This document shows positions 1-64,000 of a DNA stretch of 64,000 nt, piece after piece. This DNA comes from Minisyncoccia bacterium (GTDB lineage: Bacteria; Patescibacteriota; Minisyncoccia; Phycocordibacterales; UBA918). Made by a program: the position numbers and the translations under genes. Where the stretch lies: assembly GCA_964229335.1 (NCBI GenBank), contig CAXRCZ010000004.1, forward strand, positions 142,542 to 206,541. The letters are read 5' to 3'. The first letter of the stretch is position 1; the number at the start of each line of letters is the position of its first letter. The notes below the pieces were generated by a model. The model did no database searches. It had not been told where the DNA came from and worked only from the letters and a program-made list of their open reading frames with translations.

Positions 1-1
1 T

Positions 2-481
2 TCGTGGTGGTCAAACAACGCACAACAGAAAGTATACGAACAAGAAATTGTCGGTATTACATCTACTATTGTGACAGATCGTAGCCATGTACAGACTGAA
101 GTAGACTACAAAGACACTCCTCCGGTTGGTGGGAATCATCATCCTGTCTGGTTGAGCTGTAATGGCGACATCTACGATGAGCCAGTGGTAGATGAAAATG
201 CGGTTCATTCACTTGAGCATGGTGCCGTCTGGATTACCTATCAGCCAGAACTTGCTGCCGAACAAATTGAAATTCTCAAAGGTAAAGTGAAAGGATACTC
301 TTTCATGAGTCCGTACCCAGAACAAGAGTCACCAATTATGCTCACAGCGTGGGGTGTACAACTTCCACTTGATGCAGCTGATGATCCTCGGATAGATCAG
401 TTTCTAGCAAAATTCCGCCAAGGACCACAAACGCCTGAGCCGGGTGCAACCTGTAATGCCATTCCGGGAGGAATGCAGTAA
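2..481 (+). CDS. DUF3105-family exported protein (5'-partial, frame open from window edge)
   Basis: PPVGGNH, VHSLEHGAVWITY and SPIMLTAWG motifs typical of DUF3105; no stop upstream of 71 in this frame. Confidence 0.8.
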   Translation, partial: SWWSNNAQQKVYEQEIVGITSTIVTDRSHVQTEVDYKDTPPVGGNHHPVWLSCNGDIYDEPVVDENAVHSLEHGAVWITYQPELAAEQIEILKGKVKGYSFMSPYPEQESPIMLTAWGVQLPLDAADDPRIDQFLAKFRQGPQTPEPGATCNAIPGGMQ

Positions 482-489
482 ACTGAACT

Positions 490-1113
490 ATGAATTATCA
501 AGCTATTAAAAGACAGTTGCCAGCCCTCCTTATCGGGATTGTTGTTGGTGTTGGAATGTTCTTGCTCGGTCAGAATTCTATTCCACTCGATAAACCAAAT
601 GAGGCAGAGATTGGTTTTGCACAGGACATGAGTGTTCACCATCAACAAGCAATCGAAATGTCATTTCTTGTTCGAGAAAAAACCGATGATCAAGAGATTC
701 GCGGTTTTGCCTTTGACATCATTAACACCCAAGCCAACCAGCGTGGCATGATGCTTGGTTGGCTGGATTTGTGGCAACAGCCACTCTCAACCACTAAAAC
801 GCCAATGATGTGGATGATGGATGATATGTCTTTTATGGATCACAGTCAGATGACAAAAGACTTTACCTCTGGAGCATACATGCCCGGCATGGCAACCAGT
901 GACGAAATGCAGACACTTGTTGAAGCGAGCGGAACAGACGCTGAGCAGTTATTTCTCGAGCTGATGATTCGCCATCATAAAGGCGGTGTCATGATGGCAG
1001 ACGGGGTTATAAAGCGCAGTGAGAATGAAACAGTCACTCGCTTGGCGCAAACCATGGTCAACGGTCAACAGGCAGAGATTGATTACATGAATGAGTTATT
1101 AACAAACTACTAA
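490..1113 (+). CDS. DUF305 (ferritin-like, CopM-related) exported metal-binding protein
   Basis: Two MxxHHxxA/G motifs (MSVHHQQAIEM, MIRHHKGGVMM), Met-rich linker, N-terminal TM. Confidence 0.85.
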   Translation: MNYQAIKRQLPALLIGIVVGVGMFLLGQNSIPLDKPNEAEIGFAQDMSVHHQQAIEMSFLVREKTDDQEIRGFAFDIINTQANQRGMMLGWLDLWQQPLSTTKTPMMWMMDDMSFMDHSQMTKDFTSGAYMPGMATSDEMQTLVEASGTDAEQLFLELMIRHHKGGVMMADGVIKRSENETVTRLAQTMVNGQQAEIDYMNELLTNY

Positions 1114-1122
1114 AGAAATAAT

Positions 1123-1782
1123 ATGGAAGAAACACAAATAAGCGAAGATCCTGTTAAACATAACGAGATAGAAACTCCTGCTACAGCAGTAAAGATTCAA
1201 CAAAAACCACTGCTAATGTACGGTGCAGTTGTTTTAGTTGTCGTCTTGATACTAGGTGCACTTTTATACTCGCAAGGAATTATTGTGGCAGCCAAAGTAA
1301 ATGGCGAGTCCATTAGTCGTCTTAGCGTTCTTAGTGAATTAGAAGATCAAGCTGGAGCAGCGGTACTTGATTCTCTTATCTCAGATATCCTGATTGAACA
1401 AGCTGCGACTGAAGCGGGTGTTACTGTAACTGATGCTGATGTGGTAACAGAGATAGCGGCCATCGAATCACAAATTTCTGGACAGGGTGGAACTCTCGAG
1501 GATGTGTTGGCGCAACAGGGATTAACCCGAGAAAGTCTCACGAAGCAAATCAGAACACAAAAGATGTTAGAGACGTTATTTGCCTCAGACATTACGGTCA
1601 CTGAGGAAGAAGTTAACGCGTTTATTGAAGCCAATGGACCCTTACCAGAAGGGCAAGAAGAAGCACTGCGTCCGCAGATAGAAGAACAAATCAAAAGTCA
1701 GAAATTTAGCACTGCTGCACAAAGCTACATTACCGGTTTACGCACACAGGCAAACATTCAGTACTTCGTAGACTATGAATAG
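1123..1782 (+). CDS. SurA N-terminal-domain / PrsA-like membrane-anchored chaperone (no PPIase domain)
   Basis: TM followed by AAKVNGESI, LIEQAA..AGVTVT, LRTQANI. Confidence 0.75.
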   Translation: MEETQISEDPVKHNEIETPATAVKIQQKPLLMYGAVVLVVVLILGALLYSQGIIVAAKVNGESISRLSVLSELEDQAGAAVLDSLISDILIEQAATEAGVTVTDADVVTEIAAIESQISGQGGTLEDVLAQQGLTRESLTKQIRTQKMLETLFASDITVTEEEVNAFIEANGPLPEGQEEALRPQIEEQIKSQKFSTAAQSYITGLRTQANIQYFVDYE

Positions 1783-3037
1783 TATGAAATATATTTTATT
1801 TAGCTTACTGGTATTTTCTTTGCTCGGCGGCTTGTTTGCAACCATACACAACTCAGAAGTAACCACCGTTACGTACAAACGTGATACTCCTAGTGTCACG
1901 ACAGAAGTGGTCACCCAAATAGCTGAACCAGAAGAAATAGTTGAGGAACCAGTTGTATCGACCGGAAACCAAGTAAAAGAAATTGAAATTCAACCAGGCG
2001 ACACTTTCTCAACCATTATGGAAGAAGTAGATGTGACGGATGAGGAACAAAGTTCGATTCTTGTTGCTGTCCAAGATGTCTATGACTTCACCAAACTACA
2101 AGCTGGCAAACTGATACACGTTGTCTTTGCGCAGGACGCGTTAGCGTCGGTTGACTATGACCTGAACGACGATAAGAAGATTGTGATTGAAAACGTTGAC
2201 GGTGAGTTTGTAGCTAAAGAAGAAGCGATTGAGTATGACATTACTGAAGCAGTACGTAGTGTCACAATTGAGTCTTCATTATTCTACGACGGTGCAAGTG
2301 CTGGCTTGTCCGACAAGACTTTGGTTGAACTAGCCGAAATCTTTCAATGGGACATAGACTTCAGTACTGACATTCAGATTGACGACTCGTTTGTTGTTTT
2401 GTATGAAGAGCGAAAAACAAAAGACGGTGAAGAAGCCAGTGCCGGAAAAATTCTCGCTGCTCAGTTCACTAATCAAGGCGAGACGTACGAGGCGTACTAC
2501 TTTGAAACATCAAGTAGTACAGGTGGTTACTACGCTGCCAATGGTGAGAGTGTTGAACGTCAGTTCTTAAGCTCACCAATTGGTGTTGGGTACGTGAGTT
2601 CAGGTTTCAGTTATAGCCGACTGAATCCAATTACCAAACGTGTGACTCCACACCGAGCTATCGACTACGCTGCGCCTCATGGCACACCCATTGTAGCTAT
2701 CGCAGACGGCGAAGTGACATTATCAGGCAACAGAGGTCCACTTGGTATTGCCATTGATCTTGATCACGGACAATACATGAGTCAATACGCTCACATGTCT
2801 AGTATCGATTCTGCAGTGAAGAAAAATCCAAAAGTGAAACAAGGACAGGTTATCGGATACGTTGGTTCAACTGGTCAATCAACTGGTCCTCACTTGCACT
2901 ACACACTTTTCAAAGACGGAAACCCTATCAATCCAGCTGATGTTGATATGCCAGTCGGTGAATTACTCACTGAAACAGAGCTTGATGACTTTCAGGTCGT
3001 TGCTGATGGCTATAAGATTCAATTGGGTGTAAATTAA
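1775..3037 (+). CDS. M23 peptidoglycan endopeptidase (MepM/Csd3-like)
   Basis: HRAIDYAAP..TP, YAHM, GQSTGPHLHY; N-terminal TM and long Csd3-like N-domain. Confidence 0.9.
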   Translation: MNSMKYILFSLLVFSLLGGLFATIHNSEVTTVTYKRDTPSVTTEVVTQIAEPEEIVEEPVVSTGNQVKEIEIQPGDTFSTIMEEVDVTDEEQSSILVAVQDVYDFTKLQAGKLIHVVFAQDALASVDYDLNDDKKIVIENVDGEFVAKEEAIEYDITEAVRSVTIESSLFYDGASAGLSDKTLVELAEIFQWDIDFSTDIQIDDSFVVLYEERKTKDGEEASAGKILAAQFTNQGETYEAYYFETSSSTGGYYAANGESVERQFLSSPIGVGYVSSGFSYSRLNPITKRVTPHRAIDYAAPHGTPIVAIADGEVTLSGNRGPLGIAIDLDHGQYMSQYAHMSSIDSAVKKNPKVKQGQVIGYVGSTGQSTGPHLHYTLFKDGNPINPADVDMPVGELLTETELDDFQVVADGYKIQLGVN

Positions 3038-3051
3038 TCTAATTTATTAGT

Positions 3052-5007
3052 ATGACTGAAAAACATAACAACAATGCAGCTGTCTGTGATGACTGTGGAG
3101 CTGGGGACGAGACTACTCCTGTTACCGGCCTACGATCACTCTTCTCTCGCAGTGGTGCACTTAAAATGCTTACGCCTATTTCGGGAATGTTGCTTGTTTT
3201 AGCTTTTTTGAGTTCTTATTCATTACCACAACCAGGTTTTGCAACCTTGTTCTACTTACTATCGCTCTTGACTGGTTCGGTGTTTGTGGTACAAAGCGCG
3301 ATTACTGGACTGGTAAAACAGCGGTTCTTAAACATCAGTTTTTTGGTGGTTATTGCGTCGATTGGTGCTATCTATATCGGTGAGTACGCTGAGGCAGCTG
3401 CGGTAGTATTCTTCTTTGCCTTAGCGGAACTCTTTGAAAGTTACGGCGTTGAACGCTCACGGCGAGCAGTAGCAGCATTGATTAAAAAATCACCCAAAGT
3501 AGCTCGAATGTTAGATGGTACTACTATGCCGGTTGAGGAAGTGGTTGTTGGAACCATTGTTGTTGTAAAGCCTGGAGAGCAGATTCCGTTAGATGGTGTG
3601 GTTACCAAAGGAGAGTCGACCATTGATGAGGCGTCCATTACAGGCGAATCTATTCCGGTTGATAAAACTACTGATGATCAAGTGTTTGCCAGCACTATGA
3701 ATGTGCAAGGGTATCTTGAGATTAGGGTTGAGAAAGCTAGCCAAGACTCAACGTTTGCTCGGATTATTACTCTCATTGAAGAAGCACAAGCATCGCGGGC
3801 ACCTACTCAGGCGTTCATCGACAAGTTTGCCCGCTACTACACGCCAGCCGTTGTTATACTGTCTATTTTGATTGCCGTAATACCAACCTTAGTCTTTGGT
3901 CTACCGTTTGAAGACTGGCTCTATCGAGCGCTCATTCTCTTAGTTATTGCCTGTCCATGTGCATTGGTGATTGCTACACCAGTGGCGATTGCTTCAGCGA
4001 TTGGCGGAGCGTCACGTAGTGGCATTCTCATAAAAGGTGGGAAATATCTTGAAAAATTAGCTAGCGTTAAAGCGATTGCATTTGATAAGACTCGTACTCT
4101 CACCTATGGCACCCATACTGTTACTGATGTCATAGCTTTTGGTTCGCATAGTAAAGAGAAGGTTATTGCTGATGCGGCTGGTATTGAATTATTTTCTTCA
4201 CATCCACTTGCTGAAGCAATTATTGCCTATGCAAAAGAACAGAATATCGAGCCACATAAAATGGACTCCTATGAGAATGTGGCTGGCAAGGGTGGACGAG
4301 CACAGTGTTTGGTGTGTGAAGCCGATAGTTATATCGGTAACAGAAAACTACTGACCGAAAGCGGTATCGACAGCACCACATTTGAAGCAGATGTAGAACG
4401 CTTAGAAAAAGAAGGTAAAACGGTGGTGTTGGTAGCTGAAGGTAAGGAAGTAATTGGAGCGCTCGCGATTTCCGATCAAGTTCGTGAAGAAGCATCAGAA
4501 GTAATTGATGTACTCAGAAGAAGGGGTGTTGAGAGCGCAATGCTTACTGGTGACAACGAGCATAGTGCAGCCTACGTTGCTAATCTGATTGGTATAAATG
4601 ACGTTAAAGCCTCATTACTGCCTGAAGAAAAAGTAACCAGCGTGAAAGAACTAAGAGACAAGTATCACTCAGTGGCGATGGTTGGTGATGGAGTAAATGA
4701 CGCTCCATCACTCGTTACATCAGACGTGGGGTTTGCTATTGGTGCTGGTGGTACCGATGCTGCTATAGAATCAGCTGACATAACTCTGTTATCTGGAGAC
4801 TTACGGACTATCCCACAGTCAATCAAACTAGCTCGCGCTACGGTTAAAACTATTCGAACAAACATTATTCTCGCACTTGGTATAAAAATCCTCTTCCTCA
4901 TTCTCGTGCCGTTTGGTTTAACTAACCTGGTGTTCGCCATTGCCGCTGATTCAGGTATGGCTATTGTCGTAATTCTTAACAGCTTGAGGCTCTTTGCGGT
5001 GAAATAA
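3052..5007 (+). CDS. Heavy-metal P1B-2 type ATPase (Zn/Cd/Pb, CadA/ZntA-like)
   Basis: TGES, CPC, DKTRTLT (variant), SSHP, TGDN, GDGVNDAP; K in TM7 and DxG in TM8; N-terminal CxxC. Confidence 0.9.
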   Translation: MTEKHNNNAAVCDDCGAGDETTPVTGLRSLFSRSGALKMLTPISGMLLVLAFLSSYSLPQPGFATLFYLLSLLTGSVFVVQSAITGLVKQRFLNISFLVVIASIGAIYIGEYAEAAAVVFFFALAELFESYGVERSRRAVAALIKKSPKVARMLDGTTMPVEEVVVGTIVVVKPGEQIPLDGVVTKGESTIDEASITGESIPVDKTTDDQVFASTMNVQGYLEIRVEKASQDSTFARIITLIEEAQASRAPTQAFIDKFARYYTPAVVILSILIAVIPTLVFGLPFEDWLYRALILLVIACPCALVIATPVAIASAIGGASRSGILIKGGKYLEKLASVKAIAFDKTRTLTYGTHTVTDVIAFGSHSKEKVIADAAGIELFSSHPLAEAIIAYAKEQNIEPHKMDSYENVAGKGGRAQCLVCEADSYIGNRKLLTESGIDSTTFEADVERLEKEGKTVVLVAEGKEVIGALAISDQVREEASEVIDVLRRRGVESAMLTGDNEHSAAYVANLIGINDVKASLLPEEKVTSVKELRDKYHSVAMVGDGVNDAPSLVTSDVGFAIGAGGTDAAIESADITLLSGDLRTIPQSIKLARATVKTIRTNIILALGIKILFLILVPFGLTNLVFAIAADSGMAIVVILNSLRLFAVK

Positions 5008-5009
5008 AC

Positions 5010-5471
5010 ATGGATGAAATAATAATTTTCCTAGCTAGTAAGTTACATGTAGTGATTGTTGTTATTGCAATCATTACATTCCTGCTCTCCACTAAGAAGC
5101 AAAGAATGATACTTGCTCTAACTGCAACAGCAGCACTACCACTGTCGTACCTACTGGGAAAGCTAGCGAGTTTCTTCAACTACACCGAACGCCCTTTTTC
5201 TGAACTTGGCATTACTCCGCTCGTGCCCCATATCGCTGACAATGGATTTCCTTCAGAACACACTCTCTATGCCATGGTGATTGCAATGGTGGTCTTCTTG
5301 GTACACAGACGCTGGGGTACTATGCTCATAATTTTAGCTTTGCTGGTGGGTGTTGGACGTGTTTGGGCTGATGTACATAATCCAATTGATATAGTGGGTT
5401 CTGTGTTGGTAGCCACCGTTAGTGTACTAGCTTCATTTTTTGTACTCCAGCAATGTAAAAAATCAAAATGA
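5010..5471 (+). CDS. PAP2-family phosphatase (BcrC-like undecaprenyl-pyrophosphate phosphatase)
   Basis: ERPF, FPSEH, GRVWADVHNPIDI motifs; hydrophobic. Confidence 0.85.
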   Translation: MDEIIIFLASKLHVVIVVIAIITFLLSTKKQRMILALTATAALPLSYLLGKLASFFNYTERPFSELGITPLVPHIADNGFPSEHTLYAMVIAMVVFLVHRRWGTMLIILALLVGVGRVWADVHNPIDIVGSVLVATVSVLASFFVLQQCKKSK

Positions 5472-5527
5472 TTTTGAAATAATGCAGTGATTTAGCGTGA
5501 TATACATTTACATTTTGTATTCATTGC

Positions 5528-5555
5528 TTGACACATTTGGTATCATTAATAGTGT
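5528..5555 (+). promoter_or_regulatory. Sigma70-like promoter for the 5563 ORF (probably leaderless)
   Basis: TTGACA (5528-33), 16 nt, TAGTGT (5550-55), ATG at 5563. Confidence 0.5.
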
Positions 5556-5562
5556 AAAAGGC

Positions 5563-5949
5563 ATGACAAGTTGGTTGAACAGAAACATTTCGCATAAGCT
5601 CACCGCACTTCTGATCGTGGGAGTGTTTGTGGTAGTTACTTTTTCTTGTTTTACGATTGCAGATGATCACGGTGGACACAGCTTTGACGCCGCAGTTGTT
5701 TGCGAGACAGTTCTTTCACTAGCTGATACCACTATAATTCAAATAGGCGTCATGCTCTTGTTAGTGGCAGCCGCTGCACACCTCTGCTTCAGGACTTTCA
5801 ACCCATTTTCACTGCAAAATCCACTCTACAGACTACTTGTTTTTCATGGTCCACCACCAGACTACCTTTTTTCACCAAAAAGATATTCCTATTTGCAAAA
5901 ACTCTTTAGTTCTGGGCTCATTCATTCAAAACTTCATAGCGTAGCGTAA
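5563..5949 (+). CDS. Small 2-TM protein, putative metal-responsive leader (paralog of 12845-13249)
   Basis: TM - C..DDHGGH..C loop - TM - HGPPP - YLQKLFSSGLIHSKL; start moved to the ATG at 5563 after the promoter. Confidence 0.7.
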   Translation: MTSWLNRNISHKLTALLIVGVFVVVTFSCFTIADDHGGHSFDAAVVCETVLSLADTTIIQIGVMLLLVAAAAHLCFRTFNPFSLQNPLYRLLVFHGPPPDYLFSPKRYSYLQKLFSSGLIHSKLHSVA

Positions 5950-5950
5950 T

Positions 5951-5995
5951 AACCAACGACGTAAAGCTCGTTGCAGTCTTTACCGTTGGTTTTTT
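5951..5995 (+). terminator. Terminator/attenuator-like hairpin directly after the leader ORF
   Basis: AACCAACG/CGTTGGTT plus GTAAAG/CTTTAC stems followed by a T run. Confidence 0.65.
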
Positions 5996-6049
5996 GTATT
6001 TATAAATAAGAAGTTAGTGATACATAATCAATACCAAGTAAACGAAATT

Positions 6050-6823
6050 ATGAATTGGAAAATGATAACCGGAACGTTCCTCGCACTATTTACGTTAGTG
6101 CTTGTGGGTTCGTATTTGATTTTGACTCAAGACACATCATTAAATAAAGACGTTGTGGTTTTCGACACAACGATAATACTCCAGCCACAAGCTGACAACA
6201 ATATTGTTACTGTCGATACAGTGACTCTATCAGTTCCGGGTTTTCTGGCTGTTAGGGAGATTGATGGTGAACGACTGGGACAGATTATTGAGATTAGTGA
6301 GTATCTTAATGGGGGAACACATAACGATATGTCTATTCCGTTAGGTGAATTCTATACAGGTGACGAGGAACTGATAGTGATGATTTATGAAGACGCTGCT
6401 AATGACAAGATATTCAATGACCTTGATCAACCGTACGAGGAAAATGGAATTCCTGTTGCAGTCTATGTAGCGACTGGCGAAAAAGTCCCTGAATCAATTG
6501 TGACTAATACTGTTGCTCCTGAAGGAATTTCACTCATGAATATGGGAAGTATGGAGTTTGTCAGTTATACCGACGAGGGCTTTAAACCGAAAGACTTGAC
6601 GATATCTCGCGGCACCATGGTGCACTTTGTTAACGAAAGTTCAATCGATATGTGGGTTGCTTCAGACGATCATCCAGCTCACACAGATTTGCCGACATTT
6701 GACCAATTCAAGGGTAGTCCGCCGGGAGAACAGTATGTGTATATCTTCGATCAGGCTGGCGAGTGGAAATATCACGACCATCTTACTCCAACCGCAGTAG
6801 GCACAATTACCGTAACCAATTAA
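6050..6823 (+). CDS. Membrane-anchored cupredoxin-fold protein (Cys-less variant)
   Basis: GFKPKDLTISRGTMVHFVN, HPAH, WKYHDHL..GTITV; N-terminal TM plus an extra beta domain. Confidence 0.75.
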   Translation: MNWKMITGTFLALFTLVLVGSYLILTQDTSLNKDVVVFDTTIILQPQADNNIVTVDTVTLSVPGFLAVREIDGERLGQIIEISEYLNGGTHNDMSIPLGEFYTGDEELIVMIYEDAANDKIFNDLDQPYEENGIPVAVYVATGEKVPESIVTNTVAPEGISLMNMGSMEFVSYTDEGFKPKDLTISRGTMVHFVNESSIDMWVASDDHPAHTDLPTFDQFKGSPPGEQYVYIFDQAGEWKYHDHLTPTAVGTITVTN

Positions 6824-6836
6824 CTTCTAACTAATC

Positions 6837-7124
6837 ATGAAAAAAGATGAATTCACAAAACTACTAGAATCAGATTCAAATACGCTGTTGATTGATATTC
6901 GTGAAGCTGAAGAGTTAGAACATTCAGACAATCTCCCTGGCACACAGCATATATCGATGGGGAAAATGTTTACTGAAGCAGTGAATGATAAATTGCCCAA
7001 AGATACACAGATGGTGGTCTTTTGCCGCACAGGTGTGCGTGCAGAAATAGTTGCTCGCGAGTTGCGTGAGCGCGGTTACGATATTGACGGTTTAGAAGGC
7101 GGGCTTAATGCACTTAACAACTAA
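6837..7124 (+). CDS. Single-domain rhodanese
   Basis: LIDIRE..E, FCRTGVRA active-site loop, LEGG. Confidence 0.85.
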   Translation: MKKDEFTKLLESDSNTLLIDIREAEELEHSDNLPGTQHISMGKMFTEAVNDKLPKDTQMVVFCRTGVRAEIVARELRERGYDIDGLEGGLNALNN

Positions 7125-7127
7125 CGT

Positions 7128-9137
7128 ATGGAACATACACACACAAAACATAACCACTGTCACGACCACGGCTCACCGGGTATGGGACATGGTTCAGCGG
7201 AAACATTTTTGAGACGATTTTGGATTGTTACCTTTCTTCTAATTCCACTCGTGTTTGCTAATGAGATGGTGATGAATGCTATAGGATTGGAGGCATATAT
7301 ATTGAGTAAATGGATCGGCTTCGGAGTGGCGACCGTAATCTTTGGTTTTGCTCTTATCTTCTTTGAACACGCTTGGCACGAAATCAAAGCGCGTAAGTAC
7401 GGCATGATGACATTGGTGTCACTTGCTGTAGGTGCTGGGTATCTGTTTTCAGTTGCAGCAACTTTCATACCAACATTAGAGGCTGATTTTTACTTAGAAA
7501 TCTCAACACTAATCTGGGTACTACTCTTTGGACACTACCTTGAAGCTCGTTCAGGAGCGGCGGCTGGTAATGCACTTCAAGAAGTAGCGAAGCTTCTGCC
7601 AAAACAAGCTCATAAGCTTCTAAATGGAGTAGAGACAGACGTTGATGTAACTGAACTCAATGAGGGTGATTTGGTTCTCGTAAAACCAGGAGAGAAAATC
7701 CCAGCTGACGGTGTGATTACAAAAGGTTCAGCCAATGTTGATGAAGCACTCATCAGTGGCGAATCAAAACCAATTCAAAAAAATAAAAGGGATGAAGTTG
7801 TGGCCGGTAGTATTTGTCTTGATGCGTCTCTAACAATCCAACTCTCACGCGTTGGTGAGCATTCAACTATTGGACAGATTCAGAAATTAATTGCTGAGGC
7901 ACAGCAGACCAAACCAAACTCACAGCGAATCGCTGACAAAGCCGCTGCTGTACTCACGTTCGTGGCTGGAATTACAGCCCTTCTGACTATTCTGGTGTGG
8001 TCACTGATTATCGGTGAACCATTTGTATTTGCGATTACGCTCGCTATCACGGTACTTGTCATCGCTTGCCCGCATGCCTTGGGTCTGGCGATTCCTACTG
8101 TTACCACCATCACTACCTCGCTTGCGGTAAAAAACGGCTTCTTTATCAAGAATCTCGCCAAGATAGAAGTGATCAAGAAGACTGATTATGTGGTCTTCGA
8201 TAAGACCGGCACACTCACCACAGGAATATTTGGTGTTACCGATGTTGTCCCGTTTGGTGGAAAGACAAAAGACGCAGTACTCAAAATTGCCGCTTCACTC
8301 GAACAACACTCGTCCCACATTATTGGTCAATCTATAGTGACACATGCCAAAGCAGAGCGAATCAGACTTGAAGAAATTGCCGAGTTTAAAAACGTAGCTG
8401 GAAAAGGTATCAAAGCTAAGTTAGCAAATAAGCTCTATATTGTTGGAAACAAAGCAATTGTTGAGGACGCAAACATCTCACTTGATGAGGTGAAGGAAGG
8501 ATACCAGAAACTGGCCGCCAGAGGAAAAACAACCATTTTTGTCGCTACTGAGAATGAGATTATTGGTTTGATTGCGCTTTCTGACACTATAAAACCAGAG
8601 TCATACGAAACAGTTGGAAAACTGCATGAAATGGGAGTGAGGGTAGCGATGCTCACAGGCGATAACCAGGAAGTCGCCAAGGGGGTGGCAGAAGAGCTTG
8701 GTATCGACACCTATTTTGCTGAAGTCCTACCAGAAGATAAATATAGCCATGTGCAATCACTCCAGCAAGACGGCAGTGTGGTCTTGATGGTTGGTGATGG
8801 TGTGAACGATGCACCTGCACTTACACAAGCTGATGCCGGGATTGCCATTGGAGCTGGTACTGATGTGGCGGTGGAAGCTGGTGATGTGGTCTTAACCCGT
8901 AGCAATCCCGAAGACATTGTCAGACTCATTACACTCTCGAAAAAAGTGTATACCAAGATGATTCAGAATCTTGTCTGGGCCCTCGGCTACAACATCGTTG
9001 CTATTCCGGCGGCGGCTGGAGCGTTCGCCTACTGGGGATTCTTTCTGCGTCCAGAGATCGGAGCGTTTGTGATGAGTTTATCAACGGTAATTGTGGTGGC
9101 TAACGCCATGCTACTCAAACGAATTGACTTAGATTAG
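7128..9137 (+). CDS. Copper-translocating P1B ATPase, CopB (CPH) subtype
   Basis: His-rich N-terminus, SGES, CPHALG, DKTGTLT, GDGVNDAP, YN and MSLS in the C-terminal TMs. Confidence 0.92.
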   Translation: MEHTHTKHNHCHDHGSPGMGHGSAETFLRRFWIVTFLLIPLVFANEMVMNAIGLEAYILSKWIGFGVATVIFGFALIFFEHAWHEIKARKYGMMTLVSLAVGAGYLFSVAATFIPTLEADFYLEISTLIWVLLFGHYLEARSGAAAGNALQEVAKLLPKQAHKLLNGVETDVDVTELNEGDLVLVKPGEKIPADGVITKGSANVDEALISGESKPIQKNKRDEVVAGSICLDASLTIQLSRVGEHSTIGQIQKLIAEAQQTKPNSQRIADKAAAVLTFVAGITALLTILVWSLIIGEPFVFAITLAITVLVIACPHALGLAIPTVTTITTSLAVKNGFFIKNLAKIEVIKKTDYVVFDKTGTLTTGIFGVTDVVPFGGKTKDAVLKIAASLEQHSSHIIGQSIVTHAKAERIRLEEIAEFKNVAGKGIKAKLANKLYIVGNKAIVEDANISLDEVKEGYQKLAARGKTTIFVATENEIIGLIALSDTIKPESYETVGKLHEMGVRVAMLTGDNQEVAKGVAEELGIDTYFAEVLPEDKYSHVQSLQQDGSVVLMVGDGVNDAPALTQADAGIAIGAGTDVAVEAGDVVLTRSNPEDIVRLITLSKKVYTKMIQNLVWALGYNIVAIPAAAGAFAYWGFFLRPEIGAFVMSLSTVIVVANAMLLKRIDLD

Positions 9138-9138
9138 T

Positions 9139-10647
9139 ATGAGTATTGTTGAACATATTTTAGATCGCTATACGATGTACCAAGTCCTGACAGCCGTCTT
9201 GGTGTCATATGTGGCGTACGCACTCATTTTGAGTGTTTTTGGAGTACTTGTGTATGGAATTAGTGAGTTACTACTCTCACTGCTGGTTGTTGTTGCCTCA
9301 GTAGTTGTTACTCACTATATTCTTGTCAGTCTAACGAAAGCGCCAGGAAATATTTGGTCGAGTATTTTAACCGGACTCATTATTTTCTTGATTTTCACCC
9401 CAACTGCCAGCGCAGGCGGGTTGGCGGTCTTGGCTGCGGTTGCTGTCATCAGTGTTGTCAGTAAATACATTGTGAAGTATCGCAATGCACATCTGATCAA
9501 TCCGGTTGCACTGGCGGCAGTGTTGTCCGGAGTGTTTGACTTGGCGTACGCCTCGTGGTGGGTTGGAACTGCGTGGTTTGCACCACTCTTACTACTTGGC
9601 GGATTACTCGTGGTACTAAAGATAAGAAGACTACCAATGGTAGTGGCAGGTGTACTCGCCTCACTCTGTATGGTATTTGTCTATGCATTAATCCGAGACT
9701 CTGTTTCATTGTCTATGTTCAATGGAATCCTGCTGGCCTCACCACTTTGGTTCTTTATGACCATTATGGTCACTGAACCTCTATCGACTCCGGCGGGAGG
9801 GCGGGCACAAATTCTCTACGGTACTTTCATCGGCCTGCTGTCCCAGATGCCGTTCTCGCTTGGACCGCTCTTTAATTCTCCCGAGCTAACACTAATGATT
9901 GCTAATTTGTTGGTGTGGCCACTGTCACTTAAGGGACGATTGAAGCTCGTATGTCTAAAAGTTAACGAAGTGGCAAACAACACTTTCGAGTATGTCTTTC
10001 GACCATCGTTTCCAGTGTCATTCCAAGCTGGTCAATACCTAGAATGGGCCTTGCCACATCAATCACCTGACGGTCGAGGAACGAGACGTTATTTCACCAT
10101 TGCCTCCAGTCCAACCAGACAAAACATCCGTCTGGTTGTACGGACTGAAAATAAAGGCAGTAGCTACAAAGAAAGATTAAAAGCGTTTCAGCGTGGCGAT
10201 ACTATCCAAGCCGCGCAGCTAGCTGGAGACTTTGTGCTGCCAAAAGACATGACTGACCAAAAATTTATCTTCGTGGCTGGTGGAATTGGTATCACACCGT
10301 TTTTGAGCCACTTCGAATATCTAAAAGACACGAAGCAAAAAACTGATATCGTCTTGTATTACTGCAACCGGACTGCTGAAGATATTGCGTACACACAGTT
10401 GTTGCGAGGATATGAATCAATCGGTGTACGAACAGTGCACGTACTAGCTGAACCAGCTCCGGATTGGTCTGGTGAAATAGGCTACCTTGGTCCGCATATG
10501 CTGAAACGGTACACTCCTGACATCACTGATCGACTGGTATACCTCTCTGGTCCACCGAGTATGGTTGGTGCATACAAAAAATTATTCATCGACTGTGGAG
10601 TGCCAAGTCGTCATATTAAAACAGATTATTTCCCTGGATTAGCTTAA
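9139..10647 (+). CDS. NqrB/RnfD-like membrane domain fused to an FNR-type FAD/NAD(P)H oxidoreductase
   Basis: SKY..HLINP, SWWVG, TEPLSTP in the membrane part; RYFTIAS, AGGIGITPF, YLSGPP in the FNR part. Confidence 0.85.
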   Translation: MSIVEHILDRYTMYQVLTAVLVSYVAYALILSVFGVLVYGISELLLSLLVVVASVVVTHYILVSLTKAPGNIWSSILTGLIIFLIFTPTASAGGLAVLAAVAVISVVSKYIVKYRNAHLINPVALAAVLSGVFDLAYASWWVGTAWFAPLLLLGGLLVVLKIRRLPMVVAGVLASLCMVFVYALIRDSVSLSMFNGILLASPLWFFMTIMVTEPLSTPAGGRAQILYGTFIGLLSQMPFSLGPLFNSPELTLMIANLLVWPLSLKGRLKLVCLKVNEVANNTFEYVFRPSFPVSFQAGQYLEWALPHQSPDGRGTRRYFTIASSPTRQNIRLVVRTENKGSSYKERLKAFQRGDTIQAAQLAGDFVLPKDMTDQKFIFVAGGIGITPFLSHFEYLKDTKQKTDIVLYYCNRTAEDIAYTQLLRGYESIGVRTVHVLAEPAPDWSGEIGYLGPHMLKRYTPDITDRLVYLSGPPSMVGAYKKLFIDCGVPSRHIKTDYFPGLA

Positions 10648-10655
10648 AAATTATT

Positions 10656-11972
10656 ATGCCTATATACATTGTTACAATCGGAATATTTATCTTGGTCAGC
10701 GCCTTTTCGTATTCGCTTTTGGCGACCCGCGAAACGTCAGACACCCTAGCTTCTCGAGAAGTCATAGTAACCGATGGAATCAGTCAGGCAATGATCGCTG
10801 ACGGGACCTATCGGAGCGAAGTTCGCTATGAGGTCCCGTATGGGTACATAGAGCCAATGAGTCTTGAGATCACTGTGGAGAATGGAGTGGTTACCGATTC
10901 GACAGTAGACTTTGACATTGTGAATCCTGTTTCAGGAGACTACGTTCGTTCATTTGAGCAGTACTATGAAGATGAGGTGATTGGAAAGCCAATCACTGAA
11001 GTTTCATTAGCTCGTCTTGGTGGCGCGTCGCTCACCAACGTAGCCTTTGATGCTGCGCTTGAGAAAATCAAGGTTGAAGCAGCTGGTGGTGCGCTGGCTT
11101 CAGCTACTAAGGACGAAGCGTTGCCGCTACTTCTGCCTGGTACTCCAACTGAAGACGGTATCGTGCTAGGTCCTGTACCAACTACTCCTAGTTACACTGA
11201 CGCCGACCTCAAGGACGGAACATACAGCAGTGCGGTTCGTTATGAGGTTCCGTTTGAGCACGTTGGACTGATGAATCTAGAGGTGACTGTAGCCGAGGGA
11301 GTCGTTACTGACTCAGCGGTCGAGTTTGAGGTGACCAACCCTGTCTCCGAGAGTTACGCTCGTTCATTTGACAACTACTACAAAGATGAAGTCATTGGAC
11401 AGTCATTGGCTGAAGTTTCACTAGCGCGAGTCGGTGGCGCTTCGCTTACTAACGCAGCCTTTGATGCTGCGCTCGAGAATATCAAAACTGAAGCCAGTGG
11501 CAACACGGTAGCTGCTACCGCAGACACAACACTTCCGCTACCAGTACCTGAGCTTGTGATACGAGGCATTCCAAACTTGGCTGAGATTGCTGCCACCTCT
11601 AAAAATAAGATTCACCTGGTCACCGGACCGCTTCCCGGCACAGAGTCATCGACTAACAATACGAGTCCATATGCTGATGGTACGTATGTCGTTGATCAGT
11701 CATACTATGCCTGGCCAAATATCTACGAACCAATGCAGACTGTAATCACGCTTGAAAACGGGACAATCGTCGCTGCTGACCAAACTTACTCCACCGTTGA
11801 TTACACTCACTCAGACCAATATCAACGCCACTTTGACTCCATCTACAAAAATGTGGTGATAGGTATGCCGCTGGCTGATGCACCAATCGCTCGTATCGGA
11901 CAAGCTTCTGAGACTACTGATGGGTTTAACGACGCGCTACTCGCGATTAAAGAACAAGCGCAGAATCAATAA
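10656..11972 (+). CDS. Membrane-anchored protein with three FMN-binding (flavinylation) domains
   Basis: Three DGTY...(GGAS/GQAS)xT..F..AL..IK repeats; N-terminal TM; next to apbE. Confidence 0.8.
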   Translation: MPIYIVTIGIFILVSAFSYSLLATRETSDTLASREVIVTDGISQAMIADGTYRSEVRYEVPYGYIEPMSLEITVENGVVTDSTVDFDIVNPVSGDYVRSFEQYYEDEVIGKPITEVSLARLGGASLTNVAFDAALEKIKVEAAGGALASATKDEALPLLLPGTPTEDGIVLGPVPTTPSYTDADLKDGTYSSAVRYEVPFEHVGLMNLEVTVAEGVVTDSAVEFEVTNPVSESYARSFDNYYKDEVIGQSLAEVSLARVGGASLTNAAFDAALENIKTEASGNTVAATADTTLPLPVPELVIRGIPNLAEIAATSKNKIHLVTGPLPGTESSTNNTSPYADGTYVVDQSYYAWPNIYEPMQTVITLENGTIVAADQTYSTVDYTHSDQYQRHFDSIYKNVVIGMPLADAPIARIGQASETTDGFNDALLAIKEQAQNQ

Positions 11973-11974
11973 CC

Positions 11975-12838
11975 ATGCTGTTACCAAAGATTGAAGCATT
12001 GGGAACACACTGGCACATAGAGCTGTTTGAAGACTGCGCCGATGCAACAGTGCTTCGAGACTCAGTTGCTGACTGGCTAGAGGAGTATGAGTCACGGTAC
12101 AGTCGTTTCAGGCCTAATTCGTGGTTGTCAAAATTAAATCAAAACGGTGAGTTTCGGGACCCCGACCTACAGTTTGCAAAGCTTCTTAATCTATCACTCG
12201 ACTACTACCAAAAGACCGACGGAGTCTTTAATATAGCGGTGGGAGAAAAGTTGGTACACGCTGGCTACGATACCAACTATTCTTTTACTGCTGATGAGCA
12301 AGAGGCCGTCGTGCCTAAATTGCCAGACATCCTTTCTGTGACTGACGATAGAATAATTCTCTCGGCAGGACAACTTGATTTGGGTGGTATTGGTAAAGGG
12401 TTTGCGATTGATGCTTTAGCAGACCACTTAAAAACCGAACATAACCTCTCATATTTTCTAATTAATGGCGGTGGTGACATGTTCGCTACGTCTGATAATG
12501 GAAAACCGGTCACTATTGCGCTTGGACATCCGTACGACAAGTCGCTTGGTATAGGCAATCTCGAGCTTCAGGATGCTGGTTTTGCAGCCTCGTCACCTCA
12601 CGTGCGAAGTTGGGTAGATGCTAAAACTGGGGCAGCTAAAAACCACCTTCTGACCGATGAGCATGTTGCCACCTATGTAACAGCCCGAACTGCTACTGAA
12701 GCGGATGTGTGGGCTACTACACTGTGTCTAAATCTGTCTATAAACAAGCCTGATGATGTGGGTGCACTGGTGATAGATCAGATGAATATCTGTCACCAAG
12801 ATGAGGTATTTCAGCTCTATTCTGGGCATAAAATATAG
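11975..12838 (+). CDS. apbE: FAD:protein FMN transferase
   Basis: ALGT, SRFRPNSWLSKLN, DLGGIGKGFAID, NGGGD, ADVWAT. Confidence 0.9.
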   Translation: MLLPKIEALGTHWHIELFEDCADATVLRDSVADWLEEYESRYSRFRPNSWLSKLNQNGEFRDPDLQFAKLLNLSLDYYQKTDGVFNIAVGEKLVHAGYDTNYSFTADEQEAVVPKLPDILSVTDDRIILSAGQLDLGGIGKGFAIDALADHLKTEHNLSYFLINGGGDMFATSDNGKPVTIALGHPYDKSLGIGNLELQDAGFAASSPHVRSWVDAKTGAAKNHLLTDEHVATYVTARTATEADVWATTLCLNLSINKPDDVGALVIDQMNICHQDEVFQLYSGHKI

Positions 12839-12844
12839 TGTATT

Positions 12845-13249
12845 ATGGAATTAACAATGAAAAAAATAGCTAGTATAGGTGTTTTTACGATTTTCATAAG
12901 TGTGCTATTTGCCAGCCTATTTGCTATGCCTGTTGGTATGGACATGGAAGGTGGAATGGGTGACTGTCCGTTTATGGAGGTCGGTCAGGTGATCTGCCCG
13001 ATGGATTTTGCGGGCCATATTGAAGCCTGGAAAGCAGCATTTGCATCTGTTGTACCAACTATTTTCACCCTCATATTGATTGCTGGGGCAGCTCTTGCAT
13101 CCACTCTGCCCATACGGTTTCTTTTCACAAACAAAAGAAAACCCATACCAATTAGGTCAAATATACTGCGTACTCGTACCTACTCTTACGTATATCGTCC
13201 ACTCCAGGAATTATTTTCAAACGGTATCCTACACCCCAAGGTTTTTTAA
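12845..13249 (+). CDS. Small 2-TM Met/Cys/His-rich protein, putative metal-responsive leader (paralog of 5563-5949)
   Basis: TM - MPVGMDMEGGMGDCPFM..ICPMDFAGH - TM - RPLQELFSNGILHPKVF. Confidence 0.75.
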   Translation: MELTMKKIASIGVFTIFISVLFASLFAMPVGMDMEGGMGDCPFMEVGQVICPMDFAGHIEAWKAAFASVVPTIFTLILIAGAALASTLPIRFLFTNKRKPIPIRSNILRTRTYSYVYRPLQELFSNGILHPKVF

Positions 13250-13296
13250 CTGCCAACAAGCAGGCTCGCCCTGCACTTATCAGTTAAGAAAAATCT

Positions 13297-13956
13297 ATGA
13301 AGATAATAGTAATGATTGGAGCGTTGCTTATTGCACCGCTTACAACACTCGCCCATGACGGCGACCACGTTGTTACCGCGTGGTACCAAGACCCATACAC
13401 GATTGGTTTGTTGGTTGTAGGACTGGCAACGCTTGGTTTGCTTGGATATGGTTTCTTTGCAAAAAAGAGATCATTTACCACTATTCCAACCATCGCCTTA
13501 GTGATGATCGCAGTTATTGGACTCACCGGACTTGGTCAAAATAGCACACCGTATGAACCACAGCTTGCTGTCGCTGACTTTGGCGCTGGAGAAACCGTTA
13601 CACTTTATAAAAGCCCTAATTGTGGCTGTTGTACCGGACATGCAAAGGCGCTAGAAGAAGCTGGCTTTAACGTGGATATAGTTGAAACAAACAATCTTGA
13701 CGAGATTAAAAGTACACAGAACATTCCGTCAGATGGAGCAAGTTGTCACACCTCACTCATTGGCGATTATGTAGTTGAGGGCCACGTTCCTTTGGAAGCA
13801 ATTGAGAAGTTGCTTACTGAAAAACCTGACGTAGCTGGTATTGGACTCCCAGGTATGCCTATCGGAACGCCTGGTATGCCAGGCCGGAAAACAGCACCAT
13901 ATGAGGTATACCAGCTATCAGCAGACGGACAAACGTCACCATATATGACGATCTAA
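13297..13956 (+). CDS. DUF411 (CopG-like) metal-binding protein with N-terminal TM helices
   Basis: YKSPNCGCC, SCHT, EGHVP, PGMPIGTPGM. Confidence 0.88.
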   Translation: MKIIVMIGALLIAPLTTLAHDGDHVVTAWYQDPYTIGLLVVGLATLGLLGYGFFAKKRSFTTIPTIALVMIAVIGLTGLGQNSTPYEPQLAVADFGAGETVTLYKSPNCGCCTGHAKALEEAGFNVDIVETNNLDEIKSTQNIPSDGASCHTSLIGDYVVEGHVPLEAIEKLLTEKPDVAGIGLPGMPIGTPGMPGRKTAPYEVYQLSADGQTSPYMTI

Positions 13957-13977
13957 TTAGTAAAACAAGTAAAGATT

Positions 13978-15780
13978 ATGAAATATATAAGTATTGCGGT
14001 ACTCGCGCTCATCCTCATTGGTGGAGGAGTGTGGTACTACACAAATAACATGCATTCCATGATGAATATGGACGGCATGATGATGGGGCAAGAAATCCCG
14101 GAAAAAGAAAATTTATCAATCCTGCATGACTCGGACGTACCAGAGGTACAGCCGATGGAAATCGTAGAATTGAATGACGGCGATACGTATGACATGACCG
14201 CTTCAATCGTTAAACAAAAGGTTGGTAATCGAGAAATCAAGCGATTGGCGTACAATAACCAGATCCCGGGCCCGGTGTTGAAAGTAGAAAAAGGTTCAGA
14301 GATCACAGTAAACTTCACTAACAACATCGACATGGAAACTGCCTTACACGCACACGGATTGCGCGGTGATTGGCGTATGGACGGTGCCGTGCCGATTACA
14401 CCACCAGTTGAAATTGGTGAGACCTTCAGTTATCAGCTTGAGTTTAAAGATACTGGTGTCTTTTGGTACCACCCACACGTACGAGAAGACTACCAGCAAG
14501 ATATGGGGCTATACGGTAATTTTGCGGTAACGGAAGACGGGTATTGGAGTGAAGTAGACCAAGAAGCCTACCTAATCGTCGACGACATCCTCGAAGACGG
14601 TGAATACAGTAGTGAAGTAGTGACGCATACACTTATGGGTCGCTTCGGAGACAAGCTACTCATTAATGACAGCGAAGACTACAATCTCACCGTGAAGCAA
14701 GGAGAGATTACCCGTGCCTTCATCACGAACGTAGCGAATACTCGTACTTTCAAGCTAGAGTTCGAGGGTGCACAAATGAAACTGGTTGGTGGCGATGTCG
14801 GCCGGATTGAGCAGGAAGAAATGATTGACCACCAAATTATTGGTACGTCTGAACGCTACATCATTGAGCTCTACTATGACACACCAGGTACGTATTCAAT
14901 CGTACATCGAGGACAAGAAATGGGTACTGTGACTGTTGAGCCATCAGACACCGATCGTCTTAGTGAGTTTGAAGTGTTGCGAAACAATGCTGCTGACTAT
15001 GCAGAATTCCGTAACCAAGCAGCTGCGCTCTTAGCTAAGACACCAGACAAGAATCTCCGTCTTGATATTGAGATGAAAGGCATGATGGGTGACATGATGA
15101 TGCAAGAAGGCGGTATGGGCATGATGGGCGATGATGAGATGGTTAATCTCATGGGAATGGAAATGAATCGTCAGCAAGCTATCGAGCATTGTGAGATGAT
15201 GCCGAACATGGCTGGTTGTGAACCGTTCTTCAATGCTGAAGAAGAATCTGGCACAATCATGTTGATGGGTATGGAGATGACTGAAGAACAAGCGATCGAA
15301 CACTGCCAGATGATGCCAAATATGGCGGGTTGTGAGCCGTATTTAGACAGTGAAGCTACCGAGGAAGAGCCACACAGTGAAGACGGTATCGAGTGGGAAG
15401 ACGATATGGCCATGATGAACCAAATGAGTACCGACGACACCATAGAATGGGTCTTAGAGGACACTGATACCGGGTTACGCAATGGCGATATTGATTGGTC
15501 ATTTGAAGTGGGTGACTTAGTGAAAGTCCGCATCTATAACGATGAGAATGGTATGCATCCAATGCAACACCCAATCCACTTCCACGGACAAAAGTTTGTG
15601 GTCTTAGCTAAAGATGGTGAACTGAATAACAATCTGCAGTGGAAAGACTCAGTCTTAATTCCAGAAGGAGCAACGTATGATCTCTTGGTTGATATGGAAA
15701 CACTCGGTAAATGGATGACGCATTGTCATATTGCTGAGCACTTAGATTCTGGAATGATGTTCCAGTTTGAGGTTAATTAG
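13978..15780 (+). CDS. Multicopper oxidase (CueO/CopA-like) with Met-rich insertion
   Basis: All four Cu motifs: HAHG, WYHPH, HPIHFHG, HCHIAEHLDSGM. Confidence 0.92.
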   Translation: MKYISIAVLALILIGGGVWYYTNNMHSMMNMDGMMMGQEIPEKENLSILHDSDVPEVQPMEIVELNDGDTYDMTASIVKQKVGNREIKRLAYNNQIPGPVLKVEKGSEITVNFTNNIDMETALHAHGLRGDWRMDGAVPITPPVEIGETFSYQLEFKDTGVFWYHPHVREDYQQDMGLYGNFAVTEDGYWSEVDQEAYLIVDDILEDGEYSSEVVTHTLMGRFGDKLLINDSEDYNLTVKQGEITRAFITNVANTRTFKLEFEGAQMKLVGGDVGRIEQEEMIDHQIIGTSERYIIELYYDTPGTYSIVHRGQEMGTVTVEPSDTDRLSEFEVLRNNAADYAEFRNQAAALLAKTPDKNLRLDIEMKGMMGDMMMQEGGMGMMGDDEMVNLMGMEMNRQQAIEHCEMMPNMAGCEPFFNAEEESGTIMLMGMEMTEEQAIEHCQMMPNMAGCEPYLDSEATEEEPHSEDGIEWEDDMAMMNQMSTDDTIEWVLEDTDTGLRNGDIDWSFEVGDLVKVRIYNDENGMHPMQHPIHFHGQKFVVLAKDGELNNNLQWKDSVLIPEGATYDLLVDMETLGKWMTHCHIAEHLDSGMMFQFEVN

Positions 15781-15801
15781 TCTAAAGGTCAAAATTAACG
15801 C

Positions 15802-15825
15802 AAAAAGCCCTACCAGGGCTTTTTT
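15802..15825 (+). terminator. Intrinsic terminator closing the metal island operon
   Basis: AAAAAGCCCT-acc-AGGGCTTTTT. Confidence 0.8.
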
Positions 15826-15841
15826 GTTATGCTATGTAGAC

Positions 15842-16156
15842 ATGTTGCAACCCTTGATTCATTATTCGCTTCATTTTCTGTTTCCTGGGGCTTTGGCGTT
15901 TGCATTGTTTAGGGAGCGCTGGAAGCTTGTGTGGCTAATGTTGTTCACAACGATGTTGGTTGATTTAGATCATTTGGTAGCAGATCCTATATTCGACCCC
16001 AATCGATGTAGTATTGGTTTCCACCCACTTCACTCAGAAATTGCAATTGCTTTCTATTTAGTACTGTTACTTGTGCCAAATTTCTATGTGAGAGCTATTA
16101 GTGTTGGACTACTATTTCACATGCTGACCGATTGGTTAGACTGCCTTTGGCTATAA
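15842..16156 (+). CDS. DUF6122-like small membrane protein
   Basis: HYSLHF..PG, MLVDLDHL.ADPIFDPNRCSIGFHPLHS; ATG at 15842. Confidence 0.75.
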   Translation: MLQPLIHYSLHFLFPGALAFALFRERWKLVWLMLFTTMLVDLDHLVADPIFDPNRCSIGFHPLHSEIAIAFYLVLLLVPNFYVRAISVGLLFHMLTDWLDCLWL

Positions 16157-16187
16157 CAAAAATAGCTCCGCATGGAGCTATTTTTGT
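16156..16187. terminator. Bidirectional terminator
   Basis: ACAAAAATAGCTCC-gcat-GGAGCTATTTTTGT between a convergent CDS and tRNA. Confidence 0.8.
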
Positions 16188-16210
16188 ATGCTTCTCGTGC
16201 TAGCACTAAT

Positions 16211-16285
16211 TGGTGACCCTACGGAGAATCGAACTCCGATTTCCAGGATGAGAACCTGGCGTCCTAGCCGTTAGACGATAGGGCC
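16211..16285 (-). tRNA. tRNA-Glu (CUC)
   Basis: Reverse complement GGCCCTA...CCAGG-TT CTC AT-CCTGG...GTTCGATT...TAGGGTC-A-CCA; full cloverleaf with encoded CCA. Confidence 0.95.
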
Positions 16286-16345
16286 TATTGGGCATAGTTA
16301 TAGCAATTTTTACCCATTTTTAAAAGTTTCTATAGTTGGGTATGG

Positions 16346-16555
16346 ATGCCATTGCAAATTTTTAGATATTTAGTAAAATCGCACGTTGAAATAACCAGGA
16401 GCTCTTTTATGAAAGGTGAGGATTTACCTACACCACCTACTTGGCTAAAGGGTTATGAAGCGCCGGATCCGTCCAAACCATGGACAATGGGTCTAGCTTA
16501 TGCTGAGATAACCGAAGAAAATCGTTACTTACGTGAGCAGCGAAGAGGACAATAA
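16346..16555 (+). CDS. Small hypothetical protein
   Basis: Fills the gap; TATAGT just upstream and a terminator hairpin downstream (16572-16603); start uncertain. Confidence 0.4.
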   Translation: MPLQIFRYLVKSHVEITRSSFMKGEDLPTPPTWLKGYEAPDPSKPWTMGLAYAEITEENRYLREQRRGQ

Positions 16556-16602
16556 CTTCTCACGAGCATAGAAAAGCCGCGGCCTGCTTAGGTCGCGGTT
16601 TT

Positions 16603-18447
16603 CTAATTAGTGGTTCGTATATTGTGCTTGATATCAAACCGAGGATTGACTTTTTTTCCAGGGTTAAAGATATCGTGAGGGTCAAAGATATGCTCTACGT
16701 CTTCAAATAGGCCGAGCATCTTTTTAGTAAACATTTTATTGAGATACGGAGTTCTGATGATACCGTCATTGTGTTCACCACAGATATCACCGTCGTATTT
16801 GATGGCGGTATCATAAAAGGCATCAGCCATTTTTTCGATTAGTTTACCAGTTGTCTTATTAGTGAAATCTAAAAGGGGATAGAAGTGAAAATGTCCATTA
16901 CCACCATGACCATGAACAGCTGCAGTAACATTAAATTCTTTAAACAATCGTTTGATTTGTGTAAAGAACTTGGACAGATTTTCTGGTGGTACGGTCATGT
17001 CTTCTAAAAACGCTGCGGGACGCTTGGTAGTATCTTGGAATTTAGACAAGGTATAGCTGGCTCGTCTGATTTGCCAAAACATTTCAGCTTCAAACGGATT
17101 ATTAACCACTCGCGCTTTTATACCTTTACTACTAATTCTCCTGACTATAGTGCTAGGCGAATGTTGCTTGGTTGTTTCTTCGTCGAGGGTAACTAAAACA
17201 ACAAATTCTGGTGTCTTGCCACCATAGCGAACGTGATAGGTGGTATACATCGCTAGCATGGCGCGTAGATAGGTGAGACCGGATAACCGCTGTTTAAAAA
17301 ATTCAGGATTTTTCAGAGCCAACTGGTAGGTCAACGCATCAAAGATTTCTATATTCAACGGGTTGTACTTCAGCGTCTTTACTATCGTGTCAGCCGCAGT
17401 AGTAAGGTCAAAAATCGGGATAGCGAGGAGGGTGTTTTTCTTTTGTATCGGCAGTGCCCGCATGGTGATACCGACAATCATGCCTAATGTACCTTGGCTA
17501 CCAGCAATCAGTCGGGTGATATCAAAGGTACCTTCACCCTTAGCAAAGGCTCCAGCGCCGTCAGAAAAGACGTGCCACAGGGCATAGCCAGAAGAATTCT
17601 TTTTGGTTTTGGGTTTATTCTTGATAATCTCTTTCTCATTTTTGACAGCTAATTCATAAATTTCTCGTACAATCCGTGCGTATTCAGTCTTTTGCTTAGC
17701 TACTTTTTTATATTCCTTATAAGTTAAAGGAGCGAAGGTGTAGGTCTGACCGTCAGATAAGACAACTTCAAGTGATTCTACCCAGTCAGCACAATGACCG
17801 TAGCGCAGTGAGTCTGGACCGGCGGCATTGTTGGCGACCGAACCACCGATGGTGCAGATATCCTTTGACGATGTGTATGGTGGTAGATATAGCCCTTTTT
17901 TAGCCAGTACCTTTTCCATATCGCGCCAATAAAGACCAGGTTCGCAGGTGAATGTGTATTTCTTGCCTTTGCTTGTAATGTCACCCATGGCATTGAGGTG
18001 TTTTACGTCAATTACTACAGAGTCAGTCAATGAACCGCCAGACAATCCGGTACCAGCAGCGCGGGGAGTGAGCGAGAGAGAAGAGAAGCGTTGAGTCTCC
18101 TTTGCGACAACTTGGGTAGCGATTTCGACGTCTTTTCTATGGTTGGGAATTAATACAACTTGTGGACGAATACAAAAAATACTCTCGTCAGTACTATACG
18201 ATTCCAACACTTTTTTATTGGTAGAGATTTCACCTGTAAAGCCAGCTTCACGCAGTGATTTCTCGAGGAGAAGGTGTCCCAATGGGTTGCGTTTCGTGGT
18301 GGTGGTAGTGCTAATGCGCTTGGCTACTATAGCTAGTGGTTCAGTCGTTTTTTTTGTTTGGCTACGTTTAGTTGACGCAGTTTTTTTACGAGTCGCATTT
18401 TTGGTAGACTTTTTGGCCTTAGCTTTTGGAGAAGAACGTTGCGGCAT
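16603..18447 (-). CDS. FAD-binding oxidoreductase (GlcD / D-lactate dehydrogenase family)
   Basis: PRAAGTGLSGGS, TIGGSVANNAAG, GSQGTLG, HGHGGNGHFH, GEHNDG, IFNPGK; basic low-complexity N-terminus. Confidence 0.9.
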   Translation of the reverse strand: MPQRSSPKAKAKKSTKNATRKKTASTKRSQTKKTTEPLAIVAKRISTTTTTKRNPLGHLLLEKSLREAGFTGEISTNKKVLESYSTDESIFCIRPQVVLIPNHRKDVEIATQVVAKETQRFSSLSLTPRAAGTGLSGGSLTDSVVIDVKHLNAMGDITSKGKKYTFTCEPGLYWRDMEKVLAKKGLYLPPYTSSKDICTIGGSVANNAAGPDSLRYGHCADWVESLEVVLSDGQTYTFAPLTYKEYKKVAKQKTEYARIVREIYELAVKNEKEIIKNKPKTKKNSSGYALWHVFSDGAGAFAKGEGTFDITRLIAGSQGTLGMIVGITMRALPIQKKNTLLAIPIFDLTTAADTIVKTLKYNPLNIEIFDALTYQLALKNPEFFKQRLSGLTYLRAMLAMYTTYHVRYGGKTPEFVVLVTLDEETTKQHSPSTIVRRISSKGIKARVVNNPFEAEMFWQIRRASYTLSKFQDTTKRPAAFLEDMTVPPENLSKFFTQIKRLFKEFNVTAAVHGHGGNGHFHFYPLLDFTNKTTGKLIEKMADAFYDTAIKYDGDICGEHNDGIIRTPYLNKMFTKKMLGLFEDVEHIFDPHDIFNPGKKVNPRFDIKHNIRTTN

Positions 18448-18504
18448 ATACCTAGTATACCTAGTTGCCAGCCAGGCTTCCGCGTGGTGTCCACATAAAT
18501 ATAT

Positions 18505-18532
18505 AATTAATTATATATTTAATTATATAATT
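18505..18532. repeat. 28-bp AT-only repeat, copy 1 (overlaps 26-bp palindrome 18496-18521)
   Basis: AATTAATTATATATTTAATTATATAATT, identical to 44469-44496. Confidence 0.85.
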
Positions 18533-18579
18533 CTTGCCCAACTATCTCTGTCCCGGCCCTTTGTGATATTCTAGAGACC

Positions 18580-20262
18580 ATGACGCAAGACAGAGCTCTT
18601 TCTATTCTCAAAACCGGTGCCAACGTCTTTTTGACTGGTGAACCGGGAGCAGGGAAGACTCACGTAATTAATCAGTACATTGCTTGGCTCGAAGCAGCCA
18701 AACTCAAAGTAGCAGTGACAGCTTCGACCGGTATTGCCGCAACTCACATCGGCGGATTAACCATTCATTCTTGGAGCGGGATTGGTATTAAGGATTCGCT
18801 TACCCCGTTTGATTTGGAGCAAATTATCGCTAGAGAAAAAGTCACCAAGCGCATGCAAGCCGCGCAGGTCTTAGTGATTGATGAGATATCAATGCTCGAC
18901 GGAAAAATCCTCGATATGGTAGATAGGGTGTTACAAGCCGCTCGCAGCAACAAAGAGCCGTTTGGCGGAATCCAAGTGGTGTTTGTGGGAGACTTTTTCC
19001 AGTTGCCACCGGTCACCAGGCAAGGCGATGTGTTGCGCTATGCTTTTGAGTCACTCGTCTGGCAAAATGCCAAACCGCTGACTTGCTATATCACTGAGCA
19101 ATATCGTCAAGAAGACGAAATTCTACTCTCACTCCTCAGTTCAATCAGGAAAAACGAAATTGAAGAAGACCACTATACGTTACTGCAAGAACAAACTGAT
19201 ATTGCGTTTGAGCAACTGGAACCAACTCGTTTGTATACACATAATATAGACGTAGACACAGTAAACAGTGAAAAGTTAGCAGAATTACCTGGTTACGCTC
19301 ACACTTACAAAATGGAAGGCGTGGGACGCAAGCCGCTGGTAGAAAGCTTAAAGAAGAACTGTCTCTCGCCTGAGACACTAGTACTGAAAGAAGACGCTAT
19401 GGTGATGTGTACCAAGAATAATTTTGAAGCGGGGTATGTTAACGGTAGTTTAGGTAGAGTGGTGAGTTTTGAAGATGGGTATCCAGTGATTGAATTACTT
19501 GATGGTAAGCGCATTACTATCAAACCAGTATCGTGGGAAGTGATAGAAGATAAAAAGGTGTTAGCTGGCATAGAGCAATTACCGTTGCGACTAGCGTGGG
19601 CGATTACCGTTCACAAGAGTCAGGGTATGTCACTCGATGCAGCTGAAGTGGATTTATCAAAAGCCTTTGTGTATGGACAGGGATATGTAGCGTTATCTCG
19701 AGTAAGGAGCTTGGAGGGGTTGAAGGTAAACGGTATGCACCCCAACGCGCTGCAAGTTGATCCAAAGGTAGTCGCACAAGACACGAGGTTTGTGGAAGAT
19801 TCAGAAGCGGCGGACAGTGCGTTTGAAGCTATGGAAGAAGCAGAAGTAGAGAATATGCATGAACGCTTTGTGGTAGCTAATGGAGGTGTAGTGCCGCAAG
19901 GTGAGATAGAACCAAAGGCTCCAAGTGAACGAATCAAACAGGAAAGCACCTTTGCTCTCACTAAACAATTGCTAGAGGTAGGAAAGAGTTTAGCTGCTAT
20001 CGCGAAAGAACGCTCGTTGACAGAGTCTACTGTCTGGAATCATATCGAACGGTTGGCGGAGGAGGGCGACATAAACCAATCACATATTGCTCACCTAGAG
20101 CCAAGTAACCCTGACTGGCAAGAAGTACAAGCAGAACTATATTCAATCATGGATAAAATCGGCACAGACAAGCTGAAACCAATTTTCGAAGCGGCGGAAG
20201 AAAAATACGATTACAATTTGATTCGTTTAGGACGAGTTGAGTACCAGCTAGCCAAGCAGTAG
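18580..20262 (+). CDS. Pif1-family SF1B DNA helicase with C-terminal HTH
   Basis: TGEPGAGKT, TIHSW, IDEISM, GDFFQLPPV, AWAITVHKSQG, GQGYVALSRV; C-terminal IAKERSLTESTVWNH. Confidence 0.9.
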   Translation: MTQDRALSILKTGANVFLTGEPGAGKTHVINQYIAWLEAAKLKVAVTASTGIAATHIGGLTIHSWSGIGIKDSLTPFDLEQIIAREKVTKRMQAAQVLVIDEISMLDGKILDMVDRVLQAARSNKEPFGGIQVVFVGDFFQLPPVTRQGDVLRYAFESLVWQNAKPLTCYITEQYRQEDEILLSLLSSIRKNEIEEDHYTLLQEQTDIAFEQLEPTRLYTHNIDVDTVNSEKLAELPGYAHTYKMEGVGRKPLVESLKKNCLSPETLVLKEDAMVMCTKNNFEAGYVNGSLGRVVSFEDGYPVIELLDGKRITIKPVSWEVIEDKKVLAGIEQLPLRLAWAITVHKSQGMSLDAAEVDLSKAFVYGQGYVALSRVRSLEGLKVNGMHPNALQVDPKVVAQDTRFVEDSEAADSAFEAMEEAEVENMHERFVVANGGVVPQGEIEPKAPSERIKQESTFALTKQLLEVGKSLAAIAKERSLTESTVWNHIERLAEEGDINQSHIAHLEPSNPDWQEVQAELYSIMDKIGTDKLKPIFEAAEEKYDYNLIRLGRVEYQLAKQ

Positions 20263-20266
20263 TAAT

Positions 20267-20680
20267 ATGTGGTCGCGAAGGAGATATCGCCAGCGTGCGA
20301 GTACGGTAACGAAACATTATCAAGAGCATAAAGAAGTAGCGAGGCAATTAATCATCAGCCGCCTACATCACTATAATGAGCACTACAATTTGTCTTGGAA
20401 CCGGGTAGCAATTCGCAACCAACGACGGTGTTGGGGGAGTTGTTCATCTAAAATGAACCTGAACTTCAGCTATAAATTATTGTTTCTCCCACCTCATTTG
20501 TGTGATTACGTCATTGTTCATGAGTTGTGCCATTTAAAAGAGTTAAATCACGGAGTGAACTTTTGGAAACTAGTAGCCGAAACTTTACCCAATTATCAAG
20601 AGTTGGTTCGAGAACTCAAAATGATTGAACGACAAGGTTCTAGTATCGCCGCCCTTGAAGCTCGCTATCATTCTGCGTGA
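20267..20680 (+). CDS. YgjP/DUF45 (M48/SprT-like) zinc metallohydrolase
   Basis: WGSCS, DYVIVHELCHL..NH...FW. Confidence 0.85.
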   Translation: MWSRRRYRQRASTVTKHYQEHKEVARQLIISRLHHYNEHYNLSWNRVAIRNQRRCWGSCSSKMNLNFSYKLLFLPPHLCDYVIVHELCHLKELNHGVNFWKLVAETLPNYQELVRELKMIERQGSSIAALEARYHSA

Positions 20681-20693
20681 TACTATTCTAGGT

Positions 20694-21140
20694 ATGAACG
20701 ATTATCAAAAACCAACTAAAGAAGAGTTAAAACAACAGCTCGATGAGTTGACCTACCGAGTCACTCAAGAGGGTGGTACTGAGGCATCTGGTAGTAGTTC
20801 GCTTGATAAGCATTATGAACCTGGTATTTATGTCGATGCGGTATCAGGAGAGCCTCTGTTCTCCTCGCGTGACAAATATGATTCTGGTAGTGGTTGGCCG
20901 TCGTTTACAAAACCAATCAAAAGCGATGTGGTAAAGGAGAAGCAAGATTTTACCCTAATTGCACCCCGCACTGAAGTACGGTCGGCTCAGGCAGATAGTC
21001 ATCTCGGACACGTGTTTAATGACGGGCCAAAAGAAAGTACCGGACTACGATATTGCATGAATGGGGCGGCGTTGCGTTTTGTACCAAAAGACGCTATGGA
21101 AGCAGAGGGGTATGGAGACTATTTATCAGAAGTTGAGTAG
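20694..21140 (+). CDS. msrB: Peptide-methionine (R)-S-oxide reductase
   Basis: KYDSGSGWPSF, RTEV, HLGHVF.DGP, RYCMNG; ATG at 20694. Confidence 0.95.
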   Translation: MNDYQKPTKEELKQQLDELTYRVTQEGGTEASGSSSLDKHYEPGIYVDAVSGEPLFSSRDKYDSGSGWPSFTKPIKSDVVKEKQDFTLIAPRTEVRSAQADSHLGHVFNDGPKESTGLRYCMNGAALRFVPKDAMEAEGYGDYLSEVE

Positions 21141-21189
21141 TCACTTTATGCTATGTCACAAGGTGGCCTAATGTGCTAGCATAGTCATC

Positions 21190-22410
21190 ATGACAAAGCT
21201 TTTAGCTGCCAGTTTGCTGGTATTTACTTTCATGGGAGCCGGGTTTGTGCCAACGGCTATTGCACAAGATGTTGTTGATGAAAATCAACCACCGGTCTAC
21301 ATGTTTGGCCGGGATGATTGTGGTTTTTGTAAAGCTCAGGTTGAGTTCATGACTGAGGAGGGGATTGCCTATGAATATTTAAATATTGTCGAAGATAATG
21401 AGGCGAAGGAGTTGTATGAAGCAGTGGCGACCAAGCATGAGCTCACTCGCGTCACACCAATTACAGTTATAGGAGAAACTGTACTGTTAGGATTTGACAG
21501 TCCACGCACAACCGGTGAACAAATAAAATCAGCACTCAACCGAGCGCAAGGTTCAGATATAGATACTATAGAAGAACATCTTGAACTTGCTCAGAAGCAA
21601 TCCGGCCAAGCGGGCGGAGGTTGTACTGACGTATCATGTGCTGAAGGAGAAGGGCAGTTTAATTTTGACTTACCATTTGTCGGGGTGGTTGATTTGCGGA
21701 GTTTTTCATTATTCACCCTTTCTCTCGTGCTAGGTGTGATTGATGGATTCAATCCGTGTGCAATGTGGGTATTGATTACCTTCCTCACTTTGCTCTCGCA
21801 GGCAGGTAGCCGCAAAAAGATGGTTTTCTTGGCGGGAATATTTATCTTAGCGGAAGCAATCATGTACAACCTGATTCTCAATGTCTGGTACAAGACATGG
21901 GATTTTGTCGCTCTTGACCAAATTGTAACTCCGCTGGTTGGGTTCTTAGCGCTCGGCGGAGGTTTGTTCTTCTTGTGGCGGTGGTACAAGAATAAGAACG
22001 CTCCATTAGTATGTGATATCAGTGACATAGAAACTCAAGCCAAAACAGTCGGGCGATTTAAAGCAATCATTGATCAGCCAATTACTCTTGCCACTCTGGC
22101 TGCTATCTTGGTTATTGCTTTCTCGGTAAACATTATTGAATTTGCTTGTTCTATCGGTATTCCGCAGGCGTACACCAAGATATTGGAACTCAACTTGCTA
22201 AGTTTTGCCGAGAGACAGTGGTATATCCTTGTTTACACTCTTGGCTACATGTTCGATGATCTGGTGGTCTTTGGTCTAGCGATTTGGGGGTACTCTAAGT
22301 TGCAATCGCACGGTGCAAAATATGCGCAACTATCGCTCCTTATTGGTGGCGGACTAATGCTACTTCTAGGAGCTCTGTTAGTGTTTGCGCCTGAATTATT
22401 GGTCTTATAA
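21190..22410 (+). CDS. Exported glutaredoxin domain fused to a CcdA/DsbD-like transmembrane domain
   Basis: Signal peptide, CGFC and VTP (thioredoxin fold), DGFNPCAMW and EFACS membrane Cys pair. Confidence 0.8.
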   Translation: MTKLLAASLLVFTFMGAGFVPTAIAQDVVDENQPPVYMFGRDDCGFCKAQVEFMTEEGIAYEYLNIVEDNEAKELYEAVATKHELTRVTPITVIGETVLLGFDSPRTTGEQIKSALNRAQGSDIDTIEEHLELAQKQSGQAGGGCTDVSCAEGEGQFNFDLPFVGVVDLRSFSLFTLSLVLGVIDGFNPCAMWVLITFLTLLSQAGSRKKMVFLAGIFILAEAIMYNLILNVWYKTWDFVALDQIVTPLVGFLALGGGLFFLWRWYKNKNAPLVCDISDIETQAKTVGRFKAIIDQPITLATLAAILVIAFSVNIIEFACSIGIPQAYTKILELNLLSFAERQWYILVYTLGYMFDDLVVFGLAIWGYSKLQSHGAKYAQLSLLIGGGLMLLLGALLVFAPELLVL

Positions 22411-22425
22411 GCTATACTCATTAGT

Positions 22426-23364
22426 ATGCAATTACTGTTTCCGGTTGTATTCCTTCTCATCTCGCTCACTCTCTTGGTAAAGGGAGCGGATTGGTTTGTC
22501 GCTGGCGCCAAAAAAGTTGGTCTAGCCTTGGGTATGAGCTCATTCATTGTGGGGGTGCTGATTGTAGGGATTGGTACTTCGTTACCCGAGCTAGCCTCTT
22601 CTATTGCTGGGGTACTGAGTGGTGCGCCGACAATCGTGATAGCGAACGCTCTCGGATCAAATATCACTAATATTTTGCTGATTGTTGGGTTTATGGCCGC
22701 GGTCAGCGGACCGATTTTTATAAAACAAGATTTGATAAAGTCTGAACTTCCGATTTTTTTGATTGCTACCGTACACTTCGTAGTAGCTGTCTATGATGGC
22801 GTTATCGATCAGCTTGAAGGGGGATTGTTGGTCGGTACCTTCATCGCCTACCTATGGTATCTCCACAGCCAAGCGAAAGAAGATAGAAAAACAGCCCAGA
22901 AGCCAACCGGAGACAGTGAATTCGCCAAAGCATTCTTTTTGTTATTTATAGGTATTGCCGCCGTGCTGGTGGGAGCACATTTCACTGTACAAAACGCCAT
23001 CATGATTGCCACTAGTCTATCAGTCCCGATTGGTTTGGTGTCAATCGCGGCTATTGCTATTGGTACTTCGCTTCCAGAATTGTTTGTCTCGGTGCAGGCC
23101 ATCCGTAGTGGCGAAGCAGATTTGGCAGTAGGGAACATCTTTGGTTCCAATGCCTTTAATATTTTGATGGTGGTGGGACTGCCAGCTCTTTGGGTGCCGC
23201 TGCCAGCTGATAGTGTTGTGATGGATGTTGGTCTTGCAATCTTTGTTGCCGCTTCAGTTATCTTCTTTGTAAATGGTCTTTCTAGACAACTAATGCGCTG
23301 GGAGGGTGTGATGATGTTGCTTTTCTTTGGTTATTTCTTGGCAAAATTGGCGACACTAGTCTAA
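22426..23364 (+). CDS. Ca2+/Na+ antiporter (YrbG family)
   Basis: Two GTSLPEL alpha repeats and GSN motifs. Confidence 0.92.
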
Positions 23365-23367
23365 GTC

Positions 23368-24027
23368 ATGGCTGATATCGAAGAACTACTATTGATAGAT
23401 AAGCCAGCTGGTATTACATCGATGGATGTAATCCGAAAGTTACGCAAGCAAATCGGAATTAAAAAAATTGGTCACGCCGGTACCCTTGACCCACTAGCTA
23501 CCGGGTTGATGTTGGTAGGGGTTGGGAAAGGAACCAAACAATTAGCACAGCTAGTGAAACTTGATAAAGAGTATCTAGCAGAGGTTAGAATAGGTGAAAG
23601 TCGCACCACTAGCGACCTAGAAGGGGAAGTAGTTGAGGCAAAACTAGTTGAAGGTATTGAAGTTGCTCAAATTAAAAAGCAGCTAGCTGATATGGTTGGT
23701 ACAATCACTTTGCCTGTGTCAGCTTATAGCGCCATCAAGGTAGATGGTGTTCCAATGTACAAGCGAGCCAGGGCAGCCGAAAAGAAAGGTGAGATAGTCA
23801 ACGAGGTGCCAGAACGAGAAATGGTTGTCCATGAAGCAGAGTTTTTTGGATACCAAGAAAGTGAGGGCATCGGTGTGATTACGGTCAGGTTTGCAGTCGG
23901 TAGTGGGACTTATATTCGCTCGCTAGCAGAAGAGTTGGGAAGGCGTCTGGGATATCCTGCCACACTCCAGAAGCTCCGCCGCACGAAGGTGGGAGATTTT
24001 GATATAAAAAATGCACGACCCATATAG
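23368..24027 (+). CDS. truB: tRNA pseudouridine(55) synthase
   Basis: DKPAGITS, GHAGTLDPLATG, YSAIK, GTYIRSL. Confidence 0.95.
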   Translation: MADIEELLLIDKPAGITSMDVIRKLRKQIGIKKIGHAGTLDPLATGLMLVGVGKGTKQLAQLVKLDKEYLAEVRIGESRTTSDLEGEVVEAKLVEGIEVAQIKKQLADMVGTITLPVSAYSAIKVDGVPMYKRARAAEKKGEIVNEVPEREMVVHEAEFFGYQESEGIGVITVRFAVGSGTYIRSLAEELGRRLGYPATLQKLRRTKVGDFDIKNARPI

Positions 24028-24068
24028 GTCGTGACTAACGTGGCGGCGTCAACCGGATTGTTGACGCC

Positions 24069-24593
24069 TTATAATTTTCCACTGAGTATTCGGTGTGCAA
24101 TCTCTACAGATTTTCGCCTATGAAGCTCTATAATCATTGTATTTCTACAAGGACGACGTTCTACTTCAAAGCCACCTGTATCAATATAGCTACCATACAA
24201 GATGGTAGCAGACCGACTCAAGGTAATGGTGTGGTACAGACTGAAACCTTGTTGGTGATCTTCAACAAAGATGCTCCAACCACCGTAATCGGCAGGTCTC
24301 TTCCTAGTCCGTTTTACCGCCTTAAAGTATTGCGAGAGTAATGCGTGGTAGCTACTTCTTCGTACTTTGTCCCGCACATGATGCATATCCAGTAAAAAAG
24401 AAACTTTTTTGGGATAGGTTTGGATACTGCGAGGGAATTTGTGCGTTCTCATGAGACGAATGAGCTTACATAGAAGACTGTAGCAAAAAGGCGCTTCCTC
24501 AGTGCCAAACTCATTGTCTCGCTCCCAGCATAGTCGGCTGAGAATCGCTTCGTCAATGAAAAAATCACTGACGATGGGTGAGTGTACACTCAT
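24069..24593 (-). CDS. Hypothetical protein
   Basis: 174-aa ORF with AAAGGA SD-like site upstream and a GGCGTCAAC/GTTGACGCC hairpin at its end. Confidence 0.5.
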   Translation of the reverse strand: MSVHSPIVSDFFIDEAILSRLCWERDNEFGTEEAPFCYSLLCKLIRLMRTHKFPRSIQTYPKKVSFLLDMHHVRDKVRRSSYHALLSQYFKAVKRTRKRPADYGGWSIFVEDHQQGFSLYHTITLSRSATILYGSYIDTGGFEVERRPCRNTMIIELHRRKSVEIAHRILSGKL

Positions 24594-24654
24594 GTCAATT
24601 TCCTTTCATCAACAGAACAACCTGCTATTTTATACAACTAAATATAATAATTAT

Positions 24655-24948
24655 CTAGTCTTCAGGATCTCCGCCACGTTGTCGTATCATCTCCAGGGCT
24701 TCTCTCTCCTTGAGACTCTTCTCATAATCTACTTCTTCTTCATGCGAGATTTTTCTTTCAGCTAGTAATGCGCCAATCTCACTTTGAATCCTTTTTACAT
24801 CGGATTCGTTAGTTATCATTTCGTTACGCAACACTTGACGTATTGCTGCCGGTACACTGGGAGACTTCTTGTCTCGAAGGCGCTCCATTACTTCGTCAGC
24901 CCGAACTTCATTTTTACTCTTAGTATTTCCAAAGCTTTCAAAGCTCAT
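24655..24948 (-). CDS. Hypothetical small charged protein
   Basis: Starts 1 nt after the yqeY-like stop. Confidence 0.6.
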   Translation of the reverse strand: MSFESFGNTKSKNEVRADEVMERLRDKKSPSVPAAIRQVLRNEMITNESDVKRIQSEIGALLAERKISHEEEVDYEKSLKEREALEMIRQRGGDPED

Positions 24949-24949
24949 A

Positions 24950-25402
24950 TTAAAATAATGATTCTATTACTTCTTTAACATCGCCACCTTCAGCGCGGCC
25001 AGCGGTTTCTTTCATCACTGCTCCCATTAAGATACCCATCTTTGACTTGTCATCTATTCCCAATTCTTGCTTTTTAGCTTCAGCGATAGGCCGGATTTCT
25101 TCTTGGCTTAATGTTTGAGGTAAGTAGTCTTGCAAGATTTCGAGCTCGGCTTTCTCTGGTTCGGCTAGTTCTGGCCGATTGGCGGCTTCGTACTGGGTGA
25201 TAGATTCTTTACGCTGTTTGGCGAGACGTTTGATGACAGAAAGTGCTTCATCATCAGATAGCTCGTCTTGCGGAGTACGTTTGGTGGCGACTAATTCATT
25301 GGTAAAAGCGGTCAAAATATGGCGAATAGTGCGCAAGCGCACTTCTTGCTTGGCTTTCATGGCTTCTTTGAGAGAAGCTCGTATCTTGGTGTGTAGTGAC
25401 AT
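24950..25402 (-). CDS. GatB/YqeY domain protein
   Basis: LKEAMKAK, KQRKESI.QY..ANR.ELA..E..E..IL..YLP. Confidence 0.92.
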   Translation of the reverse strand: MSLHTKIRASLKEAMKAKQEVRLRTIRHILTAFTNELVATKRTPQDELSDDEALSVIKRLAKQRKESITQYEAANRPELAEPEKAELEILQDYLPQTLSQEEIRPIAEAKKQELGIDDKSKMGILMGAVMKETAGRAEGGDVKEVIESLF

Positions 25403-25440
25403 ATGAGTTATTTTAGCATGAGTGGTATCATGTGGGTATT

Positions 25441-26514
25441 ATGGAAAATATACTTGTAATTCTGGTTGGTCTGTTGTTGTTGAGTAATGTGTTGGTGCTT
25501 TGGTGGTTACGGAGACCCAGTGATAAAAAAGACGTACCTTCAGATAGTTTTGTGTTGTTACAACAACAACTACAAGACCTCTCTCGGACAGTAGATGCTA
25601 GATTAGGGGAGACAAACAAAGCCATGCAAGAGGGTGCTCGTTCGCAATTTCGGGAGAGTAAAGAATTGATGCAAGAAATTAACAAGGAAATGAACGAGCA
25701 ATTGCGCAACGTAGTAAAAGGAGTGACCGAAGTAAGTGAAAGCAGCAAACAAGTTTTTACAGTAGCTGATCAGCTCAAGGAACTGCAAGATATCTTAAAA
25801 AATCCCAAGCAACGTGGCGTGCTAGGGGAATATTATCTCGAAACCGTACTACAGAATGTGCTACCACCAAACAGCTTTCAGATGCAGTACGCTTTTCCAG
25901 ATGGCGAGGTGGTGGATGCGGCTGTGTTTATCAAAGGCAAGGTGATTCCGGTGGATTCTAAGTTCTCGCTCGAGAACTACAACCGGTTTGCCGCGGCAGC
26001 CGACGGAGTGGAGAAAGTGCAATTTGAAAAAGCGTTCATTAATGACCTCAAACTCCGTATTACTGAGACTGCAAAATATATTCGTCCAACAGAGAAGACT
26101 ACTGATTTTGCCTTTATGTTTATTCCGCACGAAGGAATTTACTATGACTTACTCTCTAATAAGGTAGGAGCTAGTGAAGATAACTTGATTCAACGAGCAG
26201 CTGGTAAGTACAAGGTGATTATTGTCTCACCGACTTCATTCCTAGCCTACCTCCAGACTGTTTTGCAGGGTCTTAAAGCGATGGAAATTGAAGAGCAAGC
26301 GCAGGATATTATTAAAAATGTCGACAAGCTATCGACTCATATCTCAAACTACGAGACGTACTATCAGAAACTTGGTAAGACTCTAGAAACCACCGTCAAT
26401 CACTATAACGCTGGCTACAAGGAGTTAAATAAGATAGACAAAGATATTACCAAGATAACTGGCACCACAGCAGGGGTAGATATGCTCAGTATCGATCGTC
26501 CACAGCAGGAATAA
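25441..26514 (+). CDS. rmuC: DNA recombination protein RmuC
   Basis: N-terminal TM, K.RG..GE..LE, PVDSKF, KYI.P..TTDFAFMFIP.EG, VSPT. Confidence 0.9.
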   Translation: MENILVILVGLLLLSNVLVLWWLRRPSDKKDVPSDSFVLLQQQLQDLSRTVDARLGETNKAMQEGARSQFRESKELMQEINKEMNEQLRNVVKGVTEVSESSKQVFTVADQLKELQDILKNPKQRGVLGEYYLETVLQNVLPPNSFQMQYAFPDGEVVDAAVFIKGKVIPVDSKFSLENYNRFAAAADGVEKVQFEKAFINDLKLRITETAKYIRPTEKTTDFAFMFIPHEGIYYDLLSNKVGASEDNLIQRAAGKYKVIIVSPTSFLAYLQTVLQGLKAMEIEEQAQDIIKNVDKLSTHISNYETYYQKLGKTLETTVNHYNAGYKELNKIDKDITKITGTTAGVDMLSIDRPQQE

Positions 26515-26550
26515 TTTAACCCCTCCCACTAAGCGCGGGAGGGGAATTGG

Positions 26551-26739
26551 TTAGGCGACGTAGAGCGGACGCTCATTTGTCCCTGGGGCTGCGATTTCTA
26601 CGTTGACGGTGCGTTTTCGTCCATCAATTTCGATTTCGAGCGTATCGCTGGTGTTGTATTCTGAGGCTGGTCTCTCAAGATCGACATCGTGATCCTTGCA
26701 GTGACGACCAGACCGAAGGCATATGTGCGCTTTCGGCAT
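26551..26739 (-). CDS. Small hypothetical protein (62 aa)
   Basis: AAGGAG SD just before the ATG at 26739; hairpin after the stop. Confidence 0.5.
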   Translation of the reverse strand: MPKAHICLRSGRHCKDHDVDLERPASEYNTSDTLEIEIDGRKRTVNVEIAAPGTNERPLYVA

Positions 26740-26815
26740 ATCAGGCTCCTTTCCGTTCTTTAGAGTAGCAAAATGGTTGCAAAAAAGCCACAATCTTGTA
26801 TGATAGCGCCCACAT

Positions 26816-27145
26816 ATGGCAACAGAAACTAAAACCACCCCATTTGCAGTAATTGCTACTGGAGGCAAGCAATACGTCGTCCGCGAAGGCGATGTCTTAG
26901 CTGTAGAACTACTCGGTACTCATAAAGAGGGCGACAAAATTGAATTTGACCAAGTGCTACTTACTGATGATGGTAAGAAGGCAACCATGGGTTCACCAAC
27001 CACAGGAGGTAAGGTGACCGCAATGTACCTAGGAGAAAAGAAAGGTAAGAAGCTCACTATTATCCGCTTCGAAGCCAAAAGTAACCGAGACCGTCGACTA
27101 GGCCACCGCCAAAAATACTCACAAATTAAAATTGAAAAAATTTAA
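26816..27145 (+). CDS. rplU: 50S ribosomal protein bL21
   Basis: AVIATGGKQY, GHRQKYS. Confidence 0.95.
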   Translation: MATETKTTPFAVIATGGKQYVVREGDVLAVELLGTHKEGDKIEFDQVLLTDDGKKATMGSPTTGGKVTAMYLGEKKGKKLTIIRFEAKSNRDRRLGHRQKYSQIKIEKI

Positions 27146-27175
27146 CAAAAACTTCCCGCTAGGGAAGTTTTTGTT
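27144..27175 (+). terminator. Intrinsic terminator
   Basis: AACAAAAACTTCCC-gcta-GGGAAGTTTTTGTT. Confidence 0.8.
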
Positions 27176-27188
27176 ATGATTGAGTTAT

Positions 27189-27536
27189 ATGGAGCAACCA
27201 AATTTTGAAACACCATTTTCTCACGAAGGTAATGATGTGCTAAAAGCCAGGATAGATAATCTTAAAATAGCTTGTCTCAATGCGTACCGCTCTCTAAATC
27301 ACATAACTGATAAAGCGGGTGTCCTTAAAACAGAAATTATGGATGGTTTGTCCGAACAGAGTGAAGATCCAGAAGCTGTTGAGGAGGTGAAGTTGTGGCA
27401 CTATCTAATTAGTAGTACTAAAGAAGATTATTCAGCAAATCCAAAGGTTAAAGCTTACGTGGAAAGTAAAATTGAGGAATTTGTTCACAAACTAGAAGAC
27501 GAGGTCGGAGTCAATGAGCTAGAGCCAGCTGAATAG
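27189..27536 (+). CDS. Hypothetical acidic protein
   Basis: ORF with TGnTATGAT just upstream of the ATG at 27189. Confidence 0.6.
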   Translation: MEQPNFETPFSHEGNDVLKARIDNLKIACLNAYRSLNHITDKAGVLKTEIMDGLSEQSEDPEAVEEVKLWHYLISSTKEDYSANPKVKAYVESKIEEFVHKLEDEVGVNELEPAE

Positions 27537-27538
27537 AT

Positions 27539-28150
27539 TTAGAAACGATTTTTTAATGCGTTCTTTAGCGTTTCAGCATCAGCATACTCAAGTTCGCTGC
27601 CGGTAGATAAACCGCGGCCGAGATGACTGATAATTAGATCGGTATTCTTTATTACAGGGTTTAGTAAAGATTCTACAAAACGGGCGGTATTCTCACCATC
27701 CGGGTTGATTGAGAAGCCGAGGATTATTTCTTTGAGGTCAGCTAATCTAGTCTCTACAGTAGCTTTAAGGGCACCGGCTCGGAGTTTTTCATTTGCGACA
27801 TTATTGAGGAGCGGGGCAGTGCCACCGAGTACAAAATACAGTCCATCGTACATACCCGCTCGTTCAATGGCTTGAATATCTGAATCTCGCTCTACCACTA
27901 GTAGCTTGCTGTGGTCGCGATCAATTGAGGTACAAATTGAGCACATGTTGCCGCTGCTAGGAGTGGTGTAGAAACGATGGCAACTCTCGCACTCACTCAC
28001 TGTCGTTTTGACTGTGGTGATGAGCTTGGCTAATTCTGTATTGTCGCTTTCACTTAGATTGAGTACATGAAAAGCAAATCGTCGCGCTTGCCGAGCGCCA
28101 ATCCCAGGAAATTTTTCAAAATACAAAATTAGTTTATCCAGCTCAGACAT
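27539..28150 (-). CDS. recR: Recombination mediator RecR
   Basis: PGIG...ARR HhH, C4 zinc finger, Toprim (VVE, GENTA), ELEYAD. Confidence 0.95.
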   Translation of the reverse strand: MSELDKLILYFEKFPGIGARQARRFAFHVLNLSESDNTELAKLITTVKTTVSECESCHRFYTTPSSGNMCSICTSIDRDHSKLLVVERDSDIQAIERAGMYDGLYFVLGGTAPLLNNVANEKLRAGALKATVETRLADLKEIILGFSINPDGENTARFVESLLNPVIKNTDLIISHLGRGLSTGSELEYADAETLKNALKNRF

Positions 28151-28158
28151 AGTGGGAA

Positions 28159-29538
28159 TTAGAAATCATCACCTCCGCCAGCCATACTGTGGTGAGTATC
28201 AAGGTTAAGGAAGCGGACGTGTTTTTCATCGAAGAATAGTTCAGCCATTCCAACCGGCCCGTTTCGGTGTTTTTCTACTAGAATTTCAGCTATATTTGGA
28301 CGTTCGGCTTCTTTATCTTTGTTCATCTTGTCCTCACGGTGAATAAACATCACTACGTCGGCGTCCTGCTCGATAGAACCTGAGTCACGCAAGTCAGAGA
28401 GGCGAGGTTTACCGCCACGTTGTTCAACGGCGCGAGAGAGCTGTGAGAGGGCAATTACTGGTACCATCAGCTCACGAGCGAGAATCTTGAGAGAGCGAGA
28501 AATCTCAGTGACTTGTTGTACCATCGAGTCACTGTGTTTGGTGAGGGTAGGGGACATAAGCTGCAAGTAGTCGACGATAAGCATATCGAGTCCGTACTCA
28601 TTTTTGAGGCGTCGTGCGGCAGAGCGCATCTTGACGATATTGAGGGCTGGTTCGTCGATAATATGAATCGGTGCTTTGTGAAGCTTTGTCATAGCTGTTT
28701 GCAAAGCTTCATATTCAGTGTCGTTTGATAGGCGACCGGTGCGGAGCTTCCAAGAATCAACTCCCGCTTCAGCGGCTAGCATACGATCAACCAACTGTTG
28801 GTCACTCATCTCTAGTGAAAATATCCCTACCGCCTTGTTATGAAGGAGTGCAGCGTTGCGGGCAAGGTCAAGGGCGAAGGTAGTTTTACCCATTGACGGT
28901 CGTGCCGCCAAAATCACCAGGTCAGATTCTTGGAAGCCAGACAGCAGGTTGTCTAGCGAAGTAAAGCCTGAAGGTACACCACGCTTCTCGTCTTGATTTT
29001 CTGTGAGGTGTTCAAAACGTTCCCACGCTTCGGTCAATGCAGTACCGATAGGTCGGAATTTTTGGGCCGAAGGAGCTTGGGTGGCTTGGAATATTTTCTT
29101 TTCTGCCCGATCTAGCGCTTCGTCGACACTCTCAGGGTCAGAGTAGCCAATCTCCGCAATATCATCAGCGGCATGAATGAGATTTCGCAACGTCGACTTA
29201 TTTCCTACTTGTTCGGCATAGTACATCGCATTACCAGCCGCTGGAACAGTCTCGATTAGTTCTGTGACATAGGCACCACCACCAGCGCGATCGAGTTGGC
29301 CCATATCCTTTAGTTTGGTAATTACTGAAACCGTGTCTATCGGATCACCCTTGGAAAAGATTTTTCCAATAGCTTCGTATATAAGTCGATGTTTGTCAGC
29401 GTAAAAACTTTCTGGGAAGACAGTCACTGCCACGTCATGCATGACGTCTGGTTTCAGAATAATGGCACCCAATAATGCTTTCTCAGCATCAACGTTTTGT
29501 GGGGGTTTTCGTAGGTTTCGATTGGTCTCAGCAGCCAT
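28159..29538 (-). CDS. dnaB: Replicative DNA helicase
   Basis: AARPSMGKT, FSLEM, DYLQLM, LSQLSR, DLRDSGSIEQDAD, KHRNGP. Confidence 0.97.
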   Translation of the reverse strand: MAAETNRNLRKPPQNVDAEKALLGAIILKPDVMHDVAVTVFPESFYADKHRLIYEAIGKIFSKGDPIDTVSVITKLKDMGQLDRAGGGAYVTELIETVPAAGNAMYYAEQVGNKSTLRNLIHAADDIAEIGYSDPESVDEALDRAEKKIFQATQAPSAQKFRPIGTALTEAWERFEHLTENQDEKRGVPSGFTSLDNLLSGFQESDLVILAARPSMGKTTFALDLARNAALLHNKAVGIFSLEMSDQQLVDRMLAAEAGVDSWKLRTGRLSNDTEYEALQTAMTKLHKAPIHIIDEPALNIVKMRSAARRLKNEYGLDMLIVDYLQLMSPTLTKHSDSMVQQVTEISRSLKILARELMVPVIALSQLSRAVEQRGGKPRLSDLRDSGSIEQDADVVMFIHREDKMNKDKEAERPNIAEILVEKHRNGPVGMAELFFDEKHVRFLNLDTHHSMAGGGDDF

Positions 29539-29580
29539 AAGTAACGCTTAGTGTAGCACGATATCGGGATTGACCTTGAT

Positions 29581-29620
29581 TGGGGAAAATGTTCAAAAAT
29601 TGTGTATGAAGTGAGGAAAA
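29581..29620 (-). promoter_or_regulatory. Cluster of degenerate DnaA-box-like 9-mers upstream of dnaB
   Basis: Minus-strand TTTTCCCCA, TTTTGAACA, TCATACACA, TTTTCCTCA versus consensus TTWTNCACA. Confidence 0.4.
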
Positions 29621-29636
29621 ACCTAGATGAATTTCG

Positions 29637-31094
29637 TTATTCCTTTTTCAATAATTTCGGGCCCGCGGCTGAATCTTCAATCTGGTAACCTTCTAGTTCG
29701 ATAGCGTCACGCAGTCTATCTGCTTCGAGCCAGTTTTGCGCAGCCCTAGCCAACTCTCTTTGTTCAACTAAATCAGCTAGTTTTTTAGACACATCGTCAG
29801 AAGACATGACGCCAATTGATTGAGTTGTTTTGTCTGCTGGTTTGGTCAAGCCAATTTGCAGTACTTCATCCATTGCTAATAAGGTACCGCACTTGGTAGC
29901 AGCATCAAGTGAGTCGTCTTTTATAATCTCCCACATCAAGGCAATCGCGGCTGGGGTGTCGAGATCGTCTGCTAAAGATTCATCAAATCTTTCCAAATAT
30001 GAGGTATCTGGCAAGGCTGATTTACTTTTAAATTCTTCGTGGAAGTGTCGTTTAAGTCTAAACAGCGCCTTTTTTGAGCCTTGCAAGGCTTCCCAAGAGA
30101 AATTAACTGGGCTGCGGTAGTGAGCAGTTAGAAGCCAGTAGCGATAATCCTCACCACTAAATCCACGATCTTTGAGGTGTCTTAGGGTAATACTGTTGCC
30201 AAGAGACTTAGAAATCTTGGTGTTGTCGATAGTGATAAACGCGCTATGTAACCAATAGTTAACAAATTTTTTACCAGTAGTAGCTTCGCTCTGGGCAATT
30301 TCAGCATTATGGTGTACTGGAATGAGATCAATGCCGCCAGTGTGTATATCGATTTGTTTACCAAGTGTAGCCATGGCCATGGCTGAACACTCGATATGCC
30401 AACCGGGGAACCCGGTACCAAATCGGCTCGGCCAACCAAGGGAACTATTTTTCCAGACAGCAAAGTCAGCTGGATGATGTTTTTCTTGGTTTACTTCCAC
30501 CCGAGCACCACTTTTAAGCTTATTAAGATCAATGTTTCCTAATCGACCATAAGAAGGGAACTTGGTAATATCAAAATATACCCCATCGCTAGTCTCGTAG
30601 GTGTAGCCTCGCTCATCAAGGGTTTTGATTAGGCTGATTTGTTTTTTTACATACTCGCTAGCTCTCGCCCATGACGTGGGTTGAAGAACTAGTAGAGAAA
30701 CCAAATCATCTTGAAAAGCAGTAATGTAGCGGTCTGAAAGTTGACGTAAGTTATTTAGTGAAAATTCTAATTTCTCTCGCTTTAGTCCTTTCATCATTTT
30801 GTCTTCACCAGCGTCACCATCGTCGTTAAGATGGCCAAAATCAGTCAAATTGATGGTGTGAGAGACATCGTAGCCATTGCGAATGAGAGTGCGCTTGAGA
30901 ATATCTGCAAAGACATATGAGCGCAGGTTCCCTATATGGACGTAGTCGTAGACAGTTGGACCACAAGAGTACATTTTGACTTTAGAGGGATGGAGAGAGT
31001 TGAATACCTCTAATGATTTAGTCTCAGTGTTATACAAGTGTATGTCGCGGTGAACTACAGGAGTTTTACCGCGCTGGAACCAGCTGCCAAACAT
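29637..31094 (-). CDS. cysS: Cysteine--tRNA ligase
   Basis: CGPTVY..HIGN, PGWHIECS, DIHTGG.DL..HH, KISKS. Confidence 0.95.
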   Translation of the reverse strand: MFGSWFQRGKTPVVHRDIHLYNTETKSLEVFNSLHPSKVKMYSCGPTVYDYVHIGNLRSYVFADILKRTLIRNGYDVSHTINLTDFGHLNDDGDAGEDKMMKGLKREKLEFSLNNLRQLSDRYITAFQDDLVSLLVLQPTSWARASEYVKKQISLIKTLDERGYTYETSDGVYFDITKFPSYGRLGNIDLNKLKSGARVEVNQEKHHPADFAVWKNSSLGWPSRFGTGFPGWHIECSAMAMATLGKQIDIHTGGIDLIPVHHNAEIAQSEATTGKKFVNYWLHSAFITIDNTKISKSLGNSITLRHLKDRGFSGEDYRYWLLTAHYRSPVNFSWEALQGSKKALFRLKRHFHEEFKSKSALPDTSYLERFDESLADDLDTPAAIALMWEIIKDDSLDAATKCGTLLAMDEVLQIGLTKPADKTTQSIGVMSSDDVSKKLADLVEQRELARAAQNWLEADRLRDAIELEGYQIEDSAAGPKLLKKE

Positions 31095-31178
31095 GCCTTG
31101 AGTGTACCAGACTTATCATGACTCGGCGATACAACTTATACTTTGCGGCAGTACTGGGGGTGTGAGATAATGCCTCGT

Positions 31179-32504
31179 ATGAGATCAAATGAACGTTCTT
31201 TAGCTAGTGACAACACTGCAGCGCCAGCGTCGTCGCCAAATTGGCTATTGTATGTGTTGGCGATAGGACTAGCAGCCGGCGCATTTATGGTAGGAGTACA
31301 AGCTGGTCAAATGCAGTCAATTTCTCAACAAGAAGCCGGATTATTTAGCTGGTTATTTAACCGCGCAGAGCGACCAGCTGAGGAAGCGGACCTGGGAGAA
31401 TTTTGGCGAGTTTGGAACTTACTGGAAGAGAAATACGTCGCTGCTAGCAGCACTGACCCTTTAACTCCTGAGCAGAAGATTCAGGGTGCAATCGCTGGAT
31501 TGGTAGATGCCTATAATGATCCATATACCGTATATCTACCACCAGCCGAGAGTGAGGTGTTTGAGGAGCAAATTTCTGGAAACTTTAGTGGAGTCGGTAT
31601 GGAAGTGGGGTTGCGGGACGGACTGATTACGGTGATTGCACCGCTGCCTGATACTCCAGCCGCCAATGCAGGACTCATGCCCGGAGACGTGATTGTAAGA
31701 ATAGACGATACTAGTACTGAAAGAATGCGAATTGATGAAGCAGTGCAGTTGATTCGTGGGGAGGAAGGAACTGATGTCACCTTTACTCTTTATCGAGAAG
31801 GGGAAACCGAGTTCAAGACTATTACCGTTACCCGTGACACTATCAACATCCCAACTGTAGAAACGGAGATTCGTGGTGACACCTTCATCCTTTCACTTTA
31901 TAGCTTCAACGCTATTGCCGAAGAACGGGTAGAGGAAGCGATGCAAGAATACCTTTCGAGTGGAGCTGAGAACTTCATTCTTGATTTGCGTGGTAATCCA
32001 GGTGGATACTTGCAAAGCGCAGTTACAATTTCTGGTTACTTCCTACCGTCAGGAAAAATTGTCGTTCGTGAACAAACTGGTGAAGGCGAAGAAATAGTAT
32101 TTCGTAGTCCTGGTAGTCGCATCACCGACCGCTTCAACCCAGACAACTTTGTAGTGTTAGTCGATAACGGCTCTGCTTCTGCCTCAGAGATTTTGGCTGG
32201 AGCCCTCAAGGATCATCAGGTAGCGACTCTGATTGGAGTGTCGACCTTTGGAAAGGGCTCCGTGCAAGAACTAGTTTCTTTGCCCGGGGATGCTTCCTTG
32301 AAGGTAACAATTGCCCGCTGGCTTACTCCAAATGGCACTTCTATCTCTAATGGAGGCCTTTCTCCTGATATTAATTTCCCAATTAGCACCGAAGACCGTC
32401 AGTTGGGGAACGACACCCAGCTACAAGCCGCTCTCGATTTCTTGCAAGGAGAAGAAGTGGCTAGCGAGGACTTCCTTGAGCAATTTGAGCAAATTGGAAG
32501 TTAA
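31179..32504 (+). CDS. S41 C-terminal processing protease (CtpA) with PDZ domain
   Basis: GVGMEV, DLRGNPGG, SASASEI, FGKGSVQ; ATG at 31179 after a -10-like box. Confidence 0.92.
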   Translation: MRSNERSLASDNTAAPASSPNWLLYVLAIGLAAGAFMVGVQAGQMQSISQQEAGLFSWLFNRAERPAEEADLGEFWRVWNLLEEKYVAASSTDPLTPEQKIQGAIAGLVDAYNDPYTVYLPPAESEVFEEQISGNFSGVGMEVGLRDGLITVIAPLPDTPAANAGLMPGDVIVRIDDTSTERMRIDEAVQLIRGEEGTDVTFTLYREGETEFKTITVTRDTINIPTVETEIRGDTFILSLYSFNAIAEERVEEAMQEYLSSGAENFILDLRGNPGGYLQSAVTISGYFLPSGKIVVREQTGEGEEIVFRSPGSRITDRFNPDNFVVLVDNGSASASEILAGALKDHQVATLIGVSTFGKGSVQELVSLPGDASLKVTIARWLTPNGTSISNGGLSPDINFPISTEDRQLGNDTQLQAALDFLQGEEVASEDFLEQFEQIGS

Positions 32505-32587
32505 CGGGTAATTTTGGTATGATACAACCAACAAACGGCGCTTTGTAAGCCGATTTGCAACTTTAGTAGCAACCTAAATTGAATGAA

Positions 32588-33031
32588 ATGAAAGTTATAT
32601 TGTTGAAAGACGTAGCCCGAATCGGAAAACGTAATCAAGTGGTAGAGGTACCAAATGGGTTTGCGATGAATCGATTGATTCCACAAAAAATGGCAGAGCC
32701 AGCGACCAAGGCAAACATGAAGAGAATCGCTGAGCAATCTGAGAAGAATGAGGCTGAACGAGAAGCTGACAAAGAGCGTTTCCAAGAAGCGCTTACTTCA
32801 CTCCAAGAATCTCCACTAGTACTAACGGCCGAGGCTAACGAAAAAGGTCACTTGTTTAAGGCGGTGAGCAAAGAAGAAATTGCTGAGGAGGCAAAGTCAA
32901 AAGGAATTGACTTACCAGTGTCCAGTATTCTCTTTAAAGATCCAATTAAGGACGTTGGAGAACATGAGTTATTATTGTCACGCGGTACTGAAACCGACAC
33001 CATTGTTGTGACAGTAGAAGCAGCCAAATAA
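32588..33031 (+). CDS. rplI: 50S ribosomal protein bL9
   Basis: MKVILLKDV..IG..NQVVEV.NGFA.N.LIP. Confidence 0.93.
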   Translation: MKVILLKDVARIGKRNQVVEVPNGFAMNRLIPQKMAEPATKANMKRIAEQSEKNEAEREADKERFQEALTSLQESPLVLTAEANEKGHLFKAVSKEEIAEEAKSKGIDLPVSSILFKDPIKDVGEHELLLSRGTETDTIVVTVEAAK

Positions 33032-33042
33032 TCCTTATATAC

Positions 33043-33750
33043 ATGGACCAAAAAATGAAAGAGCAACTGTACCCCATACTTATCCTCTTAGGGATTTGTG
33101 CGGTACTCGTTGCTGCGATAGCGTGGTGGGTTAATAGTGATACTACCGAACCAGTAGTAGAACTAACCAATGATGATGAGCTCCCAGCACCGCTAAGTCC
33201 AGAACAATTAGCAGCCTATGATGAAGATATGGTAAATGATAATAATCCAGTTGTCGTACTAGATACAACAGCTGGCCAAATTGAAATAGAGTTATACGAA
33301 GACCGAATGCCAATTACAGCCGGTAACTTCAAAAAATTAGTAAATGAGGGTTTCTATGATAGCACAAAGTTCCATCGAGTGATTGAAGGCTTCATGATCC
33401 AAGGGGGAGACCCAATTACAAAAACAGACGAAGTACTACGATATGGTACCGGTGGCCCAGGGTATTCAATCCCAGATGAACATATTAAGGGAGATAATTT
33501 GACCAATGTTCGCGGCACCATCTCAATGGCTAACAGCGGCCCAAATAGTGGCGGTAGTCAGTTCTTTATCAATCTTGTCGACAATACCAGTCTAGACTTT
33601 GACAAACAACCACTCAGTTCAAAGCATCCAGTCTTTGGGAAAGTGATTGGTGGTATGGATATAGTAGATGAGATTGGTTCTACCGAAACCAATGCTCGTG
33701 ATTTACCGGTAGAGGACATCAGTATTACCGCGGCTACTATTCGTGAATAA
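33043..33750 (+). CDS. Membrane-anchored cyclophilin peptidyl-prolyl isomerase
   Basis: FHRVIEGFMIQGGD, SMANSGPNSGGSQFFIN, HPVFGKV. Confidence 0.93.
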   Translation: MDQKMKEQLYPILILLGICAVLVAAIAWWVNSDTTEPVVELTNDDELPAPLSPEQLAAYDEDMVNDNNPVVVLDTTAGQIEIELYEDRMPITAGNFKKLVNEGFYDSTKFHRVIEGFMIQGGDPITKTDEVLRYGTGGPGYSIPDEHIKGDNLTNVRGTISMANSGPNSGGSQFFINLVDNTSLDFDKQPLSSKHPVFGKVIGGMDIVDEIGSTETNARDLPVEDISITAATIRE

Positions 33751-33764
33751 TAGAAATAAATAAT

Positions 33765-33794
33765 CACTGCTTTAATACTAGTATTAAAGCAGTG
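33765..33794. repeat. Perfect 30-bp palindrome
   Basis: CACTGCTTTAATACT|AGTATTAAAGCAGTG. Confidence 0.85.
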
Positions 33795-33802
33795 GTTCCC
33801 AA

Positions 33803-33843
33803 GATACAAAAAGCCCGACCTATAAGGTCGGGTTTTTTGTATC
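33803..33843. terminator. Bidirectional terminator
   Basis: GATACAAAAAGCCCGACC...GGTCGGGTTTTTTGTATC between convergent genes. Confidence 0.8.
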
Positions 33844-33852
33844 AAAGTGATG

Positions 33853-34131
33853 TTACGAAGTCACTACGTCGACGGTCTTTTTCTTGACTACTTTTCCGTT
33901 GAAGCGAACTTTTCGAGCGTCACGGAAAGAAACCACGCCCTCATTGAGTGCAAAGATAGTGTGGTCACGACCAACTTTAGTGTTCTTACCAGCTTCAATT
34001 TTGGTCCCTCGTTGCCGAACGATGATTTGACCAGTTTTCACTGATTGACCATCCGCACGCTTTACACCAAGGTATTTTGGCTGAGAATCACGTAGGTTCT
34101 TTGACGAACCGGCTGATTTTTTGGTTGACAT
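33853..34131 (-). CDS. rpmA: 50S ribosomal protein bL27
   Basis: [34 protein letters not shown]. Confidence 0.95.
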
Positions 34132-34194
34132 AGTGGTATCGTATAATGAGTTAATCTAATTAGGCGTGGCCTAGTGGTGGCGAGTATACGATAT

Positions 34195-34557
34195 ATGTGG
34201 GAAAAATTCAAGCACTATATCTCCGATGATGCGGTTTTCTATACGGTAGCGATTCTGCTGGTGGGTATATGCTCATTTGGGCTGGGGAGGATGTCAGCAG
34301 AGCCGTCAACAAGGGAAAATACCATTGAAATCATTCCGCCACCAGAACTGGTACCATACAACCAAGCGTCAGCCGTACAGGCTACTACAAATAACGAAAT
34401 AGGTGTGGTAGTAGCTTCAAAATCAGGCACCAAATATCATTTACCAGACTGTCCCGGCGCAAAGCAGATAAAGGAGTCCAATCTTATCTCATTTTCATCC
34501 ATTGCCGCCGCCAAAGCCGCCGGCTACACCGCCGCAGCAAATTGCCCAGGACTTTAG
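34195..34557 (+). CDS. Membrane protein with Ada metal-binding-like C-terminal domain
   Basis: TM then VASKSGTKYHLPDC...IK..N.I.F.S..AA..AGY...NC. Confidence 0.7.
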   Translation: MWEKFKHYISDDAVFYTVAILLVGICSFGLGRMSAEPSTRENTIEIIPPPELVPYNQASAVQATTNNEIGVVVASKSGTKYHLPDCPGAKQIKESNLISFSSIAAAKAAGYTAAANCPGL

Positions 34558-34744
34558 CGATATATAAAAGTTAGAACATCATCCCACACGCTGAACACAC
34601 GATCATAGCTGTGTTTGACAACGAAAGTTAGTTTGAGTCCTGTCGAGCTCTATAATTCGATGCAGAACCATTTTCAAAACTTTAGATTCCCTAAGCACTC
34701 TAATTTATTGATAAAATTAAGAAAAATCGTATAGTAAAGATAAT

Positions 34745-35338
34745 ATGAAAAATCTTATCATTCTATTCATTGTATCTATCGCCATCAGTCCTAGTTTTGC
34801 TGATGCGAGAGTATACGAAGAAAATTCTAAATATAGTGGATCTAAATCTTATTTGACTGAGGAAAAGGTAGATGAGTGGAAGTATAAGCTTCAGTCATAC
34901 GGTGTGTACGATTTTGACTTTGACTCAAATAAGGACATTCCTGTTTCGGATTTAGAAGAAATAATAGACGATAGCATTAAGGAAAGATTGGACATCATTC
35001 GTGACTGTAATGAGTATGAAATCTACGAAAGACCAGTTGGACGTGTCTTCAGTGTAAATTTTACGTCTAATAGCAAACGTGAAGAAATAGCACAAGCCAT
35101 AGATTTTGTTGCGAATAAATATAACGTTACACAAGAGCAGATTGCAGATTTTACAAATACCAGGTTCTTTTTAGTGTGTCTTCCCACTGAAAACGATATC
35201 GAGGAAAGGGTTAACAATCGCTTAGAAAACTCTGAAAAAGAAGTAAAAATGGAACGAAGTAGAGCAGAAATGCTTGCGCTTATAATTGATCTCATGAAAC
35301 AACTAGAGGCTCTTAAAGCGAGATTGGGAATCCAATAA
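34745..35338 (+). CDS. Hypothetical secreted protein
   Basis: Signal peptide (..SFADA); TTGATA-16-TATAGT promoter; AT-rich. Confidence 0.65.
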   Translation: MKNLIILFIVSIAISPSFADARVYEENSKYSGSKSYLTEEKVDEWKYKLQSYGVYDFDFDSNKDIPVSDLEEIIDDSIKERLDIIRDCNEYEIYERPVGRVFSVNFTSNSKREEIAQAIDFVANKYNVTQEQIADFTNTRFFLVCLPTENDIEERVNNRLENSEKEVKMERSRAEMLALIIDLMKQLEALKARLGIQ

Positions 35339-35486
35339 GTAGCGTTAATGATTTGTAAGTTTGCTATCAAGCAGTCTCCACCAAATCATTAGTTGAGTTC
35401 GAATATCACCTCGCAAGCGGAGCAGTATAAAGAAACACTCCGGTTTATTTTCTTGTTAAATAAATTATGGTGGGTATAGTAGTTTT

Positions 35487-36740
35487 GTGAAGAAAAGCAA
35501 TCGGCAAATTTGGGACGTGATTGTGGTGGGCGGTGGCCCAGCCGGGATGATGGCGGCGGCGCGGGCTAGTGCACGCGGGCGCAGTGTTTTGTTATTGGAG
35601 AAAAACAAGCGCTTAGGTAAGAAACTATCTATCACCGGTGGCGGGCGGTGTAATGTGACTAATAACACTCTTGAGGTGCGAGCGATGTTGGCTAACTATA
35701 AAGAGGCTGGTAAATTTTTGTTTTCTACTTTTTCCCAGCACGCGGTGTCAGATACGATTGATTGGTTTGAGCGTAGGGGAGTTGGGGTAAAAGAAGAGAA
35801 TGACGGCCGTCTTTTCCCTGAAAGTGAATCAGCGGAAACCATTTGCGCAGTACTTGAGGCAGAACTTAAAAAAACTGGCGTGCAAGTAAAGCTAAAGACA
35901 GTCGTAAAAACTATCAGTTTTGACGCGGAGGATGAACTATTTACCATATCCCTTAACAACGGCGACATAGCAACTGGAAAGAATTGCATTATTGCTACTG
36001 GCGGGACATCGCGACCAGAAACTGGCTCTACCGGAGAAGGGTTCAGGTGGCTCAAAGAGCTTGGTCATACGGTCACAGAGAATGACTTCTCTCTGGTTCC
36101 TGTTGCGCTAAAAGAGCGATGGGTATCAGAACTAAGTGGGATTACCTTACTCGAGATGAAAATCAGTTTGTATACAGATGACATTAAACAGCACTCTACT
36201 ACAGGGAAGATATTATTTACCCACACGGGACTAAGTGGACCAACTATACTGAACATGAGTAGTCAGATAGGGGAGTTTCTACAGTACAGTCGAGTGACAG
36301 TAGAGCTGGATTTATTTCCGACCCTGAATGAGGGAGAGTTACGTCAATATTTGAATACTCTGCTAGCAGAATCCTCTAATAAAAAAGTTTTAAATACGCT
36401 TACTAGCGATATACCTAAAGCGCTGGCTAGAGTGATATTAGAACAACTAGCTATCGATATAGATACTCCAGGACACAGTTTGAGAGCCGAAGATAGAGCC
36501 AGATTGGTTCAGTTTTTGAAACATTTGCGTTTAGAAGTGAAGGGACTGCTAGGAGCTAACAAAGCGGTAATCTCAAGCGGTGGAGTAAAATTAGAAGAGG
36601 TTGATTTCAAAACCATGGGTTCAAGGATTGTTCCTGGACTACATGTAGTAGGTGATGTGTTAGATATTGACCGACCATCAGGTGGTTATAGTTTACAACT
36701 GTGTTGGAGCACCGGTTGGGTGGCTGGAAACCATGTATAG
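35487..36740 (+). CDS. HI0933/YhiN (BaiN-like) flavoprotein
   Basis: GGGPAG, GKKLSITGGGRCNVTN, LFTH.GLSGP, GGYSLQ. Confidence 0.92.
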   Translation: MKKSNRQIWDVIVVGGGPAGMMAAARASARGRSVLLLEKNKRLGKKLSITGGGRCNVTNNTLEVRAMLANYKEAGKFLFSTFSQHAVSDTIDWFERRGVGVKEENDGRLFPESESAETICAVLEAELKKTGVQVKLKTVVKTISFDAEDELFTISLNNGDIATGKNCIIATGGTSRPETGSTGEGFRWLKELGHTVTENDFSLVPVALKERWVSELSGITLLEMKISLYTDDIKQHSTTGKILFTHTGLSGPTILNMSSQIGEFLQYSRVTVELDLFPTLNEGELRQYLNTLLAESSNKKVLNTLTSDIPKALARVILEQLAIDIDTPGHSLRAEDRARLVQFLKHLRLEVKGLLGANKAVISSGGVKLEEVDFKTMGSRIVPGLHVVGDVLDIDRPSGGYSLQLCWSTGWVAGNHV

Positions 36741-36773
36741 AAGAAGTTTGTCTCAACATGGTAAAATTTCTCT

Positions 36774-37364
36774 ATGCTAGTACTAGATGTTGAGTCCAGT
36801 GGTTTGAGCGCGGAAAAGAACTCCATTGTTTCTTTAGGAGCGCTTGATTTATCAAATCCTACCAATCGCTTTTATGCCGAGTGCCGCGTGTGGGATGGAG
36901 CGGAGATTTCGGATGAGGCCTTGGAAGTTAATGGCTTCATAAAGGAAGAGATCACTGACCCAAACAAGATGACCGAAAGTGAATTAATCCGGAATTTTAT
37001 TGACTGGTCACAGAACTTAGAAAATCGCACGATGTTAGGACAAAATGTGTCCTTTGACCGCGATATGACCAAGGCAGCAGCATTGCGTGGTGGATGGGAT
37101 TGGAATTTTGCTCATAGAACTATCGACACCCATACTTTGTGCTGGCTACATCACCTGAATCACAACCTGACTCCACCAGTAGATACAGAACACAAACGAA
37201 GCGCTCTTAACTTAGATAAAATTCTCAACTACTGCGGTATTCCAGAAGAACCAAAACCACACAATGCTTTAACCGGAGCCCTGTGTCATGCTGAAGTCGC
37301 TGCGCGATTAATGTATAACAAGCCACTTCTCCCCGAATTCGAAGCCTATCCCATCCCGTGGTAA
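36774..37364 (+). CDS. DEDDh 3'-5' exonuclease
   Basis: LDVESSG, QNVSFD, IDT, HNALTGA (final Asp replaced by Gly). Confidence 0.8.
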   Translation: MLVLDVESSGLSAEKNSIVSLGALDLSNPTNRFYAECRVWDGAEISDEALEVNGFIKEEITDPNKMTESELIRNFIDWSQNLENRTMLGQNVSFDRDMTKAAALRGGWDWNFAHRTIDTHTLCWLHHLNHNLTPPVDTEHKRSALNLDKILNYCGIPEEPKPHNALTGALCHAEVAARLMYNKPLLPEFEAYPIPW

Positions 37365-37387
37365 TACCACGATGCTACAATAGAAGC

Positions 37388-38131
37388 ATGTTGGGTAAAA
37401 AAAAGAAGAAATATCATATAAAGTCTATTTCTCCGAATACCTGTAGGATTGTCGATGAGTTACTCGACCCTAAAGGGCGCGATAGCGACGCGATTCAATC
37501 TTGGAGAGTGTTTCGAGTGATGGCAGAGTTTGTACAAGGATTTGAACTATTACGAGAACACAATCTCGCTGCTACCTTCTGGGGTAGTGCTCGCACAGAA
37601 CCAGGAAATGAATACTATAAAGCAGCTGAGGAGCTGGCTGCTAAACTGGCCAAGAAAAAATTCTCAATTATTTCCGGCGGGGCCGCTGGCATCATGGAAG
37701 CGTCCAATGTGGGAGCCTATAAGGTGGGTGGAAAGTCAGTCGGATTAAACATTACTCTACCGCACGAGCAAAAACTCAATCCATACACCACCGAATCATT
37801 AAATTTTGATTTCTTCTTTGCTCGCAAGGTCATGCTAGCGTTTGCGTCTGAAGTGTATGTTTATTTTCCAGGCGGGTTTGGTACCCTAGATGAATTCTTT
37901 GAAATCATTACGCTCATCCAAACCAAAAAGATTGAACCAATTCCGATTGTTCTTTACGGAAAAGAGTACTGGGAACCATTCATCCGCATCTTTGAAAAAC
38001 AATTACTTAAAAAATTCAAAACTATCAGTCCAGAGGATATGGAATTGTTCCACCTTGTCGATAGTGTAGACGAGGCTTACAAATACATTATGAAGCATGT
38101 CGATACCAAAAAAGTCTCGAGACAAATGTAA
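37388..38131 (+). CDS. LOG-family (TIGR00730) nucleotide phosphoribohydrolase
   Basis: GSAR, GG..GIMEA, FFARK, PGGFGTLDE. Confidence 0.92.
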   Translation: MLGKKKKKYHIKSISPNTCRIVDELLDPKGRDSDAIQSWRVFRVMAEFVQGFELLREHNLAATFWGSARTEPGNEYYKAAEELAAKLAKKKFSIISGGAAGIMEASNVGAYKVGGKSVGLNITLPHEQKLNPYTTESLNFDFFFARKVMLAFASEVYVYFPGGFGTLDEFFEIITLIQTKKIEPIPIVLYGKEYWEPFIRIFEKQLLKKFKTISPEDMELFHLVDSVDEAYKYIMKHVDTKKVSRQM

Positions 38132-38132
38132 T

Positions 38133-39383
38133 ATGCAACTTTCTTTTTCGGACAATGATACTGCGGCACCAGAGATAGTTACTAAAAAACTAAAAAAATT
38201 AAATAGCTATCGCCAGGATGTAGCTGAAATTCAAAAAAAGCGTAAGAAAAGCGCTCCTGAATACGCGTTAGTGCACGCTGCTGATGCAAAACTGAGCAAG
38301 CAAATCCATGAAATTCAACAAGATTTCAAAACAGTAAAACATTTGGTTCTAATTGGCATCGGTGGCTCTAGTTTAGGTACTGAAGCCATTCATCATGTAG
38401 TAGGGGAGAAGGGAGTGCGATTGCATGTAATAGATGAGATTGCACCCTATAAAATTGCTGACACACTAAAAAAACTACGCTCGGTCAAGAAAGTTGAACA
38501 GATAGCCGTTTGTGTGATTAGTAAATCAGGTACCACTACCGAGACTGTCACTAATGCTGCGGTAGTGCTCGAGCAGCTAGCAGATAAGTTTGGCAAGAAC
38601 ATATATAAACAAACTCTCTTTATTGGAGATTCTGGCTCTCCATTACTACGGGTCGGAAAGACCATGGGTGGACGCTGTATCTCAACTACAAAAAATATCG
38701 GCGGTCGCTTTTCTGTCGGAACTGAGACAGCCCTGGTACCGCTCGCTATCTTGGGTCATGACATTGATAGTTTTATAAACGGATTTAGTGACAGCTATAA
38801 TAAGCAATTCGAAGAAATTTCTGCTGCCAGTGCCGCGCGAATTAGTGCATACTTAGAAAGCGAGTATAAACACTACAATTTCTTTGTTTTTGACTCTAGG
38901 CTTGAACCACTCGGTCACTGGTACCGACAATTGTCTGCTGAAAGTTTAGGTAAAGCAAAAAAAATAAATGGTAAAAAACATACCAGTGTAATGGTTCCAG
39001 CTGTAAATACAGCCACCGAACTACATTCAACTGGACAGTTATATATGAGTGGCGTGCCAGCTACCTATACTGATATTGTGACCTTTGACGATGAGTATGA
39101 TTACGAAATACCAGATACCATTGTGGCTAAGAAGTATTCTAGCTTTACCCAAGCTGAAGTTGCGGTCGCTATATATGCCGGGGTGATAAAGACGTATCAG
39201 GAACTAGGTCTGCCATACCGAACTACTGCCTTTACTGAAAATCTAACGTATTCACTTGGCTTATTTATGGGTATGCGTATGCGAGAAATCATGTATATCG
39301 CTAACTTACAAAATATCGATGCGTTCACTCAACCAAATGTAGAAATGTATAAAACCACTACTCGAAAAATACTAAACATATGA
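38133..39383 (+). CDS. pgi: Glucose-6-phosphate isomerase
   Basis: GIGGSSLG, SKSGTTTET, IGGRFSV, ESLGK, LHSTGQ, QPNVE.YK. Confidence 0.88.
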   Translation: MQLSFSDNDTAAPEIVTKKLKKLNSYRQDVAEIQKKRKKSAPEYALVHAADAKLSKQIHEIQQDFKTVKHLVLIGIGGSSLGTEAIHHVVGEKGVRLHVIDEIAPYKIADTLKKLRSVKKVEQIAVCVISKSGTTTETVTNAAVVLEQLADKFGKNIYKQTLFIGDSGSPLLRVGKTMGGRCISTTKNIGGRFSVGTETALVPLAILGHDIDSFINGFSDSYNKQFEEISAASAARISAYLESEYKHYNFFVFDSRLEPLGHWYRQLSAESLGKAKKINGKKHTSVMVPAVNTATELHSTGQLYMSGVPATYTDIVTFDDEYDYEIPDTIVAKKYSSFTQAEVAVAIYAGVIKTYQELGLPYRTTAFTENLTYSLGLFMGMRMREIMYIANLQNIDAFTQPNVEMYKTTTRKILNI

Positions 39384-40231
39384 CGTATATAGTTTTTGAC
39401 ATTGGAGGTACGCATACGCGAGTCGGCGTAAGTTCTTATCTTGCCACATTAGAAAAGGTAAAATCATTCAAAACACCAACGCAATTCAGCGAAGGTATAC
39501 AAAAAATCAAAAAAACAATCGAAGAATTAAGTGAAGACAAACCGGTTGCCATTGCAGGAGGAATCAGAGGTTTGCTTAACGAAGAAAAAACTGGCATCCA
39601 AAACGACGGTATTCTTAGTAAATGGGCGAGTAAGTCCGTAGTGAATGAGTTACAAAGACTCTATGACGTGCCAGTTTTTTTGGAGAATGACGCTGCTATC
39701 GCTGGAGTAGGGGAAGCAACTTTTGGGGCGGGTAAAGGAATGGAGATTGTGGCATACCACACAGTTAGTACTGGGGTAGGAGGGGCAAAAATAGAAGACG
39801 GAGATATTGACCATGTCAGTATGGGATTTGAACCTGGGCACCAATTGATTGACGTAGACAGAACGGTGTTAGGTGAAGATATGATTCCTACTCTTGAAAA
39901 CTTAGTTTCAGGCACTGCTGTTGAAACTAGAACTGGTCACAAGCCGTATGACATACCCCAAAGTGACGTGTTGTGGGATGAACTCGCTGAATATCTAGCA
40001 CAAGGACTCTGTAACACTATTATGTACTGGTCGCCTGATGTGATTGTGCTCGGTGGATCAATGATTTTGGGCGATCCAAAAATAAAAATTGAGGCTATTC
40101 GTAAATATACCGTCGAAGCATTGAATGATTTTCAACCATGTCCGCTTATCACGAACGCTACTTTAGGCGATGAAGCTGGTTTGTATGGAGGGCTAGCAAT
40201 AATATCTAAAAGGCACGTAAATAAAGAGTAA
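39380..40231 (+). CDS. ROK-family sugar kinase (glucokinase-like)
   Basis: DIGGT, LENDA, STGVGGA, EPGH, AGLYGG; overlaps the pgi stop. Confidence 0.88.
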   Translation: MTYIVFDIGGTHTRVGVSSYLATLEKVKSFKTPTQFSEGIQKIKKTIEELSEDKPVAIAGGIRGLLNEEKTGIQNDGILSKWASKSVVNELQRLYDVPVFLENDAAIAGVGEATFGAGKGMEIVAYHTVSTGVGGAKIEDGDIDHVSMGFEPGHQLIDVDRTVLGEDMIPTLENLVSGTAVETRTGHKPYDIPQSDVLWDELAEYLAQGLCNTIMYWSPDVIVLGGSMILGDPKIKIEAIRKYTVEALNDFQPCPLITNATLGDEAGLYGGLAIISKRHVNKE

Positions 40232-40255
40232 CTTAGTTGTAATAAGGCATAATTG

Positions 40256-40345
40256 TTGACAAAATACTTAAAATATGCTATAGTAATAATCTACCGCATT
40301 TCGTGTTATGATTTTGCGGTCATCGGTGTTCCACCGATGTTTGTT
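40256..40345 (+). promoter_or_regulatory. Consensus promoter plus two-hairpin 5' leader
   Basis: TTGACA-17-TATAGT (40256-40284); ACCGCA/TGCGGT hairpin; CATCGGTG-ttc-CACCGATG then TTTGTT. Confidence 0.65.
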
Positions 40346-40375
40346 CGTTAAGACCATTGGCTTATTTTATCGACT

Positions 40376-40843
40376 GTGATTGTAGCCCTGTTTGCGGGAG
40401 CAGCCGTTTCGACGGTTCAGGTTCCAGAAACAGCCTACGGACACATTGCGTTGACAGAAGAGGTAGTGGCCGAGGAACGGGAGTTGGCTGTACATCGTGC
40501 AGCAAACACTCCTTCTAAACATTCGGTTCAGAACACAGAAGCCATTGTACGATCTTACTTCGATGACATTCCAGTCATGATTGAGATTGCACGGTGTGAA
40601 TCTACTTTCCGTCATACATTAGGTGACGGCTCGATCCTTCGGGGTCGAGTCGATGCAGCAGACACTGGGGTGATGCAAATTAACTTGCGTTACCACAGCA
40701 AGTCAGCTACCGCAATGAACTTGAACCTAGAAAATATCTACGACAACATGGCTTACGCACGCCACTTGTATGAGACCCAAGGGACTCAGCCATGGAGTGC
40801 ATCATCTCCATGTTGGAATAGACAATTAGCTTCAAACATCTAA
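40376..40843 (+). CDS. Exported lysozyme-like / lytic transglycosylase (SLT/Rpf-like) protein
   Basis: IARCES, DTGVMQIN, YA..LYETQGTQPW...CW; start codon uncertain. Confidence 0.75.
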   Translation: MIVALFAGAAVSTVQVPETAYGHIALTEEVVAEERELAVHRAANTPSKHSVQNTEAIVRSYFDDIPVMIEIARCESTFRHTLGDGSILRGRVDAADTGVMQINLRYHSKSATAMNLNLENIYDNMAYARHLYETQGTQPWSASSPCWNRQLASNI

Positions 40844-40844
40844 G

Positions 40845-40875
40845 CAAAAAGAGCGGCCTTCGGCCGCTCTTTTTG
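40845..40875 (+). terminator. Intrinsic terminator (UUCG loop)
   Basis: CAAAAAGAGCGGC-C-TTCG-GCCGCTCTTTTTG. Confidence 0.85.
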
Positions 40876-40911
40876 TTATACTGTTTTACAGTACTAATAA
40901 TAATATTTTTT

Positions 40912-41220
40912 ATGGAAACACCAAAACAACCCTATACTAAAGAAAATAGTATTGAGTGGTACAAGCCCATTGATAGAATAAACTTTACAGACCATATAGT
41001 TGATCAAATTAGTAAACTTTCTCCTGAAAAAAGTGAAAAATTCAAAGAGATTATTACTAATGGTGAAGATGTAAATTTGAGAGATGTTGTGCTAATACTC
41101 GTATCGGAAGGTTATCAAGATGAATTACCCGCCATAGTAGAGAATTTTGAAAACGCTGAGGATGGTTCTGAAGAGGAGAATCAGACTATAGAAAGAGTTC
41201 GTGAAATGATTAATTTCTAG
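40912..41220 (+). CDS. Hypothetical acidic protein
   Basis: ORF from the ATG at 40912; TGnTATACT upstream. Confidence 0.55.
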   Translation: METPKQPYTKENSIEWYKPIDRINFTDHIVDQISKLSPEKSEKFKEIITNGEDVNLRDVVLILVSEGYQDELPAIVENFENAEDGSEEENQTIERVREMINF

Positions 41221-41278
41221 CCTACCTAGACAGTAAAAAAGCGGCACCAAGCCGCTTTTTTACTTGGTAGATAAGATC

Positions 41279-41698
41279 CTAGTTTTCTTCTTCGTTCCCA
41301 GTGACATTGGTGCCACCTGGACCAAAAGCCAGGACATATAGTAGACCTCCAACGATAGCAAGGTTTTTAAGTGCTGCCGTCATTTGCATCTGGTCAGTGA
41401 AATCCATGTGTGCAATGAGAGTTGCAATTAAAGTAAAGAGGATTAAAGCTGCTGCAGCTGGGGCAATAAATCGTCCGATAATTAACGCACCACCACCAAT
41501 AATTTTTACAGCCAGTACTAGTACTGCGGCTAAGTAAGGGAAGGGTAATCCGTACATCATCATCATTTCACCTACACCAACTATTCCTTGTGTAAGTAAC
41601 ATAGCCAGTCCTGATACAAAAAATAGTAAGCCCAACAAAGCTCGGCCTAGTTTTGAACCTTTGGTGCGAATCAGTTCAATATGAGAGTCGCGAAACAT
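41279..41698 (-). CDS. DoxX-family membrane protein
   Basis: GRALLGLLFFVSG, ATLIAH.F, KNLAIVGGLL. Confidence 0.88.
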   Translation of the reverse strand: MFRDSHIELIRTKGSKLGRALLGLLFFVSGLAMLLTQGIVGVGEMMMMYGLPFPYLAAVLVLAVKIIGGGALIIGRFIAPAAAALILFTLIATLIAHMDFTDQMQMTAALKNLAIVGGLLYVLAFGPGGTNVTGNEEEN

Positions 41699-41768
41699 AA
41701 ATACATCTATTTAATTATTGATAACTATCAGAATTATAGCAATTTAATAAGGTATACTGAACAATATT

Positions 41769-42227
41769 ATGCAGTACTGGCTACTCAAGAATGAACCTGA
41801 ATGCTATAGCATAAAAGACTTAAAAAATGACAAAACCACCGACTGGACTGGGGTAAGGAACTATCAGGCCAGAAATTTTATGTGTGACATGAAAGTGGGT
41901 GATAAAGCTCTTTTTTATCATTCTAAAGCTGGAGATGAAACTGGGGTAGTGGGGGAGATGAAGGTTTCAAGACCTGCCTTTCCTGACCCGACTCAGTTTG
42001 ATAAAAAAAGTGAGTATTACGACAGTAAAGCTACAAAAGCAGAGCCACGTTGGTGGTGTGTAGAAGTAAAATATGTAAGCGAACTACCACGATTAGTCAG
42101 TCTGAAAGAACTCAAAAATGATCCTACGTTCTCCAACATGACGGTGGTCAAAAAAGGGAATCGCTTATCAATAATGCCAGTCAGCAAGGAGCACTACGAT
42201 AGCATAGTGAGTCTGAGTAAAGAGTAG
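41769..42227 (+). CDS. EVE domain protein
   Basis: YWLLKNEP, WTGVRNYQARNF, FYHS, RLSIMPV. Confidence 0.93.
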   Translation: MQYWLLKNEPECYSIKDLKNDKTTDWTGVRNYQARNFMCDMKVGDKALFYHSKAGDETGVVGEMKVSRPAFPDPTQFDKKSEYYDSKATKAEPRWWCVEVKYVSELPRLVSLKELKNDPTFSNMTVVKKGNRLSIMPVSKEHYDSIVSLSKE

Positions 42228-42228
42228 T

Positions 42229-43437
42229 ATGAACGGAAAAGTAAAAGAAATTATCAAGTATCCGCATAAGCGTTTGACTAAGCAAGAAAGAGGATTTATC
42301 CGCCTATTTATTTCGAAGAGATTGTTACAGGGCGCTGCAATGGCGATTTTGGGTATTTTTGTGCCGATATTCATCTATGAAAATACCGGCATGCAGTTTT
42401 ATATTGTTGGTCTCTACTACGCTTTTCTTTCTATTAGTTATGTAGTGTTATTACCGCCAGCAATGAAGATTACAAATCGACTAGGTTTTAGTCACACGTT
42501 AGTGCTCGGTGGTATTTTCTACATTCTTACCTACAGTCTTATGTACTTGGCAGCTGAGCAAAGTCTATGGATTTACTTACCTTTTTTAACGATGGCTATT
42601 ATTGGCCTCCGACTTTTCCATTGGGTGCCGTATCACGTTGATTTTGCTTTATTTACGAGTAAGGGAGCGCGAGGTAGACAACTGAGTCTGTCGATGGCTA
42701 CAATTGCTTTTATGGGTGTGATTGGCCCAATTTTGGCTGGATTTATCATCTCTGAGGCAGGGTACGACGCGCTGTTTGCCACTGCTGTAGCACTCTTGGT
42801 TGCAGCAACCATTTCCTACGCGTACGTGCCCGAAACTCGGACAAAATTTACATGGACAGCGAGGCAGACCTGGAAGAAGCTATTCTCCCGTGATAATAGG
42901 GGTATTATGGTGGGAGAGTTTGCTAATGGAGCTGAAACAGCAGTGAACCTTATTGTGTGGCCAATCTTTCTATATGTCATATTAGATGGAGATGTATTTG
43001 AGATTGGTGCAGTATCTACATTTGTAGTTGGTGCAACTATCATTTTGCAGCTATTACTTGGTAAATATTTGGACTCACCATTACATTCGAAAGAAAAAAC
43101 ATTACGAGCGGGAAGCGCTCTATACGCTCTTGGTTGGATATTTAAGATATTTGTACTATCTACGGCACAAGTATTTTTTGTCGGTTTATATCACAATATC
43201 GTTAAGATTTTTACCTCAACACCGTTCGGCACCATCATTTATGACACCACTGCAGAACAGGGTCGTTATGCCGATGAATTCACCGTTATTAGGGAAATGT
43301 CTCAGCACTCTGGTCGAGCTCTCAGTTTAATCATTATTGCTGGGCTGTCGTTATTAATCCCAATTGAATGGACTTTTATTATTGCTGCCGTGGCTTCAAT
43401 TGCTCTTAATGCAGTGTATCGAGTACACCACTCATAA
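42229..43437 (+). CDS. MFS transporter
   Basis: About 12 hydrophobic segments; GPILAGFI. Confidence 0.8.
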   Translation: MNGKVKEIIKYPHKRLTKQERGFIRLFISKRLLQGAAMAILGIFVPIFIYENTGMQFYIVGLYYAFLSISYVVLLPPAMKITNRLGFSHTLVLGGIFYILTYSLMYLAAEQSLWIYLPFLTMAIIGLRLFHWVPYHVDFALFTSKGARGRQLSLSMATIAFMGVIGPILAGFIISEAGYDALFATAVALLVAATISYAYVPETRTKFTWTARQTWKKLFSRDNRGIMVGEFANGAETAVNLIVWPIFLYVILDGDVFEIGAVSTFVVGATIILQLLLGKYLDSPLHSKEKTLRAGSALYALGWIFKIFVLSTAQVFFVGLYHNIVKIFTSTPFGTIIYDTTAEQGRYADEFTVIREMSQHSGRALSLIIIAGLSLLIPIEWTFIIAAVASIALNAVYRVHHS

Positions 43438-43955
43438 TGGGCACTACAAGACTTACACTTTGTTTTATTCAAGAGCCTGAGCGCATTTTGCTGGCTATGA
43501 AAAAACGTGGGTTCGGTGCGGGCCGGTACAACGGATATGGAGGCAAAATTAAGAATAGTGAGTCTATTGAAGAATCAGCAAAGCGAGAAATTTTAGAAGA
43601 ATCCGGTATCAAAGCCGAGGTTTTAAAAAAACAGGCCATTCTCATTTTTACTAGTACAGAGCGACCCGATGAAATTCTCGAGACACATGTCTATAGAATA
43701 GTTCAGTACACCGGAGAACCAGTTGAGACTGAAGAAATGAAGCCAGACTGGTTTACGACCACAGACATACCGTATTCCAGTATGTGGCCAGATGATGAGT
43801 ATTGGCTACCCCTTTTTCTCGATGAAAAACACTTCATCGGACATTTTCACTTCGGTAAAGATGATCAAGTAATTGAGAAAAATGTAGAAGAAATGTCAGC
43901 TGATGAATTTTTACATCGAGTAGGGGAGTACGCCAGCAAAAGAATCGATTACTGA
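43437..43955 (+). CDS. Nudix hydrolase, MTH1/MutT-like 8-oxo-dGTPase
   Basis: KKRGFGAG.YNG.GGK, AKREILEESG, MWPDD.YWLP. Confidence 0.9.
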   Translation: MGTTRLTLCFIQEPERILLAMKKRGFGAGRYNGYGGKIKNSESIEESAKREILEESGIKAEVLKKQAILIFTSTERPDEILETHVYRIVQYTGEPVETEEMKPDWFTTTDIPYSSMWPDDEYWLPLFLDEKHFIGHFHFGKDDQVIEKNVEEMSADEFLHRVGEYASKRIDY

Positions 43956-44110
43956 TATAAACTGCACGAAAGGTAGGTTGGTGACGGACGATAGAAGGAG
44001 TGGTGGGGTGGAGTAGTAACGCTAATAGTTTTTATAGAAAGTAACTTGTGTCTAACCACTATTTCTTATTCGTAATTGCTGGAGGGGACTGTATATATAA
44101 ATATTTCCTA

Positions 44111-44138
44111 ATGTCGCACAATATATCTTTTGCGACAT
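44111..44138. other. Putative dif (Xer recombination) site at the replication terminus
   Basis: ATGTCGCACAA-TATATC-TTTTGCGACAT: 11-6-11 with 10/11 inverted arms; lies in a ~760-bp intergenic gap where gene orientation switches from + to -. Confidence 0.75.
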
Positions 44139-44468
44139 ATAATAAAAAGCCACTGTATACATACTATATCGTAACCAATAACTTAATCATAAAGAATACA
44201 AGAGCTTAGTGTCTTAAGTGATGCGACTACTGATACCTAAATTGATAGCTAGACGCCTTAAAATCGATTCTATGGCTTTGTATATTAATGATGGGAACAT
44301 GCTTATAGACATCTAAATTATCTTGGAGTAATAAAGTTAAAATATTAAAAATGGTTAGAAGAATGTGAAATATAAAATATCGAAATTTAAATTAGTATTG
44401 AAGTGCAAAATCACTTCTCTATTAATTAGTCCTCCACACTCACCTAGCCAGTCTTATAATTGGTAAAA

Positions 44469-44496
44469 AATTAATTATATATTTAATTATATAATT
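44469..44496. repeat. 28-bp AT-only repeat, copy 2 (overlaps 30-bp palindrome 44476-44505)
   Basis: Identical to 18505-18532. Confidence 0.85.
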
Positions 44497-44719
44497 AAAT
44501 ATATATATTCCACTCAGACTTCTCTTCCCTCACTAGCCCGCTCACAATTTACAATTTTGAAACATATATAGAATTTGTCAAATAGCCCAGAAGCCCGCTC
44601 TTTTGAGCGGGCTTCCATTCGGGTAAGTTCCTACGATGCACAGCATCGCACTTACATAATAGCTTGTTTTTTATAGGGTATCCACTGCTTATCCCCGGCT
44701 TTTCCCCAGTCAGTCAGCT

Positions 44720-46027
44720 CTAATATGCAGGAAGGTACAACATTGGGTCGATATAAGCTTCAGTGGCGGCTACTGGGGTCGTGGCAGCGCCACAGCTAGT
44801 GACAGTTTTGATTTGATTGAATTGACGAACTGACACACCCTCTTTAGCGTACACAGTAAAGTGTAAGTGAGGTCCAGTAGAAAATCCAGTGTTACCAACA
44901 TAACCAATAATCTCACCAGTGCTCACCTTTTGTCCGGGAGATACACCAATAACGTCTTGGTGAGCATATAGTGTAGTAAGTCCGTTGGCATGATCAATCA
45001 GTGTCCACTTACCCCATGAATAGCAGCCTGGCACAGCGTCTGTATTACCAGTTGCTCTTACCGTACCTGAAAGCGGAGCGTAGATTGGTGTGCCACGAGG
45101 GGCTCCAAAGTCCACACCAGGGTGATGGGCTCGACCGCCGTAGGCAGCTGCGTTGCGAGCCGCAAATTCTGTACCCCCAAAGTATTGAGTAATGATGATA
45201 CTTTTTAGCGGCCATGCAAACACCGCTGTACCAGCTGTAGGTACAGTACTAGGGTCAAGAATAAATTGTAGTTCTGATTCAAACGCTCGAAGCTCTTTAA
45301 GAATTTGTTCACGAGCAGCTTCTTTTTCAGCAAGAAGTTGCTGGTAAGTACGCTCTTCGTTTTTGGTAGCATTCAATAGCTCTGTTTGTTCTGCTCGGTT
45401 GTTAAGTAAAACCTCGTTTTGTTCACTGTACTGATCGCGTAGACTACTCAACTCCCCTCTTTTCTCAACGTTAGTATTTTGTTTCTCCTCCATTAGTGTC
45501 TTATAAGAGTCTAGTTCTAATACTTTTTGGGCTAGGTTACCGCGGACATTTTCGTGGGCATCATACGTACTCCAAAAGGCAGATAAATTATCTTCACTAA
45601 GTAGCAGTTCAATGAGAGAGTTGTCGCTTATTTTGTATTCAGCTCGAATAATCGCTGCAATGGCTGATTCAACAGTGTCAATATCCTCTTCAGTGGCGTC
45701 TATCTCGAGCAAAAGTTTACTGATTTGGAGGTCGGTGGAGGCAATTAAGTTTTCTGTTCTAGATATTTCAGCAGTAATCTTTTTTCTTTCGGTCTCCAAC
45801 CTATTAATGGCTGCTTGTAGTGTTTGCTTTTCAGCGCCAACTTCCTGTAGCTGTGCTTCATACTGGGCTATCTCAGCTTGAATTTGATCTAGCCGAGAAT
45901 TACGATCTTCAATTTGGTTTTGAAGCTTTTCGATTTCTGATTGTGCGCCGACTGGAGTAGGTAGCAGAAAAACACTCTGCGGTACCAGAAGTCCGATAAT
46001 AAAGGCTACGAACAATCGCTTCTTCAT
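44720..46027 (-). CDS. Coiled-coil M23 peptidase (EnvC/CwlO-like architecture)
   Basis: Signal peptide, long coiled coil, HPGVDF, YAH, GFSTGPHLHF. Confidence 0.9.
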   Translation of the reverse strand: MKKRLFVAFIIGLLVPQSVFLLPTPVGAQSEIEKLQNQIEDRNSRLDQIQAEIAQYEAQLQEVGAEKQTLQAAINRLETERKKITAEISRTENLIASTDLQISKLLLEIDATEEDIDTVESAIAAIIRAEYKISDNSLIELLLSEDNLSAFWSTYDAHENVRGNLAQKVLELDSYKTLMEEKQNTNVEKRGELSSLRDQYSEQNEVLLNNRAEQTELLNATKNEERTYQQLLAEKEAAREQILKELRAFESELQFILDPSTVPTAGTAVFAWPLKSIIITQYFGGTEFAARNAAAYGGRAHHPGVDFGAPRGTPIYAPLSGTVRATGNTDAVPGCYSWGKWTLIDHANGLTTLYAHQDVIGVSPGQKVSTGEIIGYVGNTGFSTGPHLHFTVYAKEGVSVRQFNQIKTVTSCGAATTPVAATEAYIDPMLYLPAY

Positions 46028-47481
46028 TACGCATCTATTTTAGCACAAGCTTTTTCAATGCGTCCAAGGGTTTCTTCCCGCCCTAATATATAAGCTAAGG
46101 TAAAGGGATCGATTGATTTTTCTCTTCCACTGAGCGCTGTTCTCATTGGCCAGAGCACTTCTCCCCTACCCAACTCTTCTGTTAAGGGCCAAACAGTATT
46201 TTTGATTGATTCAGGAGTTGTGAAGTCTGACGTGGTAAGTAATTCTACTAGTGCGTTGAATCTGTCTTTATACTGATCAAAAGATGAGTCATTTTTCCAA
46301 AGCAATAAAGAAGCTTCATAGCTAGGCATAGTAAATATGTAGTCGTACTCCCCTGCCTCAATCGCTGTAACGATATCTTTTTTATGATTTGCTCTTTCGA
46401 GGAGACTCGGGCAAAGTCGTTCGATTTTGTCAGAGTCGTCCATAGTGTTCGCAAGCTTGGTGTCTTTAAGTGCTTGGCTTACATACTCTTTTTTTTCTTG
46501 TGAAGACAGCTTAAGTAAGTGCTGTTTGTTAATCCAATCCAATTTTTCTTCATTGAAGCCACCACCTGATTTTTGGATTTTTTCAATTGAGAACTGCTCC
46601 ACTAGTTCTGTTGGTGTAAATATTTCCTTATCAGTACCCGGGTTCCAGCCAATTAAAGCAAGAAAATTAATCATTGCCTCTGGTAAGTACCCTTCTTTTT
46701 TGTAGTCCAAAATGTCCTTTGCACCATCTCGCTTACTCAATTTTTTCTTGCCGTCAGGTGCCATGATTGGTGGCAGGGTGACAAATACCGGCGGTTGAAT
46801 ATCGAGTGCTTCATAGAGGCTGAGATATTTTGGGGTGCTAGAAATAAATTCTTCTCCGCGCATTACGTGGGTGACTCCCATCTCAAGGTCGTCAATAATG
46901 TGAGCAAAATTGTAGGTTGGATACCCGTCAGCCTTAAGAATAATAAAGTCATCTAGCATTTCTTCCCCCGCTGTTAATTCACCTCGAACAGCGTCTTGCC
47001 AGGTATAACGTTTAATTTCTGGCACTTTAAAACGTAACGGCTGAGTACCGTCCCACTCACTGGTTTTTTGAGGCCTATGGTTTCGGTAAAGAAAAGGTTT
47101 GTTTTTGCCTACAGCTTCTCCTCTAAACTTTTCTACCTCGCTCTCTCTGTAGGGGTCTGGATACGCATAGCCATTTTTAAGTAATTCCAAAGCATACCCC
47201 TTGTAAATTTCTAGCCGCTCAGATTGGATACAGCTTCCAAAAGAGCTCTCTTTGTCAGGACCATAATCCCACTCTAGCCCAAGCCACTGCAGTGACTCCA
47301 TGGTGTGGGAAATAGCCTGTTCGACTTCTCGCTTTTTGTCAGTATCTTCAATTCGTAGAATAAAATCACCTTGGTTTTTTCTAGCCCAAAGCCAAGCATA
47401 CAAAGCTGTTCTTACACCTCCAACGTGCTGAAATCCAGTTGGTGATGGAGCGTATCTTGTAACTACAGTTTTTTTATTCAT
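46027..47481 (-). CDS. gltX: Glutamate--tRNA ligase
   Basis: RYAPSPTG.QHVGG, LRIEDTD, PTYNFA..IDD, KLSKR. Confidence 0.95.
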   Translation of the reverse strand: MNKKTVVTRYAPSPTGFQHVGGVRTALYAWLWARKNQGDFILRIEDTDKKREVEQAISHTMESLQWLGLEWDYGPDKESSFGSCIQSERLEIYKGYALELLKNGYAYPDPYRESEVEKFRGEAVGKNKPFLYRNHRPQKTSEWDGTQPLRFKVPEIKRYTWQDAVRGELTAGEEMLDDFIILKADGYPTYNFAHIIDDLEMGVTHVMRGEEFISSTPKYLSLYEALDIQPPVFVTLPPIMAPDGKKKLSKRDGAKDILDYKKEGYLPEAMINFLALIGWNPGTDKEIFTPTELVEQFSIEKIQKSGGGFNEEKLDWINKQHLLKLSSQEKKEYVSQALKDTKLANTMDDSDKIERLCPSLLERANHKKDIVTAIEAGEYDYIFTMPSYEASLLLWKNDSSFDQYKDRFNALVELLTTSDFTTPESIKNTVWPLTEELGRGEVLWPMRTALSGREKSIDPFTLAYILGREETLGRIEKACAKIDA

Positions 47482-48586
47482 GTTCTCTGGTAATACTGAT
47501 TAATGCAGTAGCTATCTTATTGGCAGCACCTGGTAAAGCTTGAGCTTTTGCGGCAGTTGCCATACGGTTATAGCGCTCTGAATCATCGATGATAGAGCGT
47601 ATTTCTTGACTTAGCAAGTGTGAGGTAAGATTTTTCTCTTCGATTACACTCCCTGCTCCGGAACTAGCATAGGTGTACGCATTTGTTCGTTGGTCATGAC
47701 TGATAGCTTCTGGAATAGGAATGATAATTGCCGGTTTGCCGTGCTCGGCTATTTCAAATAAGGTGGTGCTACCTGCTCTTGTTACCACTACGGAAGCAGC
47801 CTGCAGTAAAAGTGACACAGTCTCGGCAGGAAGAGTACCTTCTAGGTAATAACGTTTTTTCTGCTCTTCAGTTTCTAATATATTTTGAGCCACTTCCAAA
47901 ACTGCAGATTTTACTCTGTTACCACACTGATGAAACACTTGGTAGTCCTCTAATATTTCCGGCAAAGCTTCTAGCACGCTACTGTTGAGTCTCTCAGCTC
48001 CTAGTGAACCACCGGTAACATACACAAGAGGTAAGTTTGGATTAATGCCTAGTGCTGAAACTGGATCTGGATTTTTTTCTAGTAACTTTGATCTGATAGG
48101 AATACCTACCAAAGCAGTCTTTTCTTTTGGAAAGTAAGTTGCTACATCGTCGTAAGCAATTCCAATATAACGAGCAAAACTAGCCGCTAGTTTGTTTGAG
48201 AGTCCTGGTTTTGCGTCTGATTCATGAATAACTACTGGTATACGAAGCAATCTCGCTGCCTGAAGAACAGGAACACTAGCGTAACCTCCTTTACTGAAGA
48301 TTACGTCAGGATAAATTATATAAAGTTTCCACAAGGCAACAAAAAAACCAGCTATTGTTCTAAAAAAATCAAAGAAATTTTGAATTGAAAAGTATCGACG
48401 CAGTTTGCCGGCTGGGCAGGATATGAACTTCATTTTATAGGCATCGAGTTCCTTTTGGTCATAGGGCTCAGGTCCCATATAATAGAATAAAGAATCATTG
48501 GTTTGCGATTGAACACTTTCTGCTACCGCTAATAGTGGATAGAAATGACCGCCTGAACCAGAACCAACAAAGAGAATTTTCATCAT
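47474..48586 (-). CDS. murG: Lipid II GlcNAc transferase
   Basis: GSGGHFYP, KGGYAS, HESD..PG..N, GGSLGA, RAG, DQ..NA. Confidence 0.93.
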   Translation of the reverse strand: MMKILFVGSGSGGHFYPLLAVAESVQSQTNDSLFYYMGPEPYDQKELDAYKMKFISCPAGKLRRYFSIQNFFDFFRTIAGFFVALWKLYIIYPDVIFSKGGYASVPVLQAARLLRIPVVIHESDAKPGLSNKLAASFARYIGIAYDDVATYFPKEKTALVGIPIRSKLLEKNPDPVSALGINPNLPLVYVTGGSLGAERLNSSVLEALPEILEDYQVFHQCGNRVKSAVLEVAQNILETEEQKKRYYLEGTLPAETVSLLLQAASVVVTRAGSTTLFEIAEHGKPAIIIPIPEAISHDQRTNAYTYASSGAGSVIEEKNLTSHLLSQEIRSIIDDSERYNRMATAAKAQALPGAANKIATALISITREHE

Positions 48587-48597
48587 AATTTAGTGTA

Positions 48598-49713
48598 TCA
48601 CGAGCGTTTGTAGCGCTTATATCGGGAAACATTAAGGACAATTCCTAAGGTGGCCAGAGTTGCTAGCAGTGCACTACCGCCATGACTAATAAAAGGCAAA
48701 GGTAGACCCGATACTGGTGCAATCCCAATCATGGCAGCCATGTTAAGAAACGCCTGCGCTACGATTATGGTGATGAATCCGGTGACTAGCAGTGTACCGA
48801 AGACGTCTGGCGATTGAGCTGCTGTTTTGTAACCACGCAAGGCAAAGAATACAAATAAAACTACTATTCCAGCGGTACCAATAAAGCCAAACTCCTCCGC
48901 ATACACGGCAAAGATAGAGTCCCCAATAGCTTCTGGGAGATAATCGAATTTTTGAATACTTTGGCCAAACCCTCTCCCTGTTATTCCGCCCGAACCAACT
49001 GCGATTAAGGATTGTTGAATCTGGTAACCACTGCCGAGTGGATCAGAGCTTGGATCTAAAAAAGTGGTGAGGCGATCCATTACATATGGTCTCATCATGG
49101 CTAGTAAGAGCAAAAGCAACAGCCCACAACCAATAATGACTCCTAAATGCCTCCATTTAGCTCCTGAAGTAAGAAACATGGCCATCCCAGCAGCTGCCAT
49201 AATTATAAATGAGTCGGTATCTGGTTGGCTCAGCAGAATCAGGCCCACTATGGCGGTAATAACCGCAAATGGTAAAAGCCCATACCTCCAATCATTCACC
49301 TTGCCGTGCATACCCGACAACCAGGTTGCTAAGTAAATAACGTAGCCAATCTTTAAAAATTCGGCTGGTTGGACTGTGGTAAAGCCAAGGTCAATCCAAC
49401 GCGTCGCTCCCCCATGTGATAACCCTAGACCAGGGATAAATACAGCTAATGTAGCCAAGATACTTAGTAAGAAAATATAAAAGGCAAATTTTCTCCAGTG
49501 CCGATAATAAATATTGCTAGTAATAAATAAAGCTACTCCACCAAGCAGTACCCCGAAAATAAATTGACTAAAGGCAACAGAACCAAAGCTGGCACCGTCT
49601 TTAGCTAGTAAACCCAGTGAAGCAGAGGAAAATATTAAAAAGCCGCCAGCAACTAACAGACCAATGAGGCCTAGCAAAACATGGTCGACAGATTTTGGCT
49701 TTTTTTGACTCAT
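48598..49713 (-). CDS. ftsW: SEDS peptidoglycan polymerase FtsW
   Basis: GATRWI, QPAEF.K, QPD, GYQ..QS..A.GSGG, LPFISHGGS; ATG at 49713 overlaps the mraY stop. Confidence 0.9.
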   Translation of the reverse strand: MSQKKPKSVDHVLLGLIGLLVAGGFLIFSSASLGLLAKDGASFGSVAFSQFIFGVLLGGVALFITSNIYYRHWRKFAFYIFLLSILATLAVFIPGLGLSHGGATRWIDLGFTTVQPAEFLKIGYVIYLATWLSGMHGKVNDWRYGLLPFAVITAIVGLILLSQPDTDSFIIMAAAGMAMFLTSGAKWRHLGVIIGCGLLLLLLLAMMRPYVMDRLTTFLDPSSDPLGSGYQIQQSLIAVGSGGITGRGFGQSIQKFDYLPEAIGDSIFAVYAEEFGFIGTAGIVVLFVFFALRGYKTAAQSPDVFGTLLVTGFITIIVAQAFLNMAAMIGIAPVSGLPLPFISHGGSALLATLATLGIVLNVSRYKRYKRS

Positions 49714-50768
49714 GCTACAGCTGCAATAGCAACCCCTAGTAAGGCGCAAATTACACTTATAATCCAGTAACGCATGGTCACTTTGTACGAAGGCCAACCA
49801 ATGGCCTCAAAGTGGTGGTGGATGGGTGCAATTTTAAAGAATTTCTTTCCTGTCGCCTGGCGATAGCATATTTGAATAACATTCGACAGGACAGTAACTA
49901 TAAGGAGTAGTCCAACAATAAAAAATAAAGCTATACCATTTCCCTCGCCCAAAGTGTCAGTCATAAAAATGACTGTGGCGAGCGACAGAGTGAGTGCCAT
50001 AGAGCCTGTTTCGGTCATCCAAAATCTAGCTGGTGGCACATTGAACCATAAGAACGCTAGAATCGCACCGGCTACAGTCGAACAAAAAGCAGCCAAATCA
50101 TATTGACTTTGGACAATAGCAATCCCGGCATAGGCAGTGAAAATAGAGGCGAATACCCCACCTGATAGTCCATCTATACCGTCGATTACCCCACTGGCAT
50201 ATACGCCAATCGTTAAAAGAATAAAGAATGGAATTATGAGGATTCCTAATTCAAGTGAACCATCAAACGGTATACCAATGCTGGTGACTTCAAGTTTTTC
50301 ATAAAACCACCATCCAATACCGGTTGCTAGTAGTAGTACTAATGACAATCTGGTTCGTAGTCGTAGTCCTCTCCCCTCGTGAGTGACATCATAAAAGTCA
50401 TTAAGAAAACCAATCACCGCACCTACTAGTAAGGCTGTAATAGGAATTACTGTTTGAGAACGACTCAGATAGTCAAGTTTAGCGAGAACTGTTTCTGGAA
50501 AAAGTAAAGATAAAATAAACAATCCCGTAAATGTAAGTCCGGTACTTAGCCAAATAATAATACCTCCCATACGAGGTGTTTTTGTTTCTTCTACACCCTT
50601 TAATTCATTAAAGACTGTGGCTATCGCTCCTCCAATAGCTGTTTTGCCTCCTTGTTTCTTCCACACTTTATGTTTAAACAAAAAATGCGTAATTATCGGT
50701 GTGATGAGTATACCGATTACAAAGGCTATCGCAGCCGGAAGTAGTACAAATACAAGTGGATCATTCAT
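49710..50768 (-). CDS. mraY: Phospho-N-acetylmuramoyl-pentapeptide transferase
   Basis: TPRMGG, DGIDGL, FN.PPA, APIHHHFE. Confidence 0.9.
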   Translation of the reverse strand: MNDPLVFVLLPAAIAFVIGILITPIITHFLFKHKVWKKQGGKTAIGGAIATVFNELKGVEETKTPRMGGIIIWLSTGLTFTGLFILSLLFPETVLAKLDYLSRSQTVIPITALLVGAVIGFLNDFYDVTHEGRGLRLRTRLSLVLLLATGIGWWFYEKLEVTSIGIPFDGSLELGILIIPFFILLTIGVYASGVIDGIDGLSGGVFASIFTAYAGIAIVQSQYDLAAFCSTVAGAILAFLWFNVPPARFWMTETGSMALTLSLATVIFMTDTLGEGNGIALFFIVGLLLIVTVLSNVIQICYRQATGKKFFKIAPIHHHFEAIGWPSYKVTMRYWIISVICALLGVAIAAVA

Positions 50769-51729
50769 ATTCAGTCAGTACTGTATTAGTTAGTTCAATT
50801 AATGTTAATACGTCAGTAAAACGACCAGTCCTTGTGGAACCTAATACAGTTATAACAATCGGTCTATTAAAGCCGGCATCGTAGGCGATGGTGAGATTGC
50901 CTCCTGCTAAATCGGTGTACCCAGTTTTGGAAGCCAGTAAGTTAGGGATAGCGTAAATCACTTCATTTGTATTTTCTACGTCGTGATATCCACCCTCTTG
51001 GTTGTAGAGACGGGCTTGGTACCTTTGGGTTGACTCTACTAGTTCTGGCGATTGGTTTACAATGTGTGCCAGCAATAGACTAACATCTTTCGCTGAACCC
51101 ACCGCTCCTGGCTCTGACGGAGATATGTCTAGCCCAGTTGGGTTTTTAAAATTTAGCGTGCTGAGTTCAAGTTCTTCGGCTAAGAGGTTCATTGCCACTA
51201 CAAATTGGCCAGCAGCGTTGTTGTCTCCTAGTTTAGCTCCTACAGCATCAGCAAGAGCAAAAGCCGCGTCGTTTGAAGAGGATATCAGTGATAGCTCATT
51301 TAAGGTCTCAATAGTAAAAATTTCACCTTCACTAAAACCAGACTGTCCGTCCTGTAGCAGTGCGCTTTGAGTTATGATCGCTGACTCCTGTTCGTTGATT
51401 AATTGGTATGTCACCTGCGCCGTCATTAGTTTGGTGATTGATGCTAGAGGCAAAACCTCGTTTTCATTCTTGGCATAAATAACTTTCTTATTTTTTACAT
51501 CATATACATACGCCGCTTTAGCACTCAACGTTACGTCATTCAGAGTATTATTATCAGCTTCAAAGGCGTCAGTGACACTGGCTAAATTGTGGTTGTTTTG
51601 GCCATTCTCTGTTGATGAGGTAATTAAGCTACCGAATATTCCTATTAATATTAGACCCAGCACTAATAACTGGCAGCCAATAACTACGCGTCTTTGATGA
51701 AGTAGATTTGTTGGAGCTTGATCATTCAT
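50761..51729 (-). CDS. D-Ala-D-Ala carboxypeptidase (S11)
   Basis: ASITK (SxxK), SSN (SxN), KTG; N-terminal TM. Confidence 0.9.
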   Translation of the reverse strand: MNDQAPTNLLHQRRVVIGCQLLVLGLILIGIFGSLITSSTENGQNNHNLASVTDAFEADNNTLNDVTLSAKAAYVYDVKNKKVIYAKNENEVLPLASITKLMTAQVTYQLINEQESAIITQSALLQDGQSGFSEGEIFTIETLNELSLISSSNDAAFALADAVGAKLGDNNAAGQFVVAMNLLAEELELSTLNFKNPTGLDISPSEPGAVGSAKDVSLLLAHIVNQSPELVESTQRYQARLYNQEGGYHDVENTNEVIYAIPNLLASKTGYTDLAGGNLTIAYDAGFNRPIVITVLGSTRTGRFTDVLTLIELTNTVLTEYE

Positions 51730-52246
51730 GGTTAGTTGTTTCAAAGGCGTCAATAGCATTCATAAATTCACTAAATTGAGGCAGCGTTTCCCTCCTCTCG
51801 ACACCTAGGTGTTGTAGTAATTCAGGTGTGATAGAGAAAGTATAACTCTTGCCGCTACTCGTTCTTTCAATCAATCCTCGTACTAAGAGATTCCGCAAGA
51901 TGAAAGACGAATTTACGCCCCTTATTCTATCTATTTCAGCCCGTTTGATTGGTCCACGATATAGAATAATAGCTAACGTTTCAGCGCCGGCTTTGCCGAT
52001 ATCGCTTTTTAGCTCGTCTTTGCGCAAAGCTTCAATAAATTCTGCAAGATGTGGTGCAGTTACTAGTTGTATTTCTGTATCAGTTTCTACTACTCGCAAA
52101 GCACTATCCTCAAGACGAGCTCGAAGTCTATCAATCCCTCTTTGCCATTCTTCGTCAGTAACCTCAAAAAGCTTCTTTAACATAGAAATTTTTTGAGGAT
52201 TTGACTTATAAAAAAGTAGCGCCTCTACGAGTACATCCAACGGCAT
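51722..52246 (-). CDS. scpB: SMC-Scp complex subunit ScpB
   Basis: EALLF, AETLAIILY.GPI.RAEID.IRGVNS. Confidence 0.93.
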   Translation of the reverse strand: MPLDVLVEALLFYKSNPQKISMLKKLFEVTDEEWQRGIDRLRARLEDSALRVVETDTEIQLVTAPHLAEFIEALRKDELKSDIGKAGAETLAIILYRGPIKRAEIDRIRGVNSSFILRNLLVRGLIERTSSGKSYTFSITPELLQHLGVERRETLPQFSEFMNAIDAFETTNHE

Positions 52247-52298
52247 ATTGCTATATTAGCACGAAAAACTAAAGCTTTTTTGATTTCTTTATACACAC

Positions 52299-52326
52299 TT
52301 GACTTATTATCATATACTGTTATGAT
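52299..52326 (+). promoter_or_regulatory. Promoter for the intergenic structured RNA
   Basis: TTGACT-16-TATGAT with TG extended -10 motif. Confidence 0.6.
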
Positions 52327-52332
52327 AATGAA

Positions 52333-52511
52333 AGTTTCAGATTGCTTAGGGACTTCCCTGCGCAGATATGCCGACAGAGGGTCGCATTGTGCATAGGTCA
52401 CCTAAGCCCGGAGCCGCTCGCATCACTGAGACTTACGTGATAGTTAGCAGCGGCAGGGCCGGATGGATTGCAGGTATCGTCACCAGTACCCTGCTTTCCA
52501 TCCGGCCTTTT
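52333..52511 (+). ncRNA. Unidentified structured ncRNA (~175 nt, three hairpins)
   Basis: GC-rich island in AT-rich surroundings; stems 52344-52407, 52413-52454 and 52457-52507, then TTTT. Confidence 0.6.
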
Positions 52512-53250
52512 AATAATATTGTGGAGTGTCACTTTTATGCAGTTCAACCAAGATGTCATCAAAACGACTTGATTGCGTGACTATCATATTACCCTGTTTA
52601 AACAATTCTAATATCGCGAGGAAGCCAACAATAACTGACTTCTGTTCTGTCTCCTGAGTTTTAATATCAAAAAAAGATAGTTTAAATTGTTTACGAATTC
52701 TGTTTTCTAGTTTATTCATCATTTCTTCAAGGGAAATGGTGCTGGTGACTTTAGCCGTCTGCTTGGTTGCTGGTTTAGGCAATTCACTGATTACGTCTCG
52801 CAGTGAGGCTGATAGTTCATCAATATCGCAATATGAGTCTGGTAAAAATAAAGGTTCACGCGGCGCTTGGTATTCTGGTGAATACATTGAATTGCTACCA
52901 AAATTTTCTTGTACTGAACTCGCTATGTTTCTAAATAGTTGATAGAGCTGCAAGCGCTTTTCTAAATCATCAATACTAGCTTCTTCCTCAGACGACAAGT
53001 CCAGTGATGGTAGGAGTGATTTAGACTTGATTAGCAGCAAAGTAGCCGCTAGCGTAATAAATTGCGCGGTGTTAGGTAATGAACGTTCCTGCATGGCGCT
53101 TACGCGCTCGAGATACTCATCAGTTACAGCAGCAAGATTTATATTATTGATAAGAAGTTTTCGTTTCTCTACTAGTTCAATTAATAACTCCAACGGCCCT
53201 TCAAAGTGGTCGGTTTTAATTGATAGCTCAGGCAATGTAACTGACTCCAT
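52510..53250 (-). CDS. scpA: Segregation and condensation protein A (kleisin)
   Basis: FEGPLELL..L, AATLLLIKS..LLP, FLAILEL.K. Confidence 0.93.
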   Translation of the reverse strand: MESVTLPELSIKTDHFEGPLELLIELVEKRKLLINNINLAAVTDEYLERVSAMQERSLPNTAQFITLAATLLLIKSKSLLPSLDLSSEEEASIDDLEKRLQLYQLFRNIASSVQENFGSNSMYSPEYQAPREPLFLPDSYCDIDELSASLRDVISELPKPATKQTAKVTSTISLEEMMNKLENRIRKQFKLSFFDIKTQETEQKSVIVGFLAILELFKQGNMIVTQSSRFDDILVELHKSDTPQYY

Positions 53251-53274
53251 TGGTAAATTTTAGCATGCTGCTTT

Positions 53275-53892
53275 CTAGCGACAGTCCCAATAATAACCCT
53301 CAGTAATCATTTGTTCGTGTATATAGTTATTTAATTTTTGAATAAAGGGATAACCTTCCAAGTATCGGACTTTTATACTTTGAGCTTGCTCGGCAGTGAT
53401 TTTGTTATGGTCAAAAATTGGTCGGTGGGTTTCTCTCATGAAGTGAACGTGAGGTTCTATCTTATCTATTGCTTTAACAAATGTAGCTTCAGGTAATTTT
53501 TGTTGTTTATATTGTTCCAATTTTTCTGATAATTTATCTCTCAGTATCGTTGGAGTGTTCTCTAACAAAACAGGTAAAGCAGCTTCCTCTGCCCCTCTGT
53601 CTGCTGTCGTTTTCTTCCATCCCACAATATCTCCAGTAACCACCTCATCAATATCATGAAGAGTAATTAACTCATATATTAAAGCTTTATCCCAGTCATT
53701 TTCAGGATTTTCTAAAGGTAAAAAGTACTGAGCTAAAAGATGCATCCCATAAACATGGTCAGCTACTGATTCAGTAAGATCAGACGCTTCTCTTTTAAGG
53801 TCACTTCTAATAACTTGCTTCAGTTGATATAAATAGTGCAACTTATCTAAGTCATCTTTAATTACATCTTCCGTATAGTCCTCTAAATTCAT
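53275..53892 (-). CDS. HD-domain phosphohydrolase (YfbR/HD_3-like)
   Basis: ESVADH, LHDIDE..TGD, VKAIDK. Confidence 0.85.
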   Translation of the reverse strand: MNLEDYTEDVIKDDLDKLHYLYQLKQVIRSDLKREASDLTESVADHVYGMHLLAQYFLPLENPENDWDKALIYELITLHDIDEVVTGDIVGWKKTTADRGAEEAALPVLLENTPTILRDKLSEKLEQYKQQKLPEATFVKAIDKIEPHVHFMRETHRPIFDHNKITAEQAQSIKVRYLEGYPFIQKLNNYIHEQMITEGYYWDCR

Positions 53893-53893
53893 A

Positions 53894-55309
53894 TTAAGAT
53901 TGCTTTATAAGCTGAACTAACAACTGTACTGGTTCACCGGTAGAGCCCTTCGCTAGCTTGTCGCTGGCAATGCTTTCCATGCGCGGTGCAATATCAATGT
54001 GAGCCCACGGTATTTTTTTATCTACAAAAAAAGACAAAAATGTTCCACCCTCTATCGTTCCACCATAGCGACTAAAATTAGTGGCAATATTGGAGATGTC
54101 TGCTCTATCGCTTTTGAGATAATGTTTGTATTCGTCCCATAGTGGCAGTGGCCACATCAGTTCGCCAGTTTCTTCACCTAGTTCTATGATGGTTGTGCGA
54201 AGTGAATCGTTCTTAGTGAGTACTGCGCTCGCATGCTGACCGAGTGCAACTAGTGCGGCTCCAGTTAAGGTTGCGATGTCGATAATTTGCTTTGGCCGGT
54301 AGTGTTTTTGTGCATAGGTGAGAGCGTCGGCCAACACTAATCTACCCTCCGCATCGGTATGGAGAATCTCCACTGTCTGACCATTCATAGAGGTAGCAAT
54401 ATCGCCTGCTCGCATACTGGTAGCTGAAACCGAGTTTTCGGCAGCCGGTATAAGTCCAACCACGTTCTTTTTTAGCTTCAGCTTGGCTGTTGCTCTTAAC
54501 GCACCTATCACGGCAGCACCACCGGACATATCTAGGTGCATTTCATGCATTGAACCACTCGGCTTAATATTCAGCCCACCACTATCGTAAGTGATACCTT
54601 TTCCGACCAAAATGGTTGGTTTTTCTTTTTTGTTGGTGCCAAAATATTCTATAACGATAAATCGTGGTTTATCACTAGCTCCTTTACCAACCGCCTCCAG
54701 CAATCCCATTTTTTGTTGCTTGATTTGGGTAGCATTTAGTACTTTTACCGTAGCACTTGTGCCTGATAGCGCTTTTTTTGTAGCTAGGGCTAATTTACTT
54801 GGAGGCATATCGTCACCAGCAGTATTAGCGATATCTCGGGCAGTATTTGTAGCTTCTGCTATAGCCAAACCTTCGGAGAAGGATTTCTTAGCAGTAGCTG
54901 AAGTTATATCGCTCACTAAAATTTCTTTAAGACTAGGTTGGTTATTTTTCTTTGTCTTATAGGTTAAGAATTTATACGCAGCCAGAGTCAAGTTAGTAGC
55001 AAGAGTTTGAGATATCCAGACTTCACCCATGCTTTTTAACTGTTGAAATTCATTAAAGTTAGCAGATAACACTAAGTGTTCCATTTGGTGCTTATTAGCA
55101 GCCTGTACTGTTGTTCGAATTATCTGGCGGAACTTTCTCGGTGTAATTTCACTAGATTTACCCACTCCGAGGTGAAGTTCAGTATACCCATCAGTCTTTT
55201 CAATGAGTTTTTGAGTCGAAGCATTCTTCTCAGTGAGAACTAAGCGAACATACTTAGCCGGATAATCAGAGATGATTTTAGGGCTAAGTTTGATTTTTGT
55301 CATAGTCAT
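53894..55309 (-). CDS. pepA: M17 leucyl aminopeptidase
   Basis: GKGITYDSGG, DMSGGA, TDAEGRL.LAD, ATLTGA, WAHIDIA. Confidence 0.92.
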   Translation of the reverse strand: MTMTKIKLSPKIISDYPAKYVRLVLTEKNASTQKLIEKTDGYTELHLGVGKSSEITPRKFRQIIRTTVQAANKHQMEHLVLSANFNEFQQLKSMGEVWISQTLATNLTLAAYKFLTYKTKKNNQPSLKEILVSDITSATAKKSFSEGLAIAEATNTARDIANTAGDDMPPSKLALATKKALSGTSATVKVLNATQIKQQKMGLLEAVGKGASDKPRFIVIEYFGTNKKEKPTILVGKGITYDSGGLNIKPSGSMHEMHLDMSGGAAVIGALRATAKLKLKKNVVGLIPAAENSVSATSMRAGDIATSMNGQTVEILHTDAEGRLVLADALTYAQKHYRPKQIIDIATLTGAALVALGQHASAVLTKNDSLRTTIIELGEETGELMWPLPLWDEYKHYLKSDRADISNIATNFSRYGGTIEGGTFLSFFVDKKIPWAHIDIAPRMESIASDKLAKGSTGEPVQLLVQLIKQS

Positions 55310-56642
55310 TTCTTGAAAGTAAGGTATCAATACGGTTCATATCACGTGGGAAAAGAGTAGCTTCTTTGACGTTAGTTACTCCACAGAATTTGGCAGTTAG
55401 TCGTTCTAATCCCATCCCCCATCCCCCATGCGGTGGAATACCGTATTTGAAAGCCTGTAAATAAAAATCAAACTTCGTAGGATCTAAACCTTTAGCCTCG
55501 GCTTTATTCATGAGTGTTTGGGTATCATGCACACGTTGGCCTCCAGTAGTGATTTCAACTCCTCTAAATAATAAGTCGAAGCTTTTGGTGAAGCCTGGGT
55601 CATTCTCGTCTTCCATGGTATAGAAAGGACGTTTGCTGACTGGGTAGTGGGTAATAAAGATGAAGTCACTACCGAGTTCCTTATTAGCATATTCACATAA
55701 CCAACGCTCGTCCTCTGGCTCCAAGTCTGGCTCATTGGTTTTGTCTTCACCAGTATGCTCTTTTATCAAAGCTTGGGCTTCACGCAATTTCATGTGTGGG
55801 AAGATGTTAGTATCTGGTATCTTCGGAAGGTCAATTTCTAGCACTGCTAGCTCAGCCTGAACTTTCTCAGCCAACTTTTTGCATATAAAGCGCATTAGAG
55901 CTGTTTCTACCCGCATGATGTCGGTATGGTCGCTAATAAAGCCCATTTCAAGGTCAAGAGAGGTATATTCACTTAAATGCCTAGTTGTAGCGCTTTTCTC
56001 GGCCCTGAAGGCGGTAGCAAAGGTAAAGACTCGTTCAAACGCTCCGACCATGATTTGCTTGTAGAGTTGAGGGCTAGTGGCCAAGTACGCATCCTGATCA
56101 TGGAAGTAACCTACTTTAAAGACCTCTGCCCCTCCTTCGGCATCTCCTCCAACCAGTTTTGGTGCCTGAAATTCAGTAAAACCTTCGCTACGTAGGTACT
56201 CCCCGTAAGCTTCAGTGATTGTTGCTTGAACTTTAAAAATAGCTCGTTCTCGCTTTCGTCGGAGTGTCAGCGGGCGGTTATCAAGCAACGTATCGAGATT
56301 TAGATCTGCATTCAAATCAAATGGCATTGGTTCTGATTTATTCAAAATCTCTAAGCCGGTGATTTCGAGCTCAATGTCACCGTTAGGCACTTTGTCGTTT
56401 ACCATTTTTTCTGGCCGCTGATTTACTATTCCAGTTACTCTAACTGAACTTTCTTCTGACAATTCTTTGGCAATTTCTAGCACTTCAGGTTTTCCAAACA
56501 CCACTCCTTGAATGACCGAACTGCGATCACGAAAATCAAAAAAAGCCATTTTTCCTTGCAACCGGGCTACTTCAACAATAGCGTCAATTCTTACTTCGGC
56601 GCCGATATGTTGATTGAGTGATGTAATTAGTGTTCGTTCCAT
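55284..56642 (-). CDS. aspS: Aspartate--tRNA ligase, short archaeal-type (probably non-discriminating)
   Basis: OB fold, SPQLYKQ, FRAE...RHL.E, GGQR, PPHGG.G.GLER. Confidence 0.92.
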   Translation of the reverse strand: MERTLITSLNQHIGAEVRIDAIVEVARLQGKMAFFDFRDRSSVIQGVVFGKPEVLEIAKELSEESSVRVTGIVNQRPEKMVNDKVPNGDIELEITGLEILNKSEPMPFDLNADLNLDTLLDNRPLTLRRKRERAIFKVQATITEAYGEYLRSEGFTEFQAPKLVGGDAEGGAEVFKVGYFHDQDAYLATSPQLYKQIMVGAFERVFTFATAFRAEKSATTRHLSEYTSLDLEMGFISDHTDIMRVETALMRFICKKLAEKVQAELAVLEIDLPKIPDTNIFPHMKLREAQALIKEHTGEDKTNEPDLEPEDERWLCEYANKELGSDFIFITHYPVSKRPFYTMEDENDPGFTKSFDLLFRGVEITTGGQRVHDTQTLMNKAEAKGLDPTKFDFYLQAFKYGIPPHGGWGMGLERLTAKFCGVTNVKEATLFPRDMNRIDTLLSRNDYDKNQT

Positions 56643-56674
56643 AATAATTTTATTGTTATCTCTATGATGCTGTA

Positions 56675-56974
56675 CTAGCTTCTCTTCTTGACTTGTGCAT
56701 AATCAACCATAAATCGATAGCCCAACTCAGAGTCTTCTGTTGAAATGGCTTCAGTCCAGTCATAGTCTGGTAGGTTTGCTTTTAATTCAGCGACAAACTC
56801 TTCAAGAATCTGACTCGGTATATTAGCATTGAGAATAAACTCAAATCTAGTACTTTCTGCTTTAGCATTTTCAACTGACCAATCTCTTTTCTCGAGCTGA
56901 CTATTCAAAGCGCTATGAAAAAGACTATCATAGAGATCAATTTCACTTTCTTTGTGACCCGGAGCGCGTTCCAT
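56675..56974 (-). CDS. Hypothetical acidic protein
   Basis: Tightly packed after trpS. Confidence 0.55.
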   Translation of the reverse strand: MERAPGHKESEIDLYDSLFHSALNSQLEKRDWSVENAKAESTRFEFILNANIPSQILEEFVAELKANLPDYDWTEAISTEDSELGYRFMVDYAQVKKRS

Positions 56975-56976
56975 AC

Positions 56977-57927
56977 TTATATGTTAATACCAATAGCATT
57001 TCTCACCCGGCTGATAGTCTGGTTCGAGATAGCTTCTGCTTGAATGGCTCCATCTTTTAAAACCTCTTTTACGTACTCATCAGTGATACTAGCGCGCTTC
57101 TCGCGCATTGGGGCAATGAATTCCTCTAAATCAGCTGCTAGTAGTTTTTTGAGTTCACCATACTGACCCTTATTAGCTTCGTAGACTGGTGCCAGTTCAG
57201 ATTCAGTTTTTAACAATTGATGAATGGCATATACATGCTCTGGTCTGTCGCCAGTAGAATCAGTAACTATGCTCATCACTGCTTTATGAATATCTTCTGT
57301 TTCTCCGAACAAAGGTATGGTATTACCGTAACTTTTACTCATTTTTTGTCCGTCTGTACCTGGCACAACTCCGACGCCATCAAGAATCATTTCTTGGGGT
57401 TCTTTAAGAATGGTCTCGTTATACGCTCGGTTAAGCTTGCCGACCGCTTCACGAGTGTATTCAATATGTTGACGCTGATCTTCACCTACAGGCACTACAT
57501 CTGTATCATACAAAGCGATATCCGCGGCTTGAAGTAGTGGATAGGTAAATAAGCCTACGTTTGGCTCGAGACCTTTTGCCACCTTATCTTTATATGAATG
57601 CGCTTGCTGTAGTATTGGCACCGTAACCATACAGTTAAGTACCCAAGCCAGTTCCATATGATCTTGGTTATCAGATTGCCTAAAAATAATGCACTTGTGA
57701 GGATCTATCCCAACTGCGAGATAATCTTTTACGACATTAATTATATTCGCTTGAAGAAGCTCTGGGTCACGCAAACTAGTGAGTGCATGATAGTCAGCAA
57801 TCATTAAAATACTGTTGTATTCAAGATAGGTATCAAGAAAGGGTTTCAGTGCTCCAAAATAGTTACCGATGTGCAAATCACCAGAGGGTTGTAGTCCAGT
57901 CAATAGTGTCTTTTGTGACGTCTTCAT
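56977..57927 (-). CDS. trpS: Tryptophan--tRNA ligase
   Basis: QPSG.LHIGNY.GA, YPLLQAADI, VPVGEDQ, KMSKS. Confidence 0.95.
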   Translation of the reverse strand: MKTSQKTLLTGLQPSGDLHIGNYFGALKPFLDTYLEYNSILMIADYHALTSLRDPELLQANIINVVKDYLAVGIDPHKCIIFRQSDNQDHMELAWVLNCMVTVPILQQAHSYKDKVAKGLEPNVGLFTYPLLQAADIALYDTDVVPVGEDQRQHIEYTREAVGKLNRAYNETILKEPQEMILDGVGVVPGTDGQKMSKSYGNTIPLFGETEDIHKAVMSIVTDSTGDRPEHVYAIHQLLKTESELAPVYEANKGQYGELKKLLAADLEEFIAPMREKRASITDEYVKEVLKDGAIQAEAISNQTISRVRNAIGINI

Positions 57928-57972
57928 TTACAGAATAGTAGCAAAAAGGGTTTATTTAGCCAAATATCTTGG

Positions 57973-59658
57973 CTACTTCTTGGTCGAGGCTAGAGGGAGT
58001 TCTAGAGTAAAGCATGAGCCTTTCCCTTCTCCTTCCGAAGTGGCTGTGATGTCGCCTCCCATTTCCTCAGACATTTTGTGGGCTACATACAGACCAAGTC
58101 CCGTTCCAGAGGTGTTTACTTGATTAGCATTATCAGCGCGGCTGAATTTTTCAAATAGTGCGCGTAGGGTCTTTTCGCTCATACCTACACCGGTGTCACT
58201 AATTTCTACGAAGACTTTCTTTTGCCTTATATTATCGTACACGCTCACATTTATTGAACCTTCCGGTGTGTATTTGAGTGAATTATTTATTAGATTATGG
58301 ATAATTTGGATAGTCTTACCGACATCTGCGGTTACTACTCCCCTGCTCTCAAGCCTGCTTCGGAAAAGAAGCACTAGGCCTTTTCTCATTGCTTCAGCTC
58401 GCAAGTCCTCGCAGATACTTTCGACTTTTTCTTTTAGATTAAAGTCACTAAGGTTGTACTTCATGTTGCCACTTTCGATTCGAGATACATTCAAGTAATC
58501 TTCTACTGCCATGGCCATCAATCTGGCTGATTCAGCGATACGCTCTGAGGCCTCTATAGCCTTTTTCGGCATCTTTCCAAAACTACCCTCGACCAACATT
58601 GAAGCGTAACCACGCATAGCTGTCAGTGGACTGCGCAATTGGTGAGAAGCAATCGAGACAAATTCAGACTTAAGCTTATCTAATTGTTCTAGTCGCTCAT
58701 TAGCATGGGCTAGATCTTTGGTTAAGACTTCTAACTTCTCTCTTTGCAAAATTTCTTTTTTAACACTACGGTTAAGTAAAAGACCTGAGAGTAAGGTAAG
58801 AGCTAGCGTAACTGAACCAAGGATAAAGGCAGTACGAGTTTCTGCAATAGTTATCAAAGAGCCAACTAAGGTAACCAGCGCAACTAATAGTGCCTGAGTT
58901 GTTAGTAGGCCAACGTTGAACGCTTTAAATCTTGTCATGAGGATGCCGATAAAGAGTAGGAACAAAGCCATTCCAAAGAACCCATAAAACTCTATATTCG
59001 AATCCTCTACTAATCCAGCGTTTGCTAAGTATGAGGCGAACCATACAAAGAAAAAGAAGAAAGCAATGAAAGACTGGATACCAGCCCCCATTAGAATCAA
59101 TTGCTTCTTGAACTTCGGTTCAGCAGAACGATAGCGGCTTATGAAAATAGCGGCTGACCAAATCATCGCCAATCCTCCTAATGCTGTGTAGTACAGGTTG
59201 TACCAAAAGCCTTCAAATCCAAAAGCGTCGCAGTCAGAAATTTGAAACCCACTTACGCTGTAATCTGTATGTGCCAATAACAGAATAGGTAGAAGTAAAA
59301 TCACAAAGACAGCTTTGGTGTGAGGTGAGACATCTTTTTTATAGGCAAACGCATAAGAAAAGTACACTGCATAGACAGCAATTAAAGCAGAGATTATGCC
59401 AAATAGCGGCCATAGCGATAACAAGAAATCACTATGAATGTTAGTCCAGGCGATAAGGTTTATGGTTGTCCAACCCGCAAAGAGAATGGAGATAATAAAT
59501 AGTAGCTGGTTTGGTAATTGTTTTGGGCTGTTGACTAGCAAGAATATACCGATACCCAATGCCAACAGTGCCACTGGGATATGAGAATAGTACAGTAAAA
59601 GAGGTAGGTCTGAAGCAAAAAAGAAATAGGTTGGTTCTGCAAAATAGTGACAAATCAT
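57973..59658 (-). CDS. Sensor histidine kinase with N-terminal multi-TM (HisKA_7TM-like) domain
   Basis: 7+ hydrophobic helices; H-box SHQLRSPL, N-box NLINNSLKY, DTGVG, GTGLGL; no receiver domain. Confidence 0.9.
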   Translation of the reverse strand: MICHYFAEPTYFFFASDLPLLLYYSHIPVALLALGIGIFLLVNSPKQLPNQLLFIISILFAGWTTINLIAWTNIHSDFLLSLWPLFGIISALIAVYAVYFSYAFAYKKDVSPHTKAVFVILLLPILLLAHTDYSVSGFQISDCDAFGFEGFWYNLYYTALGGLAMIWSAAIFISRYRSAEPKFKKQLILMGAGIQSFIAFFFFFVWFASYLANAGLVEDSNIEFYGFFGMALFLLFIGILMTRFKAFNVGLLTTQALLVALVTLVGSLITIAETRTAFILGSVTLALTLLSGLLLNRSVKKEILQREKLEVLTKDLAHANERLEQLDKLKSEFVSIASHQLRSPLTAMRGYASMLVEGSFGKMPKKAIEASERIAESARLMAMAVEDYLNVSRIESGNMKYNLSDFNLKEKVESICEDLRAEAMRKGLVLLFRSRLESRGVVTADVGKTIQIIHNLINNSLKYTPEGSINVSVYDNIRQKKVFVEISDTGVGMSEKTLRALFEKFSRADNANQVNTSGTGLGLYVAHKMSEEMGGDITATSEGEGKGSCFTLELPLASTKK

Positions 59659-60050
59659 ATATCAGTATCGTTAGACGAAGACATTTCTAGCTGAAGATTT
59701 GGCTGGTCAAACTCTTTCAGATTTTCGCAACTGTCAGGGTCATCGTAGCAGTATTCAACTTCACATTGCACACTACCCCCATCGCAAGTAGCAGCTGCTT
59801 CACAGTCAGTAATATCTGCACCACATAGCGGATACAAATCATTTGCGTGCTTAGTTATGTATTTGTAGTAATAAATGTCATCACAAGAGTCTTCTTCGCA
59901 ATAGTAAAAACATTCTTCAGTATAAGGGTCACACTCTGCCTCGTAGGTGACGTTGTAATCTTTGAGATACCAGAAGCGATAAAAGCTAGCGAGCACCGCA
60001 AAAAGGAGTAAGGGAATAATTGTAAACAACAGTATTCGCTTTTCTAACAT
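59655..60050 (-). CDS. Membrane-anchored Cys-rich acidic exported protein
   Basis: One TM then 10 Cys; stop overlaps the kinase start (ATGA). Confidence 0.75.
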   Translation of the reverse strand: MLEKRILLFTIIPLLLFAVLASFYRFWYLKDYNVTYEAECDPYTEECFYYCEEDSCDDIYYYKYITKHANDLYPLCGADITDCEAAATCDGGSVQCEVEYCYDDPDSCENLKEFDQPNLQLEMSSSNDTDI

Positions 60051-60109
60051 GCTACTAAGATTATAGCAGCTAGAACATAGAGTAACTGAAAGATTTAAAC
60101 AGTTCTCAA

Positions 60110-60916
60110 TTATTTCTCAATGAATTCATCTAGATGTTTTAAGACATTTTTAGGGTATGAATTTATATCGGCAATTTTAGCGCTCGGCTTTTGGACTAGT
60201 GGTGCAAGCAATGGTTTGTGGCCAAATCTCTTTTCAGTTTTTTTCATTGCTGGCAAGACAACTTGTTGTACGAAATCAATTTCATCAGGTTCGTAAACCT
60301 CTAACATTATTCCATGCACAAGTAATAGAGCGAGCATATATTCGTATAATTCAATCAACTCGCCACGGTGATGCCGATTGACCCAGCCTGACTCGTCAAC
60401 GACGCGAACATTTTTAGGGAAAAGTTTTTTTGTTAAATAGGTATGCAGATTGGTTAGTTTTTTACCATTCAATAACATTGCTTCTTCAAAAGATTTGCCT
60501 TGTTCTGAATTTTGGTCAGCTACCCGACGATATTGAATTATTCCAGCACCGTTCTTTGATTCACCGACAATAATTGGGAGTTTGAGTAGGTTTCGTTTCA
60601 GAGAACTATATGAAGTAACTTTATCCTTCGGGTCTTCACCAATTATTATTGGATAGTTATATTTTTTCACTTGGTCTATAAAAAACAACGTCTCGTAGTC
60701 AGGCGTGGCCAAATATCTTGATAGATAAAAAATCGGTGCCTCACCTTTAAAGTGTTCAGGAATGTCGTTATTTAAAAAAGATTCTACCTCTTTTATCAAG
60801 TCCTGGTTCTTGCGCCGCTCGTTTATTATCTCTACAGCATCATCAAGATCAGTATGAATCTCATCAAGTAGACGCTTGTATCTAAATTTTTTAAGTTTGT
60901 CGTAGAGAAACCTCAT
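60110..60916 (-). CDS. Uncharacterised cytoplasmic protein, probable enzyme (268 aa)
   Basis: Soluble; motif-like segments LSRYLATPDYE, EDPKDK, HGIMLE; 1 nt after the DMT gene. Confidence 0.75.
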   Translation of the reverse strand: MRFLYDKLKKFRYKRLLDEIHTDLDDAVEIINERRKNQDLIKEVESFLNNDIPEHFKGEAPIFYLSRYLATPDYETLFFIDQVKKYNYPIIIGEDPKDKVTSYSSLKRNLLKLPIIVGESKNGAGIIQYRRVADQNSEQGKSFEEAMLLNGKKLTNLHTYLTKKLFPKNVRVVDESGWVNRHHRGELIELYEYMLALLLVHGIMLEVYEPDEIDFVQQVVLPAMKKTEKRFGHKPLLAPLVQKPSAKIADINSYPKNVLKHLDEFIEK

Positions 60917-60917
60917 A

Positions 60918-61886
60918 TTAAGTATTGCTATGTAAAGCCAGTACTACTACCCCAACAGCAATCAAACCGACTCCTAGACTAACCATTATCCAACCGCGTC
61001 TCTCGGTACTATCTCTAGATATAGATGCGAGTCCGGTTGAGGATAGTAAAAATCCAATCACACCCACAGCAATCGGCTGGGTGGCATTAAAGGCGGTTAC
61101 AATCATTACTGAGGGACCTAAGGTATTGGCTAAATGAGTCATATAAACACCACCGGCATCCAAAACTTCGTTACCTGCTTGCACCGCTAGTGCCTTGTAA
61201 TTAGCATTATCTAGGAATGAGTTGAACTGAACTCGGTAGGGTTTCCAAGCAATATAAATGGCCGTGCCGGTCAAAAACATACCTACTCCTGTCCAAAGAC
61301 CCACTAGAGTAAAACTGTTAGATAAGGCGGCGTCTTTAAATAACACATAAATAGCCGCTATCACAATGGTTGAGAGAGCCATTAGACCCAGGGTACCAAA
61401 GTTTACTTTTGTGCTGTCATCATCCTCCTTCTCAATTGAAAGCAAGATACCACCAGCAACTATGATAAGGGCGCCTATAATTTGAATTGGGGGTGGTATC
61501 ACACCATAAAAACTCTCTAGCACTAGCGCAAATATGGGAACAGCCTGAATTAAAGGACCAACAATGATGGCGCCGCTTCTTTCGGTAGCGTATAAGTAAG
61601 GTATTAACCATAGCACTTCAAGAAAGCCAATGAATAGGGCTTTAAAAATAAGTGAGGTGTCGTTAAAAAAGGCAATGCTATTTAGTAGACCGTAGCCAAA
61701 AAAACCAATTGCAATGACTACACCAAAGAGTGAGGAAATTAATACCAATGTCCCCACTTCTTGATCGTACTCACTCAGGAGAAGCTCATCTACATAGTTT
61801 CCAGCCCCATACAGAATACTAGCTATTACAATTAACCAAACCCATGGCTGACTGAATAGCTGAACTGCGGCGAGTAGTAGTTCCAT
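60918..61886 (-). CDS. EamA/DMT-family transporter
   Basis: About 10 TM in two 5-TM halves; PIFALVL, QIIGALIIVAGG. Confidence 0.85.
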   Translation of the reverse strand: MELLLAAVQLFSQPWVWLIVIASILYGAGNYVDELLLSEYDQEVGTLVLISSLFGVVIAIGFFGYGLLNSIAFFNDTSLIFKALFIGFLEVLWLIPYLYATERSGAIIVGPLIQAVPIFALVLESFYGVIPPPIQIIGALIIVAGGILLSIEKEDDDSTKVNFGTLGLMALSTIVIAAIYVLFKDAALSNSFTLVGLWTGVGMFLTGTAIYIAWKPYRVQFNSFLDNANYKALAVQAGNEVLDAGGVYMTHLANTLGPSVMIVTAFNATQPIAVGVIGFLLSSTGLASISRDSTERRGWIMVSLGVGLIAVGVVVLALHSNT

Positions 61887-61888
61887 GA

Positions 61889-62284
61889 TTATAGATTATG
61901 GTTTGGATACCTGGTTCCTCTGTCTATTATCTGACAGTCGTAATCTGTGGTTCCAAAGGCGTGGCTCAAATAATTAAGAATAGTATCGGAATCTAACTCA
62001 TCCTGGCAGGTATACACATCTGCAGTCACAAACCCTCGAGCCGGAAAGGTGTGGAATGATATATGACTTTCGGCAATCATCACAAACCCGCTGATTCCTC
62101 CAGGATCTTTCTCATTCAAGGGACCTACCTCTACTACCATTTCATCAGAAATGGTGTGCATATCGAGTTTTTTAGGTAAATCTTGAAGGATTTTGTGCAA
62201 CTGCTCCTTATCGGCTAGTTTGGTTGAATCACAATTGTACGCATCAAATAGTAAGTGAACACCAAATGTCATCGTTTCATCCAT
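61889..62284 (-). CDS. speD: S-adenosylmethionine decarboxylase proenzyme
   Basis: GVHLLFD, GISGFVMIAE|SHISFHTFP (pyruvoyl cleavage site), DVYTC. Confidence 0.92.
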   Translation of the reverse strand: MDETMTFGVHLLFDAYNCDSTKLADKEQLHKILQDLPKKLDMHTISDEMVVEVGPLNEKDPGGISGFVMIAESHISFHTFPARGFVTADVYTCQDELDSDTILNYLSHAFGTTDYDCQIIDRGTRYPNHNL

Positions 62285-62348
62285 AGTAACCTCTACACTA
62301 CTACAAAATCCTTTATAAATAACTGTTTTATTAACACTTTTTGACTAG

Positions 62349-62855
62349 TTACACTAAGAACAAAATCAAGAGTGGTAAGAGTAACCACCAGAAAAAATAC
62401 TCCTCTGGTGCAAAGATTGACTGTATCGGTGTGCCTGGAGTGAGAAATTCTGTGACGGGTAAAACTTGGAAACTAAAGACCATTACCACAACGGTTGCAG
62501 CCGCGCTTAGAATGAGTTTTTTGCCAAAGCTTTCAAACTTTTTCTCACGGAACTCGTCTGGCATTACACGAGCTACTAGCAGTGTCGATATTACTGTGAA
62601 GACTGCGAACAAGCCAAGTTTTGCAGCTGCGATACTTTTACTTGATTCAAATGAATTGAAGATGAGGTCGTAGTATGGAAATACTAGTGAGATTAAGAGG
62701 GCAAAGTATAATCCAACAATAATATTAATAACTGCCTGACGTCCTTTGGCTATTACTATGAAAAACATAATACCTAGGACAATTAGCAAGTACGCCATTT
62801 CGTACAAGAAATCTACTAAGAACGATGTGTTTGTAAGAAACGCCAAGTCAGGCAT
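62349..62855 (-). CDS. Hypothetical integral membrane protein
   Basis: About 5 hydrophobic segments; follows dnaJ. Confidence 0.7.
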   Translation of the reverse strand: MPDLAFLTNTSFLVDFLYEMAYLLIVLGIMFFIVIAKGRQAVINIIVGLYFALLISLVFPYYDLIFNSFESSKSIAAAKLGLFAVFTVISTLLVARVMPDEFREKKFESFGKKLILSAAATVVVMVFSFQVLPVTEFLTPGTPIQSIFAPEEYFFWWLLLPLLILFLV

Positions 62856-62864
62856 GTGTTCCTA

Positions 62865-63941
62865 TTATATCCCCTCTTGCTGTAATTCTTCAATTAGCTT
62901 TTGTGCTTTTCTGGACAACTTTTTGGGAGTCTCTATTTGAACCTTGACTAAGAAGTCTCCTCTACCACGTTCGCTTGGCACTCCTTTGTCCTTGATTCTG
63001 ATTAGTTCACCATGAGTAATTCCGTTTGGAATTTTAATGTCTACTGTGCCGTCTAGAGTGCTTACAGTATAGGTACTTCCCAGTAAAGCATCAGTAAGTT
63101 TGACCGGTAAGCTGCTGTGCAAATTTACCCCTTCCCTTTTGATTGACTCGTGTGCTTCAACATGAACTTTTACGTACAAGTCTCCAGGTTCACCACCTAA
63201 AATTGCTTCGCCTTGTCCAGTTAATCTGATAACCTCTCCATTTTGAATACCGGCCGGTACTTTGATGGCAATTTCACTTTGTGAACGTTTAACTCCGTCA
63301 CCGCCACAGGTGGGACATTTTTCTTTCGGTATCTTGCCGGTACCCATACAAACATTACACTCTCGCACAGTAGTAAAGCTACCCATGATGCTCTGTCTGG
63401 TTTCTCTGACTCTTCCATTTCCTTCACAGGTAGTGCAGGTTACCTTCTCGGTACCTTTTTTAGCACCATCTCCATTACAGCTGGTACAGGTGTTATTCTT
63501 TGTCACCAATATCTTCCGTGTTACACCGAAAACTGATTCTTCAAACTTTAGGTTAATATCAATCGAAATATCTCGTCCGCGAGACTTCTGGGATTGTCGG
63601 CCACCACCAAACCCGAAACCTTGAAAAATATCATTCAAGTCAAATTCAAATCCTTGTCCACCAAAACCAGCTCCACCTTGTTGGAACTGTGACCAATCAA
63701 ACCCTCCAAAACCGCTACCTCCACCCGCTCCATTGAATGAATGGCCATATGCGTCATATTCAGCTTTCTTTTTCTCATCACCTAGAACAGCGTACGCCTC
63801 AGTAATTTCTTTATACTTTGATTCATCGCCAGTCTTTTTGTCAGGATGGTATTTTGCCGCTAGCTTCCGAAAGGCTTTTTTGACCTCGTCTTTTGACGCA
63901 CCCTTTTCCAAGCCCAGGACGTTGTAATAGTCTTTATTCAT
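62865..63941 (-). CDS. dnaJ: Chaperone DnaJ
   Basis: J domain with HPD, G/F region, four CxxCxGxG repeats. Confidence 0.97.
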
Positions 63942-64000
63942 AGTCTGATTTTGATTGAGATAGTGGTGAATTCAGATTGTAGTACAAAGCAGGATAAGGT

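What the first reader, a model, noticed from the sequence alone, without database searches (positions are those of the whole stretch)
52299..52511. Unrecognised ~175-nt three-hairpin ncRNA with its own promoter, on the opposite strand between scpA and scpB
Seen: promoter TTGACT-16-TATGAT, then a GC-rich tract that is almost fully paired. Hairpin 1: GCTTAGG/CCTAAGC, GACT/GGTC, TGCGCA/TGTGCA, CGAC/GTCG. Hairpin 2: GCCGCT/AGCGGC, ATCAC/GTGAT. Hairpin 3: 11-bp GGCCGGATGGA/TCCATCCGGCC plus GCAGG/CCTGC, then TTTT meeting the scpA stop. It splits the normally adjacent scpA-scpB, and scpB has its own -10 box. I cannot match it to tRNA, tmRNA, RNase P, SRP, 5S or a classical 6S rod. Inference: a novel small RNA or a highly divergent housekeeping RNA.
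Basis: partly seen in the sequence, partly recalled or inferred. Interest (0 to 1): 0.72.

Follow-up and report, generated by a model that had tools for sequence, protein, structure and literature searches.

The report
Orphan hairpin RNA in cassette hotspot
A tiny host-dependent (Patescibacteria) bacterium carries, between two chromosome-segregation genes, a promoter-like signal followed by three hairpins and a T-run that matches no catalogued RNA family; it is likely a small non-coding RNA gene, one of the swappable mini-genes that relatives keep at this site, and it probably acts by its shape as a protein decoy.

Summary
Observation confirmed: promoter consensus (52299-52326), three hairpins (z -6.3; -3.05 without the terminal hairpin), U-tract at the scpA stop, no Rfam family. 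It is single-copy in a 0.74-Mb Paceibacteria genome whose tmRNA and RNase P lie elsewhere; no 6S or SRP RNA was found. The scpA-scpB spacer is a cassette site: scpB has its own extended -10 (123 of 146 relatives), and 36 of 53 long spacers carry antisense promoters (0 of 78 short), leading mini-peptide genes or structured RNAs. Eight relatives hold similar 180-230-nt non-coding units; seven share a 10-tip clade with this genome. Two subfamilies stay alignable although neutral sites are near saturation. This RNA has no alignable homolog, so its own covariation and expression are untested. 6S rod, SRP, T-box, IS110/TIGR guide and antitoxin readings failed; Hfq, ProQ and CsrA were not found. Best reading: accessory structured sRNA acting by shape as a protein decoy (0.4). 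The scan earlier reported a peptide-coding cassette at this site in another genome (e1-819489).

The parts
52299..52304 (+). -35 hexamer TTGACT of the predicted RNA promoter
   Evidence: same promoter type before all nine similar units
52318..52326 (+). extended -10 (TG-n-TATGAT)
52333..52511 (+). predicted 179-nt non-coding RNA; +1 inferred 6 nt after the -10, at an AG start as in the relatives' units
   Evidence: start and end inferred, not mapped
52333..52343 (+). mostly unpaired 5' leader; the AG(C/T)TTCAG start also leads protein-coding cassettes, so likely part of the promoter module
52344..52407 (+). hairpin 1, long irregular stem; GTCAC at its 3' base recurs in L006, L009 and L010
   Evidence: z -4.03; GTCAC in 4 of 9 units
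52413..52454 (+). hairpin 2 with asymmetric internal loop
   Evidence: z -1.87, weak on its own
52456..52511 (+). hairpin 3 plus U-tract, predicted intrinsic terminator of the GGCCGG...CCGGCCTTT type that is common in this genus
   Evidence: z -7.92; the pattern occurs in 30 of 128 genus genomes, often behind ordinary ORFs
52510..53250 (-). scpA (246 aa), convergent; its stop overlaps the U-tract
52253..52261 (-). scpB extended -10 box, 6 nt before the ATG (predicted leaderless or near-leaderless mRNA), back-to-back with the RNA promoter
   Evidence: (123 of 146 relatives, Shine-Dalgarno in 1)
51722..52246 (-). scpB (174 aa)

Best explanation
The spacer holds a single-copy promoter-three-hairpin-U-tract unit that is likely transcribed as a stable ~179-nt non-coding RNA, likely descends from the same clade-specific RNA gene that relatives keep at this site, and probably works by its shape, as a decoy or sponge for an RNA-binding protein, rather than by base pairing. 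Shown: the anatomy, the absence of any Rfam match, the cassette nature of the site, and the clade-restricted similar units. Inferred: (1) the site tolerates inserts because scpB has its own promoter; (2) the unit is transcribed (about 0.85); (3) it is orthologous to the relatives' units, whose sequence has drifted past recognition (about 0.7); (4) with only about 11 free bases and no Hfq, ProQ or CsrA found, it presents three irregular double-stranded stems to a protein such as RNase III, RNA polymerase, or a host or phage RNA-binding protein (about 0.5 given 2). The partner is not identified.
For: Fold z -6.28, body z -3.05. Antisense promoters in 36 of 53 long spacers, sense in 2, none in 78 short ones; scpB extended -10 in 123 of 146. 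All 9 type-A carriers, this genome included, lie in a 13-tip clade of a 129-tip ScpA+ScpB tree (0 of 2000 random sets as tight; support of that node only 0.271); 8 of them lie in a 10-tip clade with support 0.987. Subfamily bodies align at z 15.6-17.2 (L006/L009) and 4.7-9.5 (L010/L013/L014), while fourfold-degenerate sites of scpB in the three pairs measured match at 19/60, 17/54 and 10/55: selection on the RNA, or recent transfer. Six hand-picked pairs in the second subfamily: 24 of 24 cells paired, 2 compensatory changes, 28 of 500 shuffles (weak, both changes in one sequence). No shared ORF: Shine-Dalgarno-led ORFs are absent in 4 of 9 units and unrelated in the rest. Hfq, ProQ and CsrA not found in the genome; RNase III present. 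Pairing tests against peptide-cassette leaders and the scpB start were negative.
Against: This RNA's body has no significant likeness to any relative's unit (z at most 2.9). A covariance model of it found nothing in 149 other family genomes, and its local hits rest on the generic terminator. The bodies of the 8 relatives' units are not unusually stable one by one (z +0.15 to -2.21). The type-A label was set by eye, and loci were chosen by likeness to this genome's ScpB. The sister genome in the tree (L005) carries a peptide cassette instead. No protein partner was tested; the decoy step rests on exclusion.
Confidence: 0.4

Rival explanations
1. A cis-acting antisense or insulator unit: head-on transcription and the hairpins damp scpA read-through into scpB and the downstream cell-wall genes, with RNase III cutting the duplex; the RNA's sequence is then incidental.
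For: The unit ends at the scpA stop, and 6 of 9 type-A units end within 11 nt of it. There is no U-run after the hairpin on the minus strand, so scpA transcripts could run through. Strong orientation bias. RNase III present.
Against: 78 relatives lack any unit. Unrelated cargo (peptide genes, ~100-aa ORFs) takes the same orientation. Sequence conservation inside subfamilies is not needed for this role. No cognate pairing with the scpB start (p 0.60 and 0.92).
Confidence: 0.15
2. A decaying relic: promoter, structured leader or tail and terminator of a mini-peptide cassette that lost its ORF, transcribed but without function.
For: Peptide cassettes with structured tails fill the same site. The same 5' start leads coding cassettes. 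This body is an orphan.
Against: No likeness to any of the spacers compared (152 spacer-strand comparisons; top hits short and unconvincing). Intact promoter and stems. ORF-less units of like size in 8 of 10 members of one clade despite near-saturated neutral sites.
Confidence: 0.15
3. A highly divergent 6S RNA that binds sigma70 RNA polymerase.
For: Size about 180 nt, strong promoter, and no Rfam 6S hit in 128 of 128 genus genomes, so the slot is empty. The model rang in only 5-7 of 14 control genomes, so it misses divergent 6S RNAs.
Against: No closing stem or central bubble: forcing the 5' and 3' ends of the body together costs 5 kcal/mol and yields one lone pair. Patchy distribution; subfamily models hit almost only their own loci.
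Confidence: 0.1
4. A base-pairing effector delivered to the host, for example blocking 23S rRNA helix 11 with its free 5' end.
For: The 5' ends of L009 and L006 are exact complements (14 and 11 nt) of E. coli 23S from positions 185 and 186, where the 23S of a genus relative differs by a base.
Against: Found post hoc; the two units are one subfamily. This RNA forms only a 7-bp core (-13.9 against -28.2 kcal/mol). The same start leads protein-coding cassettes. The host is unknown and export untested.
Confidence: 0.07
5. Guide or terminal RNA of a non-autonomous mobile element (IS110 bridge RNA, TIGR, or the 179-base self-addressed element noted elsewhere in this genome).
For: Similar length; long spacers arise or vanish repeatedly (21 label changes on the tree, shuffled mean 41.1).
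Against: Single copy. No repeats or target duplication beyond one 9-nt 8/9 match. IS110 DEDD domain not found; Transposase_20 in 1 of 10 and Nop over cut-off in 0 of 10 genomes searched. No address matching the scpB flank.
Confidence: 0.05

Closest known systems
Independently transcribed, structure-acting bacterial sRNAs (protein-titrating class: 6S/SsrS, CsrB/RsmZ, Ms1; class recalled, Ms1 seen as a listing)
   Same: Own sigma70-type promoter, 150-250 nt, highly paired, intrinsic terminator, no shared ORF.
   Different: No 6S rod or bubble, no GGA loops and no CsrA found, clade-restricted, sits in a swappable cassette site, partner unknown.
6S RNA (Rfam RF00013)
   Same: Length and promoter strength; the genus has no recognised 6S.
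   Different: Three side-by-side hairpins, no closing stem, no model hit, absent from most relatives' spacers.
T-box leaders (RF00230)
   Same: Promoter, long hairpins, then a terminator; a small CCGAG-N6-CUCG hairpin in one subfamily resembles one in this genome's T-box.
   Different: No downstream gene on that strand and no T-box bulge; the model finds the true T-boxes (E 2e-6 in this genome) but not this unit; alignment z at most 2.5.
Phage morons and other self-contained accessory cassettes (recalled)
   Same: Promoter-cargo-terminator modules inserted between conserved genes and exchanged between lineages.
   Different: Chromosomal core-gene spacer, RNA or mini-peptide cargo; no match in the phage, plasmid or viral collections searched.
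TIGR arrays and IS110 bridge RNA (PMC12045711, passages read)
   Same: TIGR loci occur in Patescibacteria; stem-loop arrays exist; a terminator ends the array.
   Different: No tandem units and no Nop-domain or IS110 partner gene nearby or found in the genome.

Membership tests
6S RNA | Match to RF00013 | tested here: not met
   (0 of 128); the model is insensitive (5-7 of 14 controls ring)
6S RNA | Rod with closing stem and central bubble | tested here: not met
6S RNA | Binds sigma70 holoenzyme and templates pRNA | not testable with these tools
   needs a pull-down
Bacterial SRP RNA | RF00169 match, with Ffh in the genome | tested here: not met
   (one sub-threshold 60-aa SRP54 hit)
tRNA / tmRNA / RNase P RNA | Model match; no other copy filling the role | tested here: not met
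   tmRNA on C6, RNase P on C7
T-box riboswitch | T-box antiterminator motif and a regulated gene downstream | tested here: not met
   downstream lies convergent scpA
Hfq/ProQ-dependent base-pairing sRNA | Chaperone gene present | tested here: not met
   (incomplete genome: not found, not proven absent)
Hfq/ProQ-dependent base-pairing sRNA | Seed pairing with a conserved target | tested here: inconclusive
   only chance-length matches in the genome; cognate tests negative
CsrB/RsmZ-type sponge | Repeated GGA in loops; CsrA present | tested here: not met
   4 GGA, mostly in stems; CsrA over cut-off in 0 of 21 genomes
Type I toxin-antitoxin antitoxin | Extended complementarity to a peptide mRNA | tested here: not met
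   cognate pairs no better than permuted (263, 238 and 377 of 720); no enrichment against 25 leaders; only the first 14-20 nt were tested
IS110 bridge RNA / TIGR array | Associated IS110 or Nop-domain gene; tandem units | tested here: not met
   Pfam may miss Tas proteins
Independent intergenic sRNA gene (broad class) | Own promoter and terminator, no conserved ORF | tested here: met
   (sequence-level only)
Independent intergenic sRNA gene (broad class) | Detected transcript | not testable with these tools
   no RNA run available for this DNA; see Tried and rejected
Independent intergenic sRNA gene (broad class) | Covariation-supported structure | tested here: inconclusive
   no homolog of this body; weak support in a sister subfamily

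The most novel reading that the evidence does not exclude
Patescibacteria keep an arsenal of fast-evolving, chaperone-independent structured RNAs and mini-peptides in swappable expression cassettes and deliver them to their host cell, where the RNAs jam RNA-binding defence proteins or the ribosome (the L006/L009 subfamily is complementary to 23S helix 11 at a site where a genus relative's own 23S differs). This RNA would be one such inter-bacterial RNA effector.
Probability: 0.07. Interest if true: 0.85.

Novelty: new variant of a known kind. Interest (0 to 1): 0.45.

Why it matters
Paper searches found no description of small RNAs of this kind in Patescibacteria (listings only). These sub-megabase genomes lack recognisable 6S, SRP, Hfq, ProQ and CsrA, yet one clade appears to keep a strongly promoted structured RNA at a fixed site, beside hypervariable mini-peptide genes. 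The site gives a compact, testable catalogue of candidate accessory RNAs and peptides for asking how these symbionts regulate themselves or manipulate hosts. For this single RNA the case is circumstantial until expression is shown.

Tried and rejected
Rfam at gathering and at E<=10: only sub-threshold hairpin matches. BLAST against 60 relatives: one 29-nt hit inside a coding-like stretch, chance. No match in phages, plasmids or IMG/VR. Single-sequence covariance model R2: 0 of 149 other genomes. R1 (second subfamily): only its 4 training loci of 128. R3 (this RNA plus L006/L009): its 3 training loci and two weak hits at E 0.02, one looking like coding sequence, one a longer promoter-led unit. 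GTDB-wide promoter-plus-motif pattern: 9 matches, 1 being the L009 unit and 8 that look like chance or lead ORFs. Promoter-plus-5'-motif pattern in the family: 11 matches against 5 for the reversed control, so near background. The terminal hairpin as a family marker was rejected because it is a genus-wide terminator style. Sequencing runs: no RNA holder listed, which says nothing on expression; the four DNA runs are one study. The PF01423 search for Hfq was uninformative (no bacterial control rang) and was repeated with PF17209. Complementarity to the 23S of a genus relative: at most 10 nt, chance level. Antitoxin pairing, pairing with the scpB start, T-box origin, 6S rod and mobile-element guide were rejected as described above. 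The 70-aa ORF at 52368-52580 has no Shine-Dalgarno sequence and runs through the terminator into antisense scpA; rejected. The preprint 10.64898/2026.10.21.760802 has 0 occurrences of Patescibacteria, CPR or scpA in its main text; its supplements were not seen and may list such clusters.

Full report
Observation. The sequence at 52299-52511 is as described. A sigma70-type promoter with extended -10 (10 of 12 matches) precedes a 179-nt stretch that folds into an 11-nt mostly free leader, two irregular hairpins and a long terminal hairpin with four U, at -82.2 kcal/mol (z -6.28, 0 of 200 shuffles). Split up, the terminal hairpin is z -7.92, hairpin 1 z -4.03, hairpin 2 z -1.87 and the body z -3.05. 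The reverse strand folds almost as well (z -5.55), and the promoter match by itself is at chance level (2 vs 1.9), so strand and start are inferred from the promoter, the U-tract and the relatives. The flanking ORFs are ScpA and ScpB by best NCBIfam hits, both below cut-off.

Organism and housekeeping RNAs. The genome has 740,809 bases in 13 contigs. The record that holds the L009 unit of a same-genus genome is titled Candidatus Paceibacterota (L247). tmRNA and RNase P RNA lie on other contigs. No 6S or SRP RNA was found in the genome, no 6S in 128 genus genomes, and no SRP54 above cut-off. Rfam gives nothing for the unit at gathering score or E<=10 beyond generic hairpins. The unit is single-copy.

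The site. ScpB was found in 114 of 121 genus genomes. I read the upstream DNA for 90 of the 116 places and for the best 80 of 232 metagenome hits. After removing duplicates, 146 regions had the scpB ATG placed: 123 have an extended -10 box 4-10 nt before it and 1 has a Shine-Dalgarno sequence, so scpB is likely transcribed on its own without a leader. Of 131 regions with both genes, 78 spacers are 120 nt or shorter and none of these has a strong promoter; 53 are longer, of which 36 carry promoters pointing away from scpB (46 in all) and 2 carry sense promoters. The cargo is varied: GC-rich mini-peptide genes with structured tails, ~100-aa ORFs and ORF-less structured units, up to three in a row, each with its own promoter and terminator. 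The long/short label changes 21 times on the tree (shuffled mean 41.1, minimum 32): repeated gain or loss with lineage structure.

The RNA's relatives. Nine units, this one included, share a plan: the same promoter type, an AG start 5-7 nt after the -10, 179-232 nt, two or three hairpins and a long GCC-stem terminator. I assigned this label by eye. All nine carriers fall in a 13-tip clade of a 129-tip ScpA+ScpB tree (node support 0.271; 0 of 2000 random sets as tight) and eight in a 10-tip clade with support 0.987 (loci lacking scpA or largely incomplete were left out). Bodies without the terminator group into subfamilies: L006/L009 (z 15.6-17.2) and L010/L013/L014 (z 4.7-9.5), with L007 joining the latter only by a short motif (alignment). 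Fourfold-degenerate sites of scpB are near saturation in the three pairs measured (19/60, 17/54, 10/55) and between this genome and the eight others measured (7/49 to 21/53). The subfamily RNAs are therefore conserved well above neutral DNA, unless recently transferred, and the failure to align this RNA is what such distances would give. Against this: this body matches none of them (z at most 2.9); its covariance model found no homolog in 149 genomes and scored the relatives mainly through the terminator, which is a genus-wide style (30 of 128 genomes); the shared 5' start also leads coding cassettes (3 of 5 loci read); the relatives' bodies are not unusually stable singly (z +0.15 to -2.21); and covariation could be counted only on 6 chosen pairs in a 4-sequence alignment that lacks this RNA (2 compensatory changes, 28 of 500 shuffles).

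Mechanism. Coding is unlikely: no ORF is shared. Base pairing is disfavoured: few free bases, Hfq, ProQ and CsrA not found, no cognate pairing with peptide-cassette leaders (263, 238 and 377 of 720 permutations) or with the scpB start (p 0.60 and 0.92). A 6S rod cannot be formed. The T-box model finds the real T-boxes of five genomes but not these units. No IS110 or Nop partner accompanies them, and there are no tandem repeats like the TIGR units described in PMC12045711 (passages read). What remains is an abundant, compact, mostly double-stranded RNA in a cell with RNase III, kept in a variable accessory site. I therefore commit to action by shape on a protein, as decoy or sponge (0.4 overall). 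This step is inference by exclusion. Rivals: cis interference with scpA read-through (0.15), a functionless relic (0.15), divergent 6S (0.1), a host-directed pairing effector (0.07), a mobile-element guide (0.05).

A lead to keep. The 5' ends of L009 and L006 are exact complements of 14 and 11 nt of E. coli 23S rRNA starting at positions 185 and 186 (helix 11; helix name recalled), where the 23S of a genus relative differs by one base. This was noticed post hoc, concerns one subfamily, and this RNA forms only a 7-bp core there; I rate it low.

Literature. Seven searches for small or non-coding RNAs, or 6S, in Patescibacteria/CPR and one on leaderless promoters were read as listings only and showed no paper on such units; one search returned 0 papers. 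One preprint on prokaryotic non-coding space was term-searched in its main text only; its supplements were not seen. The library lacks most subscription journals, so 'undescribed' means not found in these searches or in Rfam 15.

Verdict. A real, likely transcribed, uncatalogued structured RNA cassette, one member of a clade-restricted and fast-diverging set at a cassette hot spot, and probably not a hidden housekeeping RNA. Function is inferred, not shown. Interest 0.45.

Noticed in passing
scpA-scpB spacers of many relatives (e.g. L005, L007, L013, L014, L024, L028, L030, L036, L046, L050, L163); also G000:C13 from about 55391 (+): Promoter-led, very GC-rich mini-peptide genes (about 12-50 aa) with strong Shine-Dalgarno sequences and structured tails; recurring motifs such as F(S/D)PG and GAGG, and some with RGP/RGPP or IRADT endings that recall ribosome-arrest peptides (recalled resemblance, untested).
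   Followed up: partly
L007, L013, L014, L132 spacers: A second conserved non-coding unit (about 125-165 nt) starting GTCCAGCGACC, with its own extended -10 promoter and a long terminal hairpin whose apical CAC-N-NGTG stem is conserved in three copies; no Rfam hit.
   Followed up: partly
L144:1758-1885 (-), L165:569-711 (-): A third non-coding unit of 126-142 nt, three clean hairpins with a C-rich loop, alignable between the two (z about 15).
   Followed up: partly
L243:1340-1720 (G020:C25): A promoter-led, terminator-ended ~350-nt multibranched RNA-like unit between genes that look like rnr and rpsP (names recalled from the translations), holding a module like hairpin 2 of L006/L009; no Rfam hit and only short weak BLAST hits in 4 of 127 other genus genomes.
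   Followed up: partly
window 52253-52290; perfect in L006, L007, L013, L132: The scpB -10 region is followed by an inverted copy of itself (13-bp stem in several clade members, decayed here); possibly an operator or a hairpin on scpA read-through RNA.
   Followed up: partly
window 52306-52329: A 9-bp perfect inverted repeat (ATTATCATA/TATGATAAT) spans the RNA promoter's spacer and -10 box; possible regulator site.
   Followed up: no
G000:C7: The contig is a near-perfect palindrome (tRNAs and RNase P duplicated in mirror image), likely an assembly artefact that inflates the contamination figure.
   Followed up: no
G000:C4:45002-45244 (-); L228-L234: Shortened T-box-like leaders below the Rfam cut-off, some with a very small stem I, in five genomes of the genus.
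   Followed up: no
L206 (G012 23S rRNA): The 23S of this genus differs from E. coli by a C-to-G change in the conserved helix-11 region.
   Followed up: partly
L076 (G079:C7), L066: Further long ORF-less structured units ending in long terminator hairpins, one away from scpAB.
   Followed up: no

Follow-up and report, generated by a model that had tools for sequence, protein, structure and literature searches.

In the CqsA/CqsS and LuxM/LuxN systems of Vibrio, the gene of a small-molecule enzyme lies beside that of a membrane-sensing histidine kinase. The agrBDC genes of Staphylococcus and comQXP of Bacillus are pherotype loci: at a fixed locus, the catalytic half of the kinase is conserved, while its sensor half and the upstream genes are hypervariable. 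Pairs of the Vibrio kind, in which CqsA-, LuxI- or PpyS-type genes adjoin kinase genes, are also predicted for CPR genomes in the main text of Bernard et al. 2020 (PMC7567580), where EamA is not mentioned. The locus analysed here, part of a 64,000-nucleotide stretch of a Minisyncoccia genome (the window), shares the enzyme-kinase adjacency with the Vibrio and CPR pairs, and the fixed position and the kinase pattern with the pherotype loci. It differs from the Vibrio systems in its putative synthase, which belongs to an unnamed family with the HUP fold and whose predicted signal is a polar amine-amide, and in having a dedicated exporter, a Cys-rich accessory protein and a kinase without a receiver domain. 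From the pherotype loci it differs in that whole non-homologous enzymes are exchanged and no peptide precursor is present.

In agreement with the initial annotation, the locus consists of five co-directional genes, all on the minus strand. The accessory gene speD (61889-62284, 131 aa) encodes a SpeD-family pyruvoyl decarboxylase (PF02675, E 1.8e-29; TIGR03330 over the cut-off) and is followed after 2 nt by the gene of an EamA/DMT transporter, the predicted product exporter (60918-61886, 322 aa; PF00892, E 6e-7), and after 1 nt more by that of an unnamed 268-aa enzyme (60110-60916), a predicted amide-forming (amino)acyl transferase or ligase with a HUP fold. A gap of 59 nt separates these from the gene of a Cys-rich membrane protein with a single anchor, the predicted co-receptor of the kinase (59655-60050, 131 aa), which overlaps by four nucleotides (ATGA) with the gene of the membrane histidine kinase (57973-59658, 561 aa; PF00512 and PF02518). 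The latter two stand behind a -10 box of their own, the extended element TGCTATAAT at 60060-60068 on the minus strand, 9 nt before the start of the Cys-protein gene; the consensus promoter scanner missed it because it has no -35 element. The left border of the slot is formed by the gene of a 168-aa conserved membrane protein after dnaJ (62349-62855), which is outside the cassette, and the right border by trpS (56977-57927), both on the minus strand. The window contains neither a spermidine synthase nor a response regulator, as had been noted; the proposed search for speE elsewhere gave no PF01564 match in the whole, 98%-complete genome, and the three receiver domains of the genome lie on other contigs. 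The sensor region, previously called 7TM, is predicted to have nine helices, not seven.

The 268-aa family comprises 770 clusters at 50% identity. In total, 97 family loci were considered, 33 of them with flanks of at least 3 kb, and 25 were non-redundant at <70% identity. Near the 268-aa gene, the kinase was found in 21, the Cys-rich protein in 20, EamA in 19 and all three in 17 of the 25 non-redundant loci, with the order of the partners shuffled between loci; the EamA gene, always within 4 kb, lies on either side and on either strand. The conserved core is formed by the 268-aa protein, EamA, the Cys-rich protein and the kinase, and speD, present near 5 of the 25 (11 of all 97), is an accessory. 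Hence, the co-occurrence proposed in the initial annotation was observed for EamA and the kinase and failed for speD. Together with the slot comparisons described below, these counts support its make/export/sense architecture well above the level of chance. Four of the 25 loci lack a nearby kinase and three have no partner at all, and in the phylum sample four of eight strong-match kinases are without a 268-aa gene, which counts against a circuit. Among 11 named genome records with the family, every classified one is of the CPR type. A neighbouring "formyltransferase" at L143 is a weak match and was left out of the evidence.

The slot between dnaJ and trpS was compared in 24 relatives, 20 of the same genus and 4 of the same order. 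Different cassettes stand in front of the same kinase, whose catalytic half is within the genus 53-70% identical to that of the window, while the sensor half is 24-55% identical or unaligned; the 168-aa membrane protein is kept in 18 of the 20 same-genus loci, whichever cassette follows. The five window genes are one filling of this swappable slot. The enzymes found in it are decarboxylases, homospermidine synthases, an amidinotransferase and N-methyltransferases: by number of loci they are SpeD-like (9 loci), PvlArgDC (1), HSS-like (2), PF01916 (1), SpeE (1), amidinotransferase (4), SET (8) and PrmA/PRMT-like proteins (2). Three unrelated candidate amide-formers occur, the 268-aa family (3 loci), a GARS-like ATP-grasp enzyme (4) and a PF09924 aminoacyl-tRNA transferase (2), and no cassette holds two of them. 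At L235 the window layout of speD, EamA, Cys protein and kinase recurs with PF09924 (MprF C-terminal or VlmA-like) in the position of the 268-aa gene; PF09924 has a GNAT fold and is unrelated, a functional analogue at most. In none of the 97 family loci do the 4 kb around the 268-aa gene contain either alternative; an ATP-grasp gene 5.2 kb away at L079 counts against strict alternation. Cassettes with an amide-former hold five of the five sensors most like that of the window, versus 4 of the remaining 19, and the Cys gene is present in 7 of 9 such loci versus 0 of 15 others, counts in which kin are not independent. Among 48 more remote members of the kinase family, 42 also have a small-molecule enzyme encoded no more than 2.5 kb upstream, including LuxI/FeeM-like enzymes and CqsA-like class I/II aminotransferases. 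As relatives fill the slot with different amine-handling enzymes, the gene set likely serves to make an amide-linked amine signal, to export it and to sense it.

The model of the 268-aa protein (pLDDT 94.8) confidently shows a HUP fold. The closest structures are BshC (Z 8.7, rmsd 4.9, 225 aligned) and class I LysRS (Z 8.2, rmsd 4.1, 185 aligned), both with middling scores, and the best 43 structural matches listed are HUP proteins by title; Foldseek returned nothing at E<=0.001. By sequence, the family found no Pfam match with 35 and 138 members, none in NCBIfam, and in the PDB artificial repeat proteins alone, at E>1. The Rossmannoid core of class I aaRS and HIGH nucleotidyltransferases is present, the ATP-binding motifs HIGH and KMSKS are not: patterns like these match 2 and 0 of 138 members, respectively, and neither is among the conserved columns. 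Instead, 106 of the 138 members carry a motif of their own, R-x3-[TS]P[ND]-x-E, and the strand-1 loop keeps Thr (75%) or Ser (22%). Some members are fused with GNAT and SET domains. The shared fold alone shows no function. With the HUP-fold amide formers BshC, LysRS, MshC and CDPS the family shares the core and, with CDPS, the loss of HIGH; it differs from them in its lack of a sequence match, its own motif and the absence of an anticodon domain and of CDPS motifs. The combination of a HUP fold with missing HIGH and KMSKS is as seen in amide formers that derive from tRNA synthetases (PMC2922099). The enzyme probably forms an amide. If an amide is formed, the chances are about even that the donor is an aminoacyl-tRNA rather than an ATP-activated acid; the median pI of 6.6, which is not basic, counts against the proposed reading.

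Several other identities were considered and rejected. Matches in the ESM Atlas were weak (0.89-0.90, low recognition), and those named GNAT were dismissed because the model has the HUP fold; a GNAT identity was not accepted. An aminopropyltransferase (SpeE) has the class I SAM-binding fold, which the model does not show, and PF01564 matched neither the genome nor the 138 members. For a cyclodipeptide synthase, the motifs HxxxGxS and YxxxExP were found in 0 and 1 of 138 members, without a CDPS Pfam match in these; CDPS chains reach Z 4.6-5.0, under unrelated HUP proteins. The Rossmann core of BshC matches, yet 268 aa compare with about 540 including a coiled-coil, and there is no BshC Pfam match; the activity of BshC is itself unproven (PMC4360819).

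The window SpeD retains S73, H78 and C93, the pyruvoyl Ser, His and Cys of AdoMet decarboxylase, and lacks the diagnostic Gln, Thr, Phe and Tyr of the SpeDC type. Like SpeDA and SpeDC (Li et al. 2023, PMC10407285) it belongs to class 1b and its genome lacks speE, with relatives adjoining a gene of the DHS/SpeY family; it differs in being linked with exporter and receptor genes, not with bulk polyamine synthesis, and its activity is predicted. PMC10407285 names speD without speE as a mark of Arg/Orn decarboxylases and the diagnostic Pro as not conserved in arginine decarboxylases; the window protein has prolines in both DPGG and HTFP, either of which could be the AdoMetDC-diagnostic one. Residues diagnostic of ODC are present in SpeD of L036 and L242, in agreement with the ODC halves in Fig. 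S5 of that study, and the ornithine-decarboxylase type occurs at two other loci (L036, L139). A spermidine synthase partner was found neither in the own genome (0/1) nor in other genomes (0/5); in one of five further relatives, a 698-aa frame scores above the cut-off with a match that is weak and partial, and a true SpeE within the slot of L242 counts against the arginine reading. As to gene context, a SpeD homolog is exchanged for PvlArgDC next to the same ATP-grasp gene (L233 versus L250), a 55% identical homolog in L248 adjoins a PF01916 gene, and SpeY uses agmatine (PMC13625781); in L228 a homolog adjoins a guanidinoacetate-methyltransferase homolog (E 2e-32). Because speE is missing and the homologs have swapped or paired neighbours of the PvlArgDC, SpeY-like and guanidino-methylating kinds, arginine decarboxylation is a likelier role for SpeD than the supply of decarboxylated SAM, and we consider it rather probable that agmatine is its product. 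In 20 of the 25 cassettes speD is absent, which counts against a decarboxylase-fed signal.

The H, N, G1 and G2 boxes of the kinase are intact. The best Foldseek matches of its model are GPCRs, none at E<=0.001, and HisKA_7TM (PF16927) matches 4 of 34 kinase homologs (best 1.7e-7), not the window kinase itself; the nine modelled helices are predicted to form a HisKA_7TM-related, GPCR-like bundle. Enzyme and sensor distances hardly co-vary (rho 0.19, n=46; -0.10 among the 18 loci with dnaJ), and strict lock-and-key co-evolution was not found in these distances. The distances of Cys protein and sensor correlate at 0.82. Following its anchor, the Cys-rich protein has an acidic outer domain with ten cysteines (27 D/E versus 5 K/R), six of them invariant and four near-invariant in homologs. 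TGnTA[TC]AnT precedes its gene in 27 of 37 non-redundant loci, where shuffling predicts 0.66 (maximum 3); at other starts it occurs in 3/48 (kinase), 7/69 (268-aa gene) and 6/45 (EamA). A co-receptor of the kinase is a quite probable role for the Cys protein. In the L246 kinase, an additional helix at the N-terminus resembled the Cys-protein anchor by eye, which a profile did not confirm.

From gene order, co-occurrence, the swapping of cassettes and sensor halves and the enzyme fold, which are directly established, we infer how the signal would be made, exported and sensed. The SpeD homolog would decarboxylate arginine to agmatine, the 268-aa enzyme would couple this small amine with an acyl or aminoacyl group, EamA would export the amide, and the Cys-rich protein and the kinase would sense it. 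A cassette that has no decarboxylase would draw its amine from the host or the surroundings, and the signal would therefore indicate contact with a host in addition to cell density. A circuit with a self-made signal is likely; for the whole explanation, in which a swappable cassette for private chemical signalling uses an N-(amino)acyl-amine, derived in this case from agmatine, and reads it with Cys protein and kinase, we estimate a probability of about 0.45. Output through a stand-alone receiver in a type IV pilus operon is a tentative suggestion.

The weak co-variation of enzyme and sensor could also mean that the cassette senses the host or environment or disposes of amines: the enzyme would modify a host amine, EamA would move the product and the kinase would read a host compound, with no self-made density signal. 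This agrees with the conserved promoter of the receptor genes, with EamA alone accompanying the kinase of G190, and with the absence of PF02675, PF01862 and PF02784, all three decarboxylase families, from four of five speD-less genomes tested. Most slot fillings, however, encode complete-looking synthesis routes beside the kinase, and the sensor halves diverge as the cassettes do, with the catalytic half remaining constant, so that we regard it as unlikely. A CDPS-like or other tRNA-dependent enzyme needing amino acids only, with tailoring by SET, GNAT or a formyltransferase and with speD as unrelated cargo, is doubtful: the near-absence of the CDPS motifs and the exchange of the family for ATP-grasp or PF09924 enzymes next to decarboxylases stand against the HUP fold without HIGH, the Z scores of the CDPS chains, the kept Thr/Ser of the strand-1 loop, the SET and GNAT fusions and the many cassettes without a decarboxylase.

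The chemistry of the initial annotation, in which SpeD supplies decarboxylated SAM and the 268-aa protein turns it into an aminopropyl signal, is probably wrong and we consider it decidedly improbable. The TIGR03330 score, the catalytic residues, the tight operon of speD, EamA and the 268-aa gene and the SpeE in one relative's slot would fit it, but speD occurs in just a fifth of the loci, the HUP fold is not that of a SAM-binding aminopropyltransferase, L036 and L139 carry the ornithine-decarboxylase type, and the context of the closest SpeD homologs favours arginine and points to agmatine. Very improbable is a mere insertion hot spot whose genes share no function; common descent accounts for the dnaJ-trpS position of many loci (dnaJ is nearby in 11 of 25) and 268-aa genes stand alone at L085, L142 and L143, but the same partners recur reshuffled at unrelated positions and in unrelated classes (L084, L087, L092, L144-L146), genes are fused, and the gene kit is restricted and amine-centred.

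Synthase-kinase pairs in Patescibacteria are in the literature already; apparently new are the 268-aa family and its chemistry, as the literature searched, which did not extend to subscription papers and bioRxiv supplements, held no description of the cassette, the family or the chemistry. In its most far-reaching form, to which we give little credence, the signalling reading would make the family a tRNA-synthetase-derived, fourth tRNA-dependent route to amides, convergent with the ATP-grasp and GNAT-fold enzymes, and the locus a combinatorial amine "dialect" with aminoacyl-polyamines as a new class of autoinducers, a GPCR-like kinase and a RAMP-like Cys co-receptor, reporting host contact and controlling type IV pili. 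If the signalling reading is true, hundreds of enzymes of one family, so far unannotated, would gain a function, and a polar amine-amide class would be added to the bacterial signals. The swap series, three enzyme folds with one receptor type, provides ready cross-talk controls. Patescibacteria, unable to make most metabolites, still keep and diversify this locus, and it would offer a short path, testable in E. coli, to how episymbionts count themselves or detect their host.

The sequence bears out the five minus-strand genes of the initial annotation (speD, EamA, the 268-aa ORF, the Cys-rich protein gene and the kinase gene), with their 2- and 1-nt gaps and ATGA overlap; a 59-nt gap also lies within the set. 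The -10 box proposed upstream of the Cys gene is present as an extended -10, conserved at 27 of the 37 non-redundant loci, where shuffling predicts 0.66. The source genome is 741 kb in size and 98% complete, and the homologous loci with a taxon name are patescibacterial. Cumulative GC skew peaks and then reverses at about 44000-48000 of the window, possibly marking a replication terminus or origin.

No spermidine synthase was found, with PF01564 matching nowhere in the genome. SpeD keeps its catalytic residues and passes TIGR03330, but the proposal that it makes decarboxylated SAM is not favoured, given the missing PF01564 and a gene context of its relatives that points to arginine. Passages of PMC10407285 describe SpeD homologs without speE as often being arginine or ornithine decarboxylases, CPR included. 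Ornithine-type residues are absent in the window SpeD and present in its homologs at L036 and L242. One of the 50-57% identical relatives adjoins a PF01916 gene (L248), which may be SpeY or DHS; SpeY couples agmatine, according to part of PMC13625781. Relatives in this identity range also give way to PvlArgDC next to a shared ATP-grasp (L233 vs L250), and a 48% identical relative adjoins a guanidinoacetate-methyltransferase homolog, whose PF01564 match is weak and far poorer. These contexts therefore favour an arginine decarboxylase, with a probability of roughly 0.6.

The 268-aa protein has no match in Pfam, NCBIfam or PDB sequences. A word-index search found 36 related proteins, and the family comprises 770 clusters at 50% identity, the best 150 of which were inspected. 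Its confident structure model (pLDDT 94.8) was compared with 48,161 chains. The top match was BshC (Z 8.7, rmsd 4.9, 225 aligned), followed by class I LysRS (Z 8.2, rmsd 4.1, 185 aligned), with PPAT, ATP sulfurylase, TyrRS and CDPS (Z 5.0) as further matches; scores are middling, yet the list is uniformly HUP. According to passages of PMC4360819, BshC's own activity has not been demonstrated in vitro, and the relevant part of PMC2922099 backs the analogy to CDPS alone. In 106 of 138 sequences, R-x3-[TS]P[ND]-x-E occupies the strand-1 loop where HIGH would stand; the family likewise lacks KMSKS and CDPS motifs. Sixteen longer homologs include fusions to SET (two) and GNAT (three, one below the cut-off). 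Protein P0160 fuses the family domain to a cysteine-rich C-terminal domain that Pfam does not recognise, and loci L073 and L075 each hold two divergent family copies in one cassette.

Co-occurrence was evaluated in 25 non-redundant loci (97 with the 268-aa gene, 33 with 3 kb on both sides, 25 below 70% identity). The expected association held for EamA (19) and the kinase (21) and failed for speD, seen in five. The Cys protein was found in 20 of 25, kinase, Cys protein and EamA together in 17, SET nearby in five, and none of kinase, Cys protein and EamA in three; filtering at 50% identity gave partner counts of 10, 10, 8 and 3 of 14. Gene order and strand are reshuffled between loci. In an even sample of 401 phylum genomes, six, our own included, have a clear family member, adjoined by the kinase in four. 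The sensor profile matches 93 of the 401, eight strongly; the four strongly matching genomes that lack the 268-aa gene carry either SET together with a membrane protein or just EamA. An unnamed membrane protein of ~200-290 aa, possibly a second exporter family, replaces EamA in SET-type cassettes (L139:8423-9034, L140:6023-6649, L240, L246, L249, L256). The window's genome also encodes this type (G000 C11:15568-16158), and a similar-looking domain is fused N-terminally to the 268-aa-family domain in protein P0129.

The kinase is found in 22 of 24 same-genus genomes. We compared 20 same-genus loci and four strong matches from the order, omitting a weak and a truncated one. The stretch from the dnaJ-side membrane gene to trpS is filled by a different cassette in each of them, and the kinases are 53-70% identical to the window's in the catalytic half within the genus vs 24-55%, or unalignable, in the sensor half. 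The gene kit is one of amine chemistry (SpeD-like, PvlArgDC, HSS-like, PF01916, SpeE, amidinotransferase), with methyltransferases of the SET and PrmA/PRMT-like types, and with EamA or some other membrane protein; the L046 amidinotransferase matches PDB at E 4e-71, and those of L241 and L244 match L046. Nine loci contain one candidate amide-former each, namely the 268-aa family (L234, L236, L251), a GARS-like ATP-grasp (L233, L250, L253, L254) or PF09924 (L235, L239), and none contains two. Counting against such alternation, an ATP-grasp gene lies 5.2 kb from the 268-aa gene at L079. As the relatives are not independent, we prefer counts over p-values: amide-former cassettes account for every one of the five sensors most similar to the window's (5 of 5 vs 4 of 19). 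The Cys gene occurs in seven of the nine amide-former loci vs 0 of the other 15, or 5 of 6 vs 0 of 15 without the three 268-aa-family loci. We take PF09924-type proteins to be of the GNAT/Fem aminoacyl-tRNA transferase class. Part of PMC12945691 describes GNAT/Fem-class proteins as aminoacyl-tRNA transferases. The 268-aa protein would thus be a predicted third way of amide formation. In three further genomes (L225-L227), speD, EamA and PF09924 stand beside a different, split sensor. At L225-L228 the latter consists of a stand-alone membrane protein, a ~95-aa protein and a soluble kinase, and the speD-like gene is accompanied by EamA and PF09924, or by a guanidinoacetate-methyltransferase homolog in place of PF09924. 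Two kinases occupy the slot at L237, L239 and L245, which suggests listening for more than one signal.

Nine helices are predicted in the sensor region, where C3, Y24, W71, W83, C143 and Y156 are invariant; its Foldseek list is made up of rhodopsins and GPCRs, with no hit at E<=0.001. The outer part of the Cys protein contains 10 Cys and 27 acidic vs 5 basic residues, and the protein's variation tracks that of the sensor (rho 0.82, n=33). Judged from these features, it is a putative co-receptor for a cationic ligand. A Cys-free form of this accessory membrane protein accompanies a second kinase-sensor subtype (L007, L030, L035, L040, L053). An extra N-terminal helix of the kinase at L246:8505-10319 resembled the Cys-protein anchor by eye, a likeness that a profile did not confirm. 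The reported local absence of a response regulator stands, as none of the genome's three receiver domains is on this contig. Two adjoin the two other kinases, which leaves the only receiver without an adjoining kinase, a stand-alone 124-aa protein (G000 C6:31078-31389, L002), as candidate partner. Within a type IV pilus operon, it is flanked by a pilB-like and a pilT-like gene, both named from their sequences.

A private lock and key between enzyme and sensor does not fit their co-variation, which is weak (rho 0.19, n=46) and negative among 18 loci with dnaJ; this fits receptor exchange among cassettes of one signal class. PF02675, PF01862 and PF02784 were all absent from four of five speD-less genomes tested, so the amine must come from outside or a different acceptor is used.

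Among 48 weaker kinase loci, chosen for better scores and available upstream sequence, 42 are preceded within 2.5 kb by a gene for a small-molecule enzyme: ThiF/nitroreductase sets, PlsC-like, UbiA-like, LuxI/FeeM-like, class I/II aminotransferase, methyltransferases, or PLP and pyruvoyl decarboxylases. Adjoining synthesis genes are thus the general pattern for this kinase family, in agreement with passages of PMC7567580. A very common cassette before distant kinases combines a ~500-aa Pfam-less protein (CoA-ligase-like by eye), ThiF and nitroreductase, at times with an amino-acid dehydrogenase or hydrolase (L147, L153, L157, L159-L161, L163, L164, L167, L173, L177, L180, L182, L187, L188, L193). 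Synthase-kinase pairs in CPR are published, so this make/sense architecture is of an already known kind. The literature searched had no description of the 268-aa family, of the alternation among three amide-formers, of the Cys-rich partner or of the amine kit, relative to which they appear new.
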